64,000 nt of DNA from Nitrospinaceae bacterium (GTDB lineage: Bacteria > Nitrospinota > Nitrospinia > Nitrospinales > Nitrospinaceae). A program made the translations under genes and the position numbers. How positions within the stretch are numbered: the first letter of the stretch is position 1; each line of letters opens with the position of its first letter. The DNA lies in contig OZ245011.1 in assembly GCA_965223665.1 (NCBI GenBank), positions 2,048,001 through 2,112,000 of the forward strand. The letters are read 5' to 3'. The notes beneath the pieces were generated by a model. That model saw nothing but the letters and a program-made list of their open reading frames with translations. It had not been told where the DNA came from and did not search any database. Of the stretch, positions 1 to 64,000 are shown piece after piece.

Positions 1-25
1 TTTTTCTGACTTTTAGATCGACCAT
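1..25 (-). CDS. 5' end of a gene running off the window (MVDLKVRK...), possibly an AbrB/MazE-type antitoxin
   Basis: AGGAG RBS then ATG at 25 on the minus strand. The N-terminus resembles the LKVRKxGNS start of AbrB/MazE proteins, but only 8 codons are visible. Confidence 0.4.
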
Positions 26-49
26 AATACAAACTCCTATTGTTATAAT

Positions 50-80
50 TAATGTTATAACATTAGGAAAAAACTGTCAA
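50..80 (-). promoter_or_regulatory. Sigma70-like promoter with a perfect 16-bp palindromic operator
   Basis: TTGACA on minus at 75-80, 17-bp spacer, TAACAT at 52-57. The palindrome TAATGTTATAACATTA (50-65) overlaps the -10. Confidence 0.55.
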
Positions 81-237
81 GCTTGAGGGTTACCGATCCC
101 GATCTTTAATCTTGTCATGTTTCCCTGTTCTTTCTTACTCCAAGAACGTTTTCGAGAATGAATGCCAGGTGTAACGTCACGTTTCGTGCCGAGAGAATTT
201 TTCTAAATCATTAACTCGAAATGTTTTTCTTGCTATT

Positions 238-1251
238 TTACTCTCCCATTTGATCGAGTTTGCGTTCCAACTCCTGGACTTTTTGATGAATCGGTAAGTG
301 TTGGTAGATGATTTGCGCTTTGAGGTAAGCTTTGAGTGCCGCAGGTTTGTCGCCCTGCTGTTCGTAAAGTTTGCCGATGTGAACCCAGTCTTCCGCCACG
401 CGAGGATGATACTCTCCGTAGGTTTTCTGATTGCTGACGAGGGCACGCTCAAAATGTTCCATTGCTTTCTCAGTCTCGCCCTTTATTTGCAGAGCCTGTC
501 CCATGTGCGTCCAACCCATTGCCACGCTGGGATGCTCCCTGCCAAAAGCGGCCAGGTCGATGGCCAACGCTTTTTCATACGCAGCAAGGGCTTTGTCGAT
601 GTCGCCCTTATCCTGCCAGGCGGATCCCAAATTGTTTAAACCAATCGCGACATTGGGATGATCCTCCCCCAACGTGTTGCGCCAACTTTGTGTGGCCTTC
701 TGATAATAACCAATGGCGCGATCGTAATCGTGCTTGAGTTTCCAGGCCATTCCCAGGTTGTTCCAATCGCGTGCCACGCTGGGATGGTTTTGACCCAATG
801 TTTTGAGATCGCTCGCGAGCGCTTTATCAAAATAGGCAATCGCCTGATCGTAGTTTCCTTTATCTTCCCAGGCGGTTCCCAAAAGATTATAAAGGTGTGC
901 CACGTCCTGATGCTCGCTTCCATAAACAGGTTCCGCCTGCGCCAACGCTTTCTCGAAATATTCAATCGCCTTGGCCGAGGCCCCCTGCTCCAGCGACTCC
1001 ATGCCCAGATCAAGATAATGATTCATTTTAGCAACCGCATCTGTTGACGCGTCGCCGCTATTGCTACTGGATTCAGGTTTCTGTCTATCGCTGGCAGGAG
1101 GATCCGTGAGAGGTGCCGCTTCATCCGGAACCTGTTGGTCACTAGCCGATGGTGCTGTCGTATTCGTGTTAGATGCTTTCTGTGTTCCCGCACACCCGTT
1201 CAGTAGAAAGGCGGTGGCGAAAATTAATGTAATAAATAGTTTGTGTCTCAT
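238..1251 (-). CDS. TPR-repeat lipoprotein (42-aa kinesin-light-chain-type repeats)
   Basis: Lipobox LNGC, Pro/Ser linker, repeats GxxHPxVAxxWNNLGxAW. Confidence 0.88.
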   Translation of the reverse strand: MRHKLFITLIFATAFLLNGCAGTQKASNTNTTAPSASDQQVPDEAAPLTDPPASDRQKPESSSNSGDASTDAVAKMNHYLDLGMESLEQGASAKAIEYFEKALAQAEPVYGSEHQDVAHLYNLLGTAWEDKGNYDQAIAYFDKALASDLKTLGQNHPSVARDWNNLGMAWKLKHDYDRAIGYYQKATQSWRNTLGEDHPNVAIGLNNLGSAWQDKGDIDKALAAYEKALAIDLAAFGREHPSVAMGWTHMGQALQIKGETEKAMEHFERALVSNQKTYGEYHPRVAEDWVHIGKLYEQQGDKPAALKAYLKAQIIYQHLPIHQKVQELERKLDQMGE

Positions 1252-2903
1252 AAGTCCCTCTGCAGGTTCATTTTTTTCCGGAGTGTTTTGATCCGCTGTT
1301 CCAGACCATTAACCTTTTGTTCTATCCCAGATTTTGAGTATATCTCTAACGCTTTTTGGTAAGCTTCCAAAGCGGCATCATATTCACCTTGCCATTCATA
1401 ATTTCGTGCCAGGTTGTACCAATTATCAGCAATTCGGGAGTGATTTTTTCCAAGTGTTTTCAAATTACTGGATAAGGCTTTAGTTAAATACTCAATTGAT
1501 TTTTCGAAATGGCCCTTTCTTCCCCAAGCGGTTCCTAAATTATTCCAATCACGAGCTACTCTGGGATTATCTTCGCCAAAATTTTTTAAATCACTAGCCA
1601 GAGCTTTTTCCATATACTCAACCGCTTTGTCAAACTCCCCTTTACTCTGCCAAACCAGTCCCAGGTTGTTCCAACGAGTGGCAACATGTGGGTGGCTCTC
1701 CCCTAAGTTTTTAATATCGCTCGCCAGACTTTTTTCTAAATACGCAATACCTTCGTCATAATTACCTTTAAGCTGCAATATATATCCTATGTTTCCCCAA
1801 TCTCGGGCAACACTCGGATGGCCTTCCCCTAAGGCCTTGAGGTCAATAGCTAAAGCCTTGTGTAAGTACTCCTCAGCTTTGTCAAATTCACCTTTTCCTT
1901 GCCAGGCCAGTCCCAGGTTGTTCCAAACAACTGCAACATGCGGATGGTTTTCTCCATAAGTTTTCAAATCGCTTTCCAATGCCATTTCATAATATTCAAT
2001 CGCTTTATCATACCTTTCCCTATTACTCCAGGCCAAGCCTAAATTATTCCTGGAGGTACTTACTCTAGGATGAGTATCCCCCAAAGCAGTCCGAAAACTA
2101 TTCAGTGCCTTTTCAAAATATTCAATTGCTTTTTTCGGATCTTCAATTGCCAGCCAATACCGTCCCAGATCACTCCAATCTTCAGCGACATAAAGGTGTT
2201 CCTCCCCAAAATTCCTTAAATCATTAGCAAGAGCTTTTTCAAAATAATGTTTTGCTTTTTCGTAATCCCCTTTAGCTTGCCAAACGGCTCCTAAACTGCT
2301 CCAATCCTTTGCAACATTTGAATGATCCTTTCCAAAATTTTTTAAATTAATATCCAGTGCTTGTTCTAAAAATTCAATTGCCTTTTCGTGGTTACCTTTT
2401 TTGGACCAGGCCATTCCCAAATAATTCCAATCTACAGCAACCTCCGGATGATTCTCACCATAATTTCTCACATCATAACTCCAGGTTTTTTCAAAGAAAT
2501 GTATGGCTTTATCGTAATCACCTAAAGCAAACCAGGCGATTCCAAGATTAAAACTATTGACCGCAACCTGATAACTATACTTCCCAAATTTTTCAAGGTT
2601 GTGTGACAAAGCTTTCTCATGATAAAAAACAGCCTTGTTATAGTTACCCTTTTCTCTCCATGCGACTCCTATAAAATTCCAAAGATTTGAGACATCCGGA
2701 TGATCTTTTCCATGCTGTTGGAGATGGTCGGCTAACTCTTTTTCGAAAAAAGCAATCGCCTCATCGTAACGCGCTTCCTCAATATACTTTTCACCTAATG
2801 ACTTGGAAGACTCTGCGTCAGAAGACCTCTGCGTCCCGGCACAGCCGTGAAGCAGCAAAGTCGCTGCAACTAAAAATGTAAAAATAATTTTTGCGTTAAT
2901 CAT
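1248..2903 (-). CDS. TPR-repeat lipoprotein
   Basis: Lipobox LHGC, about 11-12 TPR units. Start moved from 2963 to ATG 2903 (or 2909) by signal peptide and paralogy. Confidence 0.88.
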   Translation of the reverse strand: MINAKIIFTFLVAATLLLHGCAGTQRSSDAESSKSLGEKYIEEARYDEAIAFFEKELADHLQQHGKDHPDVSNLWNFIGVAWREKGNYNKAVFYHEKALSHNLEKFGKYSYQVAVNSFNLGIAWFALGDYDKAIHFFEKTWSYDVRNYGENHPEVAVDWNYLGMAWSKKGNHEKAIEFLEQALDINLKNFGKDHSNVAKDWSSLGAVWQAKGDYEKAKHYFEKALANDLRNFGEEHLYVAEDWSDLGRYWLAIEDPKKAIEYFEKALNSFRTALGDTHPRVSTSRNNLGLAWSNRERYDKAIEYYEMALESDLKTYGENHPHVAVVWNNLGLAWQGKGEFDKAEEYLHKALAIDLKALGEGHPSVARDWGNIGYILQLKGNYDEGIAYLEKSLASDIKNLGESHPHVATRWNNLGLVWQSKGEFDKAVEYMEKALASDLKNFGEDNPRVARDWNNLGTAWGRKGHFEKSIEYLTKALSSNLKTLGKNHSRIADNWYNLARNYEWQGEYDAALEAYQKALEIYSKSGIEQKVNGLEQRIKTLRKKMNLQRDL

Positions 2904-3013
2904 ATTCATCAATATCTTTTTCGATGGATCTTCGGATGTAACCAATTCCGGACTTCCTCGCAATTTCCAAAGCCTGCTCTAAATACCCTAATCCTATTTT
3001 GAGATTACCTTCT
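2896..3013 (-). pseudogene. Orphan 3' end of a paralogue of the 5905-6762 TPR gene
   Basis: Reads EGNLKIGLGYLEQALEIARKSGIGYIRRSIEKDIDEYD*, versus KKGLDYLEQALEIAKKSGIGYVRRSIEKDIDKYD* at the end of the 285-aa ORF. No start codon. Confidence 0.8.
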
Positions 3014-3029
3014 TATAACTTAAACGTTT

Positions 3030-5912
3030 TCAAAGTTTGTTAATTTGCTGACGCGCAATTGAAATATTTTCCAATATCTCTTCAACCTCCGGGTGAGAAT
3101 CATCTAAAGTTTTTCGATAAACAGTCAACGCTTTTTCAAAATAAGAGATGGCTTTCTCAAATTCTCCTTTGTCGAAAAAAACTTTTCCAATGTTATTCAT
3201 TTGGAATGCCACATCCGGATGATCCTCCCCCAGGGTTTTTCTATGCAGTTCCAAACTCTTTTCCAAATAGCTTTCGGCTTTGTCTAAATCTCCTTTTTGA
3301 TACCAAGTTTGTCCCAGAATTAGATATTCCACTGGAACGTCGGGGTGGTTTTCGCCAAAATTTTTTAAATTGCTGTTCAAAGCTTTTTCTAAATAGGAAA
3401 CTGCTTTTTCCAAATTCCCTTTAAGAAGCCACATAGAACCGAGATTAGCCCAATCGGCTGCGACTGTTGAATGATCCTCTCCCCAAAATGCTTGGTGAAT
3501 AGCTAATCCCTTTTCCATATTACTAATAGCTTTATCAAACTCGCCTTTATTGCCCCAGGCCACTCCTAAAGCCGTCCAAATGCTACCAATATCAGGATGA
3601 TCTTCACCATAAGTTTTAATCATAGGGATCAGTGCCTTTTTATAATACTCAATCGCTTTATCATGCTGACCAATATTATCTAGAGCTTCACCCAAATTAT
3701 TCCATTTCACGGCCACTTGCGGATTATCTTCCCCCAAGTTTTTAAGGTCGCTTGCTATCGCCTTTTCGTAATACTCAATCGCTTTTCTATAGTTTTCTAA
3801 ATTAGACCAAACAACGCCCAGGTTGTTCCATACGATTGCTACTTGAGGATGGTCTGGGCCAAAATTTTTCAAGGTGCTTTCCAAAGCTTTTTCTAAATAC
3901 TCTATGGCTTTTTCATTTTCACCTTTTTTCCCTAAAGTTTCCCCAATATTGTTCCAGTCTCTTGCAACACTAGGGTGACCTTCGCCAAAGTTTTTAAGGT
4001 CAGCTGCAAGGGCTTTTTCAAAATGCATCAAGGCCTTTTCATAATTTCCTCTTCCAGACCAAACAGCCCCCATTAAGCTATCAACTTGGCTTTTGTCAGC
4101 CGGGTCCCCCTCAGGGGTGTTGAATTTCTTATCTAGTTTTTTACCCATTAGGGAATAGAGTCTGTCTCCGTGACCTGCTTCAATATAAGCCCGCAAAAAC
4201 TCTTGTTTACTTTTTATTTCCGGATGGCTTTTCGCAAACGCTCCCATATGTTTACGCAATTCTTCCTCTTCAGCTTGAAGTTCCGGATCAATATCACTTG
4301 AGCCCATTTCCAGCTCAGGGTTGAGACCTTTTGAATCCCATTTAAGTTGATTGTCTCCAAGAAAATCAACCTTTGTTTTGGAATTATTAGAGCCCTTGTT
4401 AAATTTATTTTTTCGATTTTTAAGTTTTAAAAATTCAGAGACAATCTCCTCATTCTCTGTTTTTTCCATAGGAGAATTTTTATCTGCTTGTTCACTCTCT
4501 TCTATGTTGTCAGTAATTTCCGGGCTCAAATTATTTGATTCAATGGCTTGTTCAGCTTCTCTAATTTGTTGCCTGAGAAAACCTATATCCGGATGATCTT
4601 CCTTCTGGTAAAAAAGGTTAACAGCCAGTGCATTTTTAAAATAATCGACTGCTTTAAAGTATTCTTTCTTTGCTATCCAATTCGTTCCCAAAGATTTTTG
4701 AACAGAAGCCACCTGAGGATGGTCACTGCCCAGGATTTTCATATCGTTTTCCAAAGCGCTTTCTAAATACTCAATGGATTTATTATTGTCTCCCATTATA
4801 TAAAAAATATTCCCCAGAGCTTTTTGACCTCTAGAAATATTTAGATGCCCTTCCTTGTAAACATTTTGATCATGAGCTAAGGCTTTTTCATAATAAGAAA
4901 TGGCCTTCTGTGTATCATTTTTTTCTTGCCAATACTTACCCAAACTTAACCATAGTTCAGACACTCTCAGAGGAAGCTTTCCCATCCCATTGATACCGTT
5001 TTCAACCTTTTCAAAAAAGCTAGCAGCTTTGTCTTCCTCATCTCTCAAAAACCAAACCTCTCCCAAATAGCTATAATCCAGAAATACGTTAAAATGATTT
5101 TCGCCGAAATTTTTTAAATCACTGCTTAAAGCTTTCTCAAAGTATTCTGTTGCTGGAATCAAATCACCTTTGTCCTTATTTGCTAATCCAAGGTACTTCC
5201 AATCTCGCGCAACTCTGGAATGATTTTCTCCAAAATTCTTAAGATCAATAGCCAAAGCCGACTCTAAATATTCTAATTCCTGGACCCTGTCTCCTTTAAA
5301 GTTCCAAACCTTTCCTATATTTATATATATATCCGCCATGTAGGAATGATCTTCCAGAAAGGCATTTGAAGTACTCTTTAAAGCTTCTTTAAAATATTCG
5401 ATAGCCAACTCAAGGTCCATCATTAAAAAATAAACCTTACCCAGTTCGTTCCAATCCCGAGCTACATTGAGATGGTCTTTGCCAAAATGTTTCACATCGC
5501 TGGCTAAAGCTTTCTCCAAATATTCAACCGCCTTATCATATTGCCCTTTTTCCCGCCACACTTGTCCAAGGTAATTCCAATCGGTGGCGACTTCTGGATG
5601 GTCTTCTCCATAATCCTTGAGATGGGCCGCCAACTCTTTTTCGAAAAAGGCAATCGCCTCATCGTAACGCGCTTCCTCAAGGTACTGTTCACCTAACGTT
5701 TTGTTAGAATCTTCCGGATCAATGTGAAAGGTTTCTTTATTGGGTTTGTCAACTTCTTTAGGTATGGGAGGATTGGAATCATTCGTTGAAGAAGCTGGAC
5801 CAGATTGGAGGGACTTAGAAACATCGTCACTATTCTTCTGTGTCCCCGCACAACCGTTCATAAGAAAAGTCGCTGCAACTAATAATGTAAAAATAACTTT
5901 TGAGTTAATCAT
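3030..5912 (-). CDS. Large two-block TPR lipoprotein
   Basis: Lipobox MNGC, two TPR blocks separated by a linker. True start is ATG 5912, overlapping the upstream stop (ATGATTAA). Confidence 0.88.
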   Translation of the reverse strand: MINSKVIFTLLVAATFLMNGCAGTQKNSDDVSKSLQSGPASSTNDSNPPIPKEVDKPNKETFHIDPEDSNKTLGEQYLEEARYDEAIAFFEKELAAHLKDYGEDHPEVATDWNYLGQVWREKGQYDKAVEYLEKALASDVKHFGKDHLNVARDWNELGKVYFLMMDLELAIEYFKEALKSTSNAFLEDHSYMADIYINIGKVWNFKGDRVQELEYLESALAIDLKNFGENHSRVARDWKYLGLANKDKGDLIPATEYFEKALSSDLKNFGENHFNVFLDYSYLGEVWFLRDEEDKAASFFEKVENGINGMGKLPLRVSELWLSLGKYWQEKNDTQKAISYYEKALAHDQNVYKEGHLNISRGQKALGNIFYIMGDNNKSIEYLESALENDMKILGSDHPQVASVQKSLGTNWIAKKEYFKAVDYFKNALAVNLFYQKEDHPDIGFLRQQIREAEQAIESNNLSPEITDNIEESEQADKNSPMEKTENEEIVSEFLKLKNRKNKFNKGSNNSKTKVDFLGDNQLKWDSKGLNPELEMGSSDIDPELQAEEEELRKHMGAFAKSHPEIKSKQEFLRAYIEAGHGDRLYSLMGKKLDKKFNTPEGDPADKSQVDSLMGAVWSGRGNYEKALMHFEKALAADLKNFGEGHPSVARDWNNIGETLGKKGENEKAIEYLEKALESTLKNFGPDHPQVAIVWNNLGVVWSNLENYRKAIEYYEKAIASDLKNLGEDNPQVAVKWNNLGEALDNIGQHDKAIEYYKKALIPMIKTYGEDHPDIGSIWTALGVAWGNKGEFDKAISNMEKGLAIHQAFWGEDHSTVAADWANLGSMWLLKGNLEKAVSYLEKALNSNLKNFGENHPDVPVEYLILGQTWYQKGDLDKAESYLEKSLELHRKTLGEDHPDVAFQMNNIGKVFFDKGEFEKAISYFEKALTVYRKTLDDSHPEVEEILENISIARQQINKL

Positions 5913-6762
5913 ATTTATCAATATCTTTTTCGATGGATCGTCGGACGTAACCAATTCCGGACTTCTTCGCGATTTCCAGAGCCTGCTCCAAATAATCCAA
6001 ACCTTTTTTCGTTTCGCCCTTTTCAGCCCACACTCTACCCAAACCACTTAAATCCCATGCAACATCTGGGTGATCTTTTCCCAGGTTTTTCAAATCGCTT
6101 ATATATGCTTTCTCATAATAACCTAAGGCTTTATCGAAGGACTTCTTTTTTTCCCAGGCCAAACCGATTGCAAACCAATTTCTAGCCACTACTTGGTGAT
6201 CCTTTCCAAAACTGTTAATATTGCTGGCGAGAGCTTTCTCAAAATACTCAAGCGCTTTATCATAACCACCTTTTTTTCCCAACACTCTTCCTATATTGCT
6301 CCAGTCTTGCGCAACTTTAGGGTGATCTTGGTCCAAGTGTTTCAGATCAGTTGCGAGAGCTTTTTTAAAATGGATAAGAGACTTATCATAATTGCCTTTT
6401 GCTAACCAAATGGTCCCCATAAATTTATCCACTTGGCTTTTTTCCTCCGGATCCGCATCTTCGGCATCAAATTTCCTTTCTAATTTTTTACCCATAAAAG
6501 AATAAAGTTTATCTCCGTGGCCTGCCTCAACATAGGCCCTTAATAACTCACGCTTTCCTTTAAGTTCCGGATGGCTTTTTGCAAACGCTGCCATATGATT
6601 TCGTATCTCTTCTTCAGCGGCAAACTCCGAATTTTCTGAGCTCTCCCCACGGCCAGCAACCTCAGATGTACTTGTTGCATTAGCAGGTTTTTTTCCTCCG
6701 GCACAACCGTGAAAAAAAATTGCAGCGACCACGGTCAAAATAACAATAAGATTCATTCTCAA
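5905..6762 (-). CDS. TPR-repeat lipoprotein
   Basis: Lipobox FHGC, helical domain HMAAFAKSHPE..., about 4 TPR units. Confidence 0.85.
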   Translation of the reverse strand: MRMNLIVILTVVAAIFFHGCAGGKKPANATSTSEVAGRGESSENSEFAAEEEIRNHMAAFAKSHPELKGKRELLRAYVEAGHGDKLYSFMGKKLERKFDAEDADPEEKSQVDKFMGTIWLAKGNYDKSLIHFKKALATDLKHLDQDHPKVAQDWSNIGRVLGKKGGYDKALEYFEKALASNINSFGKDHQVVARNWFAIGLAWEKKKSFDKALGYYEKAYISDLKNLGKDHPDVAWDLSGLGRVWAEKGETKKGLDYLEQALEIAKKSGIGYVRRSIEKDIDKYD

Positions 6763-7120
6763 AGAGTTCTTAAAACATCATCCCTAATAAAATTTTAAAA
6801 GATATTAAGAAGTCCCCAAGCGGGTTAAAAAGGTTACTTATAGTACCGGAAACTGGCCATTCACATTACCTGTTTTGGTGAGGGGAATCAAAATTTTATT
6901 GCGAGGCTCCACGGGTTGGTTAATTTTTCTAAGCCAATCCACAAAAAATATATGGGTACAGAAATGTCTGGTTTTGAGTCTGTCAAAAACCGATTCGAAA
7001 CTTTGTCATAACTTTTAAGACGGCAACATAAAGTTTTTATTAAATATCGGAATGACTCTCTTGCCAAGGACGCGTGAATTTGTAAAATAATCTCATCTAC
7101 CTAAAAAAGAGGAGGTGGCC

Positions 7121-7602
7121 GTGAATGGCATTCGACAAATGTTAGAGATGATTCAGGCGCTCTCGGAAGAGAACGCCACTTTGAAGCGGGAAAACCTGTT
7201 TTTGCAGACGCAAGTGAGCGCGCTAAAAAAATGGGGTTGGTCCAAAAGCCGCGTGGCTCCAAGACCGTAAAAGAGAATCATCCCAAAATCATTCAATTAC
7301 GCCCTAAGGGGAGGCTGGAAGAGGAGGAGGATCGTTGCTTGAAAACAACGAATCCTGATTTTTCGTCTCAACGGGCCTGGCTGGGTCTGGCGTTTCTCAT
7401 CAGCCTTACACTGATAATTACCTCCGGTTTCCACTCGCCACGGTCCAAATGGAATCCGCCGTCGGACATCGTAGAAACTGTATCTTCTCCGGAGCATCAT
7501 CCGGCTTACTACACAAAGCATGTTCCCTTGTGGGTGGCACACCCTTACACTTTTATCGACCCTCCAAATCCGAACGATCCCCCCTGGATTCGCCTCAAAT
7601 AG
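7121..7602 (+). CDS. Coiled-coil + TM hypothetical protein split by a -1 frameshift in an A7 run (7225-7231)
   Basis: RBS AGAGGAGG, GTG 7121. Frame 0 gives ...LSEENATLKRENLFLQTQVSALKK and the -1 frame continues MGLVQKP...KIIQLRP. The join is collinear with intact paralogue 40993-41313. Confidence 0.7.
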
Positions 7603-7828
7603 CAGGCTAACACCTGCAGGTTAAATTGACTTTCCAATAGTCACATTGTTAAAGAACGCTTACAAGATTTTCGAAAGGATTGTGGGTTATTCACCAAGAG
7701 GATATTTTTTCCTCTCACCGGGAACGGTGGGTTTTGGTTTGATAAATCGAGCGTATGATTTATAATTTCATTAAAACTTATTGGGTTCGATACCAATCAT
7801 TTTTAAAAACTTCTTTTGAAAAATTCCC

Positions 7829-8506
7829 ATGCGTCTAATACTAATAATATTCTTAGCCCTTATGTTCCAGGGTTGCGCCCATAATTCAGATGAGTATAAA
7901 CAGGTCGGATTTCAATCCCAGGAAGAAGTCGAACCCTATATGGCCCATAGTCGAACCACGCAATTCTTAGCTAATCATCTAACGAAAGAAGAGTGGAACA
8001 AGTTTTATGATGCCTTTCCGGATTTACGATGGGAAAGAGCTTTCGAAAATAGTTTCAATACTGTGGTCACTCCCAATGGGCCCATAGTCGTTCCCACGGG
8101 CTCACCCGGACCCAATCCCGAACATACAGCATACGCCTGGCGAATGTTCACTATGGAAAGAAAAAAGAAGTGGGATCCGGAAACCATTCGTCGACTGGAT
8201 GCACGTGAATTGGTTATAGGCGACGATATTTTTCAAATCATTTATGCCACAGGCGTTCCAAGATTCGCAACGAATAACAACTATGGAAATCTCATCACAA
8301 TTTTAGCCTATAAACCCGACCTCGCTCTCCTTCTAAGAGAAGGAAAACTGGAATCAGTACATAGCTGCCCGGGATGCTGGGAGTACCAATCGGGAATGGG
8401 GTTATTGGGAACACTTAAGGGCATGAGCGATTATGAAGTCTTCGACAAATTAGATCTCAACGAGATTAAAAAGAAGGGGCTCGCGGGAACCCAGTTTTAC
8501 CATTAG
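7829..8506 (+). CDS. Hypothetical lipoprotein
   Basis: Lipobox FQGC, CPGC motif near the C-terminus. Confidence 0.75.
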   Translation: MRLILIIFLALMFQGCAHNSDEYKQVGFQSQEEVEPYMAHSRTTQFLANHLTKEEWNKFYDAFPDLRWERAFENSFNTVVTPNGPIVVPTGSPGPNPEHTAYAWRMFTMERKKKWDPETIRRLDARELVIGDDIFQIIYATGVPRFATNNNYGNLITILAYKPDLALLLREGKLESVHSCPGCWEYQSGMGLLGTLKGMSDYEVFDKLDLNEIKKKGLAGTQFYH

Positions 8507-8515
8507 GCATTTTGT

Positions 8516-8992
8516 ATGGAATCGCGAAAAATAAAAGAATCGAAATATATCAAAGGAATCGCCTGGTTTTCATTGGTCCATGCAGTCATAACCCATGCTG
8601 AATTATTCTTCAGGCAATGGTCAGAGGTTATATTCGTTTTAGCCAGTATGGGATTGATTGGCGCGATTTTTTTAATCAAGCGAGAGTATTGGGGATTGAT
8701 TATTTTAGCGGTTTATTATTTTCCGCAGATGGTCGTTATTTTCGCTCAGGATTTTTATATAAATTTCGCGGTAGGAATTAAAATTCAATTTTTTCTCCAC
8801 CTCCCTGAAGTTAAACTTGGAATTAATTTTGTGGCGATCGTGATTTTTGTCCTCTGCCTGGAACTGATGTGGGCCAATAGAAACTCTGCTACCGATGAAG
8901 CAGAAACCGAAGAAGCCAAGATTGAAACTACCAACCCCAGCGAGAATGAACTACCAAAAGAAAACCCCAAAGATCCAACCACATCACCCTAA
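8516..8992 (+). CDS. Hypothetical multi-pass membrane protein
   Basis: About 4 hydrophobic segments and an acidic tail. Confidence 0.7.
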   Translation: MESRKIKESKYIKGIAWFSLVHAVITHAELFFRQWSEVIFVLASMGLIGAIFLIKREYWGLIILAVYYFPQMVVIFAQDFYINFAVGIKIQFFLHLPEVKLGINFVAIVIFVLCLELMWANRNSATDEAETEEAKIETTNPSENELPKENPKDPTTSP

Positions 8993-9051
8993 AACTTTTT
9001 TCTATTTAATCCACATCCTAAACGTGATCGAAGGTTCACATCATTCTCTTA

Positions 9052-10746
9052 CTACCTCACATTAAAAGAGCCTGGTGGGGCGGGTTTTTTCTGACGGGGT
9101 TTGGCGACACCGCGCTCCACTAATGCTTTAAGGCGAGCTTCCTCTTTGGCTTTTAAAGCTTCCGGGCTTTTATCGTATTGCTTAAACCGTCGCTGGGCCA
9201 ACGTATAAAACACTCCCGATGTTCCGAACTGATCCATGTAGTCTTTATAGTCCTGCGCGTTTTTACTGTTCTTGATTGCATTCCAAAACTCTTTGTCCAA
9301 CTCCAGTTGAATGGTTGCGGGAGTTTCTTGGGTCGACTTGGAAGCCATCGGCTTCTCTTTTTGTTTCGCATCAAATTTAACTAACGCCAGCGGCAGACGG
9401 CTTTCCAGGTCACCTTTGAAATCGGGAATCTGCGCCGACTTGGTTTTCGTTTTTACTTTTTCACGGACCCATTCATACGCTTCTTTCACATCCACCACGC
9501 CATTTTTTTTGCCGTCGGCAAACCCGTCGACTTCCACCGCCTGGTCCGTCAAGGCTTTAATCAGGTAATAAGTGAAGATGCTTTTCTTTTTATCTGCATC
9601 TTGACTTTGTTCTTTTTGACCAAACTCCTGCGACACCTGCGTGGCACGACTGGAAGTGATGATGTTAATACCTTCGTAAGACTTGCGCAGGTTTTTCAGA
9701 TAATCGTTGACGCTGTTCACTCCCTTGGCCTGCCCCACCGTACCAATGGCACCGCTGTGGCACACATCGGCGATGACCAGTTTGCGTTTCGCACGGTTCT
9801 CACTGATCCACCGGTAAATATCATCCATGCGCATGGAGGTACCCGGCAAATCCGAAGCGTCTGCATCGGACGGTAAAAAGAAAAATCGGTTAGACCGACG
9901 CGGGTCCGGCAGCCCGTGACCGGACAGATAAATCACTACGTAGTCCTGCTCGTCGGCTTCTTCTAAAAACGTTCCAAGGGCGGAACGAATGGAATTTAGA
10001 GTTACATTGTTTCCGGACAAAAACCGAATGTGATCTTCCGGAAAACTTCCGCCCTGTGGACTCTTTAAAAATTTATAAAACGCGGTGGCATCTTCCACCG
10101 GTGACGTCAGATCCGGGATGTTGCCTTTGTAATCCGCCACGCCGATGATCACCGCCCAGCGATCGCCTTTGAAAGCTTTTCTTCTGGATGGCTTCGACCG
10201 GGTTTGGCTTTTCTGTTTTTGCCCAAGGTTCTTTTTTTGATTTGCTAAAGCTTCTTCCAATTCTTTGATTTTAGCCTGGTCTTTTGCTCGGGTTTTCCTG
10301 TGTTCTTCTTTTAACTTATTAAGATTTTCTTTATACGATTTTTCCAAGTTCATTTGCTTGATTCTGACTTCCTTCATTTCCATTTCCAACTCCATGGCCT
10401 TTAACTGGTCTACCCCCTGCACTTCCTGCAATTTTTTCCGAATGTCTGACTCCCTTCTCGCGAGGGCATTTTTATAATCCTGAATCGAGTTGACATCTAT
10501 AGGTTCCCGATTACCATCCAGGGAATCATGGATACGAATTTTATTCTCCACCTTATCACCCATAACCTTGTCGCCGCCAAAGGTATCGCCAATATTAATG
10601 TTTCCTTTATTGTTAACGATATCGCCGGTTTGATTACCGCGGGCCTGAGCGTTCACCTCCTGAGAAATCCCAATCAAAAAACAGGCCAAAACTGCCCCCA
10701 TCAATAAGGATGCTGCCATGGATTGTTTTTGCGGTTCAGGAGTCAT
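9052..10746 (-). CDS. Exported caspase-like (peptidase C14) protein
   Basis: RWAVIIGVADY strand, catalytic SGHG and DVCHSG, SIFTYYL, C-terminal FWNAIKNS...DY...F...A helical repeat, N-terminal signal-like segment and coiled coil. Confidence 0.9.
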   Translation of the reverse strand: MTPEPQKQSMAASLLMGAVLACFLIGISQEVNAQARGNQTGDIVNNKGNINIGDTFGGDKVMGDKVENKIRIHDSLDGNREPIDVNSIQDYKNALARRESDIRKKLQEVQGVDQLKAMELEMEMKEVRIKQMNLEKSYKENLNKLKEEHRKTRAKDQAKIKELEEALANQKKNLGQKQKSQTRSKPSRRKAFKGDRWAVIIGVADYKGNIPDLTSPVEDATAFYKFLKSPQGGSFPEDHIRFLSGNNVTLNSIRSALGTFLEEADEQDYVVIYLSGHGLPDPRRSNRFFFLPSDADASDLPGTSMRMDDIYRWISENRAKRKLVIADVCHSGAIGTVGQAKGVNSVNDYLKNLRKSYEGINIITSSRATQVSQEFGQKEQSQDADKKKSIFTYYLIKALTDQAVEVDGFADGKKNGVVDVKEAYEWVREKVKTKTKSAQIPDFKGDLESRLPLALVKFDAKQKEKPMASKSTQETPATIQLELDKEFWNAIKNSKNAQDYKDYMDQFGTSGVFYTLAQRRFKQYDKSPEALKAKEEARLKALVERGVAKPRQKKPAPPGSFNVR

Positions 10747-12854
10747 TTCTTTTCACCCATTTCTTCTATAAGGGGATTCAGAAAACTATCCACCTCATTG
10801 ACCTTATAATCCAACTCGAATTTTTGATACATCAGCCTGGATTTTTGGTAATACTCTTTTGCCATAGGATAATTGCCTAGAATTTCGTTAACGTAACCCA
10901 GGTTAAACAATGTGGTACCCATATCCGGATGGCTTCCACCAAACGATTTATTTTGGTTGTTCAGCGCTTTTTCAAAATAGGTTTTCGCAGTAACAAAATC
11001 TTCTTTTTGAACCCACGCCGTTCCCATGTTGTTCCAATCAATAGCTACTTTGGGATGGTTTTCTCCAAAGTTTTTTAAATCACTGGACTCGGCCTTTTTA
11101 AAATATTCAATTGCCTTTTCCAGGTTCCCCTTGCCTTGCCAGGCCAATCCAAGGTTATTCCAACTGGTAGCAACATCAGGATGTTGTTCACCAAGATATT
11201 TTTTAAAACGTTCGCTGGCTTTTTCAAAGTACCGGATTGATTGGTCGAAGTCTCCTTTATTTTGCCAGACAAGCCCCAGATTATTCCAATTATGGGCGAG
11301 GTTCGGATATTCTTCCCCAAAGTTTTTAATATCGCTGTGCAGGGACTTGTTGAAAAATTCGATGGCCTTATCATACTCTCCCTTGTAATTCCACACACCT
11401 CCCAAATTATTCCAAAGCGTCGAAACAGAAGGATGATCTTTTCCATATACTTTAAGATTACTATTTAAGGCCTTTTCAAAATACTCAATTGCTTTGTCAT
11501 AATTTCCTTTAGCACTCCACGCTTCCCCCAGAAAATTCCAACTGGTATTATTAAAATGGTGATCACTTCCTAATGAGAGTTGTCGGCTCGCCAGAGCTTT
11601 TTTTAAAAAATCGATCCCCTTATCGGCATCTCCTTTTCGGAGCCAGGCTATCCCCAGTAAATCCCAACCCGTCGAAATTTTGGGATGCGTTTCATCATAA
11701 ACCTTATTAAAAATTTCCTGGGCACTCTGGAACAATTCGATTGCGTGATCGAATTGACCCTGGATCAAAAAAGACAACCCCAATGCACTTTTACTTTCTG
11801 CAACCTCAGGACTGAATTCGCCAGTGGTTTTTAAAAAAATATTTAGTGATTTTTCAAAATTCTCTGTGGCCTTTTCAATTTTTCCCTGCACGACCCAGGC
11901 ACCTCCCAGGTTCAGTAGTACTTCCGCAAACTCTTTATTGTTTTCTCCTATTTCCTTTTTGTTAATTTTAAAAGCTTCTTTCATCAAGGACTCGGTCTTA
12001 TCATATTGCCCCAGGTATATATACGAAATACTCAATTGATTCATAACATCGATCAAGGCAGGATAATCTTTGGAAGAAGAATTTTTATAAAGCCGCTGAG
12101 CTTTTTCCAGATAGGAGATGGCCTCCCGATTTTGTCCAAAATCATTTAAAAACTTTCCAAACTGATTTTGATAGGAAGGGTTTTCCGGACTCAACTGAAT
12201 AGCCTGCTTAAAATTTTTATACGCTTTCGAATAGTTAGCTTGGTTTTCCGCTAACTTGGCAATTTGAAACGCTGCTTCCGCCGCCTGTTTTTGAGTCTGC
12301 TCTAAAGATTTTAAGTTTTCACTCAAAGCCTGTTGGAACAAGGCTTCTGCTTTTTCCGTCTTACCTTTGGCCAGGTTTGACTGGGCTTCTGCCAGTTGAT
12401 CTTTAGGAATAGACGGCTGCCGCTCTAAGGCCGCCGTCGCCTCGGCCAATAGAATTTTAGTTTTTTCCAGATCTTTCTCGACATGTTTCAGTCGGTCTTC
12501 GGTAAACTTCAATACCTTTTCTAATAGCCCGACTTTTTCCTTATCCTTTTGCTGGCCCTTCTCATATTCACTTTTCAACTGCTCGCGGACTCTGTTGATT
12601 TCTTTTTCCAGTTCGCGTTTATGATCCTCCAGCGTGATGCCAATGTTGATTATTTTATTTCCCTGGACTTTATCTCCCTGAACCTGGTCTCCGAGATGCA
12701 CCTGTCCCTGGTTATTTTGGATGTCTCCAACCTGGTTTTCCTGGGCAAAAGCCCCCGGCACCCTCCCCAAAAAACCGCACACCAAAACGGCTCCTATATA
12801 TAAGGAAACAACTAATGATTTTTTTCGGTATTTAAGTGTCATTTTCGCACTCAT
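10743..12854 (-). CDS. Exported coiled-coil + TPR protein
   Basis: Signal peptide ending AFA, coiled coil, more than 10 TPR units. Its stop overlaps the caspase start (ATGA). Confidence 0.88.
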   Translation of the reverse strand: MSAKMTLKYRKKSLVVSLYIGAVLVCGFLGRVPGAFAQENQVGDIQNNQGQVHLGDQVQGDKVQGNKIINIGITLEDHKRELEKEINRVREQLKSEYEKGQQKDKEKVGLLEKVLKFTEDRLKHVEKDLEKTKILLAEATAALERQPSIPKDQLAEAQSNLAKGKTEKAEALFQQALSENLKSLEQTQKQAAEAAFQIAKLAENQANYSKAYKNFKQAIQLSPENPSYQNQFGKFLNDFGQNREAISYLEKAQRLYKNSSSKDYPALIDVMNQLSISYIYLGQYDKTESLMKEAFKINKKEIGENNKEFAEVLLNLGGAWVVQGKIEKATENFEKSLNIFLKTTGEFSPEVAESKSALGLSFLIQGQFDHAIELFQSAQEIFNKVYDETHPKISTGWDLLGIAWLRKGDADKGIDFLKKALASRQLSLGSDHHFNNTSWNFLGEAWSAKGNYDKAIEYFEKALNSNLKVYGKDHPSVSTLWNNLGGVWNYKGEYDKAIEFFNKSLHSDIKNFGEEYPNLAHNWNNLGLVWQNKGDFDQSIRYFEKASERFKKYLGEQHPDVATSWNNLGLAWQGKGNLEKAIEYFKKAESSDLKNFGENHPKVAIDWNNMGTAWVQKEDFVTAKTYFEKALNNQNKSFGGSHPDMGTTLFNLGYVNEILGNYPMAKEYYQKSRLMYQKFELDYKVNEVDSFLNPLIEEMGEKK

Positions 12855-13315
12855 TTATTACAAATTTAGGGATAGAGGGCTGTTACTGCACTTGAAAATT
12901 TCGCTATTATTATAATTTTTTTTCCAAAATATGCACCCTCACCCAAAACTCCCCCTCTGAAATTGGCGGAAATTATTGATTTTAAAAATTTTACAGCTCA
13001 TACTACCGATTAAATTCCGTCCCAGTTCCTATAAAAACAAGTTTTCAACGAATCGTAACACATAAAATGAGTCTATAGAGAGGGTTTCATTATTAATTGC
13101 CGACGGTTTGTCGAGCAATTTATGACAAAAGGGACTATATTTAATGACAGCATTAATATAGTTAAAACGATATTGATTGAAGTTCCCCGGTGTTATTTTC
13201 AGAATAGGTAATCGGTAACTCTATAGACATGTGAGCGGTGAGATGAGCGGTTCAAAAATTCATAGGGTGGGTTCGCCGAAAAATTTTTAAATTTGAAATC
13301 GACAAAGGGGGAAAC

Positions 13316-15832
13316 ATGAAGCCATTCAAATTTTCAGGGGCAATTTTAATTGCCAGTATTTTTTTATTGAACTGTATCACTGTATCCTGGGCACAGTCCA
13401 TTTCCGGTTTAGCATCTATTAAGGAAGCCACCAAGTCCAAAGGAAAAGTGCGTGTCATCGTTAGACTCAAAACAGCCACCCCAAGACCAACCGAAGCCTT
13501 ATTGAAAGGTGTTCGGTCCACCTTTTCCTCTACCATGTCTGCGGCCGGCGTTCAGGATTCTGAAGCGATCCCCGGGTCCGCTTTAATGGTTTTGACGTTG
13601 AATGATCAAGAGTTGCAGGCTCTGGAGAGAAGCGGACAAGTCACACAAATGTTCGAGGACAAAGCGTATCCTCCAAGCTTGAATCAGGCAGTCCCTCACG
13701 TCAATGGTGACGATACCTGGAACCTCGGGTTTACGGGAAGTGGACAAACCATCGCCATTTTAGATACCGGCGTGGATTCCAACCATTCCTTTTTTCAAAA
13801 CCGAATCGTGGCGGAAGCTTGTTTTTCCAGCACCGTACCCGGACAAGGCTCTACCTCGGTATGTCCTAACGGTCAAAACCAGCAAATAGGTCAAGGGGCC
13901 GGTAAGGATTGCACGAATACGATCAGCAGCTGTAGCCATGGAACTCACGTGGCCGGAATTGCCGCGGGAAATGGTGGAGATTTCTCCGGTGTGGCCAAGG
14001 ATGCCAATATTATTTCCATTCAGGTGTTTTCCAAATTTACCGATCAACCGGGTGGTGCCTCGAATTGTGCCAACGCCGGTCGACCTTCCCCCTGTATGCT
14101 CACATATATTTCTGATCAAATTAAAGCGCTGCAACATGTACGCACCCTGGCCAATACCATGGAAATCGCCTCGGTCAACATGAGTCTCGGCGGAGGAAAA
14201 TCTGTTTCGCATTGTGATAACGATCCTACAAAAGAATCGATTGATCAACTTCGTGGTTTGGACATTGCCACCGTCATTGCATCAGGAAACAGTTCGCATA
14301 CTGATGGAGTGGGTTTTCCATCCTGTGTTTCCTCCGCAATCACAGTCGGAGCCACGGCCCGATTTGTAGACAGTGTCGCCAGTTTTTCCAACAGTTCTCC
14401 ATTGATAGACTTGTTGGCTCCCGGTGTTAGCATCCGCGCCGCAGTTCCTGGCGGAGGATTGGGAAATAAAAGCGGAACTTCCATGGCTACTCCAATGGTC
14501 GCCGGGGCCTGGGCGGTTTTGATGCAGCAAAATCCAACCGCAACCGTTTCGGACATTGAAACTGTATTAAAAGACACTGGCGTCCTGGTAACCGATAACC
14601 GCAACAACGTCACCAAGCCTCGCATTGATATTCTTAAAGCGGCACAAGGTGGCGGACCACAACTGACGGCTGATATGGAGCTTGAGTTGAAAGGCAGTCC
14701 TAATGAAGTTTCACCCGGAATGGACGTGGCTTACACCTACACCATCAAAAACGTAGGCACCAAAGCCGGCGAAGCCAGACTGGTGAGTCATATCACTCCG
14801 GAAATCGAGTTTAAATCCGTATCCGCTAACAGTTGTAAAAATTCGCCCCAGGATGTGGTTTGTGAATTGTTCACCATTCAGCCCCAGGCGCACAAAGAAG
14901 TGACCATTAACTACACGGTCAAACAAACTTCCGCGACGCTGATCAACCATAACGCCGAAGTTCAAAGTCAGGATGACAGCAACTCGAATAATAATACCGC
15001 CTCGATACAGACTGCGGTAGCTCCTGCAACCGTTGCCGGCTCTCACTGTCTGTCACCGGATGTGAACATTGCGGACAATGACAACAAAGGGGTGTCCAGC
15101 ATGATGACTGTGGCGAACTCGACTTCTGCCACAAACTTGAAAGTGAAACTGGAAGTGGATCATAACTGGGTGGGTGATATCAAAGCCACACTCCGACATA
15201 TCCCGACCAATACAGTGATCACTTTGCTGGATCGACCGGGCCTTTCAACCTCAGCTTTTGGTTGTGGCAAAAATAATATCGATGTCACATTTGATGACTC
15301 AGCCTCGGAAGAAGCCAATGCAGCCTGCGAAACTCCCATTGCCATCGAAGGTAATTTGAAACCGGTTCAAACTCTGGCTTCGTTTGCAGGTGCCGATGCT
15401 AAAGGCGATTGGAAATTGAATGTGGCTGATATGGATGCTGGCGAAGCCGGTAAGCTCAAGAAGTGGTGCCTGGAATTGGAATCACCGGGTTTACCGCAAG
15501 TGGCAATCGCACCGGCACCTACGAAGGGAAATATTCAAAGCGCCAATCAGGAAGATAAATATGCGTTTACCATTCAGCAACCAGGAGATTACCAGGTGGT
15601 GGTCACAGGAAACCCGCAGGTTCAAATTTCGGTCCATTCGAAAGACAACCCGGGAACTCCCGTGGCTTCAGGCAATAACCAAACTGTGATCTCCGCTTTA
15701 GGAACCGGCGTGTATCATTTAACCGTCACTCCTAAAGATAATCAACAAACAGGAGACTACCAGCTGCAAGTGCACTCATTGAATCAGGGCAGTACCTCGG
15801 TGGCTGGACTGGCTTCTACATCGGATCAGTAA
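13316..15832 (+). CDS. Secreted S8 subtilase with prodomain, DUF11-like Ig domain, P-proprotein domain and C-terminal PPC-like domain
   Basis: Catalytic ILDTG, HGTHVAG, GTSMATP. P-domain motif HNWVGDI...GDWKLNVAD. RBS AAAGGGGG. Confidence 0.93.
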   Translation: MKPFKFSGAILIASIFLLNCITVSWAQSISGLASIKEATKSKGKVRVIVRLKTATPRPTEALLKGVRSTFSSTMSAAGVQDSEAIPGSALMVLTLNDQELQALERSGQVTQMFEDKAYPPSLNQAVPHVNGDDTWNLGFTGSGQTIAILDTGVDSNHSFFQNRIVAEACFSSTVPGQGSTSVCPNGQNQQIGQGAGKDCTNTISSCSHGTHVAGIAAGNGGDFSGVAKDANIISIQVFSKFTDQPGGASNCANAGRPSPCMLTYISDQIKALQHVRTLANTMEIASVNMSLGGGKSVSHCDNDPTKESIDQLRGLDIATVIASGNSSHTDGVGFPSCVSSAITVGATARFVDSVASFSNSSPLIDLLAPGVSIRAAVPGGGLGNKSGTSMATPMVAGAWAVLMQQNPTATVSDIETVLKDTGVLVTDNRNNVTKPRIDILKAAQGGGPQLTADMELELKGSPNEVSPGMDVAYTYTIKNVGTKAGEARLVSHITPEIEFKSVSANSCKNSPQDVVCELFTIQPQAHKEVTINYTVKQTSATLINHNAEVQSQDDSNSNNNTASIQTAVAPATVAGSHCLSPDVNIADNDNKGVSSMMTVANSTSATNLKVKLEVDHNWVGDIKATLRHIPTNTVITLLDRPGLSTSAFGCGKNNIDVTFDDSASEEANAACETPIAIEGNLKPVQTLASFAGADAKGDWKLNVADMDAGEAGKLKKWCLELESPGLPQVAIAPAPTKGNIQSANQEDKYAFTIQQPGDYQVVVTGNPQVQISVHSKDNPGTPVASGNNQTVISALGTGVYHLTVTPKDNQQTGDYQLQVHSLNQGSTSVAGLASTSDQ

Positions 15833-15833
15833 C

Positions 15834-16265
15834 ATGAGTTTGCGACAATGGATTTCCGGGATAGTGATTTGCCTTGTGATGGGTTTCTCCCCAGCCATTA
15901 ACGCAGATCACTTTCCGGAACCTGTTGTGGATAAAGAATCGAAAGCCCTGGAGTTGCAAATTCAAACTTTGCGCGCCAAACTCCAGGACATTAAGGCGGT
16001 GCGCGTCTTAGTCAAGTTGAAAAAGGAAACCAGGGAGGAGTCGCCTCCTCCCTCGGTTCCGCAACCACCGGGTTCACTTTCGAAAGCACAGGAAAGTTTT
16101 GTGCAGCAAGTCGCCGGCCAGGGCGTAACGGCTTTGGAACCGCTGCAGGGAACCTCGCTGGTGTTGATGACTTTAACGGAAGAAGGTCTGGAGCGTGTGA
16201 TCGCAACTCAACAAGTCCAAACCATCCACGAAGACAGCCCCCTCCAACCATTTGGGATAAGGTAG
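15834..16265 (+). CDS. Secreted stand-alone subtilase prodomain-like (I9-like) protein
   Basis: VRVLVKLK...GTSLVLMTLTEEGLERVIATQQVQTIHED aligns with S8 prodomain VRVIVRLK...GSALMVLTLNDQELQALERSGQVTQMFED. Has its own signal peptide. Confidence 0.75.
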   Translation: MSLRQWISGIVICLVMGFSPAINADHFPEPVVDKESKALELQIQTLRAKLQDIKAVRVLVKLKKETREESPPPSVPQPPGSLSKAQESFVQQVAGQGVTALEPLQGTSLVLMTLTEEGLERVIATQQVQTIHEDSPLQPFGIR

Positions 16266-16300
16266 AGAGTTACTCTTGCTACAAATGATAGTCACGCAAT

Positions 16301-19300
16301 TTAATCCCTGGGAGGGTCAACAAACCCGGTTCCCCAATCTCGGCAAACAATTCGGTCCGCACGAATTCCACCGCAAAGGCCGCTGGTGCCTGCTTCACTG
16401 CAGTTGATATATGGATCTTTCCCCAAAGCTTTTTGAAATCCCAACATGTTCACTGTGGGAGCCCCACAACCTGAGTCCGGTGGACAATTGATATAAGGTG
16501 CCATGGAACCCCAGGTTAAAGTGAGTTCATCCGTTCGCTGGGAGTTAGCAAAATATGAATTTGCAAAAGATTTTGCAGGCTCAGGAATTTCAACATTTTG
16601 CTCACACTGATCCAGGTGAGGTGGACAATTATTCATAGCTTCACAACGGTTTTGAACTGCTTGATCACAACTAGGCTCTCCTGAAGTACCTCCACTTTCT
16701 GTTTCAGGTTGGGATGGCTGGTCCTCTTCTTCTGGTGTTTCAGGAGTATTCCCTCCAGAAGTCACAGGTTGATTTCCTTCGTCGGGGTCGCCAACGATAA
16801 TCCTAGGAGCTGGTGGTGGTTCAGGTGGGTTCCCATCATAAATTTCGTTAAAACCCCTCGCAATATCATCACTAAATTCAATTACAGCATCCCCAATTCT
16901 ATCCGGAATAGATCCTACAAATGGAATGTCCTTTGTATATTTTGCCCAATTCTTTAAACCTTGTCCTAAATATTCCACATCTTCAGCAGTAACATCCATC
17001 GCCCAGCTCCTTTTAACATTTAAGTCTTTAAAGGATTTGGCTGTTTTGAAAGGGGCAAATTTTTCAGACTTGGTCAAAGAAAGCGTTTCTCTAAAAAGTT
17101 GATGTGAAAATGTTGATGCAATTCCCTTAGGATACCATGCCGCCATCATTGCATCCTCCATAGCCAAAAGTTTGCTAACTGAGCCGGAATTGATAGCCGT
17201 TTTAAATGGATCAGACAGACTCCTTATGTTAGGGAGAGACATCCCAGGACGGTATCCTTGAACAAGTTCTTTTGCTTTTCTATAGGTATCCCAAAAAGTT
17301 CGTTCTAAGGGGGCTCGATTAAAATTATATTGAGTCGCTCTATTTTCAGGTCCGACTTCATATACTCTCAAAAATTCTGGTAGTTGTTGGCTTTCATTTA
17401 ATATACGATGTGCTAAAAAATTTTGTGTCAAATGTGTTTCACTCAAACCAAGCACCACTCCATATAAAGTAGCATAATTTTTACTTAAGATATTCCCCAT
17501 TAAACCTCGGCTAGCATTACCTCCATGAACCTGAAAGTTTTCAGGACAATCCCCGGTGACTTCTACTGCCCCACCAGAGTTTTGATTTCCTGCGTTTGGG
17601 TCAAAGACAGCTCTCCATCGTACTTTCCAAGTGCCGGAATGACTTTGAGAATCAGGAAGTTTAATACGAATGCTATTACCATCTAAACCAAAGACAAAAC
17701 AGGAATGGGTTAATGGATTTTGATTTCCTCGGCAGTTTCGAATGGTTTGAGAGGCACCTCGACTGCCGGCGGGTGTAATGACTTCTACTTCATGGCGAAA
17801 AGTGAGAAAGTTATCTGCAATTAACTTGACTATAAGGTCATTATCTTTGCTAACTGAAGCTTCATCGATATGAAGTGAGATAGTTTTCCACTGATTAGAA
17901 GATTTTAAGCCATTAAAAATTTCTTTTACTGCAAAATAATCACTTGATTTACCCGAAACTTTAAGCGACCAACTCATGAGATAACTTACTGAAACATTCA
18001 ATTCTCTTCCCGTTTCAGGGTCTACTTTAATAATTTGAAGTTTCCAGGTTCCATCCACTAATTTTCCTTTTAAGCTTGCAGGAATTGGAATTCCTCCTGA
18101 TCCTAATTTGACCCTGTAACGAGATCCATTTTGGGGATTATTCTTTAACCAAATGGATTCGCCTGTTGGGCTAACCAGCTTGACTTTGGTGTCTGTAATA
18201 TTATTTATGCCCGGACGAATTCTATTTAAATCTATAAGATCGGGCCGATGCATAATTGCAAATTTCACTTCAGCCGAGGAAAGATGAACCCCTGAAGCAA
18301 TGAGATTAGAAGCCCCTAATGCTGCATTTTTTATTGGGCCTGTTTGATTAAATCCATTAAAAAATTGGCGTACAACATTTTTTCGGGAAGGAAATGGGGT
18401 TAATTTTCCTTTCATCTTTAAGTTTACAGATTTGATATCAAATCGGGAAACGTAGGTTTTGGGAAGGGACAAATTGGTGGCAGTGGACCGAATAAGTAGA
18501 GCAATTTCTTTTCCATCCATTAAATCCCGATTTAATGAATCATGAAGTAACGGTCGTGTATCTCGTACTAAAATTGTCCATTTACCCGAACTCATTTTGG
18601 ACTGAATATCATTTGTTAAAGTGTATTTTAAGTTGTTTTTTGTATAAGTAGCTCTGTCTATACCATGTCTTGAAATAAAAGCCGCTTTATCTCTACTGCT
18701 ACATATTTCGAAAATAGCATTTCCCTTCCCCCACCATTTAGTGTTAGGACACTTAACCTTTTTAACTTTGATTTTCTTATTTCTATCAAATGTAGGGAAG
18801 CCATACCGATCCAAAATCGGATGAACAAGTTTGGCTTGTCGGCCTTGGCTTACCTCCAACCTTGCAATTCCTGGTAATTTAGAAACAGGGTAGTTCATAC
18901 TGATATTGGATCCTGAAGGCTCATAATGAAAAGCGTTTCCAACAAGATAGGAATCTCCATCGGGCGAAATGAGATATACTTCCACTTCATCAAAATTAGA
19001 TTTGGTTAATTGGAGAGGAGTCGTTGCCAATCCATTATTTGTTGATAATTTTGAGGGCTGCAACTTTAAATTGATCTGAATTTTTTCTAAATTTGCATTG
19101 TAGGCTAAAGGAACATCTATAGTAGCTATTTGTATTGGGGTTTGAAAAATAGAATTTAGATTCTGACTAATGACTTTTCCTTTATAAGTTTTTTCAAAAA
19201 CCCAACCCGGGCGAATTTGATTTCGCCTCAAGTGGTCAGCTATTGCATCTCTAAAAGGATCAGGGATTTCTCTGTCTTGGGCATAGGTAAAATTTCCACT

Positions 19301-19351
19301 GGATAAAAACAATATTATTAAGTACGCAATGATTATCAATTTTTTTCTCAT
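16301..19351 (-). CDS. Large secreted hypothetical protein with degenerate P-domain-like repeats and a Cys-rich tail
   Basis: Signal peptide ending TYA-Q. Three LxSPxG ... GxW pairs, Pro/Glu linker, Cys-rich C-terminus. Visibly AT-rich. Confidence 0.75.
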   Translation of the reverse strand: MRKKLIIIAYLIILFLSSGNFTYAQDREIPDPFRDAIADHLRRNQIRPGWVFEKTYKGKVISQNLNSIFQTPIQIATIDVPLAYNANLEKIQINLKLQPSKLSTNNGLATTPLQLTKSNFDEVEVYLISPDGDSYLVGNAFHYEPSGSNISMNYPVSKLPGIARLEVSQGRQAKLVHPILDRYGFPTFDRNKKIKVKKVKCPNTKWWGKGNAIFEICSSRDKAAFISRHGIDRATYTKNNLKYTLTNDIQSKMSSGKWTILVRDTRPLLHDSLNRDLMDGKEIALLIRSTATNLSLPKTYVSRFDIKSVNLKMKGKLTPFPSRKNVVRQFFNGFNQTGPIKNAALGASNLIASGVHLSSAEVKFAIMHRPDLIDLNRIRPGINNITDTKVKLVSPTGESIWLKNNPQNGSRYRVKLGSGGIPIPASLKGKLVDGTWKLQIIKVDPETGRELNVSVSYLMSWSLKVSGKSSDYFAVKEIFNGLKSSNQWKTISLHIDEASVSKDNDLIVKLIADNFLTFRHEVEVITPAGSRGASQTIRNCRGNQNPLTHSCFVFGLDGNSIRIKLPDSQSHSGTWKVRWRAVFDPNAGNQNSGGAVEVTGDCPENFQVHGGNASRGLMGNILSKNYATLYGVVLGLSETHLTQNFLAHRILNESQQLPEFLRVYEVGPENRATQYNFNRAPLERTFWDTYRKAKELVQGYRPGMSLPNIRSLSDPFKTAINSGSVSKLLAMEDAMMAAWYPKGIASTFSHQLFRETLSLTKSEKFAPFKTAKSFKDLNVKRSWAMDVTAEDVEYLGQGLKNWAKYTKDIPFVGSIPDRIGDAVIEFSDDIARGFNEIYDGNPPEPPPAPRIIVGDPDEGNQPVTSGGNTPETPEEEDQPSQPETESGGTSGEPSCDQAVQNRCEAMNNCPPHLDQCEQNVEIPEPAKSFANSYFANSQRTDELTLTWGSMAPYINCPPDSGCGAPTVNMLGFQKALGKDPYINCSEAGTSGLCGGIRADRIVCRDWGTGFVDPPRD

Positions 19352-19535
19352 GTACTTCCCCTTTTAATCTATGCTTTTAAGGTTTATCTTTTACACAATT
19401 TTTCAAATAATGCTTTCCTACATTTCCTTGAAATGGATTAAAAAAATAAATGGGTTCGATTGATTTTTCGGACGGATCTTAAAAATCAGCTTTCCTTATT
19501 TAAAATTCCATTTTCAAAATAAGATTCGGTGGGAA

Positions 19536-19676
19536 TCAATTATCCTCCAACAAACTTCCGGCAACCCAGTCATGTTCTCCAGCAGCCGTTCGACCATTAC
19601 CGCCGCTGACGCTGGCCCAACTATCACTTGCAGAATTCATTCTTCCTCCACTGACACTGGAACTATTTCCACTCGT
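19536..19676 (-). pseudogene. Orphan 3' fragment of the SSVSGG-repeat family
   Basis: Reads SGNSSSVSGGRMNSASDSWASVSGGNGRTAAGEHDWVAGSLLEDN*, directly behind the stop of 19690-21090. Confidence 0.85.
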
Positions 19677-19689
19677 AGTATGGGACGAA

Positions 19690-21090
19690 TTATTCTAATA
19701 AACTGCCTGCTGCCCAATTCCAAGTACGGGGAGCGACAACAGTTAGTCCACCACTGATACTTGATGCTATTCCTTCTGGAATGTTATTTTGACCGCCGCT
19801 GACACTGGATGCTTCTCCATCCGCATTATTGAATCGACCTCCGCTGACACTGGAGTCTTCTCCACTCGCATCATTGGATCTACCACCACTGACACTGGAG
19901 TCCCTCCCAATCGCACTATTACCACTGCCACCACTGACGCTGGAGTCATCTCCAATCGCATTATTACCACCGCCACCACTGACACTTGAGCCCCATCCAG
20001 TTGCTTCATTAAATCGACCACCGCTGACACTGGAGTAAGGCCCATTAGCTTCATTATTACGGCCACCGCCGACACTGGCGTAAGCGGCTGAGGTTGCAAT
20101 GTTTTGCAATCCTCCGGAAACGCTGGTGTACGGTGCATTGATCCAGTTATCTCTAGCTACAACGAGTCCGCCGAAGCTGGTGTAGTTGTGTCCATGACCG
20201 ATGACCACGTTGTGCGAACCGGATTTATCAGTTACAGGAGTGCCGTCCCCCTTATAAGGATGGATGTGTTCGTTATAACCGACAATGAGATTCCCTAAAC
20301 CATTGACCGATCCGCTGTTGCTGTCCGGATCAGAAGGATTCCCATTAGTGGCACCAAGACCGTTGCGGATATGAATATTCAATCCGTTAAAATAAAGTTC
20401 ATTTCCTCCTCGGCTCACTCCAAAAAACAGAGCCTGAAGGGCATCCAATTCCGCCGTTAAAGCATCTATTTCCTCCTGCAACGATGCCAGGGTAGGTCCG
20501 CCACCGTTGTCGGTATAGGTCACTTCCAAAGTGGGAGGAGGGCCCTGCGATTCGTTGGAATCCATCACAATGCCGTTATTCGTGCCGCCCGTGCGGAGGA
20601 TCAGGCCATTGTTCGGAATCGATCCGTCCACCCAGCCCTGAACCAGTGCAACGCCGCTGGCGTTCAGCACGCTTATCCCCACACCGGACGTAAACGGCGG
20701 AACAGTGGCGAGCACGGTAGGACCTTGATCCAAATCGTTCCAATCCACCGTTGCTTCCGACCAAGCGGAGTCCTGCGAATAAAAGTTATAAACTCCGGAA
20801 CTGTTATTCGTGTAATTAAACGAAACCGAAGCACCGGTCACCGTTGCACTCGCTGGGATAGAAGAGATGTCCCATTGCACAATAGTGACAATTTCTCCAT
20901 AAGTGCCAGTATCCGGATCCTGACTCACCCCGTCGGCAAGTAATACCGTTTCGCTGCCATAGTTTTTGGTGGGTGATGTACTTCGTGCATAACCGTCTTC
21001 CGCATTGGTGAAGGTATCGGTCACAGCAAAGGAAGAAGTGTAGGAAAATAGAACTAAAACAAATATAAAAAGCTTCACTATGGATTTCAT
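19690..21090 (-). CDS. Secreted DNRLRE-like domain + coiled coil + 9 x 14-aa SSVSGG repeat protein
   Basis: Signal peptide, DxYxxxxxPxxNYG / WSE / GW..NNG / PxLEVTY motifs, NGLGNLIVGYNE, SGSHN, repeats, ends WAAGSLLE. Confidence 0.85.
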   Translation of the reverse strand: MKSIVKLFIFVLVLFSYTSSFAVTDTFTNAEDGYARSTSPTKNYGSETVLLADGVSQDPDTGTYGEIVTIVQWDISSIPASATVTGASVSFNYTNNSSGVYNFYSQDSAWSEATVDWNDLDQGPTVLATVPPFTSGVGISVLNASGVALVQGWVDGSIPNNGLILRTGGTNNGIVMDSNESQGPPPTLEVTYTDNGGGPTLASLQEEIDALTAELDALQALFFGVSRGGNELYFNGLNIHIRNGLGATNGNPSDPDSNSGSVNGLGNLIVGYNEHIHPYKGDGTPVTDKSGSHNVVIGHGHNYTSFGGLVVARDNWINAPYTSVSGGLQNIATSAAYASVGGGRNNEANGPYSSVSGGRFNEATGWGSSVSGGGGNNAIGDDSSVSGGSGNSAIGRDSSVSGGRSNDASGEDSSVSGGRFNNADGEASSVSGGQNNIPEGIASSISGGLTVVAPRTWNWAAGSLLE

Positions 21091-21113
21091 ACCCTTTACT
21101 CCACAAAGAAAAT

Positions 21114-22532
21114 TTAATTATCTTCAAACAAACTGCCGGCCACCCAGTCAATGCCTCCTGGAGCTGTTCGAGTAAGCCCCCCACTGACGCTGGACCTTAA
21201 TCCACTTGCAGTATTATTCTGTCCTCCACTGACACTTGATTGTCCACCATCGGCATTGTTAACAAAACCACCACTAATACTGGATTCCTCTCCACTAGCA
21301 ATGTTTCTTTCGCCTCCGCTGACGCTGGAACTTTGCCCGCGGGCAGAATTACCTGCCCCTCCGCTGATGCTTGAACTGCCACCACTTGCTGTATTGCCTT
21401 CTCCTCCGCTGACGCTGGAACTAATTCCACTTGCAGAATTAACCTGTCCTCCACTGACGCTGGACCTTAATCCACTGGCATTATTAAACGCTCCTCCACT
21501 GACGCTAGCCAACTCTCCACTTGCAGTATTAAGAAATCCTCCACTGACACTAGCGTAAGATGCAGAAGTGGCCGTGTTTTCAAATCCCCCCGAAACACTG
21601 GTATAGGGAGCATTGATCCAGTTGTCCTTAGCAACGACTAAACCGCCAAAGCTGGTGTAGTTGTGACCATGGCCAATGACTACATTGTGTGAACCGGATT
21701 TATCAGTTGCAGGAGTACCGTCCCCGTTATAAGGATTGATGTGTTCGTTATAACCGACGATGAGATTCCCTAAACCATTGACCGTTCCGCTATTGCTATC
21801 CGGATCACCCGGGTTGCCATTGGTGGCGCCGAGGCCATTTTCAATGTGAACATTCACGCCAGTAAAGTGAATACCGCTTCCGTTACGTGTGACATTAGCT
21901 AACAAGTTTTCGAGATAGGCCACCCGTTCTTCCAGCGTTTGTCCATTGGTGGTGTAAGTCACTTCCAGTGTGGGCGCAGAGCCCTGCGATTCGTTGGAAT
22001 CCATAACAATGCCGTTATTCGTGCCCCCCGTGCGGAGGATCAGGCCATTGTTCGGAATCGATCCGTCCACCCAGCCCTGAACCAGTGCAACGCCGCTGGC
22101 GTTCAGCACGCTTATCCCCACACCGGACGTAAACGGCGGAACCGTGGCGAGCACGGTAGGGCCTTGATCCAAATCGTTCCAATCCACCGTTGCTTCCGAC
22201 CAAGCGGAGTCCTGCGAATAAAAGTTATAAACTCCGGAACTGTTATTCGTGTAATTAAACGAAACCGAAGCACCGGTCACCGTTGCACTCGCTGGGATAG
22301 AAGAGATGTCCCATTGCACTATTGTGACAATTTCCCCATAAGTGCCGGTATCGGGATCCTGACTTACACCATCGGCAAGGAGAACGGTTTCGCTGCCATA
22401 ATTTTTTGTGGGAGACGTGCTCCGGGCATAACTGTCTTCCGCGTTGGTAAAAGTATCAGTCACCGCAAAAGCCGGAGAGTTAAAAAGGAAAAAGAAAGAA
22501 ATAATGAAGGCTTGATATAAGAATCCGGGCAT
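21114..22532 (-). CDS. Secreted DNRLRE-like + SSVSGG repeat protein (10 repeats)
   Basis: Same architecture, ends DWVAGSLFEDN. Confidence 0.85.
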   Translation of the reverse strand: MPGFLYQAFIISFFFLFNSPAFAVTDTFTNAEDSYARSTSPTKNYGSETVLLADGVSQDPDTGTYGEIVTIVQWDISSIPASATVTGASVSFNYTNNSSGVYNFYSQDSAWSEATVDWNDLDQGPTVLATVPPFTSGVGISVLNASGVALVQGWVDGSIPNNGLILRTGGTNNGIVMDSNESQGSAPTLEVTYTTNGQTLEERVAYLENLLANVTRNGSGIHFTGVNVHIENGLGATNGNPGDPDSNSGTVNGLGNLIVGYNEHINPYNGDGTPATDKSGSHNVVIGHGHNYTSFGGLVVAKDNWINAPYTSVSGGFENTATSASYASVSGGFLNTASGELASVSGGAFNNASGLRSSVSGGQVNSASGISSSVSGGEGNTASGGSSSISGGAGNSARGQSSSVSGGERNIASGEESSISGGFVNNADGGQSSVSGGQNNTASGLRSSVSGGLTRTAPGGIDWVAGSLFEDN

Positions 22533-22846
22533 AATCCCCTCCTCAAGGTATATATTTTCCTGTGGAATTTAGGGGATTGAAAACTGGAAGACAATAGCAC
22601 AAAAGTGCCATTTAATTTTGCCCCTCTTGTCAATAGCCCTTTTTAGTCATTTTTTCCTGTTTTACCTGTGTTTTTACTTCAAACTTGATCTTTCGCAAGT
22701 TCCCTAAAACAAAGGCTTTTTTGAAAAAAAACTTAAAAACGGACTTTTTAGTTAGGCAGCCAAAATTTTTTAACGCAAAAACGGTATTCTTTTCTTTACA
22801 ATCGCTTTTTCCGAAATATAATTTCACCTAACCGTTAAGCTTTTCT

Positions 22847-24034
22847 ATGGATTACGAATCTGCAGGAGGGGCAATAGTGATTTCGGAAAGCGCTTTATCG
22901 GAACCCGATTACCTTAAAATTATTGAGATCATAAACGAGTTGCAACTTTGTGACACCACGGAAAAACTGGATGACCTGGTCCGTGATGTCATTGCTCCCA
23001 CCTTCAATATCCAGCAACTTCAATTTGTTTGGACAGACCTGGATTTCTCCGATAAATCCGCCAATAAAATTACTGCCAGTTACGGGCATGGAATTTCCAA
23101 AAGAGAATCTCAAATTGGCGAGCAGGCCACCCCCTATTTTAAATCTATAGTCCAAACCGCCATTACTTCGCAGCGTCCGGTGTTGGCACACGATATTGAT
23201 ATTCCCCAGGATCAAACCGAAGCAGAAGTGCAGGAATTTCTCTCCATTCACCCGGAGATTTATAATGAAATTATGCAATCCGAAACCATTCTTAGGAATT
23301 CAAAAAACCGAAGGTATCTCCTCCTGCTCAATCCCCCGGAACTAAGCACCTGTATTAACCTGACGCGGCATTACCCGAATGACACACCGTTTACCTTACG
23401 CGAAGTGCGCATGGCCGAATTGCTGCGTCCCAGTTTTTTGCATTGCTTAAAGTTTATTTCTCTCAATGAAGAATTAAAAAATTACCAGTCGCTTTCCGAG
23501 GAATTGAGCAGAGTCGATACCGCCATGGCGATGGTCAACCCGCAGGGGTTTATTGTGTTCGGAAATCCTGCGTTTCAAAACCTGATGGAATTACAACAGG
23601 GTGACATCTTGCCGGAAGATATGCTGGAACTCATTAAGCAGCGCGACGATGTATATTCGCCAACAGAAGATTTATCACAGAATGCGCCGGACCTTACTTT
23701 TTATAGAATTCACCGGGAAGTATACCGCCTCAGTTGGACTCGATTGAAGCGTCCCGGCAAACCGGAGGACCGCTGCTGGCTGCTGCGCATGAAACCGGCG
23801 GTGGAACCGTTTTCAAAATCCAGCCTGGCAATGCAGGATGCCGACTTGTCTCCGCGGGAAATCGAAATCACTACACTCATCTGTGACGGATTTTCTAATG
23901 ACGATATTTCGGCGCGGTTGTTCATCAGTGAACACACGGTGAAAAACCACATCAAAAACATTTTCAAAAAATTCGGAATCAACAAACGGTTGCAGTTGAT
24001 GAACCTGCTCAAACCCGTGGAGGTTCAACAATGA
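22847..24034 (+). CDS. LuxR-family transcriptional regulator (N-terminal sensor, PAS-like middle)
   Basis: C-terminal LSPREIEI...GFSN..I..RLFISEHTVKNHIKNIFKK HTH. Confidence 0.9.
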   Translation: MDYESAGGAIVISESALSEPDYLKIIEIINELQLCDTTEKLDDLVRDVIAPTFNIQQLQFVWTDLDFSDKSANKITASYGHGISKRESQIGEQATPYFKSIVQTAITSQRPVLAHDIDIPQDQTEAEVQEFLSIHPEIYNEIMQSETILRNSKNRRYLLLLNPPELSTCINLTRHYPNDTPFTLREVRMAELLRPSFLHCLKFISLNEELKNYQSLSEELSRVDTAMAMVNPQGFIVFGNPAFQNLMELQQGDILPEDMLELIKQRDDVYSPTEDLSQNAPDLTFYRIHREVYRLSWTRLKRPGKPEDRCWLLRMKPAVEPFSKSSLAMQDADLSPREIEITTLICDGFSNDDISARLFISEHTVKNHIKNIFKKFGINKRLQLMNLLKPVEVQQ

Positions 24035-25188
24035 ACCATCCTCACACCCGCGAAGCCATTGGCCTGGAGGAAAATGATTATCTTAAAGTCATCGAGATCA
24101 TGCATGGACTCCAGCAAAGTGACAGCAAGGAAAAACTGGATAACCTGGTCCGTGATGTCATCGCGCCCACTTTTAATATTCAACAGGTATTCTTTATTTA
24201 TTTAGAATGGGATTTAAAAAATAAAATCTTAAAGAACCCGACCTCTACGGGATATGCATATGGATTAACATCGTCCAAAGAAATGGAGCTGGCAAACAAA
24301 GTGAATCCCTACATGAAAAGTATTGCGGAAAAAGTTGCCACTACCTTAAGGCCAGTCATTTCGCACGATGTCGATATTCCTCAACAATCACTAGAAAATG
24401 ATTTAGAAAATTTTTTTGGAGACCACCCACAATTTGATCGCAAAGAAATAGGGCCTGCGGGAATATCCCGCAGGATGCTTTTGACTTTTAATCCCCCGGA
24501 ATTAAATACCTGCATTTCCATGGCCCGACATTACCCGAACAACACACCGTTTACATTGCGGGAAGTACGGATGAGTGAGTTGTTGCGTCCCAGTTTTATG
24601 CATAGTCTGAAATTTATTTCTCTCAATGAAGAACTGAAAAATTATCAGTCTCTTTCCGAAACGCTGAGTCAAACCAGTACCGCCATGGCCATGGTCAACC
24701 CTCATGGGTTTATCGTGTTCGATAATCAGGCGTTTCAAGATTTAATGGAATTGGAACAGGGTGACACTCTGCCAGAGAACATGCTGGAATTAATTAAGCA
24801 ACGCGACGATGTGTATTCGCCAACTGAGGATTTATCGCGCAATTCCCCGGACCTGACTTTTTATAGAATCCACAAAGAAGTGTATCGAATGAGTTGGACT
24901 CGGTTAAAACGTCCCGGCAAACCGGAGGATCGCTGCTGGTTACTCCGCATGAAACCGGCGGTGGAACCCTATTCGCAAACCAGCTTGGCAATGCAGGATG
25001 CCGACTTGTCGCCGCGGGAAATCGAAATCACCACACTCATTTGCGACGGCTTCTCAAATGAAATGATTGCGCGGCGGTTATTCATCAGCGAGCACACTGT
25101 CAAAAACCACATCAAAAATATTTTCAAAAAATTCAACATCAACAAACGACTGCAATTGGTCAACCAATTAAAGAATAACGGAAATTGA
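24031..25188 (+). CDS. LuxR-family transcriptional regulator, tandem paralogue
   Basis: Same HTH. C-terminal half nearly identical to the previous gene, ATGA overlap. Confidence 0.9.
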   Translation: MNHPHTREAIGLEENDYLKVIEIMHGLQQSDSKEKLDNLVRDVIAPTFNIQQVFFIYLEWDLKNKILKNPTSTGYAYGLTSSKEMELANKVNPYMKSIAEKVATTLRPVISHDVDIPQQSLENDLENFFGDHPQFDRKEIGPAGISRRMLLTFNPPELNTCISMARHYPNNTPFTLREVRMSELLRPSFMHSLKFISLNEELKNYQSLSETLSQTSTAMAMVNPHGFIVFDNQAFQDLMELEQGDTLPENMLELIKQRDDVYSPTEDLSRNSPDLTFYRIHKEVYRMSWTRLKRPGKPEDRCWLLRMKPAVEPYSQTSLAMQDADLSPREIEITTLICDGFSNEMIARRLFISEHTVKNHIKNIFKKFNINKRLQLVNQLKNNGN

Positions 25189-25189
25189 A

Positions 25190-26011
25190 ATGACTTTTAA
25201 TATTGTCAATAAAATTAGCATTGTGTTCCTTGTCTGCCTTTGGTTCTTGATGTTTTCGTCAGGCCAACTTTCTTCCGCCCGGGCGCTAACTCCGGAAGAA
25301 AAAGGAAAAGCCCTGGCTTTTAAAACCGAAGAAATCCATTTCGATGACTATGTTGACGCCCTTGCAAGAGGTGAAATGCACCTCATCAAACCTAATGGGA
25401 AAGAGGTGGTGCGAGACTTTCTGATTAAAGTATTGGTGACTCCTGGGGACGGGGAAAAAACCATTACCCAATTTTTAAGTCCGGCAGATGTCAAGGGGGT
25501 GACTCTTTTGTCGGTGACGCACAAATTCAAATTTGATGACATCTGGTTGTACATTCCCGACTTGAGGCGCGTCAAACGTATCAGTTCCCAGAATAAAGGC
25601 AGTGGCGTCATGGGTTCCGAATTCGTCAATGAAGATCTGGGGCGGCAGGAACCGGAAAAGTTCACTTACAGATGGCTGGAAGAAAAACCCTGTGGCGATT
25701 TGATGTGCGATTTGATTGAGCGTGTTCCGGTAGAGAAAAGTACCATCTATTCGAAACAAATCATGTGGCTGGATCAGAAGCGACACTTTTATCATAAGTT
25801 TGAATTTTATGACAAGCAGGGTCGGTTCTTAAAAACTCTGCAAATGGAAAATGTAAATATAGTGGATGGAAAATATTGGCGTTGGAGTGCGCATAAAATG
25901 ACAAACCATCTGACCGGAGAAGTAACGCACATTTTCTTTAAAGATTGGAAGTTTAACAGCGGTATCAATAAATTCGAGTTTACTGTTCAAGGTTTAAAAA
26001 ATTCTCGCTGA
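25190..26011 (+). CDS. Outer-membrane lipoprotein-sorting (LolA-like) protein
   Basis: FLSPADVKG, DDIWLYIPDLRRVKRIS, MGSEFVNEDL, EFYDKQG..LK motifs, signal peptide. Confidence 0.85.
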   Translation: MTFNIVNKISIVFLVCLWFLMFSSGQLSSARALTPEEKGKALAFKTEEIHFDDYVDALARGEMHLIKPNGKEVVRDFLIKVLVTPGDGEKTITQFLSPADVKGVTLLSVTHKFKFDDIWLYIPDLRRVKRISSQNKGSGVMGSEFVNEDLGRQEPEKFTYRWLEEKPCGDLMCDLIERVPVEKSTIYSKQIMWLDQKRHFYHKFEFYDKQGRFLKTLQMENVNIVDGKYWRWSAHKMTNHLTGEVTHIFFKDWKFNSGINKFEFTVQGLKNSR

Positions 26012-26060
26012 AATTTGATTTGGAACTTAATACCATTACTAATTAATTACGGTCGTTCAT

Positions 26061-27281
26061 TTGAAATTCGTCACATCGCGGATATTCAATTTAAACCAAC
26101 TCATTGTTCATTTTCTATTAGGGGCGTTTTTATTTGGCAGTGTTCCCACTTGGGCATCCGACCTTCGTGGCTTCGTGGAAGGTGAAGCACGACTGTTCCC
26201 AAACGATCCGGTGCTTCCAGGACAAAGAGACCAGCAGTTTTCCTTTCGATTATCTCCTGAGATTTATCATCAGTTCGACAATGGCGCCCAGTTTTATTTC
26301 ATACCTTATTTTCGATTGGACAGCGCTGACTCTGAGCGAACGCATTTTGATTTGCGCGAGTTGGATATTCTATATTCGATAGAACGTTGGCAGCTTCGTT
26401 TCGGCGTGCGCAAAGTGTTTTGGGGTGTGACCGAGGTGTTTCATCTGGTAGACATTGTGAACCAAACCGATCTCGTGGACAATCCCAACTTTGAAGAAAA
26501 GCTGGGCCAGCCCATGTTCAACTTAGTTTACAACACTGACTTTGGAACTCTTGAGTTTTTCGTCCTTCCCTATTTTCGAGAAAGAACTTTTCCAGGCAGC
26601 AAAGGGAGGCTTCGCCCACCACTGGTCATAGACACAGACAACCCCGTATACGAAAGCTCGGCAGAAGAGTGGCACACCGATTTTGCAGCTCGGTATTTTG
26701 TAATCTGGGATAAATTAGATTTAGGCATTTCTTATTTTGTCGGGACCAGTCGCGATCCCACTTTTAATGTTGGTTTCAAAAATGGCGAGTTAGTGTTGAT
26801 TCCTTTTTATGAACAAATTCAACAATTCAGCATCGACACGTTATACGTTTATAAACGCTGGATCTTTAAACTGGAAGCCTTATACCGAATGGACATGCGG
26901 CCCATGGACTACTTTGCTACCACGTTTGGTTTCGAATATACGTTCTCGGGAATTTGGGGCTCCATTATGGATTTGGGTGTGTTGGTGGAGTATATGTACG
27001 ATGAACGTGGAGCCCAATCCATTTTTCCGTTTCAAAACGATTTAACCTTTGGCATGCGATGGGCTATGAATGATATAAATGGAATCGAGTTTTTAGTCGC
27101 CTTCGTTCAGGATTTGGAGTATCCCTCGAAGTTTGTTTTTGCAGAAGCCAGTTCCCGTTTGACCGAACATTGGCGCTGGACGGTGGAAGCCCAGATCTTT
27201 ATGGACCAACCTCCCTCGGATCTCTTCTTTTTCTTACGCAATGACGACTTTGTCAAACTTTCCCTGGCTTATCATTTTTAA
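26061..27281 (+). CDS. Predicted outer-membrane beta-barrel of the type found beside LolA-like genes
   Basis: Signal peptide, DLREL, G.RKVFWG, DIVNQTD motifs, amphipathic strands, C-terminal LSLAYHF. Confidence 0.8.
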   Translation: MKFVTSRIFNLNQLIVHFLLGAFLFGSVPTWASDLRGFVEGEARLFPNDPVLPGQRDQQFSFRLSPEIYHQFDNGAQFYFIPYFRLDSADSERTHFDLRELDILYSIERWQLRFGVRKVFWGVTEVFHLVDIVNQTDLVDNPNFEEKLGQPMFNLVYNTDFGTLEFFVLPYFRERTFPGSKGRLRPPLVIDTDNPVYESSAEEWHTDFAARYFVIWDKLDLGISYFVGTSRDPTFNVGFKNGELVLIPFYEQIQQFSIDTLYVYKRWIFKLEALYRMDMRPMDYFATTFGFEYTFSGIWGSIMDLGVLVEYMYDERGAQSIFPFQNDLTFGMRWAMNDINGIEFLVAFVQDLEYPSKFVFAEASSRLTEHWRWTVEAQIFMDQPPSDLFFFLRNDDFVKLSLAYHF

Positions 27282-27397
27282 AAACTTCCAGAACATCTCG
27301 AAATTTTCAAAAAAATAAGGAGGAAAAAGGATTCATAAATGTTTGAAATGGAAAACAAATACATTTTATGAACCATTTTCTCCTCAATTATTTATCG

Positions 27398-28768
27398 CTA
27401 AAAATTCTCAAACAAACTGCCGGCGACCCAGTCATTATCTCCCGGAGCCGTGCGTGAAAGACCTCCGCCGACGCTGGACTGAGTTCCACTTGCGGTATTT
27501 CCATTTCCACCACTCACACTGGAGACGGCTCCACTGGCCGTATTACCACCCCCTCCAAGTACACTGGCACCCACTGCACTGGCCACATTACCAAATCCTC
27601 CACTGACACTGGCGCGGAATCCGCTTGCCGTATTGCCATCACCTCCCAGAACGCTGGCGCCATCGTTATTGGCTGTATTATTATGTCCTCCGCTGACACT
27701 GGCGCGGGAGGCACTTGCCGTATTGTCAAATCCTCCGCTGACGCTGGCGTAAAAGGCACTTGCCGTATTCAGGAGTCCCGCACTGACGCTGGAGGTGAAC
27801 CCACTTGCTGTGTTTTGAGTTCCCCCACTGACACTGGAATAGGGCGCGGTGGTCTGATTATATCTACCCGCTACTAATGTTCCGAAACTGGTATAGTTAT
27901 TTCCAAAACCGATGACCACATTGTGGGAACCACTTTTGTCAGATGCCGGAGTACCGTCTCCATTGTAAGCGAAAATGGTTTCATCATAGCCGACGATAAG
28001 ATTGCCCAGACCATTGACGATTCCGGTAAATGTGTTGTCGGGATCCGAGGGATCGCCATTGGTGGAGCCTAATCCATTTCGGATATGAACGTTTACTCCG
28101 TCATAAAAAATGTCGTTGCCACTGCGAGTCACTCCTGCCAATAGAGCTTTCAAGGCATCGATTTCGGCTTGCAATGATTCAAGGGTAGGAGTGCCCCCGG
28201 TGTAAGTGACTTCCAGTGTCGGAGTAGTTCCGCCCGCTTCTCGGGAATCCATATCAATTCCATTCGTGGTTCCAGCTGTCCGGATGGTAATCCCGTTGTT
28301 GTCAAATCCGCCATCTAACCAGCCTTGAACCAAATTCACGCCGTGCACATTTAAAGGAATGGTAACTTGTCCTAAACTGAATGCGGGAATCACTCCGCGA
28401 ACCAATGCCGACCCGGACAAATCACTCCAATTAACCGTTCCTTCACTCCAGGCAGTGTTTTGCCGAATAATATTGTAGGCACCGCTACTCGCATCAAACA
28501 AATCAAGAATAATAGAAGCCGAAGTCACCGTAGCACCCGAAGGAATAGTCGACAAATCCCATTTAATGACGATCGCTTTTTCACCTCCGGAACCATCATC
28601 TCCATCGGCTTCAAGCGCCGTATCATTTCCAAAATTAGATCCCGGATTTGTTTCACTTATAAAACTATCCTCTGTTGCTTTGAATTGACTTGTGACTGCA
28701 AATGCGGAAACATTTATGAACATCAAAAATAAACTAATGACAAGATGGAACCTCCAAAATTTTCTCAT
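27398..28768 (-). CDS. Secreted DNRLRE-like + SSVSGG repeat protein (9 repeats)
   Basis: Same architecture, ends DWVAGSLFENF. Confidence 0.85.
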   Translation of the reverse strand: MRKFWRFHLVISLFLMFINVSAFAVTSQFKATEDSFISETNPGSNFGNDTALEADGDDGSGGEKAIVIKWDLSTIPSGATVTSASIILDLFDASSGAYNIIRQNTAWSEGTVNWSDLSGSALVRGVIPAFSLGQVTIPLNVHGVNLVQGWLDGGFDNNGITIRTAGTTNGIDMDSREAGGTTPTLEVTYTGGTPTLESLQAEIDALKALLAGVTRSGNDIFYDGVNVHIRNGLGSTNGDPSDPDNTFTGIVNGLGNLIVGYDETIFAYNGDGTPASDKSGSHNVVIGFGNNYTSFGTLVAGRYNQTTAPYSSVSGGTQNTASGFTSSVSAGLLNTASAFYASVSGGFDNTASASRASVSGGHNNTANNDGASVLGGDGNTASGFRASVSGGFGNVASAVGASVLGGGGNTASGAVSSVSGGNGNTASGTQSSVGGGLSRTAPGDNDWVAGSLFENF

Positions 28769-28821
28769 CTTCTGACTCCCTCCAAAGAAAAATAAACGAG
28801 CGAAATATTTTTTAAGTGGAT

Positions 28822-28890
28822 GTTAATAATTTTCAAACAAACTTTCGACCACCGCGTCTTGAACAACTGTACGATTGACTCCACTGTTGC
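28822..28890 (-). pseudogene. Degenerate 3' remnant of another SSVSGG-family gene
   Basis: Reads RTVVQDAVVESLFENY*, matching the family ending RT....DWVAGSLFENF*. Confidence 0.5.
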
Positions 28891-29385
28891 CATGGAAAGA
28901 ATTTTTACAAGCAACGTAGAACGCCCAACCCCTCATGCAAATAATGTTCTGAGGAATTTGGGGAATTGAAAAATAAAATGTAATCGTGAGGAAATGCTAT
29001 CTTTATTACACTCTCTTGTCAACGTTCTGGAAAAACCTTTCTTTCGGCTCAATAGGTGTTTAGTTATCCAGACGTATCTATTCGAAAGCAAAGGTTTTTT
29101 TGAAAATTGACTCATCGTTTAATTTTTCTCAAATTAAAAATTTTCAGAGAAAAAAATCAACAATCCCTCCTTTCGAAGATATTTAGGGTATCCGTAAATA
29201 ATGTTCCTGGTGCCATTGAAACCGGGAGACATCCAGGGAATCCCTTCCAAAAGGAACGTTTCCTCCCATAAATTCTTTCAGGATTTTTTTACCGAGTTCG
29301 GCGTTGTTTATATGGATCATCCGTGCTAGGATTTTGTAAAATCAGTCCTATCCATTCGCTTAAACTCATTCTGAGGGGGGAAATC

Positions 29386-30417
29386 ATGTTTTTTATCACC
29401 AATCGTACCATTGAAGAAGAACCGTTAAGCTCCGAACAATTGGCAAAGAAAAAGTCGCCCCGCCCCATCAAATTCAAAATGGATGATAACCAGGCAGGAC
29501 ACTCGTTTTATTTTTGCGAACGTAAAAAGAAAGATCACTATGTAGAAATTGGCTCTTCCAAGGCCATGGAACTCATCCGTAAAATGAGTAAGGTCAAAAA
29601 TATTCTGCTTTATATTCACGGGTTCAACAACATGCCGGAGAAACATATCTTCCCTCGTGCTGCACAACTGCACAAATTTTTTAACCCGGGAAGATCCACT
29701 TCGGTGTTTGTGGTACCCGTCATTTGGCCATGCGATAACGACCTGGGTGTGATTAAAGATTATTGGGACGATCAAAAATCCGCTGACCAAAGCTCCTTCG
29801 CGTTTGCCCGCGTTCTTGAAACTTTTTTTCAGTGGCGGGAGGAACAAGCGGAAAAATGCCATAACGATCCTACGAACAAAGACGTAATGTGTGATATTCG
29901 CATCAATGTTCTTGCGCATTCGATGGGTAACCGCGTGTTCCGCGAAACCATCGTCAATTGGGCGAAGTACGATCGCGGTGGCAATGTTCCTCTCTTATTT
30001 CGCAACGTGTTCCTCGTCGCGGCTGATGTGGTTAACGAAACATTAGAGCGAGGTCGACCGGGTAACCTCATCACTCAAAGCGCCCGCAACGTTTCCGTGT
30101 ATTACGCCAGTGACGACCTGGCTCTGCGCGCCAGTAAGGTGTCCAACCTGAAAAACAAAGTGGCGTCGCGACGACTCGGGCATTCCGGGCCGGAAAATCT
30201 GGAACTGATTCCAAGAAACGTTTACTCCATCGATTGCGATGGCTACAACACCAAATACGATAAACCGGCAGGCCATACCTATTTTCTCGATAACGGCACC
30301 GGCAAGAAAAATAAACCGGGCGTGGTGTTCAAGCACATTCAACAAAGTATCGATACCGGACGCGTGGAGGTGAGCAATCCCGAAACCCGCACCCACGTCT
30401 TCGAAAAAACTAAATAG
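29386..30417 (+). CDS. Alpha/beta hydrolase, DUF900-like
   Basis: FITNR start, YIHGFN, WP, nucleophile AHSMGN, LVAAD, D.AL..S, RLG, HTY. RBS GAGGGG. Confidence 0.88.
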   Translation: MFFITNRTIEEEPLSSEQLAKKKSPRPIKFKMDDNQAGHSFYFCERKKKDHYVEIGSSKAMELIRKMSKVKNILLYIHGFNNMPEKHIFPRAAQLHKFFNPGRSTSVFVVPVIWPCDNDLGVIKDYWDDQKSADQSSFAFARVLETFFQWREEQAEKCHNDPTNKDVMCDIRINVLAHSMGNRVFRETIVNWAKYDRGGNVPLLFRNVFLVAADVVNETLERGRPGNLITQSARNVSVYYASDDLALRASKVSNLKNKVASRRLGHSGPENLELIPRNVYSIDCDGYNTKYDKPAGHTYFLDNGTGKKNKPGVVFKHIQQSIDTGRVEVSNPETRTHVFEKTK

Positions 30418-30420
30418 GCA

Positions 30421-30460
30421 GCCAGGCCCCGCCTGGAGGGAAAATTATTTTTCGATGATC
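30421..30460 (+). repeat. Hairpin motif GCCAGGCCCCGCCTGG..GG.A.AA.T..TTTTCGATG, also at 44372 and 48090
   Basis: Direct sequence comparison. It always lies a few bp after a hydrolase stop codon. Confidence 0.7.
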
Positions 30461-30570
30461 TGTAGTGAATGCAGAATGCCAGAAACTTTTCGATAAGTGA
30501 GTGGGTTCTATATATAGAGAATTACCTTCAGAATAAAATATTTGAGGAACAATTGAATTAAATGGTCGGG

Positions 30571-31674
30571 TTATGAGCTGAGTTCGGCCCAGGTGAGGGG
30601 AATCCATTTTTTGACGGAGGTGTGGGCTTGTTCTATTTCTTCGGGAGTCATTTGTTTTTCCAGGGTCTGTTTATTTTGTTCTGCTTCCTTACGTTTTTTT
30701 CCCTGAAGCCCTTCGGAAACTTCATTCGGTTGCAGAGACAGCGAAATCCACTTGTAGGCTCGGACCTTGTCTTTCGGTTGGGAGCGTCCTTCTTTATAAA
30801 TTAATCCCAGATGGTACTGTCCCAAAGAATTGCCCTGCTCGGCGGCGTAGGAATACCAGTGCCTCGCCTGTTTCATATCTTTGTCCGTGCCCAATCCGTT
30901 TTCATACATGCGGCCGCAGTTCACCTGAGAAACAGGGTCCCCCTGCTTGGAGCCCAACTCATACCACCACAACGCAATGCCATAATTCTGCGGCACTTCA
31001 ATTCCTGTTTCAAAAAAACGACCCATGGCCACCTGGGCCTCCGGATCTTTTTTCTTCGCGGCTTTTTTGTACCACTCCAAAGCCGTTTTGGTGTCTTTGG
31101 GAACTCCCAGTCCTTTTTCATACATGGACCCTAACCCTGTTTGGGATTTGGCCCACCCGCGGTCCGCCGCTTTGCGGTACCAGTCCAGGGCTTTTTGGTA
31201 ATCCTGCCCAACCGCAGTGCCTTCCACATACATGTTCGCCAGATTATTCTGCGCCAGCACGGATCCCTGCTCGGCCGATTTTGAAAACAGTTCAAAGGCT
31301 TTCTTCAAGTTTTTGGGTACGCCGCGTCCGCGTCGATGCATTTCCCCCAGTTCAAACTGACTCCAGGAGTTGTTCAGCTTGGCAGATCGCTGAAACCATT
31401 GCAGCGCTTTTTTTGTATCGTACGGGACGCCCAGCCGCATGCTGTAAATTTTTCCCAAATAATATTGCGCCTTGGCGTTTCCTTTTTCCGCCAGGGGAGA
31501 CAGCACCTTCAACGCCTCTTTATGCTGACCGGTCCGGAACATGCGCACACCCTTTTTATATTCCGGCGAGTACCTGGGTTTAGCAGATTGTTCTGCCATG
31601 GCTGAGCCAACGCAAAGACCAACCAAAAGCGTCATAGTGATAAAAATTAATTTTGTAAATGAAGAAAGTTTCAT
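30571..31674 (-). CDS. Secreted Sel1-like repeat protein
   Basis: Signal peptide, about 7 AQxxLGxMYxxGxGVxxDxxxAxxWY repeats. Confidence 0.92.
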   Translation of the reverse strand: MKLSSFTKLIFITMTLLVGLCVGSAMAEQSAKPRYSPEYKKGVRMFRTGQHKEALKVLSPLAEKGNAKAQYYLGKIYSMRLGVPYDTKKALQWFQRSAKLNNSWSQFELGEMHRRGRGVPKNLKKAFELFSKSAEQGSVLAQNNLANMYVEGTAVGQDYQKALDWYRKAADRGWAKSQTGLGSMYEKGLGVPKDTKTALEWYKKAAKKKDPEAQVAMGRFFETGIEVPQNYGIALWWYELGSKQGDPVSQVNCGRMYENGLGTDKDMKQARHWYSYAAEQGNSLGQYHLGLIYKEGRSQPKDKVRAYKWISLSLQPNEVSEGLQGKKRKEAEQNKQTLEKQMTPEEIEQAHTSVKKWIPLTWAELSS

Positions 31675-31910
31675 CCGTAAGCGTCTATCATTCCATAAAT
31701 ACCGAAAACTATTAATAATATTGAAAAGACCATCGAATAATAATACAAAAACTTTTTACCTAAAAATTTATTGACTCTATATGCAAGTGGGGTATCCCAA
31801 TATTTGGAAGGGCGTACAAAAAAAGGCCACTTCCTTATCGTTCCTATAAGGCAGATAATACCTAGAAAGGTAAACACAACGCAAGATATGAATCCGCTGA
31901 TACTTTTCAT
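31671..31910 (-). CDS. Imm17-like two-TM immunity protein
   Basis: GIICLIGTIRKWPFF...LGKK...ILLIVFG pattern. Confidence 0.55.
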   Translation of the reverse strand: MKSISGFISCVVFTFLGIICLIGTIRKWPFFVRPSKYWDTPLAYRVNKFLGKKFLYYYSMVFSILLIVFGIYGMIDAYG

Positions 31911-31935
31911 TTTCTCAAAGAAATTTATATTTTAA

Positions 31936-32214
31936 TTAAGGTAATCTTTCACCACAGGTATAGCAATTTTTAGGAACCCATGGAACTGTAACTTTAACCA
32001 AATGTTTTTTATATTTCCCTATAGGTTTTGAAGTCACTGTACTCTTACAGGTCGGACATTTAATGATATAAATAAGCAATCCAAATGTTAAAAAAACTAA
32101 TAATGTTATATATGGATAGCCAACCTCCTTAAGTTCCCACCTTGCTATAAAATCCATTACAGGAAAAAACAGAATTACTAACAACCAATGCCTGGATCTT
32201 AAAGAAAGTTTCAT
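31936..32214 (-). CDS. Small membrane protein with Zn ribbon
   Basis: Two TM segments, then CPTC and CYTCG. Confidence 0.65.
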   Translation of the reverse strand: MKLSLRSRHWLLVILFFPVMDFIARWELKEVGYPYITLLVFLTFGLLIYIIKCPTCKSTVTSKPIGKYKKHLVKVTVPWVPKNCYTCGERLP

Positions 32215-32303
32215 AATGAATCTATTTTATAATATTTTGATTGGGATTTTAACTAAGGACGGGCGTCAATGGATTTTATAACTTGAAGAAAACTATTGCT
32301 ACT

Positions 32304-32642
32304 TTAGGTCCACTTCTTGTTTTCAGCGGCGCGGACTAAATCTTTGACCAATATTTTTTTCTCCTGCGAACGTTTGCCGGTGCAGACGTTCCACAACCTC
32401 GATAAAAAGGTGGTGACGTTGTATTCCTTCGGAAAAAAATATTTATTGAAATCAAAGTCCGACATGTCGACATTGAACTGCTCCGAAAACGTTTCTAAAA
32501 TTTCAAACGCCTCGTCTCCTTCAATGCCCCAATCGTTCACAATATCCGATTCCGGCTTAATGGTGTCCAGTTCAACGGCAAATGCGATGGACAAAAATTT
32601 AAAAACGTCATGCTCTACATTTTCTACCTGGATCTCGGACAT
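32304..32642 (-). CDS. DUF1493-like (acyl-carrier-fold) protein
   Basis: D..IEGDEA, FSEQFNVDMSDFDFNKYF, VKDLVRAAE..KW. Confidence 0.75.
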   Translation of the reverse strand: MSEIQVENVEHDVFKFLSIAFAVELDTIKPESDIVNDWGIEGDEAFEILETFSEQFNVDMSDFDFNKYFFPKEYNVTTFLSRLWNVCTGKRSQEKKILVKDLVRAAENKKWT

Positions 32643-32857
32643 AATTTAGCCTCGGTTTGGGGGGGTGCGCTTTGGATGATTTTGACACTACCAAAACATA
32701 GTATACCAGTTTCCAGGACCCGCTTGGGAGTTAATTACACCCACGAAACAGCCTTTAAACTCGATGATTTATCACCGGCTAACGCTTTTGGGGCAAGTGA
32801 ATTTCTGGAGTCCGATCCACTTAATTGCTCCAAGACTCTATAAAAATTATAAAAAGG

Positions 32858-33022
32858 TAAAATCCCCCCAGCCCCCTTCATAAAAAGAGCTTTGCATAAG
32901 TAAGAATATTGAACAAAACATAATAAACTAAGAGAAGAACACCGATGCTCGCCCTCTTTCCTAAAGAGGGTCGGGGTGATTCACATCCAGGGGTTTTAAA
33001 TAAGATAAAATCCCCCCAGCCC
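32858..33022. mobile_element. Degenerate/partial MITE copies
   Basis: TIR-like AAGAGCTTTGCATAAG near 32885, palindrome CCCTCTTTCCTAAAGAGGG+TCGGGGTGATTCA, direct repeat TAAAATCCCCCCAGCCC at 32858 and 33006. Confidence 0.65.
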
Positions 33023-33232
33023 GCAGGCCAACGCCTGCCAGTAAAATTCATTCCCGATAATTTTTGGAGATAGCGGCGTCGACAGAAACTTTTCGAATAT
33101 TCCTGCTGCCTCCAATCGCTAGATTGGGAAAGGGGGAGCACATTCACATCCCAGAATATAATTTGTGTTTCTTTCAAAAATTCTCACTTCCTCAAGGAAT
33201 TTCAAAAAAGGGCACTTTTTGATTATTTTTTG

Positions 33233-33274
33233 TTGACAACATTTGGCTGGAAACATATACTTAGCACTACTAAG
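33233..33274 (+). promoter_or_regulatory. Sigma70 promoter and likely MarR operator
   Basis: TTGACA (33233), 17 bp, TATACT (33256). Inverted repeat CTTAG-N5-CTAAG (33260-33274). Confidence 0.75.
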
Positions 33275-33296
33275 CATTTACTAAGGAGTACTTATA

Positions 33297-33965
33297 GTGA
33301 GCGATGCAAGCAAATCTTCTCAAGATCCCAATTCCACCTCCTGGAAAATCATTACCGGGTTGTCCAAGGTGTCCATTGCACTTAAGAGTCATTCCTGGAA
33401 GGAAGCCAACGAAAGCGGGTTGACGCCAACGCAGGGGCAGATTCTGGTGAACTTAAATCTATGGTCCGGCAAAGAGGACCCGAGTCTTTCGGAATTAGCG
33501 GAAGCGTTGGGGATCACTTTGGCCACTGCCAGCAGTTCCATGAATAGCCTGGTGGAAAAAAAGCTGGTTCGCAAAATCCGTTCTCCGGTGGATGGAAGGA
33601 TTGTCGTCGTTTCCCTGACCGCGAAAGGAAAAAAAGAAGCGGAGAATGCGGCAGGGTGGCCGGACTTCCTGACAGGAGCCCTGGATAAATTGTCTCCGAA
33701 TGAGCGGGTAATGTTTTTCCGCTGTCTTTTGAAAATCATCCGCTCGTTGCAGGACGAACACCAGATTCCTGTCAGCCGAATGTGTGTCACCTGCGCTTAT
33801 TTCAAACCGCACGTTCATAAAGATTTGAAACGGCCGCACCACTGCGGTTTCGTCAACTCTCCTTTTGGCGATGGTGAGTTGAGACTGGAATGCGGCGATC
33901 ATGAAAGTGCTTCCTCGGTAGAAAGCAATCGAATTTGGGAAATATTTTTTGCAGATAGAAAGTAA
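33297..33965 (+). CDS. MarR-family regulator with Cys/His-rich C-terminal extension
   Basis: GLTPTQ..IL, LSELAEALGITLAT.S, DGR.V.VSLTAKG. C-terminal CVTC..HHC..C. Confidence 0.9.
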   Translation: MSDASKSSQDPNSTSWKIITGLSKVSIALKSHSWKEANESGLTPTQGQILVNLNLWSGKEDPSLSELAEALGITLATASSSMNSLVEKKLVRKIRSPVDGRIVVVSLTAKGKKEAENAAGWPDFLTGALDKLSPNERVMFFRCLLKIIRSLQDEHQIPVSRMCVTCAYFKPHVHKDLKRPHHCGFVNSPFGDGELRLECGDHESASSVESNRIWEIFFADRK

Positions 33966-34076
33966 ACTTTGGAATGTTCTTCATCGGTGATGATCTCCGA
34001 TGATGTGTTGTTCATATTCGTTGGACTTTTTTAACGAATTTTTTTATTACACTTTTAATAGAAAGGAAAATTTATT

Positions 34077-34310
34077 ATGACTCAGGCAATTTTTTATCAT
34101 GCAGGTTGTCCCGTGTGTGTCGAAGCAGAACAACGGTTTGTTTCAGCTTTGGATCCGGCAGAGTATAAGGTCGAAGAAGTGAATTTAGGAAGTGATAAAG
34201 GAAGAATTCCAGAAGCCGAGCAATCGGGCGTGACTTCCGTTCCTGCACTGGTGATTGGAGGAAAACCGTTTCACATCAATTTTGGAGCTTCGATCCAGGA
34301 CTTGAAATAA
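34077..34310 (+). CDS. Small thioredoxin/glutaredoxin-fold protein
   Basis: FYHAGCPVC, GVTSVPALVIGG. RBS AGAAAGGA. Confidence 0.88.
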   Translation: MTQAIFYHAGCPVCVEAEQRFVSALDPAEYKVEEVNLGSDKGRIPEAEQSGVTSVPALVIGGKPFHINFGASIQDLK

Positions 34311-34518
34311 GATGGCCAACGCTTTGCAAACGTTGCCATCCCACCCACACATTGGGGGAGGTGCATGCCCTCCCTCTTCCAGTCCACAACTGAAGGAAAC
34401 TCACTCGCTGTGAGGGGCAATATTCATTTCCAATGATCGACAATTAGCGCCGAATCCGCAGAACCTTTTCCCAATTTTTATCTTCAGAAGAAAATATATA
34501 AATTGGAAGCGAATGTGC

Positions 34519-34562
34519 ACCCTCTTTTTAAAGAGGGCTGGGGTGATTGACCTTCAGGGGTT
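34519..34562 (+). repeat. MITE-internal palindrome copy (another at about 48263-48295)
   Basis: CCCTCTTTTTAAAGAGGG+CTGGGGTGATT. Confidence 0.7.
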
Positions 34563-34591
34563 TAATAAATGATAAATTCTAATTCCTTACT

Positions 34592-36445
34592 TTACTCTTC
34601 TTTCAAACCCAACCGGCACAGGCCATCGGCGGTGAACATGAAAGAACCAAATTGATTTCCCAACAAAATGGTATCCTCGTCCGCTTTTTCAATTGTATTA
34701 GGTAAAGCATAGTAATTTCCTACCTTGGTGGCAGACCACTTTCCTTTTACCCTCTTTATTTCATAAATCAAACCATGAAACATTCCATGCATAAAACCGG
34801 AGAATGCGTACAAACCAAAAGAGGTTTTAAAAATTCTTAAAACGGTATCAAATATAATTTTTTCTACTTTACCTTCATCACTTTTATAAACCAGGTAACC
34901 TCCCCATTCTCCCTTATCGGCACCCAGTATCCAACCAGTTGGAACTTTGTATCCAAATTCAGGTGGGAATGGCATCATTTCCGAGCGCACATAATCTTTA
35001 GAAAAGTCATATTGGTCCGGAAATTTCAATCGGTTCAATTCGTCCTGGAGGTCGCTCAGTATTTGCCAATTTTTATAAAATGATGAATCTTCAGGTTCAC
35101 CCATATACCACCCTTCTTTAGTTTTTTTTACGATGGGTTTTATTTTAAAAATAGAATCCACCGATTTATTACTGAGTTGTTTAAATTCTTCCTCTGCTTT
35201 TTCTACTAGTAGGCGATCGCGTTCCTCAGGAGGTAAATTGTAGGGATAAACTTTTTTAACGCTTACATTCTTACAATCTGGCATATCATTTCTTATTCTT
35301 TCTGCAACTTCATCATATCTATAATTTTTTATGAAAGACATTTCGTAATCAATAGAAGCACAATCCGAATTCACCTTTCCGTTTTCTACTTTACAATTCC
35401 TTCTCAATGCTTTTTCTTTTTCAGCCGCTTCTTCCATTTGTCTATAAGCCCAATAAAGTGGTCTTTCATCATTTTGCGGGTACAATCGGCACAGGCCGTT
35501 GGCGGTGAACAGGAAAGAAGCGTATTGATGGCCAATCAATAGAGCACCGGATTGAGTTTGTTCTACAATGTGGGGTCGCCAATATAAACTGGCCAACAGT
35601 TGGGTTTTCCAACCGTCGCCTTGTGGTTCTACCTTATGGATAAACCCATGGTTCGTGATGCTTCCCACATTTCCGGTCACTGCCAGGATTCCTTCCGGAG
35701 TTTTAACAACTTTTATCACGTTATCAATTAAAAGTTTCTGGATGTCACCCTTTCGGTTTTTAAATACCAGATACCCACGCCAGGCGCCACCGTCTAAACC
35801 GAGCAGCCAGCCATTCTTCACTTCAACCTGGATGGAAGGAGGAAACAGCATCATGTCAGACTTCTTAAAATCTTTAGCGAAAAGTTTTGCCTTAAGCGAT
35901 TTCTTTTGTTCAATGGTTTCTTTTAACAGTTCCACCACGGCCACATTTTTAAAAAAAGGTTTTCTTTGGATTCGAGGTTGGGAAAACTCCTCACTATCAA
36001 TAATCTCATCCAAATCGATCAGCCATCCTTTCGGTTCCTTCTTTTTAATTCTTCCTCCCAGCAAATGGGTGACCGGACGGTTTTGTAGTCTTGCCAATTC
36101 ATATTCAAATCTGGCAATCAGCTTGCGGTCTCTAATTTTAGGAGGAAACATGTAGGGCCACACATCGCCAGCTACCGGGTTGGTACAGGGAGGAATCTTC
36201 AACACCTTCTTCAGAACATCCACCCGAGACGTATGAGGAATTTTTACAAATTCCAATTGATGGGGTCCGCAATCCAAATCTTTGGTCTTTGCGGCACATA
36301 GTTCCAGATACCTGGGAACCATATCGGCTGCGGCGGCAAGCCCTGAGTTTGCCAATACCAAAAACCCTACAATGCAGGAACCGAACCAAATTCTAAACAT
36401 AAAGATTGCACTCAAAATTGAATAACGTTCTTCTTCTCTCTGCAT
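34592..36445 (-). CDS. Secreted hypothetical protein made of two homologous halves
   Basis: Duplicated motifs PY..PP..RDR.L, MM.FPP, GW.LG.D.G.W.GYLV, F.FTA.GLCRL. Confidence 0.78.
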   Translation of the reverse strand: MQREEERYSILSAIFMFRIWFGSCIVGFLVLANSGLAAAADMVPRYLELCAAKTKDLDCGPHQLEFVKIPHTSRVDVLKKVLKIPPCTNPVAGDVWPYMFPPKIRDRKLIARFEYELARLQNRPVTHLLGGRIKKKEPKGWLIDLDEIIDSEEFSQPRIQRKPFFKNVAVVELLKETIEQKKSLKAKLFAKDFKKSDMMLFPPSIQVEVKNGWLLGLDGGAWRGYLVFKNRKGDIQKLLIDNVIKVVKTPEGILAVTGNVGSITNHGFIHKVEPQGDGWKTQLLASLYWRPHIVEQTQSGALLIGHQYASFLFTANGLCRLYPQNDERPLYWAYRQMEEAAEKEKALRRNCKVENGKVNSDCASIDYEMSFIKNYRYDEVAERIRNDMPDCKNVSVKKVYPYNLPPEERDRLLVEKAEEEFKQLSNKSVDSIFKIKPIVKKTKEGWYMGEPEDSSFYKNWQILSDLQDELNRLKFPDQYDFSKDYVRSEMMPFPPEFGYKVPTGWILGADKGEWGGYLVYKSDEGKVEKIIFDTVLRIFKTSFGLYAFSGFMHGMFHGLIYEIKRVKGKWSATKVGNYYALPNTIEKADEDTILLGNQFGSFMFTADGLCRLGLKEE

Positions 36446-36552
36446 AATTTCGACTCTAAAGGGAGAGATTCCTTATCTTAGCACAAACCCAAGCGCGGCT
36501 CACCTTTTAGAAAACTGGTTTTGGGTATTCGAAATTTTGGGGAGTTGAGTTT

Positions 36553-39500
36553 CTATCCGGTCTTAGGTTGGTTTCCAACATCCAGAAACAGGAGGGGAAT
36601 GTTGTAATCGTTTTGATAAATCCGGCAGCATTCTTCGAGAGCGACGAGGAATCCCTTGATGTTCCTGGGATACCCTTCCAGATCCTGCAACGATCCAACC
36701 CATTGGTTCCATTGCTCCGGTTGCCCCGGCAAGGAAGTTTTGATACTATACATCGCACCGAGATACTCCGCCATAGGATTAAATGTGAATCGCAAAAACT
36801 GAGTGTCTCCGGTGGTTCTTTGAGCCAATATTCCGTTGGCAATGAAGCGATCGATCATTTGCGCCGATTGTTCGAATCGTGGGTGATTGGTGAATTCCTG
36901 TTCGGTAACATCGCGCCGAAAATCCTTGGGAATGCAATTATCTCCCAAACTGCAATGGGCTAAAATTTGTGCGCCCTCGATTAACAGTTCTTCTGAAATT
37001 TCGCTCTCCGTGCCGTTGTCTTCCGGGTTGATACCGCGCAAGTATTCCAAAATGATTTCCGGAATGGATAACGGCAGCGTTTCAATCGCCTTCAAGCTGC
37101 CGGTGGACTGCACTCGCGAAATGGCATTTTCCAAATACCATTTTAAAAGTAGAGGCGTGACCGATAAACGTTCGCCGCCACTTTCCACCACTGTCAGCAC
37201 TCGTTCCGCCAGGTTGACCGTGGGGCGTCCTTTAAATTCACTATAAGAATCTTTGGAGCGTAAATAATCGCCTATAAATTTTACCACGCGGCCTTCATCC
37301 AGTATTTCCGGCCAGCAATACCGCACCGCGGTGCTGCCAAAATCCGGCATCAGCCGGGACGTCGTGATCAGGACATTGACCGGAACTCCTTTTTCAAAAA
37401 GTGAGGTGACATAACCCTGCGTGTCCTGGCTCCTCTCCGAAAGTGCATCAATGATGACCAGCAGGCGTTTCCTTTTTAGTAACGCTTCCACTAACCGCAG
37501 ATCAATAGTTTCAACACCTAACATTTCCTTCAGAATGTGACTTGTGGATTCCACCAGATCGTCCAGCTCACCTTCCAGCGCAACCGGGATAGAACGATGA
37601 GGCATCAGCCGTTCTTCGACTTTACTCGCAAAAGCCATTTGCGCCAGCCGGCTGACCAGCATGGTTTTTCCGGTTCCGCCTTCCCCGACAATAGAAACCA
37701 CACAACGCGCTCCCCTGAAGAGCGGTTGAAAGCTTTGCGGCTGGGGTTCCTTAAAGAGTTCACCGCCGACCGGATGGTCCAGTCGAACGGGAAGTTCCAT
37801 ATAGCCCTGGCTTTTTTTATAAAGGTCCGTCCGCTTTAACGCCGCTTCTAAAATATCTTTATGGAGGTCTATCCAAAGGTCCAGACAGTCCGGGAACTGA
37901 ATAAAGTCTTGATACACTCTTGACGGTAAATGGGCAAAGGCGCTATCACCCTCCTTTACGCTTTGTATCCATGATTTCCGCACACGCTCATGGTCTGAAA
38001 AGTAGGGCAGCGTGGTGATGGAAAATAATCCTCTCAAAATTCGTGGAGCATCCTTCTTTAAATATTGAAACCATCGGCCTCCGCCCAGATTGATAAAGAA
38101 AAGCGGATAAACATACAGCAACAGGTATAACATTCCAAAATACGCCGATAACAAACCGGCCACCCAAAGCACTTCTTTATATTGGTTATAAATTTCCACC
38201 CACCAGGGTTTATAAACATGAGGAAAGGGAATTTTTTGAACCGGCAAAGCGTGCTTCCAGGCCTCCATGGTGATTTGATAATAGAGGGTGGAATTTTTGT
38301 CCACATTGTATTTTTCGTCCTGCGGATTCCAAACAAATTGATAAACCCCCGGCGACCTCTCTACTAAAGGATATTTTTTCAAATCGATGGATTGAATTTC
38401 GGCGGTAGGCGATTCCTGTGAAAACTGGATGCCTGCAATTTTTAACTGATTGAAATCAACTTCCTTCGCTTCGACGGTAAACTGGATATTGATTTTGTTG
38501 AGTTGCTCCGCCAACCCGAAGGAATTGACGTAGGGAAAATCGGAAGGATTTTTCGATTTTGTTAAACTCAGGAAATCACCACCCAACCAAATCTGATTTC
38601 CCTTATGATACACCGTGTTGAACGTGACCCGGTTCTCTTCCCGCCAGGTAACCCCGCCATTGGTAGTGACCAAATACTTTTTTTGGTCAATCATGGCATC
38701 TTTGAACTTACCGCGGAAACCGGCTTTGACCTTTTCATTCACAGTCGCAAAACCGGTCAGTTCATTGAGAAAATACATATAGCGGACCGAGCGCCCGGAC
38801 CCAACCGGTTGCTCCTTCCAGGTCGCCCCGCCATCCACAGTAGTCAAAACGGCTTTACTGGTCGCAAGCACTCCATTTTTCTCGTTAAAAAATTTGGGAC
38901 CATAGATCAGTTCGTCCTCACCCATATTTTTCGCATCCCAGGTTTCCCCGGCATCTTTAGTGGAGTATAAATAAGCCGCCCGTTTCTTGTGATTGTACCC
39001 GGCCACCCAGCCGATTTTAGGATTCAGAAATTGAAGGTTCCACAAAGTGACATCAGGAAATATGAGTTGTTCTTCCCATGTGCGGCCGCCGTTTTTGGTT
39101 TGCAATATATTGCCGCCTCTTCCCTTTTGGCTATAGGCCGTGGCCCAACCGATTTGGGAATCGACAAAGTCGATGTCAAAAAATCGAGAGTCGTCAGGCG
39201 GCAGAGATTTTTCCCAGGTTAGGCCTCCGGTTTGTGTTCTAAAAATAAATCGGGATCCCCAAACCCATCCGATTTTTTCGTTAACAAACTGGATCGCGTC
39301 TATGGACTCTTCGGTATCCAGCGGCTGTTTCACCCAGGTTTTACCGCCATCTTTGGTGAAGATGAGCAGCCGCTTTCTTCCAAAGCGGCTGGAGACGGCC
39401 CATCCTTCTTGATCGTTTACAAATTGAACAGAAGACAAATCTCCATGCGGGGTGTCCATGATTTTGGCGACACTTTTACCGCCATCTTTGGTGGAAAACA

Positions 39501-40503
39501 GATCTCCGTTTCCGGAAAGAATCCCGTTTTGTTTATCGAAAAAGAACGCCTGCCGCACATATTCGTCGACATCCAGTTTTTGAGGTTTCCAGGTTTCTCC
39601 TCCGTTGGTGGTTTTGAATATAAATAATTGAAGTCCCTGGCCCTCTAAAGCGCCAATCATAAAACCGGATTGGCCATCAATAAATTGAATAGTATCGAAT
39701 GAAATCTTTTCATCAAAGGTTTGTCGTTTCCAGGTGGCGCCGCCATTCTCTGTGTACAGGTAACCTTCAAAGTAGTTGCCGATCACCCATCCGGTTTTAG
39801 CGTTGAGGAAATAAACATCTCCCAACCCCTGCTTCACACCGCTTCTTTGCTGTTTCCAGGTGGCGCCGCCGTCTTTGGTGTGAAAAATCTCACTTTCACT
39901 CACTGCCCAACCCTGGGTCTCGTCAATAAAGTGGATGTCGTTGAGTTCCTTTTTGGCTCCGACGTCTTGGCTGTTCCAGGTGGTCCCGCCGTCGGTGGTG
40001 GAAAGGATTCCCTTTCGGGTGAGAGCCCACCCGACTTCCTCATTTATAAAGTGTATTTTTTCGAGATAATTTCTTTTTTCAGAATAGATGGAATTCCAAG
40101 TTGCTCCTCCATCTGTGGTAGCATAAATCACCCCATCGTTACCCTGGTTGCCGGCCACCCAACCCAGCTTGTCATTTAAAAACTGCATGGACATAAAAAA
40201 GGAATCCTTAATCACTTTTTGATCTTTCCAGGAATTCCCTCCGTCTTCTGTCGTCAGGATAATGCTGTCTCCGTTTTCCTCACCAATGGCCCAACCGTTT
40301 TCAGAATCTAAAAAATAAAATTGTCGGAAGTACAGTCGGTCGACACTTTCCCATTCCCAGGTGAATGGAAGGTTGGCGGGGCGAGGAATTTTTTTGAGTT
40401 GGATTTCTTTGGCAATATCGCAACCGCTAAGTACACCCAATACAAGGAAGGTGGCTACGATTAAACTAAGACAAGGCTGGTATATTTTTGAGTAACGTTT
40501 CAC
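36553..40503 (-). CDS. Lipoprotein-signal YCF48/BNR beta-propeller + TM + cytoplasmic P-loop (NACHT/STAND-like) NTPase
   Basis: GTG 40503, LSGC lipobox, about 12 T.DGG.TW repeats, TM helix, Walker A GEGGTGKT, Walker B LLVIIDALSE, ITTSR, TPLL. Confidence 0.85.
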   Translation of the reverse strand: MKRYSKIYQPCLSLIVATFLVLGVLSGCDIAKEIQLKKIPRPANLPFTWEWESVDRLYFRQFYFLDSENGWAIGEENGDSIILTTEDGGNSWKDQKVIKDSFFMSMQFLNDKLGWVAGNQGNDGVIYATTDGGATWNSIYSEKRNYLEKIHFINEEVGWALTRKGILSTTDGGTTWNSQDVGAKKELNDIHFIDETQGWAVSESEIFHTKDGGATWKQQRSGVKQGLGDVYFLNAKTGWVIGNYFEGYLYTENGGATWKRQTFDEKISFDTIQFIDGQSGFMIGALEGQGLQLFIFKTTNGGETWKPQKLDVDEYVRQAFFFDKQNGILSGNGDLFSTKDGGKSVAKIMDTPHGDLSSVQFVNDQEGWAVSSRFGRKRLLIFTKDGGKTWVKQPLDTEESIDAIQFVNEKIGWVWGSRFIFRTQTGGLTWEKSLPPDDSRFFDIDFVDSQIGWATAYSQKGRGGNILQTKNGGRTWEEQLIFPDVTLWNLQFLNPKIGWVAGYNHKKRAAYLYSTKDAGETWDAKNMGEDELIYGPKFFNEKNGVLATSKAVLTTVDGGATWKEQPVGSGRSVRYMYFLNELTGFATVNEKVKAGFRGKFKDAMIDQKKYLVTTNGGVTWREENRVTFNTVYHKGNQIWLGGDFLSLTKSKNPSDFPYVNSFGLAEQLNKINIQFTVEAKEVDFNQLKIAGIQFSQESPTAEIQSIDLKKYPLVERSPGVYQFVWNPQDEKYNVDKNSTLYYQITMEAWKHALPVQKIPFPHVYKPWWVEIYNQYKEVLWVAGLLSAYFGMLYLLLYVYPLFFINLGGGRWFQYLKKDAPRILRGLFSITTLPYFSDHERVRKSWIQSVKEGDSAFAHLPSRVYQDFIQFPDCLDLWIDLHKDILEAALKRTDLYKKSQGYMELPVRLDHPVGGELFKEPQPQSFQPLFRGARCVVSIVGEGGTGKTMLVSRLAQMAFASKVEERLMPHRSIPVALEGELDDLVESTSHILKEMLGVETIDLRLVEALLKRKRLLVIIDALSERSQDTQGYVTSLFEKGVPVNVLITTSRLMPDFGSTAVRYCWPEILDEGRVVKFIGDYLRSKDSYSEFKGRPTVNLAERVLTVVESGGERLSVTPLLLKWYLENAISRVQSTGSLKAIETLPLSIPEIILEYLRGINPEDNGTESEISEELLIEGAQILAHCSLGDNCIPKDFRRDVTEQEFTNHPRFEQSAQMIDRFIANGILAQRTTGDTQFLRFTFNPMAEYLGAMYSIKTSLPGQPEQWNQWVGSLQDLEGYPRNIKGFLVALEECCRIYQNDYNIPLLFLDVGNQPKTG

Positions 40504-40992
40504 TTTAATCCCAGGGCGAGGCGTAGAAGGATAGCACTTTACACAACTCAGTTGAATTATATAGGTAAAATTGAAATTTTGGAACCAAAGGGATTGTATT
40601 TCCAACCCTAACTTGAAAAAAAATTCAGCTCTAAAATGAGGAAAGCCGCACACTTTCAATAAGTCCCCGGAGGCAAATCCCAAAACTGCCAGGCGTTTTG
40701 AGGCCGAAAACTGCAAATTTAAAAATTTGGTTTACAAAAATTTTCGAGAACCAAAAAAGTATTAAAGTAGATGATTCCTGGGTTTAAAAAAGACAATACC
40801 TCAGATGCGCTAGAAATTCCCTGATAAATAAGGCTGGTTTTGCTATATCCTTAAATTTCCTTCCGGCCTACCCCCCTAAAAATACCCCTCGATTTATTTA
40901 GGAATACCAATTTTATCGGAATAAGTCACTTGTTTTAGGGTAATGGTTATGTAAAATGTCTGAAAAAACACCACAAAAAAAGGAGATCAGAT

Positions 40993-41313
40993 ATGCAAAC
41001 TATTCGAGAAATACTGGAAGCAGTCCGGGATCTTTCTGAAGAAAACGCTATATTAAAACGAGAGAACCTGTTTCTGCAAGCCCAGGTGAGTTCCCTCAAA
41101 AAATTGGGTGTAATCCAGAAATCTCGTGAGAAAAGATTCACCGTTGAAAATTCCAAAGTTATTCAAATGCACCCGCTAAGAGATAACGGAAACGATAGAG
41201 TCAAAGATAACGAGGAAGCCTACATTAACACTCCAAACAATCAAAACAATTTTGCCACGATACAGGAAAAATCGAACCCTTGTCTAAAGGGTTTTCAAAA
41301 ATCAAAAGGTTGA
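40993..41313 (+). CDS. Small coiled-coil hypothetical protein, paralogue of the 7121 gene
   Basis: RBS AAGGAG, LSEENAILKRENLFLQAQVSSLKK. Confidence 0.75.
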   Translation: MQTIREILEAVRDLSEENAILKRENLFLQAQVSSLKKLGVIQKSREKRFTVENSKVIQMHPLRDNGNDRVKDNEEAYINTPNNQNNFATIQEKSNPCLKGFQKSKG

Positions 41314-41475
41314 CAGGCAATGCAATTTTTTTTAAAGAAAAGGTTGAAACGCAGCGACCCTCATTTAAGTTTCGAATATTGACATTATTAAAAACATATG
41401 CATAAATATTTTTATGTTTATTAGGAGGAATCCATTTCAAACACACGCATTCATTTTCCTGCTGCCCTTCCCACA

Positions 41476-41805
41476 TTGGTTTTGGCAAAGCCGCATTTGC
41501 ATAAAGAAAAGTTTTATGCGGATCGATGGTGTTTCAGCCATCAGGGAGAACGGGAGGTGTTACTCCCGGATTATAGTCGCGTCGATTGTGTGACTCAGGA
41601 TTATGTGATTGAAGTGGAGTTTGCCCGCAAGTGGGCGGAGGCGATAGGACAAGTGCTGTTTTATGGTGCCGAGAGCGGCCGAAAGAAAGGGATTGTGTTG
41701 ATTCTGGAACGTGCGAAGGACAAAAAATATTTAAGACGTTTAAAGACGGCACTGCGCCGCAACCACGTCTACATCAAAGTCTGGACCATCCATGAGTATT
41801 TATAA
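41476..41805 (+). CDS. Small PD-(D/E)XK-like conserved protein
   Basis: E..LPD.SRVDC.T....IEVEF..KWAEAIGQ.L.Y pattern. Start uncertain. Confidence 0.65.
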   Translation: MVLAKPHLHKEKFYADRWCFSHQGEREVLLPDYSRVDCVTQDYVIEVEFARKWAEAIGQVLFYGAESGRKKGIVLILERAKDKKYLRRLKTALRRNHVYIKVWTIHEYL

Positions 41806-41879
41806 GACAATCAAAATTTATTCAATCCAGAATTTCGTTTCAATTTTTTATTCTTTAATTTCTATTGAGAACCCTCAGT

Positions 41880-42164
41880 TTAAAAACAGTTGGGATACCA
41901 AATGCCTCGCCACGTGCAGGCGCCCATATTGGTCGTGATATTTTTATCTTTAATGGCGCTGGTGTCGTGGTCTTCGGAGATTTCGGTAACGGGAGGAAGT
42001 TTCTCATTTTTAAATATTTTATTTTGGATCAACTCCAGGGCGTCTTCTTTCGTAAACGCAGTGACCCCTACTCCTTTCGAAATGAACATGCTTTGCAGGG
42101 CATATTGTTTTCCTTCCAAATCAAATTGGATCCAAAACTTTTTGAGCAGTTTTTTGTCTATCAT
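41880..42164 (-). CDS. Small hypothetical protein, immunity-like
   Basis: FWIQF, GVGVTAF...DAL, NMG....RGIWYP. Lies in the toxin/immunity region. Confidence 0.6.
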   Translation of the reverse strand: MIDKKLLKKFWIQFDLEGKQYALQSMFISKGVGVTAFTKEDALELIQNKIFKNEKLPPVTEISEDHDTSAIKDKNITTNMGACTWRGIWYPNCF

Positions 42165-42859
42165 CTTCTTCTTGATTTTAAGGTTGGCAGATTTGAAGAG
42201 GGCGCAAGCCGCCTCTTCCTGAGCATCGTGGTTTTTTTCCGGGGGTTCTTTTGTTCTTGCCGCTTTTCAAAAAAAATCTTCGGCCATTGGGAAGGTTCTT
42301 GTTATAACAGTATGCAGGTCAATTCCCGGAAAGTAAATCCCCTGCCCCGGACAAATGCGGAATTATTTCACCAGAATGGGGATCTACCAGATCCCATCGT
42401 CGCTAATTCATCCGATTTCAGTCCTCTTTTAAATTTTCCGCCCAACCCGATGAACTTTCATTGAAAAATAACCCCAAATTTTTCGCCAATGATCCCCCGA
42501 TCCGTATATTTTGAGCTTATATATAATATGGAAGATAGTCCTTACTAAATTTTCGTTTTAATTTCGTCCCATTAACAACTCAGTTCTAATTTCCTCGAAT
42601 TTATTCCCAAATTCCCTCAAAAAATCAACCTTTTTGAATTATTCCGGAGCCAAAGAATATTTGAAAAATGGGTATTTACCTTTTTTGGTCTATATGATAA
42701 CATACTCTGGATGTGGTGTGTGTACCATGCCGGGTCACTGACCAAACCCCTCAGGTTGGGACCCGGCAAAACACGCGTTTTTAAACCTTTTCTTTTTAAC
42801 GCAATCCTACCCTTTCTTAAAAACATACCCTTTTTTAGTTAATTTTTCCAGCGCCAAAT

Positions 42860-43105
42860 TCAGCTCTCAGGATCTATCCGTATTTCAGACTTCCTGTTTT
42901 TTAAAGCCCAATAGACTCCCGAGTAAATTGCCAAAAGAATGATTAAAAATCCGACCGGTCCCGTTCCCCCAAAAAAAGCAATCGGGGCTGCCAGGGTGGA
43001 AAAGAAAAATATTTCAAAGAGAAAAAACTCAGACCATATTTTTTTGGATAAGTAATGACTCCTACACAAAATAGTGTATATTTTCAATAAAAAGGACTCT
43101 TTCAT
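42860..43105 (-). CDS. Small membrane hypothetical protein
   Basis: Two hydrophobic segments. Confidence 0.4.
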   Translation of the reverse strand: MKESFLLKIYTILCRSHYLSKKIWSEFFLFEIFFFSTLAAPIAFFGGTGPVGFLIILLAIYSGVYWALKNRKSEIRIDPES

Positions 43106-43131
43106 TTTGAATCTGACCTTAGGAGGAAACC

Positions 43132-44367
43132 ATGGCGCTTTATGCTTTTGATGGAACGTGGAACGAAGATTCTGAAGACGAAGGCGGCGATACCAATGTC
43201 GTTAAGTTTCGTGAATTGTATATAGGACATTCGACTTACCTTTCCGGCGTGGGCACGCGGGGCGGCCGGTTGGGTAAAGTGTTTGGCGGGTTGTTTGGAT
43301 CCGGCGGGCGCACCCGTATTCGAGAAATGTCCGAAGCGCTGGCAGAAAACTGGAAACAAGGCGATCAGGATGTAGACATCATCGGGTTCAGTCGCGGTGC
43401 GGCCCTGGCCGTGCACTTTGCCAACAAGCTGGAGGAAGACGGAGTGGAACTGGATAAAGGCGAAACCATTAAACCTAAAGTGCGCTTCCTCGGGGTGTGG
43501 GACATTGTCGGTTCGTTTGGCCTCAGTTTTGACACCATCATCAACTTTCAAAAAATCAATCTTGGCTGGGATATCGACCGCATTGGAAATAACGTGAGCC
43601 AATGCTGCCATGCCATGGCTTTGGACGAACGTCGCGAAACATTCGACGTAACCCGTCTCGACCCGGAACATAAATTCCGCAATATTGAAGAACGCTGGTT
43701 CCGCGGAGTGCACAGTGACATCGGCGGCGGTAATCAAAATCCGCTGCGGTCCAACATTCCTCTGCAATGGATGCTGCAACATGCGCTGGATGCCGGAGTG
43801 CCAGTGGATATGGAAAAAGCCAAGCAGGATAAATATCGAAAAATCGATCCGGGGGCAAAAATCAGCGAGAATAAAGATGTCCAAATCGATCCGCGTCGTA
43901 AAGTGTTTGCTAACGATGACATCGACGCCAGCGCGCAGCCGCTGAAACTTGCGGTGGGTGTAGAACACACCTGCACCGTGTGGGCGGAGCTGAAGTATAA
44001 CTGGTCCGGAGTGGCGCTGGAAAAAGGCGGGAAGTATAAAGTGTCGACCGCACCGGGAGATAAGTGGGCCGACGATGAGATCATCCGCGGGCCGGAAGGC
44101 TGGGCCACGTTTGAACTGGATCCGGTGGATCGCGAATTTATAAAACTGTTTGAATCCCGGCGCCGGCATCCGCACGGCAACTGGATGGAACTGATCGGTT
44201 CTTATGGCGATGAAGACGACCACCTGATCCGACTCGGTGATGCCGAGCAGGGATGCGAGTTCGAAGCGAAGCACAATGCCGACCTCTACTTGTTCGCCAA
44301 CGATTTAAAAAAGAAGTACGACAACAACGGCGGCGATTTAAAAGTCACCATCACCCGCACCGCGTGA
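43132..44367 (+). CDS. DUF2235 (Tle1-like) alpha/beta hydrolase with C-terminal lectin-like beta domain
   Basis: FDGTWN, TNV, Y.SGVGT, GFSRGA, LGVWD.V, HAMALDERR..F, WFRGVHSDIGGG. C-terminal FAND...Y.NN.G.L.V.I. RBS AGGAGG. Confidence 0.92.
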   Translation: MALYAFDGTWNEDSEDEGGDTNVVKFRELYIGHSTYLSGVGTRGGRLGKVFGGLFGSGGRTRIREMSEALAENWKQGDQDVDIIGFSRGAALAVHFANKLEEDGVELDKGETIKPKVRFLGVWDIVGSFGLSFDTIINFQKINLGWDIDRIGNNVSQCCHAMALDERRETFDVTRLDPEHKFRNIEERWFRGVHSDIGGGNQNPLRSNIPLQWMLQHALDAGVPVDMEKAKQDKYRKIDPGAKISENKDVQIDPRRKVFANDDIDASAQPLKLAVGVEHTCTVWAELKYNWSGVALEKGGKYKVSTAPGDKWADDEIIRGPEGWATFELDPVDREFIKLFESRRRHPHGNWMELIGSYGDEDDHLIRLGDAEQGCEFEAKHNADLYLFANDLKKKYDNNGGDLKVTITRTA

Positions 44368-44638
44368 CGCTGCCAGGCCCCGCCTGGCGGGAGAACTGAT
44401 TTTCGATGCGTGGATGTGTGTTCCGAACGCGTAAATATTTTCGAATAGGCGAATTGCCTCCAACCGCAGATTGGCGGTGACTGGCTGGCCGCCAGAGACC
44501 ACTCGCCGTGGAGGCAACTTTAATTTTCGATGATCCGCGACGAGCACCGAAGGCACCGGGCTCACCCACCTCCTCATCCCCAAAATTTTCAAAGCTGTTC
44601 ATTAAATTGTTAAATTAGGGTTAACCAAATGGATAGTT

Positions 44639-45118
44639 TTAATTTTTTTTAAAAGAAAGAATCCATATTACAATTTCTTTGTAAAAAAATATAACTCCAA
44701 GACAAGATAAAATAAAAAATATTAAATAAATAATTAACCCTACTTTCATTCTTGGTGTAACCTCAAAACTATGCCTTTCCGGAAAAGACTCCGCATCTAT
44801 AACTTTTAGCAGAAGAATATTTTTCTTGGAAAAATAGAAATGATACAAATATTTAAAAATTACCTGCAAGAAAGTTTTATATTCTGTATAAATATAGATC
44901 CTTAGGGTTTCTCCAGGTTTAATTTGGACTGTAACCACATCGGATTTATTGAATCTCATTTCCACACGAATTTCGTGTTCTCCAGGTTCAATCGACAAAC
45001 TCTTAGTTTCATTTTCTTTTAGAAGGAGAGCTTCCTTATCATCCACATAAACCTTCGTGGAACGAAATGGATCTATCCCCGTTTCTCTTCGAAAAATTAT
45101 TGAGCCTTTGTTTTCCAT
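44639..45118 (-). CDS. Hypothetical membrane protein with small beta-sandwich domain
   Basis: KVYVD...L...E......EPGEHEIRV motif, C-terminal TM. Confidence 0.65.
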   Translation of the reverse strand: MENKGSIIFRRETGIDPFRSTKVYVDDKEALLLKENETKSLSIEPGEHEIRVEMRFNKSDVVTVQIKPGETLRIYIYTEYKTFLQVIFKYLYHFYFSKKNILLLKVIDAESFPERHSFEVTPRMKVGLIIYLIFFILSCLGVIFFYKEIVIWILSFKKN

Positions 45119-45124
45119 AGAAAA

Positions 45125-45457
45125 TCAGGACATTTTTAAATAACAGTTAATCGTGCCTGAGATAGAGACCATCATAACAATGATCGACAATACAAGCTGA
45201 AAATAATAATCGAATTTCTTTCCAAACCATTTTTCTTTAAATGACAGGTTTTCATCAGAACAATCAAAAACCGAAGCTCGGTCCTTTTTGGTTTTAATGA
45301 AGTTATGAAGAAACAAACTAAAAAAAAGGAATTGCAAAGCAAAACACCCAATATCTCCCACAATTTCTCCTGTATTCTTTAATTTTTTATTGGAATAGCC
45401 TATTCCCTTTGGGTCTAAACCAAAGGGCATTTTTTTCAGAATTAAATTTTCATCCAA
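45125..45457 (-). CDS. Hypothetical membrane protein, possibly degenerate
   Basis: Two hydrophobic segments. Start unclear. Confidence 0.35.
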   Translation of the reverse strand: MDENLILKKMPFGLDPKGIGYSNKKLKNTGEIVGDIGCFALQFLFFSLFLHNFIKTKKDRASVFDCSDENLSFKEKWFGKKFDYYFQLVLSIIVMMVSISGTINCYLKMS

Positions 45458-45565
45458 TTATAGCGTATCGAACCACGCGGAGGGAGAGGAGAAAATGGTT
45501 TTTTGATTTGTGACGAAAGGAAATAGGAGAATGGGGTAAGAAGTTTTCGATTGGCAGTGAGCAAG

Positions 45566-45617
45566 GAAATACGAAAATAACAGCGGCGACTTAAAAGTCA
45601 CTATCACTCGTACAGGT
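45566..45617 (+). pseudogene. Short diverged remnant of the DUF2235 gene 3' end
   Basis: Reads KYENNSGDLKVTITRTG, versus KYDNNGGDLKVTITRTA* in the intact gene. Confidence 0.75.
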
Positions 45618-45686
45618 AAAAACGTACCTCACTGGGACTGGGTATAAAAAATTCTCGGATTTTTTCCAAACAAGGTTGACGGAAGT

Positions 45687-46124
45687 TTATTTTATTTTTT
45701 CAAGCAATTCAGCGGCAATGAGCCAACCATCTACTCCGCGCCAGTTTTGAGAAAGTTCACTTGGTGTCCCTGGCATTATCATAACTCCCTCTCCCCCACC
45801 CCTAAGAACTTCATCGGAATCCACAAATCGAACTTCAGCAAAACGATTCACAAATTCTTTTTCATTATTTATACCGTCTTGGAGTGGACGAAGAGAACAA
45901 CCTCCACAATGACTTCCATCATTGTCACACTGCCGAGTTTTACAATATTTAAAAACATTTTTAAGATCATAAATGGAAATTTTTTCTGACAAAGAATTTA
46001 AAAATGAATCAATACCCTCGTGCTTACAATCCAACACAATATCAAAAACCGTAAGCTTAGTTCCTTCTAAGTGAGGGTTCTCATTAATTTGGTTATTCAC
46101 AATCACATATCGATATTCTGGCAT
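45687..46124 (-). CDS. Putative Rhs immunity protein, DUF433-like N-terminus plus Cys cluster
   Basis: I.NNQI.ENPHLEGTKLTVFDIV...ISIYDLKNVFKY, then CKTRQC..HCGGC. TAATG overlap with the Rhs stop. Confidence 0.7.
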   Translation of the reverse strand: MPEYRYVIVNNQINENPHLEGTKLTVFDIVLDCKHEGIDSFLNSLSEKISIYDLKNVFKYCKTRQCDNDGSHCGGCSLRPLQDGINNEKEFVNRFAEVRFVDSDEVLRGGGEGVMIMPGTPSELSQNWRGVDGWLIAAELLEKIK

Positions 46125-47432
46125 TACAATCCACTCTTTAAAATACGTAAAATATCATCAAAGTTTCGAACCCTTGAATCTACCTGAATGGCATTATTTC
46201 CAAACCCCTGACCGATCTGACGTCCACGATCTCTAGTTAAAACCTTTGCACCAATTTTATTTGCAAGCTGATTAATTGCAGAATCTCCAACATCTTTTCC
46301 AAAAATTTCACTTACAGATCGAACATTAAATCCATTAACACGGAGTATATCAACTAAGCCTTTAGCCTCCAAGTTTGTATCAAGAATAATTGGGGTTCCT
46401 GAATCTGAAAAACCTGCTTTCTTTCTCAGAATCGCCCTAGTTGTATTGACTAACGACCCGAAATTTTTAGGATTTTTTCCAAATCCACTAATGAAATTAA
46501 AAATCTTTGAAAAAAAGTTCTTAATGGGATTTTTCCCAATACTAACCAAAACTCCAGCGATTCCTATTCCAACTTTCCCAATTGAGGCAAAATCATAAGG
46601 AGCAAACAGAGGATCTTCAAGACCCAATCCATCAAAAGCACCAGTATAAGAAGATTCGAATCCAAAAAAATGAACATTTTTATCCAAATTGAGACCTCCC
46701 AATAAATTTGGATTACTTGATTTTTCAGCAAAAGGATTTTTGAGATCAGCAAAATCAAGAACTTCGCCATATCGACTATAAACACCACCTTGAATTTCTC
46801 CTACAAACCCCTGTCCACCTCCATCCAGACCTCCACCTAAATCATAGGAGAACGGTTCATATTCAAAGTGCCGAGAGATATCGCTCAAATGCCGCTCCCT
46901 GGAATTACCGCCTAAATAACCCCCTCCAAAACTGTAATCAGGGAAACTTCCTGAGGGATCGGTATAAATAATGGGGTTGTTGCGGACATAGCTGTAGCGG
47001 TTCAAATCCTGTGGGTTGAACGGATCCGGCACAATGGAATCGGATTGAATAAATCGTCCTAAATTTGGATCATAGTAACGCGCCTCATAGAAATAGAGAT
47101 CGGTACTGTCGTCCAACTCCTTGCCGGTGAATTTGTAGCGGGAATTAAACGGCCCGTCATTATCGTTCACCTTGCCGTAAGGATAGTAAGAAACATCCTG
47201 GACATTGTTTCCATTGCTGTCGGTGACCACACTTGTAGAACTCAGGTGATCATCGTGAAAATACAACGGGTTCGTGCCGTTGGAGTTCATCTGCGCAATA
47301 CGAAAGCCACCGGCAAAAATAAAATTGATGCAATTTCCGTTCTCACAAACATGAAGTTGACCGATGTAAATGGTATCGACACCATTAACGGTTTTTTTCA
47401 CGCGACCGCCGTCCCCGTCGTACTCAAACTTG
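46124..47432 (-). pseudogene. rhs: 5'-truncated (orphan) Rhs core with C-terminal PIN-like (DUF5615/Mut7-C-type) toxin domain
   Basis: YDGDGGRVKK, DHLSST, FTGKELD, ARYYDP.LGRF, LNRYSYV.NNP..YTDPSG. C-terminus ILDTNL...LR..GF.V.SV...D..I...A......VLTRDR. Confidence 0.88.
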
Positions 47433-48124
47433 GTGACATCGGCGGCGGTAATCAAAATCCGCTGCGGTCCAACATTCCTCTGCAATGGATGCTGCAACAT
47501 GCGCTCGATGCCGGAGTGCCAGTGGATATGGAAAAAGCCAAGCAGGATAAATATCGAAAAATCGATCCGGGGGCAAAGATCAGCGAGAATAAAGATGTCC
47601 AAATCGATCCGCGTCGTAAAGTGTTTGCTAACGATGACATCGACGCCAGCGCGCAGCCGCTGAAACTTGCGGTGGGTGTAGAACACACCTGCACCGTGTG
47701 GGCGGAGCTGAAGTACAACTGGTCCGGAGTGGCGCTGGAAAAAGGCGGGAAGTATAAAGTGTCGACCGCACCGGGAGATAAGTGGGCCGACGATGAGATC
47801 ATCCGCGGACCGGAAGGCTGGGCCACGTTTGAACTGGATCCGGTGGATCGCGAATTTATAAAACTGTTTGAATCCCGGCGCCGGCATCCGCACGGCAACT
47901 GGATGGAACTGATCGGTTCTTATGGCGATGAAGACGACCACCTGATCCGGCTCGGTGATGCCGAGCAGGGATGCGAGTTCGAAGCAGAGCACAATGCCGA
48001 CCTCTACTTGTTCGCCAACGATTTAAAAAAGAAGTACGCCAACAACAGCGGCGATTTAAAAGTTACCATCACCCGCACCGCGTGACGCTGCCAGGCCCCG
48101 CCTGGCGGGAGAATTGATTTGCGA
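47433..48124 (+). repeat. Near-identical duplicate of the 3' half of the DUF2235 gene and its downstream hairpin (43715-44406)
   Basis: Constant offset of 3718 bp (stops at 44367 and 48085), few substitutions. Lacks the GFSRG catalytic half. Confidence 0.93.
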
Positions 48125-48313
48125 TGACTGGCTGGCCGCCATGGACCACTCGCCGTGGAGGCAACTTATATTTACGATTATCCTCAGTGGACGCAAAGTC
48201 CTCAGAAACTTTTTAAAAGTTACGACCTTCACAAAAAAATCTAAAAAGGAAAGTCGAAGCGCTCCCTCTTTTTAAAGAGGGCTGGGGTGATTTTCCTCTG
48301 TTTCTTGTAAAGC

Positions 48314-48775
48314 TCATAAAATATTTTTCATACTTAAAGGGAACATATTTAATATATTCCATAGACCAATTATTGAATTACCCGCTGGAGCCCAAATGAA
48401 TTGGCCGGTTCTTTTTAACTCGAGCAATGTGCATTTTGTTTTTATGTCTTCTGGAGGAGCTCCCGGAGGAAGATAAATCATCTTTCCCCCTGGAACATCC
48501 TCAATGTTCACCAACACCAGTTTTTTGTCGTAAAAAGAGGCCACGGCTCTAGTGCCCATAGCAGTCCATTTTTCTTCACTCTCCCAGAATATGATTACGG
48601 GATAAATATTTTCGGGTATCGTTTTAATAATTATGTTGGCCCGTTCAGTGGAAATATCAGAAAACTTAAAACATTGTTCTCCAAATATTTTATGCTTTCC
48701 AGCTTTCCAAAGAATTCGGTTACTGTACCACTCATCTTTTTTCTGAATTTCTTCCATATCTTCTTTCATATTCAA
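48314..48775 (-). CDS. Hypothetical protein (orphan immunity candidate)
   Basis: 153-aa AT-rich ORF in a string of small co-oriented genes. Confidence 0.6.
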   Translation of the reverse strand: MNMKEDMEEIQKKDEWYSNRILWKAGKHKIFGEQCFKFSDISTERANIIIKTIPENIYPVIIFWESEEKWTAMGTRAVASFYDKKLVLVNIEDVPGGKMIYLPPGAPPEDIKTKCTLLELKRTGQFIWAPAGNSIIGLWNILNMFPLSMKNIL

Positions 48776-48812
48776 ATCAATTTAATCTGCTTCATTTAAT
48801 CAAGTGGCAATA

Positions 48813-49103
48813 TCAAAGTTCTACTTCTTCCCAGGGGGAAGATTCGTCTTTGCGGACGATGGCCAGGTTGGCGGGGGTGTCGATATATTCCTCAAGTGTC
48901 GGTTCAATTTTTAAAACATCCTCCACCGAACACACTTTCGCGTTTTCCCAGTCTTCCTCGTCGGTCGAGTTACACAAAAATTGCCAGCCGCTGTCGTATT
49001 CCTCTTCCGGTTCATCGCGAACGGCTAACAGTATCGGTGATTTTCCTTCCGCAATATGCGAACACAACACCACTGCCAATTCTCGACCAATCTTCTCTTC
49101 CAC
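48813..49103 (-). CDS. DUF2185/Imm33-like immunity protein
   Basis: PILLAVRDEP...DSGWQFL...E.D......V......IEP. Confidence 0.75.
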   Translation of the reverse strand: MEEKIGRELAVVLCSHIAEGKSPILLAVRDEPEEEYDSGWQFLCNSTDEEDWENAKVCSVEDVLKIEPTLEEYIDTPANLAIVRKDESSPWEEVEL

Positions 49104-49120
49104 TATTTTCTCCTGAAAAG

Positions 49121-49975
49121 TTAATTGATATCACTCATTGTATTTTCAACCATTCTTCGAATTTCCCTATCAGCCAACAAGGGCTCTAATATACCCAACA
49201 ACTGTTCTTTTTTTGCATCAGGATTTAAGCGGGCTAAACGACCTAGGCAGGCTACAGTCACCATGCGAACCTCAATAGCCTCATGCTTTAACAAAGGTAA
49301 ACATTTTTCAAGAAGCCAGTCATAATCAGAAATAAAATGTACCGCTCCAATAATGGCATCGGTCATTCTAAAAATATCTTTTCCTTCAATAGCATGAGAG
49401 AATTCTTTTTTGCTTATTTCTTCTGGTTCCGTATATTTCACATCTATTAGTCCCAAAATTGAATGACCGGATTTAATGGCATCGATTCCCTCAGCCCAAT
49501 CCGATTCATCGTCCTCCTCAAACAATGGGATTTGACCAAGATAGGGAGTCACCGCATCCAGGTAAGCAACCACCACCTCTTTTTCTTTAGTCGGCCATGA
49601 TGAAAATTTTAATTTTTCTAAGTTTTCAAACAGATTCAATCCATACAAATCATTCTGAGACTCCGGTGGGGCTAGCACTTCCAGTATACGGGGAAGAAAA
49701 TATTTATATTTTTCAACTCCATAAAAATGGTCGAAAACTTCATGGAGAAGTATTCGAGCCATATCTGTGTTTATTTCAGCCACCGGAGTGGACTTTAAAT
49801 ATTCCATCTCCTTTTCGGTGTAACATACCGGACAAAAATCTATCCCTTTCCCATCATATATTGAGAATTGTTCGTACAGTTGAGCAATGGCGGATTTCAG
49901 CTCTGCGGGCCGCAGCTCCGGATTCTCCTTTCTCAAGTCTTTAGTTTGTTGCTTCTTAAAAAAATTGAAAACCAT
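49121..49975 (-). CDS. Two-domain helical protein with HEAT-like C-terminus (immunity candidate)
   Basis: CPVC, KYFLPRILE, then DYDWLLEKCL.LLKH....VR...VACLGRLAR. Confidence 0.65.
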   Translation of the reverse strand: MVFNFFKKQQTKDLRKENPELRPAELKSAIAQLYEQFSIYDGKGIDFCPVCYTEKEMEYLKSTPVAEINTDMARILLHEVFDHFYGVEKYKYFLPRILEVLAPPESQNDLYGLNLFENLEKLKFSSWPTKEKEVVVAYLDAVTPYLGQIPLFEEDDESDWAEGIDAIKSGHSILGLIDVKYTEPEEISKKEFSHAIEGKDIFRMTDAIIGAVHFISDYDWLLEKCLPLLKHEAIEVRMVTVACLGRLARLNPDAKKEQLLGILEPLLADREIRRMVENTMSDIN

Positions 49976-50198
49976 TTCATTGTCAGGTTGACGTTTTTAA
50001 TCGAGTTTCTATCATCCCCTGCCATTCTACTAAAAACTTTGTAAAGTGGGTGGGTATTTTGAATATTTTTTTAGCCAAAACAGGTTGGTTTTATGGGTGA
50101 GTCGAAGGTCAGATGAAGTTTTGATTATCCATCGAGTTTGTGCTAAAACTCTCAGACTGTGTTATTTCTCGAAATCATTTTATAGGATTTTCAATATC

Positions 50199-50882
50199 GT
50201 GCGTTACCGATTGTTAAAAAGTTTAATGTTGCTTTTGGGTATACTCCTTCTTCTTTCAGGATGCTCATCTGTTCCTGCTACTTTTAAAGAAATTTTGAAA
50301 AAGAAGCCCGCCCTTTCCCTGGGACTCAACGAAACCGCACATCCATTTCAACTTTACAAAATAAAAATGGATTTGTGGGAGCAACAACAGACCGGCCGGG
50401 CCAAACGGTTGTGCAGGGGAAATTCCTGCTCTAATAAACCGAGAATAAACTGGCTTGGAAATTTTGACGTCACGACCCAGAAAATCGCAAACTATTTTTA
50501 TGAGAAGTTTAAAGAATCCGGTTATCCCGTTCGAAAGACTATTATTAAAAAGGAAAGGCCTTCTAAAAAAATTATCGATCCCCAAAACTCTTTTGAAGAA
50601 GAAACGAAGAGGTTCCCCAATTTCCTGATCGGTGGGAAAATCGTTGAGTATAAACCCGCTTATAAAATGTCCGAGTTTTTTATTACCGAAGGCGCTTATT
50701 TAATAATCTTATGGCAAGTTTATTCCAAAGAAAAAAGGGAAGTGGTCTTTGAAGTTCTTACGATTGGGGCTACCGCAAATCCAGGAAGCATTTCTCAAGG
50801 GTTTAATTTTGCCTTACTGAATAATATAGACAATTTATTGGGTGATAAATCGTTTAATGAATTTATTAAAATCAAACATTGA
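50199..50882 (+). CDS. Hypothetical lipoprotein
   Basis: Lipobox LSGC. Start probably GTG 50199 rather than 50046. Confidence 0.7.
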   Translation: MRYRLLKSLMLLLGILLLLSGCSSVPATFKEILKKKPALSLGLNETAHPFQLYKIKMDLWEQQQTGRAKRLCRGNSCSNKPRINWLGNFDVTTQKIANYFYEKFKESGYPVRKTIIKKERPSKKIIDPQNSFEEETKRFPNFLIGGKIVEYKPAYKMSEFFITEGAYLIILWQVYSKEKREVVFEVLTIGATANPGSISQGFNFALLNNIDNLLGDKSFNEFIKIKH

Positions 50883-50894
50883 TTAGACTCGAAT

Positions 50895-51617
50895 ATGAAG
50901 ATAACCACAACTCACTTTAAATTCACCCGGGTCGGTTCAAGATTTCCCGTCCTGATATTTTATATCACTGCATCGTTGACCCTGTTATTCGGTTGTTCCA
51001 CTCCGGCCAAACTGGAAACTCGTACCGTAGCAAAGGAAGAAATCCAGGAACCCATCAAGATGAAAAAAACCAAAACGTTTCAGCTTGGAGAGATAATACT
51101 TGGATTCGATCATGGAACTGTCATCGGAACCAAGAAATCGCTGTTATTAGGACTGGTGGGTTGTGTCGGTTCCGAGAAAATTAAATGGGAAGGTAAAACC
51201 ACAATCACTCAAGATAATTTTTATGCTATTTTTTACGACGAATTTCGCCGGGACGGTTACCAGGTTTTAGGCGACCCGCGTGAACTCTTTCCTCCCAAAA
51301 ATCCGGAAACTCCAGAGTTGGTCGTCGGCGTTAAAATTCTTAAGGCAAAACTTGATCATTGCTCCGACAACCAAAGTTTATATTCCAAAAGAGATGTGAC
51401 CTTAAAAATTCAATTTGAATTTTATTCCGTAAGTTTAGAAAAAGTAATGTTTGAAATTATTACGGAATCTTCCATTACAGGGTATGAGAACGGGACGGAA
51501 TTAGGGGCTTTCCTGGAAACCTTTCGCGGAAACGTGAAACAAATTATTCAGGATGAAAAGTTCAATGAGTTTATTAAATCAGGGTCTGAAACCCCGTCAC
51601 CCTTTATTAAAAGCTGA
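50895..51617 (+). CDS. Hypothetical lipoprotein, paralogue of the previous gene
   Basis: Lipobox LFGC. Shared FY..F...GY.V, YS.....V.FE..T and D..FNEFIK. Confidence 0.72.
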   Translation: MKITTTHFKFTRVGSRFPVLIFYITASLTLLFGCSTPAKLETRTVAKEEIQEPIKMKKTKTFQLGEIILGFDHGTVIGTKKSLLLGLVGCVGSEKIKWEGKTTITQDNFYAIFYDEFRRDGYQVLGDPRELFPPKNPETPELVVGVKILKAKLDHCSDNQSLYSKRDVTLKIQFEFYSVSLEKVMFEIITESSITGYENGTELGAFLETFRGNVKQIIQDEKFNEFIKSGSETPSPFIKS

Positions 51618-51914
51618 GAGGAGAATGAAAGGCCCGCTCCAACCAACACGTTCCATCAACCCGAATTTAAGCCAAATAAACTAAAGCTCAATTAACGTAC
51701 GCGTGGGTTCCTTATATAACAGGGACCTTCTTAAAAGAGACTGCTTTTTATAGGCCGGGGAATGCAACGGCGGAATCTCTGCGCTCACCTTCACCGCCCG
51801 TGTGTTTAAAATCGTTATTTTATATTTTGTTTTATTGGGTTTCGTATCCATTTTAATTCTAAAGCTCCATACGGTTTGACACATTTTTTTAAACGGCATT
51901 TTTCCAACATCCCT

Positions 51915-53360
51915 TTAATCTTTATTCGATACCACCACTTCATATTCCCCTTCGATGAGTGGACTGGGCAGTTTTCCCGCACCGAGGCTTTGCAAAAGTT
52001 GTAAAGGCTCGCAGGGAAACCGCACGCGCGTTTCCTTGTTCTCAATGACAGATTGGTGCACAGCCATTTCATAATTCAGAAGTGCGTATAACAAGGGATC
52101 GTTTAACGGTTTTTTATCCTGCATAAAGTCGTTGAAAGCCTGCGCTTCGTCGGAGGCAAAAAGATGCGGCACTGAATCCTTCCAAAAATATTCCATCAGA
52201 TTCAATAACGCTTTCTCTCCATACCGCAGCATAATGTAGCGACAGGAATACTTCAGACAGTCGATCAGTTTTCCCTTCTGCACGCTTGTGATCAATTTGC
52301 GATAGATCTTTAAACCCTCATCCTGTTTTAAACTTTCGGCAATGGGTTCCTGAGTCGGTTTGCCCAGCACCAATGCAGATAAGGTTTGTTCCCATTCAGC
52401 TTGTGTGGGTTCCATGGGTTCCTCCATATTCTCTCGGCTTAAAATGTTGCCACGGGTTTTAGACGTGAGACTTCGAATGGCTCTTCGGTTCCACATTTTT
52501 TTGATTTGTTTAAATTGGGTCACAATCGATTCCATCGAAATGTTATTCGCATAAATGTATTCGGGAAAAATTTCAAAGATCACCGCCTTCAGGTTAGGCA
52601 GTTGAGGAATGATTTCCAACGCCACCTCTTCCACTTCTTTCGGAATCAAATTGGAGTGCGCGTCCAGTAAGTAATCTTCAAACCGCTCGCCGCCGGCTAA
52701 ATGTATCTCCCACACTCTATCCAGGGGAATCGATTTCAAAACATCCCGAACTTTTTCGCGGCCGTTGACCTCGTTGCACCAAAGGTTATGCAGATCCAGC
52801 AGGATCCCGCAATCCGTTTCCTCGGCGATCCTTGCAAAGAACTCACCATCTTTCATTTCACCGGGCTGGGGTTTTAAATAATTCACACCCGTCTCAAACG
52901 CCACCGGAACCGGAAGCCGGTTTTGAAATTCACGAATATTTTTACAAGCCGTCTTTACGGTTTCCTTACTTTGAATCGGGGGTAACAAAAATCCCGTATG
53001 GTAATTTTCATCACCATAACTCACTTGATTAAAACTCAAATGTTCGCTGACCCATGGGGAGTTGAATGCCTGAATTGTTTCCAATAATGGCGGCAGTGAA
53101 AGAGCATCCGGCGGATGCGTTCCCCCAAAGGGAAACCCTACTCCGTGGATCAATTTGGGCAGTTTTATTTTTTGGAGAGTGGACACCGCCTGTGGGTCCA
53201 GAGAATATTTAACCGTTCCCTCCTTATTTTCTTTCAACCAAAAATTAGACGGTTCAATCTCTACCAAATCAATAAGCCCCTGCAGGGCCTCGACCACCCG
53301 ATCGAGGCCTGCAAAGTAGATCAATCCCACTCCTAATTCAGGTAGAGGTCGCACAGTCAC
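51915..53360 (-). CDS. DUF692-family multinuclear non-heme iron oxidative enzyme (MNIO) with fused C-terminal partner-like domain
   Basis: LGVGL, IHGVG, WVSEHLSF, LLPP, FETGVNY, GILLDLHNLWCN, EIHLAGG, DAHS, IFE. About 180 extra C-terminal residues. Confidence 0.92.
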   Translation of the reverse strand: MTVRPLPELGVGLIYFAGLDRVVEALQGLIDLVEIEPSNFWLKENKEGTVKYSLDPQAVSTLQKIKLPKLIHGVGFPFGGTHPPDALSLPPLLETIQAFNSPWVSEHLSFNQVSYGDENYHTGFLLPPIQSKETVKTACKNIREFQNRLPVPVAFETGVNYLKPQPGEMKDGEFFARIAEETDCGILLDLHNLWCNEVNGREKVRDVLKSIPLDRVWEIHLAGGERFEDYLLDAHSNLIPKEVEEVALEIIPQLPNLKAVIFEIFPEYIYANNISMESIVTQFKQIKKMWNRRAIRSLTSKTRGNILSRENMEEPMEPTQAEWEQTLSALVLGKPTQEPIAESLKQDEGLKIYRKLITSVQKGKLIDCLKYSCRYIMLRYGEKALLNLMEYFWKDSVPHLFASDEAQAFNDFMQDKKPLNDPLLYALLNYEMAVHQSVIENKETRVRFPCEPLQLLQSLGAGKLPSPLIEGEYEVVVSNKD

Positions 53361-53362
53361 CT

Positions 53363-53584
53363 CTACTTGCCAAAGGGTGCATCAATTACGAATTGTCGCT
53401 CAATGTCGTAACGGATGTCCCATCCCGACGTACAACCTTCACAACCCAGACGCCCTAAAACGGTCTTTTGGATTTCATTGAATTGCTTCAAATTGTAATA
53501 GGATGAAGCGGGGATTTTAACTTCCACCACATTGTTCATTCGTGGTCCAAATCCGTGAGCATTGACTGTAATTTTTTCTGGCAT
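53363..53584 (-). CDS. 73-aa putative RiPP precursor with LGRLGCEGCTSGWD motif
   Basis: RBS AAGGGAGGG, ATG 53584, stop 2 nt before the MNIO GTG. The only two Cys form a CxxC. Confidence 0.75.
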   Translation of the reverse strand: MPEKITVNAHGFGPRMNNVVEVKIPASSYYNLKQFNEIQKTVLGRLGCEGCTSGWDIRYDIERQFVIDAPFGK

Positions 53585-54556
53585 AATGTTTCCCTCCCTT
53601 AAAAGGTAATTAATAAAAATTGGCAATCATTCATTCTTAAACAACCGCCAGGTTTGCCACAGCAAACTTGATGATCTCTCCTCTTCCCCCAGGAAGAGGC
53701 GGCATGGACTGGGGGTGTATCCGTCTATTTTTTAATGAGCCTGTCGGGCGATTGTGTTGAGGTCCACCCCGCTAACTCACGATTTCATTATAGTTTTCGA
53801 GGAAAAAGAAAATATCGTACAAACCATATTTCATTTGTCATAGTCACAATGACACACGAAAAGGCACAACTTTGAGGTCGGATTTTGAGGTGGGAAAGAT
53901 TTCGTAAGGCCGGCATTAAAAAAATTTATCTTTAGTTGACGACTTACGGAAAACAATTTATGAGAGCGAAATAAAGTTTTTGTAAAAAACCTTTAGCACA
54001 CATAGGATCGATGATTTAATTGGCAAGTCATCCGGATTAAAATCGCAGTAGATTTCAAGTGAGAGTCCTCATTCTTTTCCGGACTCGCAAACCTTCCATT
54101 TCCAAAGTATTGCTTTCAAACTAAAATTAGACCCTCACAGAGGGCGGTGAAACGGAAAAATTTCCCTCAAAAATTTCATAATTATTTGTCCAATTTTCTA
54201 AACAATTTGCTGTCAAAAACAGTGGAAAGTTTTATCTAAAAAAAGACTACAAATTTTCTCTAACTCTGCGAAAATCAATAGAATTCGCAACGACAAGCAA
54301 CATAACTTCTTTACAATCAACCACATAAAACAAAGCCTTAGTTTCTGAAGGCCAGAAGAACGACTCCAGCCTTCCTTCAAAATAGTTCGGATGGGGTAAC
54401 TTTTGGAAAAAATTTGACGGTTTTATCAAAATATTAAAAAGTTTTGTTCCTTGACAACCTGAAACCTTTATGGATTAATATGCGCTAAGCCCATTTGGGG
54501 TATATCTTGAGGGGAGATTTTTAACTCATTTTACTTTTCCTGGGGAGGAAAACCAC

Positions 54557-55747
54557 ATGCAACGAACGCTCAGTTTAATCATCGGACTCATTCTACTTTT
54601 CACCACCGTTCCGGCTTTTGCCGTGACGGATGTCTTCACCAACCCGGAAGACAGTTATATAAGAATCACTTCTCGCACTGCAAATTATGGTTCAGAAAAT
54701 GTTCTTATCGCAGATGGGGTTGGGCTGGATCCCGACAACGGGAAACTCAATGAAGTTGCCTCCCTCATTCAATGGGATATTTCCTCTATTCCTCCGGGGG
54801 CAACAGTAACCGCAGCTAAAGTCACTTTAAATTTTACCGACTCCAGTTCCGGCCCCTATAATTTTCATTCGCAATTTTCTCCCTGGGCAGAGAGTACTGT
54901 TACCTGGAATGATTTTGATCCGGATACAAATATATTAGGAACTATTCCCCCTTCTACTTTTGGTATCACTTCCATTGAGTTAAATGCCAATGGGATTGCT
55001 GTGGTTCAAGGTTGGGTGGACGGTTCTTTTCCCAACAACGGTTTAGCGATTCGGACCGGCGGCACTAATAACGGAATTAATATGGATTCCAAAGAATCTG
55101 GTGGAACCATCCCAACATTAGAGGTGACTTATACAAATGATAACCCACCCACTGTCGAAAGCTTGCTTATAGAAATCAATAAGCTCAAAGGCTTATTGGC
55201 GGGTGCCAAACGAGAGGGGAATACTCTGGTCCTGGAGGGGATGAACCTGCAAATTATCAGTGGGTCGGGTGCTACCAATGGAAATCCCGATAGCCCCGCA
55301 AATACTGAACCAGAACAAACCGCCGTGAATGGCCTCGGAAATATAATTGTCGGATATAACGAATCCGTTTCATCTCGGCCTAAAAGTTATTCAGGTTCTC
55401 ACAATATTGTAGTGGGCAATGACCATAGTTTTTCCAGTTTCGGGGGACTGGTGGTAGGACGGAGCAATACCATTTCCGGGGTTTTTTCCAGTGTGAGTGG
55501 GGGGCAGAATGGCACAGCAAGCGGTAGATTTTCAAGCATAAGTGGGGGAGTTAGCAATATAGCCAGTGAATTCAATTCCAGCGTTTCTGGTGGACTTCAA
55601 AACCACGCAAGCGGAGCACATTCCAGTGTTAGCGGGGGATTATATGGAACTTCAAGCGGACTAGGTTCCAGCCTTAGTGGAGGAAACAGCCGGACCGCTT
55701 CCGGTAACAGTGACTGGGTCGCGGGAAGTTTGTTTGAGAGTTTTTAG
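54557..55747 (+). CDS. Secreted DNRLRE-like + SSVSGG repeat protein (5 repeats), array member 1
   Basis: Family architecture, ends DWVAGSLFESF. Confidence 0.87.
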   Translation: MQRTLSLIIGLILLFTTVPAFAVTDVFTNPEDSYIRITSRTANYGSENVLIADGVGLDPDNGKLNEVASLIQWDISSIPPGATVTAAKVTLNFTDSSSGPYNFHSQFSPWAESTVTWNDFDPDTNILGTIPPSTFGITSIELNANGIAVVQGWVDGSFPNNGLAIRTGGTNNGINMDSKESGGTIPTLEVTYTNDNPPTVESLLIEINKLKGLLAGAKREGNTLVLEGMNLQIISGSGATNGNPDSPANTEPEQTAVNGLGNIIVGYNESVSSRPKSYSGSHNIVVGNDHSFSSFGGLVVGRSNTISGVFSSVSGGQNGTASGRFSSISGGVSNIASEFNSSVSGGLQNHASGAHSSVSGGLYGTSSGLGSSLSGGNSRTASGNSDWVAGSLFESF

Positions 55748-55852
55748 TTAGGAATCAAAATATACTTAGAGGGGAGATTATTTAACTCATTTTATTTTTC
55801 CTGGGGAGGAAAACCGCATGAAGCAGTCACTTAGTTTTTTCATAGGAATCAT
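55711..55852 (+). repeat. 142-bp exact direct repeat (second copy 57155-57296) spanning gene end, spacer and next gene start
   Basis: Base-by-base comparison, offset 1444. Confidence 0.9.
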
Positions 55853-57191
55853 TCTACTTTTCACCACCGTTCCGGCTTTTGCCGTGACGGATGTCTTCAC
55901 CAACCCGGAAGACAGTTATGTGCGAGAAAGTTCTCCCGACACAAACTATGGATCCGAACCCGTTCTCATCGCCGATGGGGTTTCACAGGACCCGAACAAT
56001 GGAATTTATGGAGAGGTCGCGTCTCTCGTTCAGTGGGATATTTCCTCTATTCCCTCCGGTGCTACAGTAACTGGAGTTTCTATAACCTTCAACTTCTCCG
56101 ATGCCAGTTCAGGTCCCTACAATTTGCATGTGCAGAATACATCCTGGTCGGAAGGCTCTGTCACTTGGAATGAACTGGACTCGAGCGCAGGTATATTAGG
56201 AATCATTCCTCCTTTTTCATTTGGTGCGGTTTCAATACCTTTAAATACTGATGGAATTGCCTTAGTGCAAGGTTGGGTGGATGGATCTATTCCTAATAAT
56301 GGATTAGCCATTCGCACCAGCGGTACCAATAATGGAATAATGGCAAACTCCATGGAATCTGGCAACACTGGACCTGTGTTAAACGTGTCTTACAACACCA
56401 GTGATCAATCGCTGGAAGAACGAGTAGCGTATCTCGAAAACTTATTGGCTAATCTAACGCGAAATGGAGACGAGCTAATTTTGGAAGGGATGAATTTTCA
56501 TATCCGCAACGGACTTGGAGCCACTAATGGGAACCCATCTGATCCCGATAATGATTTCAATGAAACGGCTATCAATGGAAAAGGAAATTTGGTCATCGGT
56601 TACAACGAAGATATTCACCCTTATAACTTTTCTGGAGAACCTGCTTCGGATAAATCGGGTTCACATAATGTGATCATTGGCCACGGGCACAATTACAGCA
56701 GTTTCGGCGGATTAGTGGTCGGAAAAGACAACTGGATCAGCCGCCCATTTGCCAGCATCAGCGGAGGAAGAGAAAATGTTGCAAGTGGCAGATTATCCAG
56801 TGTCAGTGGAGGGTTTCGAAATACTGCAAGTGGAGATATATCCAGTGTCAGTGGTGGAACTAGAAATAATGCAAGTTCATTTGTCTCTAGTATCAGTGGC
56901 GGTGAGTTCAATATTGCTAGTGGTGTTGTGAGCAGTATTGGTGGAGGCTCTAAAAATATTGCAAACGGCTATAGTTCAAGTGTCACTGGTGGCGAGTCAA
57001 ACAATGCAAATGGCGATATGTCCAGTGTCACAGGTGGCGCGGGGAATAATGCAAACGGAAATAAATCTAGTGTCGGAGGTGGAGGCTCGAATAACGCCAG
57101 TGGCCTTGAATCCACAGTCAGTGGAGGCCATGCGCGAACTGCCCCAAATAGTAATGACTGGGTCGCGGGAAGTTTGTTTGAGAGTTTTTAG
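55818..57191 (+). CDS. Array member 2 (9 repeats)
   Basis: Family architecture. Confidence 0.87.
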   Translation: MKQSLSFFIGIILLFTTVPAFAVTDVFTNPEDSYVRESSPDTNYGSEPVLIADGVSQDPNNGIYGEVASLVQWDISSIPSGATVTGVSITFNFSDASSGPYNLHVQNTSWSEGSVTWNELDSSAGILGIIPPFSFGAVSIPLNTDGIALVQGWVDGSIPNNGLAIRTSGTNNGIMANSMESGNTGPVLNVSYNTSDQSLEERVAYLENLLANLTRNGDELILEGMNFHIRNGLGATNGNPSDPDNDFNETAINGKGNLVIGYNEDIHPYNFSGEPASDKSGSHNVIIGHGHNYSSFGGLVVGKDNWISRPFASISGGRENVASGRLSSVSGGFRNTASGDISSVSGGTRNNASSFVSSISGGEFNIASGVVSSIGGGSKNIANGYSSSVTGGESNNANGDMSSVTGGAGNNANGNKSSVGGGGSNNASGLESTVSGGHARTAPNSNDWVAGSLFESF

Positions 57192-57261
57192 TTAGGAATC
57201 AAAATATACTTAGAGGGGAGATTATTTAACTCATTTTATTTTTCCTGGGGAGGAAAACCGC

Positions 57262-58542
57262 ATGAAGCAGTCACTTAGTTTTTTCATAGGAATCATCTTA
57301 TTTATTACCAGTGTCCCGGCAATTGCACAACAGTCTTTTGACATTCAGGAAGACAGCTATGTGCGCAGCACATCCCCCACCTCTAACTACGGAACCGATA
57401 CTGTTTTAATCTCAGATGGTGTGGCACCTGATCCTGACAATGGGAAATACGGAGAGGTGGTCATGCTCCTGAAATGGGACCTCTCAGTCATTGATTCAAG
57501 AGCTGAAGTTCATTTCGCTCGTTTATTCTTTAACTCACTGGATGCCAGCTCTGGTCCTTATTATGTTTATGCTCAAAACTCCCCATGGTCGGAGAACTCG
57601 GTCACTTGGGAAGACCTGGATCAGGGAGGGACAATCATTGGAACAATTCCAGCATTTACATTTAATTATGCATTGAATACATCCAATATCCTTTTGAATG
57701 ATGATGGAGTTGCCTTGGTGCAAGGTTGGGTGGATGGATCAATTCCCAATAATGGATTTATCATCCGCAGCAGCGGCACCAATAATGGAATTAAAATGGA
57801 TTCTAAAGAATCCAATGTAGCGCCGCCTAGACTATCGGTTGGCTATTCCGGAGAAACTACTTTATTGGAATTGAAAGCAAGAGTCATTGAGCTCGAAAAA
57901 CTATTGGCTGGAGTGACACGTAACAACAACAATATACATTTTTCCGGAGTCAATGTTCACATTGACAACGGACTCGGCGCTACCAATGGCAATCCCAACA
58001 ATCCTGAAAGCGACAGTACCACTGAGGTCAACGGACTGGGCAATTTGATTGTGGGTTATAACGAAGAGTTTCATAATCCTGCTTTAAATGATAAATCCGG
58101 TTCACATAATATTGTAGTGGGTCACGGGCACACTTACTCTGGTCTGGGTGGACTGGTAGTAGGAAAATACAATTTAATTACAGGCTTATACTCCAGTGTT
58201 GCTGGCGGAAGAGGAAACACAGCTAGAGGACTATTTTCAAGTGTGAGCGGAGGCAATGCCAACGTTGCAGAAGGCGATTTATCCAGTATTCTTGGAGGAG
58301 ATGATAACTATACTGTCGGGGCTTATTCCGCAATCAGTGGCGGCAGATATAATGAAGCTAGAGGGCCCTCTTCAACTGTAAGCGGAGGGACGCTTAATAC
58401 CGCAACGGGTGATAGCTCTTCTGTAAGCGGTGGTTCAAATAATAAAGCCAATGGGACCAAGTCCACTATTAGTGGAGGGGACAATCGAACTGCTTCTGGT
58501 TTATACGACTGGGCCGCAGGGAGTTTGTTTGAAGATAACTAA
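57262..58542 (+). CDS. Array member 3 (7 repeats)
   Basis: Family architecture. Confidence 0.87.
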   Translation: MKQSLSFFIGIILFITSVPAIAQQSFDIQEDSYVRSTSPTSNYGTDTVLISDGVAPDPDNGKYGEVVMLLKWDLSVIDSRAEVHFARLFFNSLDASSGPYYVYAQNSPWSENSVTWEDLDQGGTIIGTIPAFTFNYALNTSNILLNDDGVALVQGWVDGSIPNNGFIIRSSGTNNGIKMDSKESNVAPPRLSVGYSGETTLLELKARVIELEKLLAGVTRNNNNIHFSGVNVHIDNGLGATNGNPNNPESDSTTEVNGLGNLIVGYNEEFHNPALNDKSGSHNIVVGHGHTYSGLGGLVVGKYNLITGLYSSVAGGRGNTARGLFSSVSGGNANVAEGDLSSILGGDDNYTVGAYSAISGGRYNEARGPSSTVSGGTLNTATGDSSSVSGGSNNKANGTKSTISGGDNRTASGLYDWAAGSLFEDN

Positions 58543-58690
58543 CTTTTTAAAAATACTGGCCAGGGTTTCTCGTGACCTACGTTAAATAAATGGGTATACA
58601 AACACACATCAACTGAAACTTTAGTTAGCCATCAATATTTTTTGAGGGGAGATTTTAAATCCATTTTATTTTCCTGGGGAGGAAAACCAC

Positions 58691-60013
58691 ATGCAACGAA
58701 CGCTCAGTTTTTTTATCGGACTCATCTTATTGTTCACCAGTGTTCCGGCCTTTGCCGTGACAGACGTCTTTACCAACCCGGAAGACAGCTATGTGCGAGA
58801 AAGTTCTCCCGACACAAACTATGGATCAGAACCTGTTCTTATCGCCGATGGAGTTTCACAGGATCCGGACAATGGTATTTATGGTGAAGTGATCACTCTG
58901 ATTCAATGGGATATTTCGTCCATTCCTGCGGACGCCACCGTGACCGCTGCATTTATAACTTTTAATTATACCAACGAAAGTTCCGGGGACTATGAATTTT
59001 ACTTACAAAATCAACCATGGTCTGAAAATTCTGTTACGTGGGAAGATTTAAATCCGGGGGCCATTCTTATGGGCACTATACCCGCGTATACCCTTGGCGA
59101 GGAATCCAGAGCATTTGATAGGGCTGGTATCCCTTTAATCCAAGGTTGGGTGGACGGGTCCATTCCAAACAATGGCATTATAATACGCACCTTTCGTAGC
59201 AATAACGGGATCGGTATGGAATCGAAAGAAGCTTCGGGATTCATTCCGACTTTGCACGTGGTTTACGACACAATTACTGAAACTTTGGAACAGCGCGTTG
59301 CCTACCTGGAACAACTATTGGCTGGAGTGACACGTAACAACAACAATATACATTTTTCCGGAGTCAATGTTCACATTGACAACGGACTCGGTGCGACAAA
59401 TGGCAATCCGGAAGAACCGGACAGTATCAATCCGGACGATACCTCCGTTAACGGGTTGGGTAATTTGATTGTCGGCTACAACGAACCATTCCCTTCATCT
59501 GAATTTAATGATAAAAGCGGATCTCACAATGTCATCATCGGTCATGGTCATAGTTATTCTAGTTTTGGAGGAACAACTGTCGGCCAGGATAACCGTATAT
59601 TAGCTCCATATACCAGTGTGACCGGTGGTATCCGCAATAGAGCCGGCGGAGAATATTCATCTGTGAGCGGAGGTAGCGGGAATTGGGCTTTGGCCAAAGG
59701 TTCAAGTATTAGCGGTGGATCTGACAACCTAATCCAGAACACCGGGGAATATGCAAGTATTAGCGGAGGTTCTTATCATGAAGCCACTGGAGAAAATTCC
59801 AGTATCAGTGGAGGCGTTTTAAATACCGCACACGGTGAAAATTCCAGTATCACCGGAGGCAGAAGTGGCATTACTCGTGGTTACAACTCCACTGTCAGCG
59901 GTGGCTTTGCTAATACTGCCAATGGAGATTATTCCACCGTCAGTGGGGGTCATGCCCGGTCAGTTGACGGAGAAAGTGACTGGGCCGCCGGAAGTTTGTT
60001 TGAAGATCATTAG
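58691..60013 (+). CDS. Array member 4 (8 repeats)
   Basis: Family architecture. Confidence 0.87.
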   Translation: MQRTLSFFIGLILLFTSVPAFAVTDVFTNPEDSYVRESSPDTNYGSEPVLIADGVSQDPDNGIYGEVITLIQWDISSIPADATVTAAFITFNYTNESSGDYEFYLQNQPWSENSVTWEDLNPGAILMGTIPAYTLGEESRAFDRAGIPLIQGWVDGSIPNNGIIIRTFRSNNGIGMESKEASGFIPTLHVVYDTITETLEQRVAYLEQLLAGVTRNNNNIHFSGVNVHIDNGLGATNGNPEEPDSINPDDTSVNGLGNLIVGYNEPFPSSEFNDKSGSHNVIIGHGHSYSSFGGTTVGQDNRILAPYTSVTGGIRNRAGGEYSSVSGGSGNWALAKGSSISGGSDNLIQNTGEYASISGGSYHEATGENSSISGGVLNTAHGENSSITGGRSGITRGYNSTVSGGFANTANGDYSTVSGGHARSVDGESDWAAGSLFEDH

Positions 60014-60112
60014 CCCTTTTAAGCATCAGGCCTCGAGTGTTTCTCGGAGCCTGCGCTTGTGACAGGAACACGGACATGAACATCAACTGATTTTTTAGTT
60101 AAGTTTTCAGAG

Positions 60113-60401
60113 GAGACCTTTGCATAACAGTAAATTATTGAATGAACCGCAAAAGTTATGGAGCGGTGCCCTATGTATTCCCCCTTTGTGAAGGAGACCT
60201 TTGCGTAACCACAAAATTGGGAAATCCCTGAATGTGAATCACCCCGACCCTCTTTAGGAAAGAGGGCGAACATGGGTCTCCGTTTTTCTATTGGGTTTGT
60301 TTGTGAAATAGCCATTAGTTATGCAAAGATCTCTTTGTGAAGGGGGTTAGGGGGATTTTACCTCCAGAGGTTTTATGTTTTCTGACTTATGCAATGGTCG
60401 C
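60113..60401. mobile_element. 140-bp MITE interrupted by a nested second copy
   Basis: Left TIR GAGACCTTTGCATAAC, degenerate right TIR CTTATGCAATGGTCGC, flanks TTTTCAGAG/GTTTCAGAG. 289-140-9 = 140 bp. Confidence 0.82.
60194..60333. mobile_element. Nested 140-bp MITE, opposite orientation
   Basis: TIRs GAGACCTTTGCGTAAC / GTTATGCAAAGATCTC, perfect 9-bp TSD TTTGTGAAG (60185-60193, 60334-60342). Confidence 0.9.
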
Positions 60402-60454
60402 GTTTCAGAGGGGAACTTTTTAACTCATTTTATTTTCCTGGGGAGGAAAACCGC

Positions 60455-61837
60455 ATGCCACGAACACTCAGCTTTTGTATCGGACTCATTTTACTATTCA
60501 CCAGTGTTCCGGCCTTTGCCGTAACACATTTTTTTACCAATCCGGACGACAGTTACGTTCGCCAAACATCACCCACCACCAACTATGGCTCTGAAAATGT
60601 TCTCATCGCCGACGGGGTTTCTCAGGATCCGAATAACGGAACCTATGGTGAGGTGGCAACAGTCATTCAGTGGAATGTTTCTACCATAATACCCTCCGAT
60701 GCGACTGTCACAGGCGTTTCGGTCATTTTAAATTTAACAGACTCCAGCACGGGTCCTTACAATATTTATTCCCAGAATAGTCCCTGGTCAGAAAATACGG
60801 TGGACTGGACTAGTTTTGATCCGGGATCACAAATACTGGGGACCATTCCTCCATCTACAATTGGTTTAGAAACGATTGTTTTGAATGCAGACGCAGTGGC
60901 CTTAGTGCAGAGTTGGGTCGACGGATCCAATTCAAATAGTGGGCTCGCTATTCGTACTGGCGGAACCAATAATGGAATTCAGATGAATTCCCATGAATCG
61001 GGCGGAACTCCCCCTACCCTGGAAGTGACTTATACCACCAGCAGTGAACCCACTCTGCAAAGTTTACAGGCTGAAATCAACAGGCTCAACGCTTTATTGG
61101 CTGGAGTGACTCGCAATAACAATAATATTCGTTTCAGTGGCGTGAATGTTCAAATTGATAACGGCCTCGGCGCAACCAACGGCAACCCCGAACAACCGGA
61201 TGAATCGGTTGATACTTTTGTAAATGGATTAGGTAATTTAATTGTAGGTTATAACGAGGAAATCAGACCTTATAGAGGTGATACTCCAGCATCTAATAAA
61301 AGCGGTTCGCATAACATCGTTGTAGGGCACGGCCATAATTATTCGAGTTACGGCGGATTAGTTGTGGGTAGAGATAGCATTATTTCAGGTCCCTATGCCA
61401 GTGTCAGCGGGGGCGCACAAAACATTGCCAGTGCACCCCTTTCCTCTGTCAGCGGGGGTTTTGTAAATGAAGCGAATGGAAATTCATCCAGTGTCAGCGG
61501 AGGCCATCAAAACATAGCCAATGAAGCAGGATCCAGCGTCAGTGGAGGCTCGGGTAACATTGCCGGTGGTCGTTGGTCCAGTGTTAGTGGGGGTTTTACG
61601 AACACTGCAAACGGTGGACTCTCCAGCGTCAGTGGCGGTCAATTCAATAATGCAAGTGGAGCTTTATCCAGCATAAGCGGAGGTCGTGAAAATACGGCCA
61701 GCGAATTTTTTTCAAGTGTGCAGGGAGGACGCCAAAACACTGCCAGCGGAAACACTTCGTCTATAAGTGGAGGAAACAATCGAACCGCCGCAGGCACTTA
61801 TGACTGGGCAGCGGGCAGTTTGTTTGAAGATAATTAA
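60455..61837 (+). CDS. Array member 5 (9 repeats)
   Basis: True start ATG 60455 after GGGGAGG, family architecture. Confidence 0.87.
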   Translation: MPRTLSFCIGLILLFTSVPAFAVTHFFTNPDDSYVRQTSPTTNYGSENVLIADGVSQDPNNGTYGEVATVIQWNVSTIIPSDATVTGVSVILNLTDSSTGPYNIYSQNSPWSENTVDWTSFDPGSQILGTIPPSTIGLETIVLNADAVALVQSWVDGSNSNSGLAIRTGGTNNGIQMNSHESGGTPPTLEVTYTTSSEPTLQSLQAEINRLNALLAGVTRNNNNIRFSGVNVQIDNGLGATNGNPEQPDESVDTFVNGLGNLIVGYNEEIRPYRGDTPASNKSGSHNIVVGHGHNYSSYGGLVVGRDSIISGPYASVSGGAQNIASAPLSSVSGGFVNEANGNSSSVSGGHQNIANEAGSSVSGGSGNIAGGRWSSVSGGFTNTANGGLSSVSGGQFNNASGALSSISGGRENTASEFFSSVQGGRQNTASGNTSSISGGNNRTAAGTYDWAAGSLFEDN

Positions 61838-61951
61838 TTCTATAAAACATGCCTTGAAAGGATTCGAGGTAATTCATGGTCAAGGCAACAGGGACGTTCT
61901 TTGGCCGTGAAACTGTTTTTATCATCTTAATTTTTAATCAAATTTTCAGAG

Positions 61952-62091
61952 GAGACCTTTGCATAACAGTAACTATGGAACAAAAAGCAATGGATATAAA
62001 AGAGGAAGCTGATGTTCGCCCTCTTTCTTAAAGAGGGTCGGGGTGATTCACCGCCAGGGGTTTTATGTTTTCTGACTTATGCAATGGTCGC
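61952..62091. mobile_element. 140-bp MITE
   Basis: Same TIRs and same TTTTCAGAG/GTTTCAGAG flanks as 60113-60401. Internal palindrome CCCTCTTTCTTAAAGAGGG. Confidence 0.85.
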
Positions 62092-62146
62092 GTTTCAGAG
62101 GGGAGATTTTTTAACTCATTTTATTTTTCCTGGGGAGGAAACAAGC

Positions 62147-63415
62147 ATGAAGCCATCACTTAGTTTTTTCATTGGAATTATTTTTTTGTTTACCAGTTTC
62201 CCGGCTTTTGCCGTGACAGACGTCTTTACCAACCCGGAAGACAGTTACGTTCGCCAAACATCACCCGCCACTAACTATGGATCAGAACCTGTTCTCATCG
62301 CCGATGGAGTTTCACAGGATCCGGACAACGGGCTTTATGGAGAAATCGCAACAATGGTGAAATGGGATGTTTCTTCCATTCCTTCCGGCGTTACTATCAC
62401 TGGAGTGTCAGTTACTTTTAATTTTTCAGATGCCAGTTCGGCACCTTACCATTTTTACTCGCAAGATTCCGTTTGGTCCGAAGGTTCGGTGGATTGGAAT
62501 GATTTGAATTCCGGACCTGATATTTTAGGTTCGGTGCCGGCATTTACGTTTGGAAATGGAACTATTAATTTTAATGCCACAGGTGTGGCAATCGTACAGG
62601 GTTGGGTCGATGGCTCCCTACCTAACAACGGTTTCGCACTCCGTACCGGTGGAACTAATAATGGAATTATTATGGACTCTAAAGACTCCACCGGAACACC
62701 TCCTACCCTAAATGTGACTTATAACAACACCGGTCAAACACTGGCACAACGGGTCGCTTATCTGGAAAACCTTTTATCAAACGTTACGAAGGTGGGAAAC
62801 AATATTTATATTACAGGAGCCAACTTAAATATCCGAAACGGTCTTGGCACCACGAATGGTAACCCGAATGATCCTGATTCTACCACCTCCATTGCTGTGA
62901 ACGGACTGGGTAATCTGATTGTCGGTTATGACGAAATAATAGATCCCGAATTTCGTTCTTCTAATAAGTCCGGTTCTCATAATATTGTGATAGGCCATGG
63001 ACACAATTATTCCAGTGTCGGTGGTTTAATCGCTGGGATGGACAATGTGGTTTCTGGACCCTATTCTACCGTCTCTGCGGGATTACGTAATGAAGCCAGT
63101 GGTGAACAAGCCAGTGTCAGTGGCGGTGTAAGAAATTTAGCAAGAGGCAGACTTTCAAGTGTGAGTGGAGGATCTGTTAATGATGCCAGTGGTGTTTCTG
63201 CCAGCGTGAGTGGAGGGGAACAAAATGAAGCCGGAGGAGGCCATTCAAGTATTAGTGGTGGCTTTAGCAATACAACCAGTGGTGTTAACTCCAGTATTAC
63301 CGGTGGATTTGAAAATGAAGCTCAGGCAACCTACTCCACGGTGAGCGGGGGGTCCCTTAGAACAGCACCCGGAACTTATGACTGGGTCGCCGGGAGTTTG
63401 TTTGAGGATCAATAA
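62147..63415 (+). CDS. Array member 6 (7 repeats)
   Basis: True start ATG 62147, ends DWVAGSLFEDQ. Confidence 0.87.
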   Translation: MKPSLSFFIGIIFLFTSFPAFAVTDVFTNPEDSYVRQTSPATNYGSEPVLIADGVSQDPDNGLYGEIATMVKWDVSSIPSGVTITGVSVTFNFSDASSAPYHFYSQDSVWSEGSVDWNDLNSGPDILGSVPAFTFGNGTINFNATGVAIVQGWVDGSLPNNGFALRTGGTNNGIIMDSKDSTGTPPTLNVTYNNTGQTLAQRVAYLENLLSNVTKVGNNIYITGANLNIRNGLGTTNGNPNDPDSTTSIAVNGLGNLIVGYDEIIDPEFRSSNKSGSHNIVIGHGHNYSSVGGLIAGMDNVVSGPYSTVSAGLRNEASGEQASVSGGVRNLARGRLSSVSGGSVNDASGVSASVSGGEQNEAGGGHSSISGGFSNTTSGVNSSITGGFENEAQATYSTVSGGSLRTAPGTYDWVAGSLFEDQ

Positions 63416-63437
63416 TACTTTAATAAACAGTTTCGTT

Positions 63438-63458
63438 CCGGGTGGTTCCACCACCCGG
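63438..63458 (+). terminator. GC-rich hairpin downstream of array member 6
   Basis: CCGGGTGG-TTCCA-CCACCCGG, weak U tract. Confidence 0.45.
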
Positions 63459-63899
63459 TTGCGGAAGCGGAGGCCGTTGGCATTTCCTACCCATCGGCCC
63501 AAAATCTGCAATTTTTAATATAACAAACATGATCCTTTCCGATATTTTCTTTTGAGTAATCTCAATCCTAGTTTGTCTAAAAACAACTATATTTTTATCT
63601 GAAAAATAATTATAAACCAAGACTCCTTTCCGAAAAGCTGCTGAAAACCCTTCTTCTTCAGTCCATACTCGCCACCTGTTTCACCCCCCTTTTGAACCAT
63701 TACATTCATGACCGGTTAGAATTCCATTTGATTTTTTCGAGCTAAGGATATTTCCGGTTGCTCACCGAATGTGACAAGTTTCGTCACTTGACAGACCTGA
63801 TTCGGTATGAGTAAATACGGGTCCACTTCATTGAATACATTCAGGTTTCAAACCGTTGACCCTATATTTTTTTATATTTATTTTCCAAGGAGGAATAGC

Positions 63900-64000
63900 A
63901 TGAAACGAGTGTTTAGTTTATCGATGGGATTGGTAATACTGTTGACGAGTGTATCTGCATTTGCGGTGACGGATACATTTTTAACTACCAACGATAGTGA
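63900..64000 (+). CDS. 5' end of a probable seventh array member (runs off window)
   Basis: RBS AAGGAGG, MKRVFSLSMGLVILLTSVSAFAVTDTFLTTNDS matches the family N-terminus AFAVTD.F. Confidence 0.75.
   Translation, partial: MKRVFSLSMGLVILLTSVSAFAVTDTFLTTNDS

Follow-up and report, generated by a model that had tools for sequence, protein, structure and literature searches.

The module described here occupies positions 51915 to 53584 of the window, by which we mean the whole stretch of 64,000 nucleotides that was analysed from a Nitrospinaceae bacterium (contig OZ245011.1, positions 2,048,001 to 2,112,000). It consists of two genes on the minus strand, one for a small protein (P0001) and one for a multinuclear non-haem iron oxidase (MNIO; P0002), with the following features.

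53363..53584, minus strand: gene for the small protein P0001, including the stop codon; a 73-aa ORF with its translation, and the putative MNIO substrate.
53584..53366, minus strand: coding codons of P0001; ATG at 53584..53582, 73 codons, with the stop codon TAG at 53365..53363.
53598..53592, minus strand: Shine-Dalgarno sequence GGGAGGG, 7 nt 5' of the P0001 ATG, read from the sequence and kept in the locus of a same-genus relative (L001).
53408..53455, minus strand: conserved Cys loop of P0001, codons 44 to 59, GRLGCEGCTSGWDIRY, from column counts over 395 unique domains.
53362-53361, minus strand: intergenic gap of 2 nt between the two genes.
51915..53360, minus strand: MNIO gene P0002 with a fused partner domain, including the stop codon; GTG start at 53360, 481 codons to 51918, stop codon at 51917..51915.
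52485..53360, minus strand: MNIO catalytic core, approximately residues 1 to 292, from PF05114 (residues 28 to 257) and PDB sequence matches.
51918..52448, minus strand: TglI/DUF2063-like partner domain, residues 305 to 481; seven helices followed by a strand-helix-strand unit.
53690..53850, minus strand: conserved non-coding block 5' of the module; a possible promoter, operator or 5' leader.

The original prediction described a 73-aa ORF with its own ribosome-binding site (RBS) that ends 2 nt before a DUF692 gene, and the ORF, the GGGAGGG sequence and the coordinates of the gap bear this out. It also placed the only cysteines of P0001 in an internal motif and saw no signal peptide; the cysteines are C48 and C51, both within GRLGCEGCTSGWD, and the N-terminus, MPEKITVNAHGFGPRMNN, has no hydrophobic stretch. 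The GC content of the module (0.44 to 0.45) is like that of its surroundings, and this comparison gives no compositional evidence for recent transfer. The genome harbors a single PF05114 gene and a single copy of the small gene.

P0001 belongs to a real protein family, as an exhaustive HMMER search of 1.84 billion representatives retrieved 186 homologues at E ≤ 1e-3, of which 24 reach E ≤ 1e-10, and a profile search widens the family to 598 members. Three long HMMER matches in which the motif is absent (P0173, P0219 and P0221) were dropped as spurious. The family motif is L-G-[C/H]-x-x-C-x-S-G-x-D-I-R-F, and among 395 unique domains C48 is present in 362 (His in 30) and D56 in 369, while G47, C51 and G54 are each kept in 393 and S53 in 387; with these four positions conserved in 387 to 393 of the 395, the proposed check that homologues retain the motif came out in its favor. 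Position 52 is Cys in 212 domains and His in 78, and may also be Phe or Thr; at both 48 and 52, Cys and His stand in for each other in the manner of metal ligands. The commonest loop in the family is C-[P/L/M]-A-C-x-S-G (P in 96 and A in 240 of the 395). Two domains are carried by 66 of 262 family proteins, and a signal-peptide-like segment, defined without a dedicated predictor as a 12-aa window with a mean Kyte-Doolittle value of at least 2.0 N-terminal to the conserved domain, was found in none of the 262. Named members are from Pseudomonadota (alpha, beta and gamma), Actinomycetota, Cyanobacteriota and Acidobacteriota in addition to the present Nitrospinaceae-like genome, and include a Marilutibacter/Lysobacter species (WP_237053067.1); culturable Massilia and Parasphingopyxis species also carry members of the family.

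The conserved stretch of the small protein, approximately residues 20 to 68, lies inside a predicted folded domain. The AlphaFold2 (AF2) model of P0001 (pLDDT 72) has a beta-beta-alpha-alpha-loop-beta arrangement, in which the Cys loop corresponds to residues 47 to 55, between a helix and the last strand. The protein ends in ...DAPFGK and lacks the C-terminal Cys of a TglHI substrate. The ESM Atlas clusters nearest to P0001 score 0.83 to 0.85, under the trust level, and point to no family.

P0002 matches the Pfam family PF05114 (MbnB_TglH_ChrH, formerly DUF692) with an E value of 1.4e-42 and 146.2 bits (cut-off 25) over residues 28 to 257, and its PDB sequence matches include 3BWW (7.9e-21), TglH (1.8e-19) and MbnB (4.1e-7). 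The H/E/D metal-ligand motifs, which had been described as retained, are indeed intact: H72, H107, E156, D189, N192, H220, D233 and E263 do not vary among the 31 clade members, H235 is found in at least 90%, and all nine positions have identical residues in 3BWW, TglH and MbnB wherever these align. We take the nine to be the iron ligands, in line with the MbnB and TglH literature. The remark that ETG stands where ENx is usual was also correct (AFETG in P0002 versus ENT, ENA and ENY in 3BWW, TglH and MbnB), and ETG proves to be the consensus of the P0002 clade rather than an oddity of this copy, with ENG or ENA in some members, including the same-genus relative. All 120 matches listed for the enzyme are full-length homologues with 41 to 48% identity and 96 to 99% coverage, and five Massilia species are among the matches listed. 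The NCBIfam scores of P0002, given with the equivalog cut-offs, are 123.4/310 for BufB, the best model, 96/400 for ApyH, 91.5/360 for HvfB, 84.7/600 for ChrH and 31/325 for MbnB; because they are far under all of the cut-offs, the chemistry cannot be transferred from any characterised MNIO subfamily. In a plasmid collection with 500 records harboring MNIO cores, none covers 80% or more of the fused enzyme.

An extra C-terminal domain of approximately 180 aa had been recognised in P0002, and it is present behind a variable linker at approximately residues 292 to 320. The proposal that this domain is a partner fused to the enzyme is upheld by its TglI/DUF2063-like fold and by matches to TglI, NGO1945 and MbnC, with 8HI7 and 7DZ9 as the top structures. 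A Pfam search with residues 301 to 481 gave no match at E ≤ 10, and the DUF2063 signature is absent from all 120 enzyme homologues listed, which display only PF05114. The domain is present wherever it can be seen: 44 loci extend to enzyme residue 462 or beyond and 30 stop at a contig end, and in one locus (L073) the enzyme match ends at residue 142, and the contig continues for another 309 nt. The best explanation, which we consider probable as part of the overall reading given below, is that P0002 carries its own substrate-recruiting partner, a "PME-type 2" domain.

The pairing of the two genes was examined in 80 metagenome loci retrieved via the peptide motif alone; the sample was not de-replicated, and at least 8 loci resemble near-copies of another locus in their ORF layout. 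The suggested check for co-occurrence with DUF692 gave a clear answer, as 73 of the 80 loci have a P0002 homologue right after the peptide gene, in the same orientation, at E ≤ 1e-5, and 75 have one at E ≤ 1e-3. In the 7 loci with no match at 1e-5, the contig ends 40 to 236 nt past the peptide gene. A pairing as frequent as 73 in 80 goes far beyond chance. The equal size of the longest contig shared by 16 enzyme matches and peptide-profile matches was also counted in support of the pairing. Tandem peptide genes are found in 7 of the 80 loci.

Among 93 flanking ORFs of 27 loci, no third gene recurs; there is no recurring transporter or protease (Peptidase_S66 is found in just 3), and neighbours of the DoxX, sigma or anti-sigma kind are absent. 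A conserved Cys-rich alternative neighbour was likewise not found in the 27 loci. The gene that follows the enzyme gene differs between loci and frequently has the opposite orientation, which argues against a separate DUF2063-RRE (PME-type 1) partner gene. The combination of a leader/core precursor with a conserved protease or exporter, by which classical RiPP clusters are defined, is not seen here. These results, together with the lack of signal peptides in the family, agree with the earlier view that no transporter or protease is adjacent and that the product may be intracellular.

In the same-genus relative (locus L001, genome G018), the enzyme is 77% identical to P0002 and keeps every invariant residue, and the ORF upstream of it has Gly at both Cys positions and an entirely rewritten loop, PGGEGGTSGRDNGC. 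An intact enzyme can therefore coexist with a Cys-less partner. Such a coexistence would fit recent decay, and would also fit a substrate encoded elsewhere. Between P0001 and the L001 ORF, pN (0.25) is well under pS (0.67), although dN/dS is unreliable here, as the synonymous sites are saturated (pS 0.58 to 0.75). The non-coding block at 53690..53850 may be part of the module. The block shows 87% identity over 147 nt to the equivalent position in the same-genus genome and is single-copy in its own genome. Sigma-70-like hexamers are present within it at 53841..53814, in a promoter/terminator scan that yields no more sites than shuffled sequences do. Rfam searches gave nothing at E ≤ 1 for the block and only a sub-threshold sRNA match (E 0.98) over 51500-54600, and the RNA fold of the upstream region is unremarkable (z -1.83).

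We propose, with a probability of roughly 0.6, that the two genes constitute a self-contained protein-modification module, in which a small cytoplasmic protein is acted upon by an MNIO with a fused partner. The first gene would provide a small folded cytoplasmic protein of approximately 75 aa whose sole strongly conserved feature is the Cys loop, and the second, which would be translationally coupled to the first, would provide the oxidase. The fused partner domain would dock the small protein, the Cys loop would enter the iron site of a presumed TIM-barrel core, and an O2-dependent oxidation would rewrite the near-invariant Cys51 and possibly Cys48 as well. The likeliest product would be a heterocycle with a mass change of -4 Da, of the 5-thiooxazole or oxazolone-thioamide type, with a ChrH/DybH-like CxxC cross-link being less likely. 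This product would be neither cleaved nor exported, and may act within the cell as a small modified protein, plausibly one that binds metal.

The individual elements of this proposal differ in strength. The small protein is very probably the substrate of the enzyme, as suggested by traits such as its upstream position, the 2-nt coupling, the tandem genes, the two-domain forms and the presence of C51 in nearly all domains. Cys51 is probably the modified site. A thiooxazole-like chemistry is a tentative assignment, and binding of metal by the modified protein is to be regarded as equally tentative. Complex prediction provides weak backing for an interaction between P0001 and P0002, with a median score of 0.32 (runs of 0.08, 0.32 and 0.48) versus 0.01 for the best control; in the benchmark, 58 of 80 solved complexes attained the mark, as did 2 of 110 mismatched pairs, and at scores of 0.60 or under it was attained by only 7 of the 80 solved complexes along with both of the passing mismatches. 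The runs share at least 26% of their contacts, and the pLDDT of the partner, whose fold is uncertain there, is at least 38. Two observations were counted against a role as substrate: the small protein resembles a folded domain in the AF2 model and not a leader-core peptide, and Cys/His toggling would also be in keeping with an accessory protein that simply binds metal.

A reading of the 73-aa ORF as fortuitous, or as a leader of the MNIO gene that is never translated, can practically be dismissed. A word-index search with P0001 did match P0001 alone, exhaustive HMMER being required to see the family; neither Pfam nor NCBIfam has a family for it; and of 120 genomes of the phylum, only 2 have the small gene. 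Nevertheless, the reading is refuted by the numbers of homologues and by conservation at the protein level, with the G, C, S and G positions invariant over the unique domains, and the strong RBS and the excess of pS over pN against L001 also speak against it. Another reading regards the small protein as an accessory of the MNIO (an Fe/Cu/Zn chaperone, an Fe-S/redox partner or a regulator) that holds metal on a C/H-x-x-C-(C/H) loop, possibly as a dimer, with the true substrate encoded elsewhere. The Cys/His swaps at positions 48 and 52 are consistent with this, as is the prediction of a compact beta-alpha-beta fold rather than a disordered peptide; the two-domain forms would unite two loops, and the same-genus relative has an intact enzyme beside a Cys-less copy. 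On the other hand, domains like the fused one serve to recruit the peptide substrate in TglHI and MbnBC (8HI7 and 7DZ9), the small gene is the only constant companion of the enzyme, and a location upstream of the MNIO gene is described as the canonical position of a precursor (PMC12452194). In addition, both the PF05114 gene and the small gene are single-copy in this genome, no Cys-rich neighbour is conserved in the 27 loci, and likeness to a metallochaperone or Fe-S scaffold was found neither in Pfam or NCBIfam nor in the PDB, where the P0001 profile gave nothing below E 0.35. We therefore consider an accessory role unlikely.

A further reading concerns the chemistry, in that the cysteines of the C-x-x-C motif would be joined into a macrocycle with a hydantoin, as in ChrH and DybH, rather than converted singly. 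The loop C-[P/L/M]-A-C-x-S-G has the C-x-x-C-x-x-G spacing of the ChrA/DybA motif (CPxCGxG/CPACGMG). ChrH-family enzymes are reported to have an extra C-terminal helical domain and no separate partner, to occur in operons that are minimal pairs of peptide and MNIO, as here, and to be capable of modifying whole proteins, including those of 30 to 40 kDa (PMC13056109). However, His replaces the first Cys in 30 of 395 domains, which indicates that a two-Cys reaction is not universal in the family, and the ChrH score of P0002 (85/600) is under its BufB score (123). The extra domain of ChrH is described as a helical bundle of approximately 7.8 kDa, compared with the TglI-like domain of approximately 20 kDa in P0002, and ChrH precursors as having Sec or lipoprotein signals and a C-terminal CPxCGxG motif (PMC13056109), whereas the motif of P0001 is internal (residues 48 to 54 of 73) and a signal peptide is absent. 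Position 52 of the small-protein motif is C, H, F or T, in contrast to the Gly of CPxCGxG. A cross-link of this type is thus also improbable, about as much so as an accessory role.

Comparison with other MNIO systems likewise reveals partial similarities. The partner fold of P0002 is shared with TglH-TglI of Pseudomonas syringae (3-thiaglutamate/pearlin; 8HI7/8HCI), but TglI is a separate protein of 268 residues, whereas the partner domain of P0002 is fused, consists of 177 residues and aligns with TglI residues 2 to 206. TglH is reported to act on a C-terminal Cys (PMC13056109), unlike the internal cysteines of a folded 73-aa protein that ends in Lys, and no further genes of the TglHI pathway are conserved here. 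The captophorin/bufferin systems (BufB-BufC, HvfB-HvfC and FonB-FonC) combine an MNIO with a DUF2063-RRE "PME-type 1" partner and form 5-thiooxazoles on Cys, and BufB is the best NCBIfam model of P0002 (123 bits). These systems are described as modifying Cys residues, in some cases in small proteins, to give products that bind metal (PMC13097082; PMC12452194), with 5-thiooxazole formation changing the mass by -4 Da per Cys and giving an absorbance near 305 nm (PMC13097082). P0002, however, is far under their cut-offs (123/310 and 92/360), no DUF2063 signature is found among the 120 listed homologues, and the present loci have no DoxX, sigma or anti-sigma neighbours. Bufferin-type precursors are described as periplasmic proteins with Sec signal peptides (PMC12452194), in contrast to 0 of 262 in the small-protein family. 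MbnB-MbnC is a weak relative (MbnB E 4.1e-7 in the PDB; 31/325 in NCBIfam), and the methanobactin precursor is unlike P0001 in being a short peptide with leader and core that undergoes cleavage and export. MNIOs are reported to act mostly on Cys and can modify whole proteins (PMC12452194; PMC13056109). The general statement in the original prediction that they need a partner or recognition protein was too strong, as DybH, ChrH and MovX are reported to be active without one (PMC13056109).

The novelty of the precursor must also be qualified. The pair is real, but an in-silico survey by Antoine et al. (2025, Microb Genom) describes families of Cys-motif proteins that lack a signal peptide and are encoded upstream of the MNIOs of small clusters (PMC12452194), and because it lists CxxC proteins of this kind, the claim of a precursor unlike those known is reduced. 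P0001, a Cys-motif protein with no Sec signal directly upstream of an MNIO gene, corresponds to this description. The survey reports "a CxxC motif" for adjamnio-7 (MNIO SSN cluster #7), with a representative from Novilysobacter spongiicola and an AlphaFold model (Fig. 5b), and assigns adjamnio-1, with a representative from Massilia, to cluster #1 (PMC12452194). The small-protein family is probably adjamnio-7 and less likely adjamnio-1, as judged from the published description. Neither of the representatives WP_078758616 and WP_073215760 is among the named family members that were retrieved, and identity to the Massilia enzymes does not exceed 62% for the enzyme of any retrieved locus. The survey reports separately encoded PME-type 2 partners for clusters #1 and #2, identified via the ORF after the MNIO gene, and among the fusions found in its main text there is none between an MNIO and its partner (PMC12452194). 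In the MNIO/DUF692 literature we found this in-silico survey and no experimental characterisation of the family.

Of the MNIO systems considered here, most are reported to yield exported, Cys-derived metal binders (methanobactins, bufferins and oxazolins), and a minority to yield cleaved natural products. Among the systems compared, the module described here has the leanest architecture: a single small protein, a single enzyme with its helper built in, and no export or processing genes. Its carriers belong to several phyla. More speculatively, and with somewhat less confidence than we place in the thiooxazole-like chemistry, the MNIO might turn the invariant Cys of a mini-protein that folds and never leaves the cell into a thiooxazole- or thioamide-type group, which would make up an intrinsic metal or redox site with the toggling Cys/His residues 48 and 52 on either side of it. 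The outcome would be either a new cofactor derived from a protein or an equivalent, in the cytoplasm, of the captophorins, which buffer copper in the periplasm. The enzyme would recognise its folded substrate via a fused, truncated partner and not via a leader. Mass spectrometry and mutagenesis could be directed cleanly at the near-invariant G-C-x-x-C-x-S-G loop. Should the small protein prove to be modified and to stay in the cytoplasm, the two genes would make a very tractable system for studying the recognition of a folded substrate by an MNIO and its partner domain, and MNIO chemistry would reach beyond natural-product biosynthesis into the post-translational maturation of intracellular proteins.

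Our results identify a two-gene module in the window, encoded on the minus strand, in which a small-protein gene is followed by the gene of an MNIO (DUF692) enzyme. The features read from the sequence are as follows:

53584 (ATG) to 53365..53363 (stop), minus strand: small-protein ORF, 73 codons
7 nt upstream of that ATG, minus strand: GGGAGGG
53360 (GTG) to 51918 (end), minus strand: enzyme ORF, 481 codons, starting two bases past the small-ORF stop

The original prediction of a 73-residue ORF with its own ribosome-binding site, 2 nt before a DUF692 gene, was borne out by GGGAGGG and the GTG at 53360. Just two cysteines occur in the small protein, C48 and C51, both within GRLGCEGCTSGWD, so that its only cysteines do lie in an internal motif, as proposed. 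Residues 28-257 of the enzyme match Pfam PF05114 (MbnB_TglH_ChrH, the MNIO/DUF692 family) at 146 bits, and the enzyme gene is the only PF05114 gene of the host genome (4.35 Mb, 98.6% complete). An enzyme with 77% identity was found in a Nitrospinaceae bacterium MAG whose genome scored as the same genus.

Directly upstream of the module, a noncoding block of about 150 nt (53690-53850, minus strand) shares 87% identity over 147 nt with the corresponding position in the same-genus genome, and is more conserved than the adjacent peptide gene in this comparison. It occurs once in the host genome and was not found when the 118 remaining genomes of the phylum were searched. It includes sigma-70-like hexamers, has no Rfam match, and has an unremarkable RNA fold (z, -1.83). 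Immediately ahead of the small-gene ribosome-binding site lies a 13-bp hairpin followed by a T-run (53650..53621). The block may act as a promoter, an operator or a leader.

A word-index search with the small protein returned only the query, and an exhaustive phmmer search of 1.84 billion representatives returned 186 proteins at an E value of ≤1e-3 and 24 at ≤1e-10. Three long phmmer matches in which the motif is absent were set aside. A profile built from 50 phmmer matches retrieved 598 proteins at ≤1e-3 among 3516 candidates, all annotated "hypothetical" and none with a Pfam domain. HMM alignment of all retrieved small proteins and locus translations gave 395 unique domains, in which the LGCxxCxSG motif is kept:

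Residues at conserved positions of the small protein among 395 unique domains
Position 47: G, 393
Position 48: C, 362; H, 30
Position 51: C, 393
Position 52: C, 212; H, 78; F, 41; T, 40
Position 53: S, 387
Position 54: G, 393
Position 56: D, 369

Ahead of the Cys loop the family has a conserved V-x-V-x-x-P-A strand followed by a helix, and the first ~15 residues are variable. The predicted absence of a signal peptide held: the N terminus is hydrophilic, and no hydrophobic stretch of 12 residues precedes the domain in any of 262 family proteins. Two domain copies occur in 66 of these 262 proteins (124-250 amino acids), and 7 of 80 metagenome loci fetched with the motif have two peptide matches, which are two tandem genes in L026/L027/L029 and L078, loci with listed ORFs. 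An AlphaFold2 model of the small protein (141 sequences; pLDDT, 72; core, 80-89), of moderate confidence, has the order strand, strand, two helices, Cys loop (residues 47-55) and strand.

The loci were fetched from public metagenomes by a pattern from the peptide motif alone (150 matches, of which 110 encode a relative and 80 were kept; this is a redundant set, in which at least 8 resemble near-copies of another locus), so that this test runs from peptide to enzyme. As expected from the original prediction, peptide homologs co-occur with DUF692: by tblastn, 73 of the 80 loci have an enzyme homolog that starts shortly past the peptide, in the same orientation, at an E value of ≤1e-5, and 75 have one at ≤1e-3. 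The seven loci without a match at 1e-5 have just 40-236 nt of contig left past the peptide. The enzyme is the long, fused form wherever visible, as matches reach at least residue 462 in 44 of the 75 loci and are ended by the contig end in 30. In L073 (540-965), the match ends at residue 142 with 309 nt of contig left; frameshift, truncation or chimerism of the contig may account for this. As an indirect check in the reverse direction, 16 among the 120 enzyme matches listed and 16 among the 120 peptide matches listed share a longest contig of the same size. The module is rare within its phylum, where only two of the 120 genomes, members of a single genus, have the peptide and the long enzyme; ordinary short MNIOs (31-34% identity) occur in five others.

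The enzyme residues H72, H107, E156, D189, N192, H220, D233, H235 and E263, which we take to be the iron ligands from the MbnB and TglH structures, are identical in 3BWW, TglH and MbnB wherever aligned, in agreement with the predicted retention of the H/E/D metal-ligand motifs. In an alignment of 31 clade members all nine are invariant except H235, kept in at least 90%. The ETG noted in place of ENx is also real: AFETG is the clade consensus and ENG or ENA occurs in a minority of members, so the Thr is a clade trait and no defect. The enzyme falls well short of the curated cut-off of each of the five named MNIO equivalogs:

NCBIfam equivalog scores of the enzyme
BufB: score 123, cut-off 310
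ApyH: score 96, cut-off 400
HvfB: score 92, cut-off 360
ChrH: score 85, cut-off 600
MbnB: score 31, cut-off 325

Residues 301-481 have no Pfam match even at an E value of ≤10, and all 120 full-length enzyme homologs listed carry PF05114 only. The region past a variable linker is well conserved among the 31 clade members aligned. A confident AlphaFold2 model of residues 305-481 (pLDDT, 92; pTM, 0.80) has seven helices and then a strand-helix-strand unit, and its top four Foldseek chains among 350,542 PDB chains are NGO1945 (3DEE, the DUF2063 "PME-type 1" structure), TglI (8HCI_A and 8HI7_A) and MbnC (7DZ9_C). The modeled fold and these matches support the proposal that the extra C-terminal domain is a fused partner.

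Structure comparison of the fused domain (three values per chain)
TglI: 12.8, 160, 3.1
NGO1945: 10.0, 113, 2.7
MbnC: 5.3, 126, 4.7
Next unrelated chain: 4.3, 99, 4.5

The small protein is most likely the substrate of the enzyme, on the basis of the pairing, the precursor-like position, the translational coupling, the duplications and the fused substrate-recruiting domain. The enzyme would modify Cys51, the sole residue that we call never-varying (Cys in 393 of 395 domains). Across the family, Cys and His replace each other at positions 48 and 52, as is typical of metal ligands, and we therefore think that the finished loop may bind a metal. MNIOs act mostly on cysteines, and modification of whole proteins is known or proposed, according to two reports (PMC12452194; PMC13056109). 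The reaction chemistry is not readable from sequence. The commonest MNIO outcome on Cys (PMC13097082) is four-electron oxidation to 5-thiooxazole or oxazolone-thioamide, which is our leading candidate here; this chemistry also acts on single cysteines, consistent with the 30 domains having His48. A serious alternative is the reaction that ChrH/DybH enzymes carry out on CPxCGxG, as the commonest loop here, C-P/L/M-A-C-x-S-G, has the same spacing, although that reaction requires both cysteines.

Structure prediction of the pair gave a median of 0.32 (runs of 0.08, 0.32 and 0.48) versus 0.01 for the best control, with at least 26% of contacts agreeing between runs and a partner pLDDT of at least 38. 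Among solved complexes, 58 of 80 attain that mark, as do 2 of 110 mismatches; with scores of ≤0.60, only 7 of the 80 complexes and both passing mismatches do so. The prediction lends weak support to a complex, and we give it little weight. In L001, the only close relative and from the same genus as the window, the enzyme (77% identity) keeps all invariant residues, and the upstream ORF (3771-3995) is intact and 54% identical, reading PGGEGGTSGRDNGC versus LGCEGCTSGWDIRY in the window. Its loop is rewritten with Gly at both Cys positions, making it one of only two among the 395 domains without Cys51. Between the two loci, pN is 0.25 for the small gene, twice the 0.12 of the enzyme, and synonymous sites are saturated. 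The L001 ORF may be a decaying copy, or it may hint that the pair can function in another way: the enzyme may have another target, or the small protein may be an accessory and no substrate, a reading that we regard as unlikely. The original observation holds overall, and its interpretation is supported by the pairing, the fused recruiting domain, the lack of a signal peptide and the lack of recurrent export genes.

The module stands alone. A Pfam scan of 93 flanking ORFs from 27 loci found no recurrent gene and no recurrent transporter, the gene past the enzyme is frequently on the opposite strand in the fetched loci, and the flanks in the window hold lipoprotein-like ORFs, CBM96 proteins and a cluster of toxin/immunity type. 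The claimed lack of an adjacent transporter or protease therefore held. Peptidase_S66 (LD-carboxypeptidase) genes flank the module in just three loci (L005, L043 and L044; on both sides in the latter two) and a stand-alone Condensation-domain gene lies upstream in three (L032, L050 and L067), too few for conservation, and these may be lineage-specific additions; TPR histidine kinases occur in two.

At 46124-49103 (minus strand), a 622-aa ORF has a YDPNLGRF stretch near its end, presumably RHS-core-like, and then a variable C terminus; small ORFs follow, one matching the Imm33 immunity domain (PF09951; E value, 3.9e-12). These genes resemble a polymorphic-toxin/immunity cluster with no relation to the MNIO pair. 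The plus strand at 54557-58542 holds three paralogous genes in tandem, whose products (396, 457 and 426 aa) have long Gly/Ser/Asn-rich repeats and N termini like those of signal peptides, and all end in WVAGSLFESF/WAAGSLFEDN; the first two, which the scan covered, carry a CBM96 carbohydrate-binding module (E value, ~1e-12).

In outline, the module resembles TglHI, BufBC and ChrH in combining an MNIO with a recognition module and a Cys-bearing substrate, but it differs from each characterized subfamily in partner type, in motif position, in signal peptide and in HMM scores relative to the cut-offs. The closest published account that our literature search found is an in-silico survey by Antoine et al. 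2025 (PMC12452194). Its adjamnio-7 comprises CxxC-motif proteins without a signal peptide upstream of MNIO cluster #7 (representative from Novilysobacter spongiicola), and its adjamnio-1 belongs to cluster #1 (representative from Massilia sp. CF038), with separate PME-type 2 partners. The small-protein family includes a Marilutibacter/Lysobacter member, and five Massilia members are in the enzyme clade among the 120 matches listed. Likening by description only, we lean to adjamnio-7 over adjamnio-1, because the partner is fused here and encoded separately for cluster #1. A term search of the survey's main text found no mention of an MNIO-partner fusion, and our literature search found neither another paper using "adjamnio" nor an experimental study of such a module. 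The claim of a precursor unlike those known is weakened, as the CxxC family, and with it the module, is probably already listed in the survey. We regard the module as a widespread, compact variant of MNIO systems and not as a categorically new kind; its partner is fused, and its presumed substrate is folded, cytoplasmic and uncleaved.
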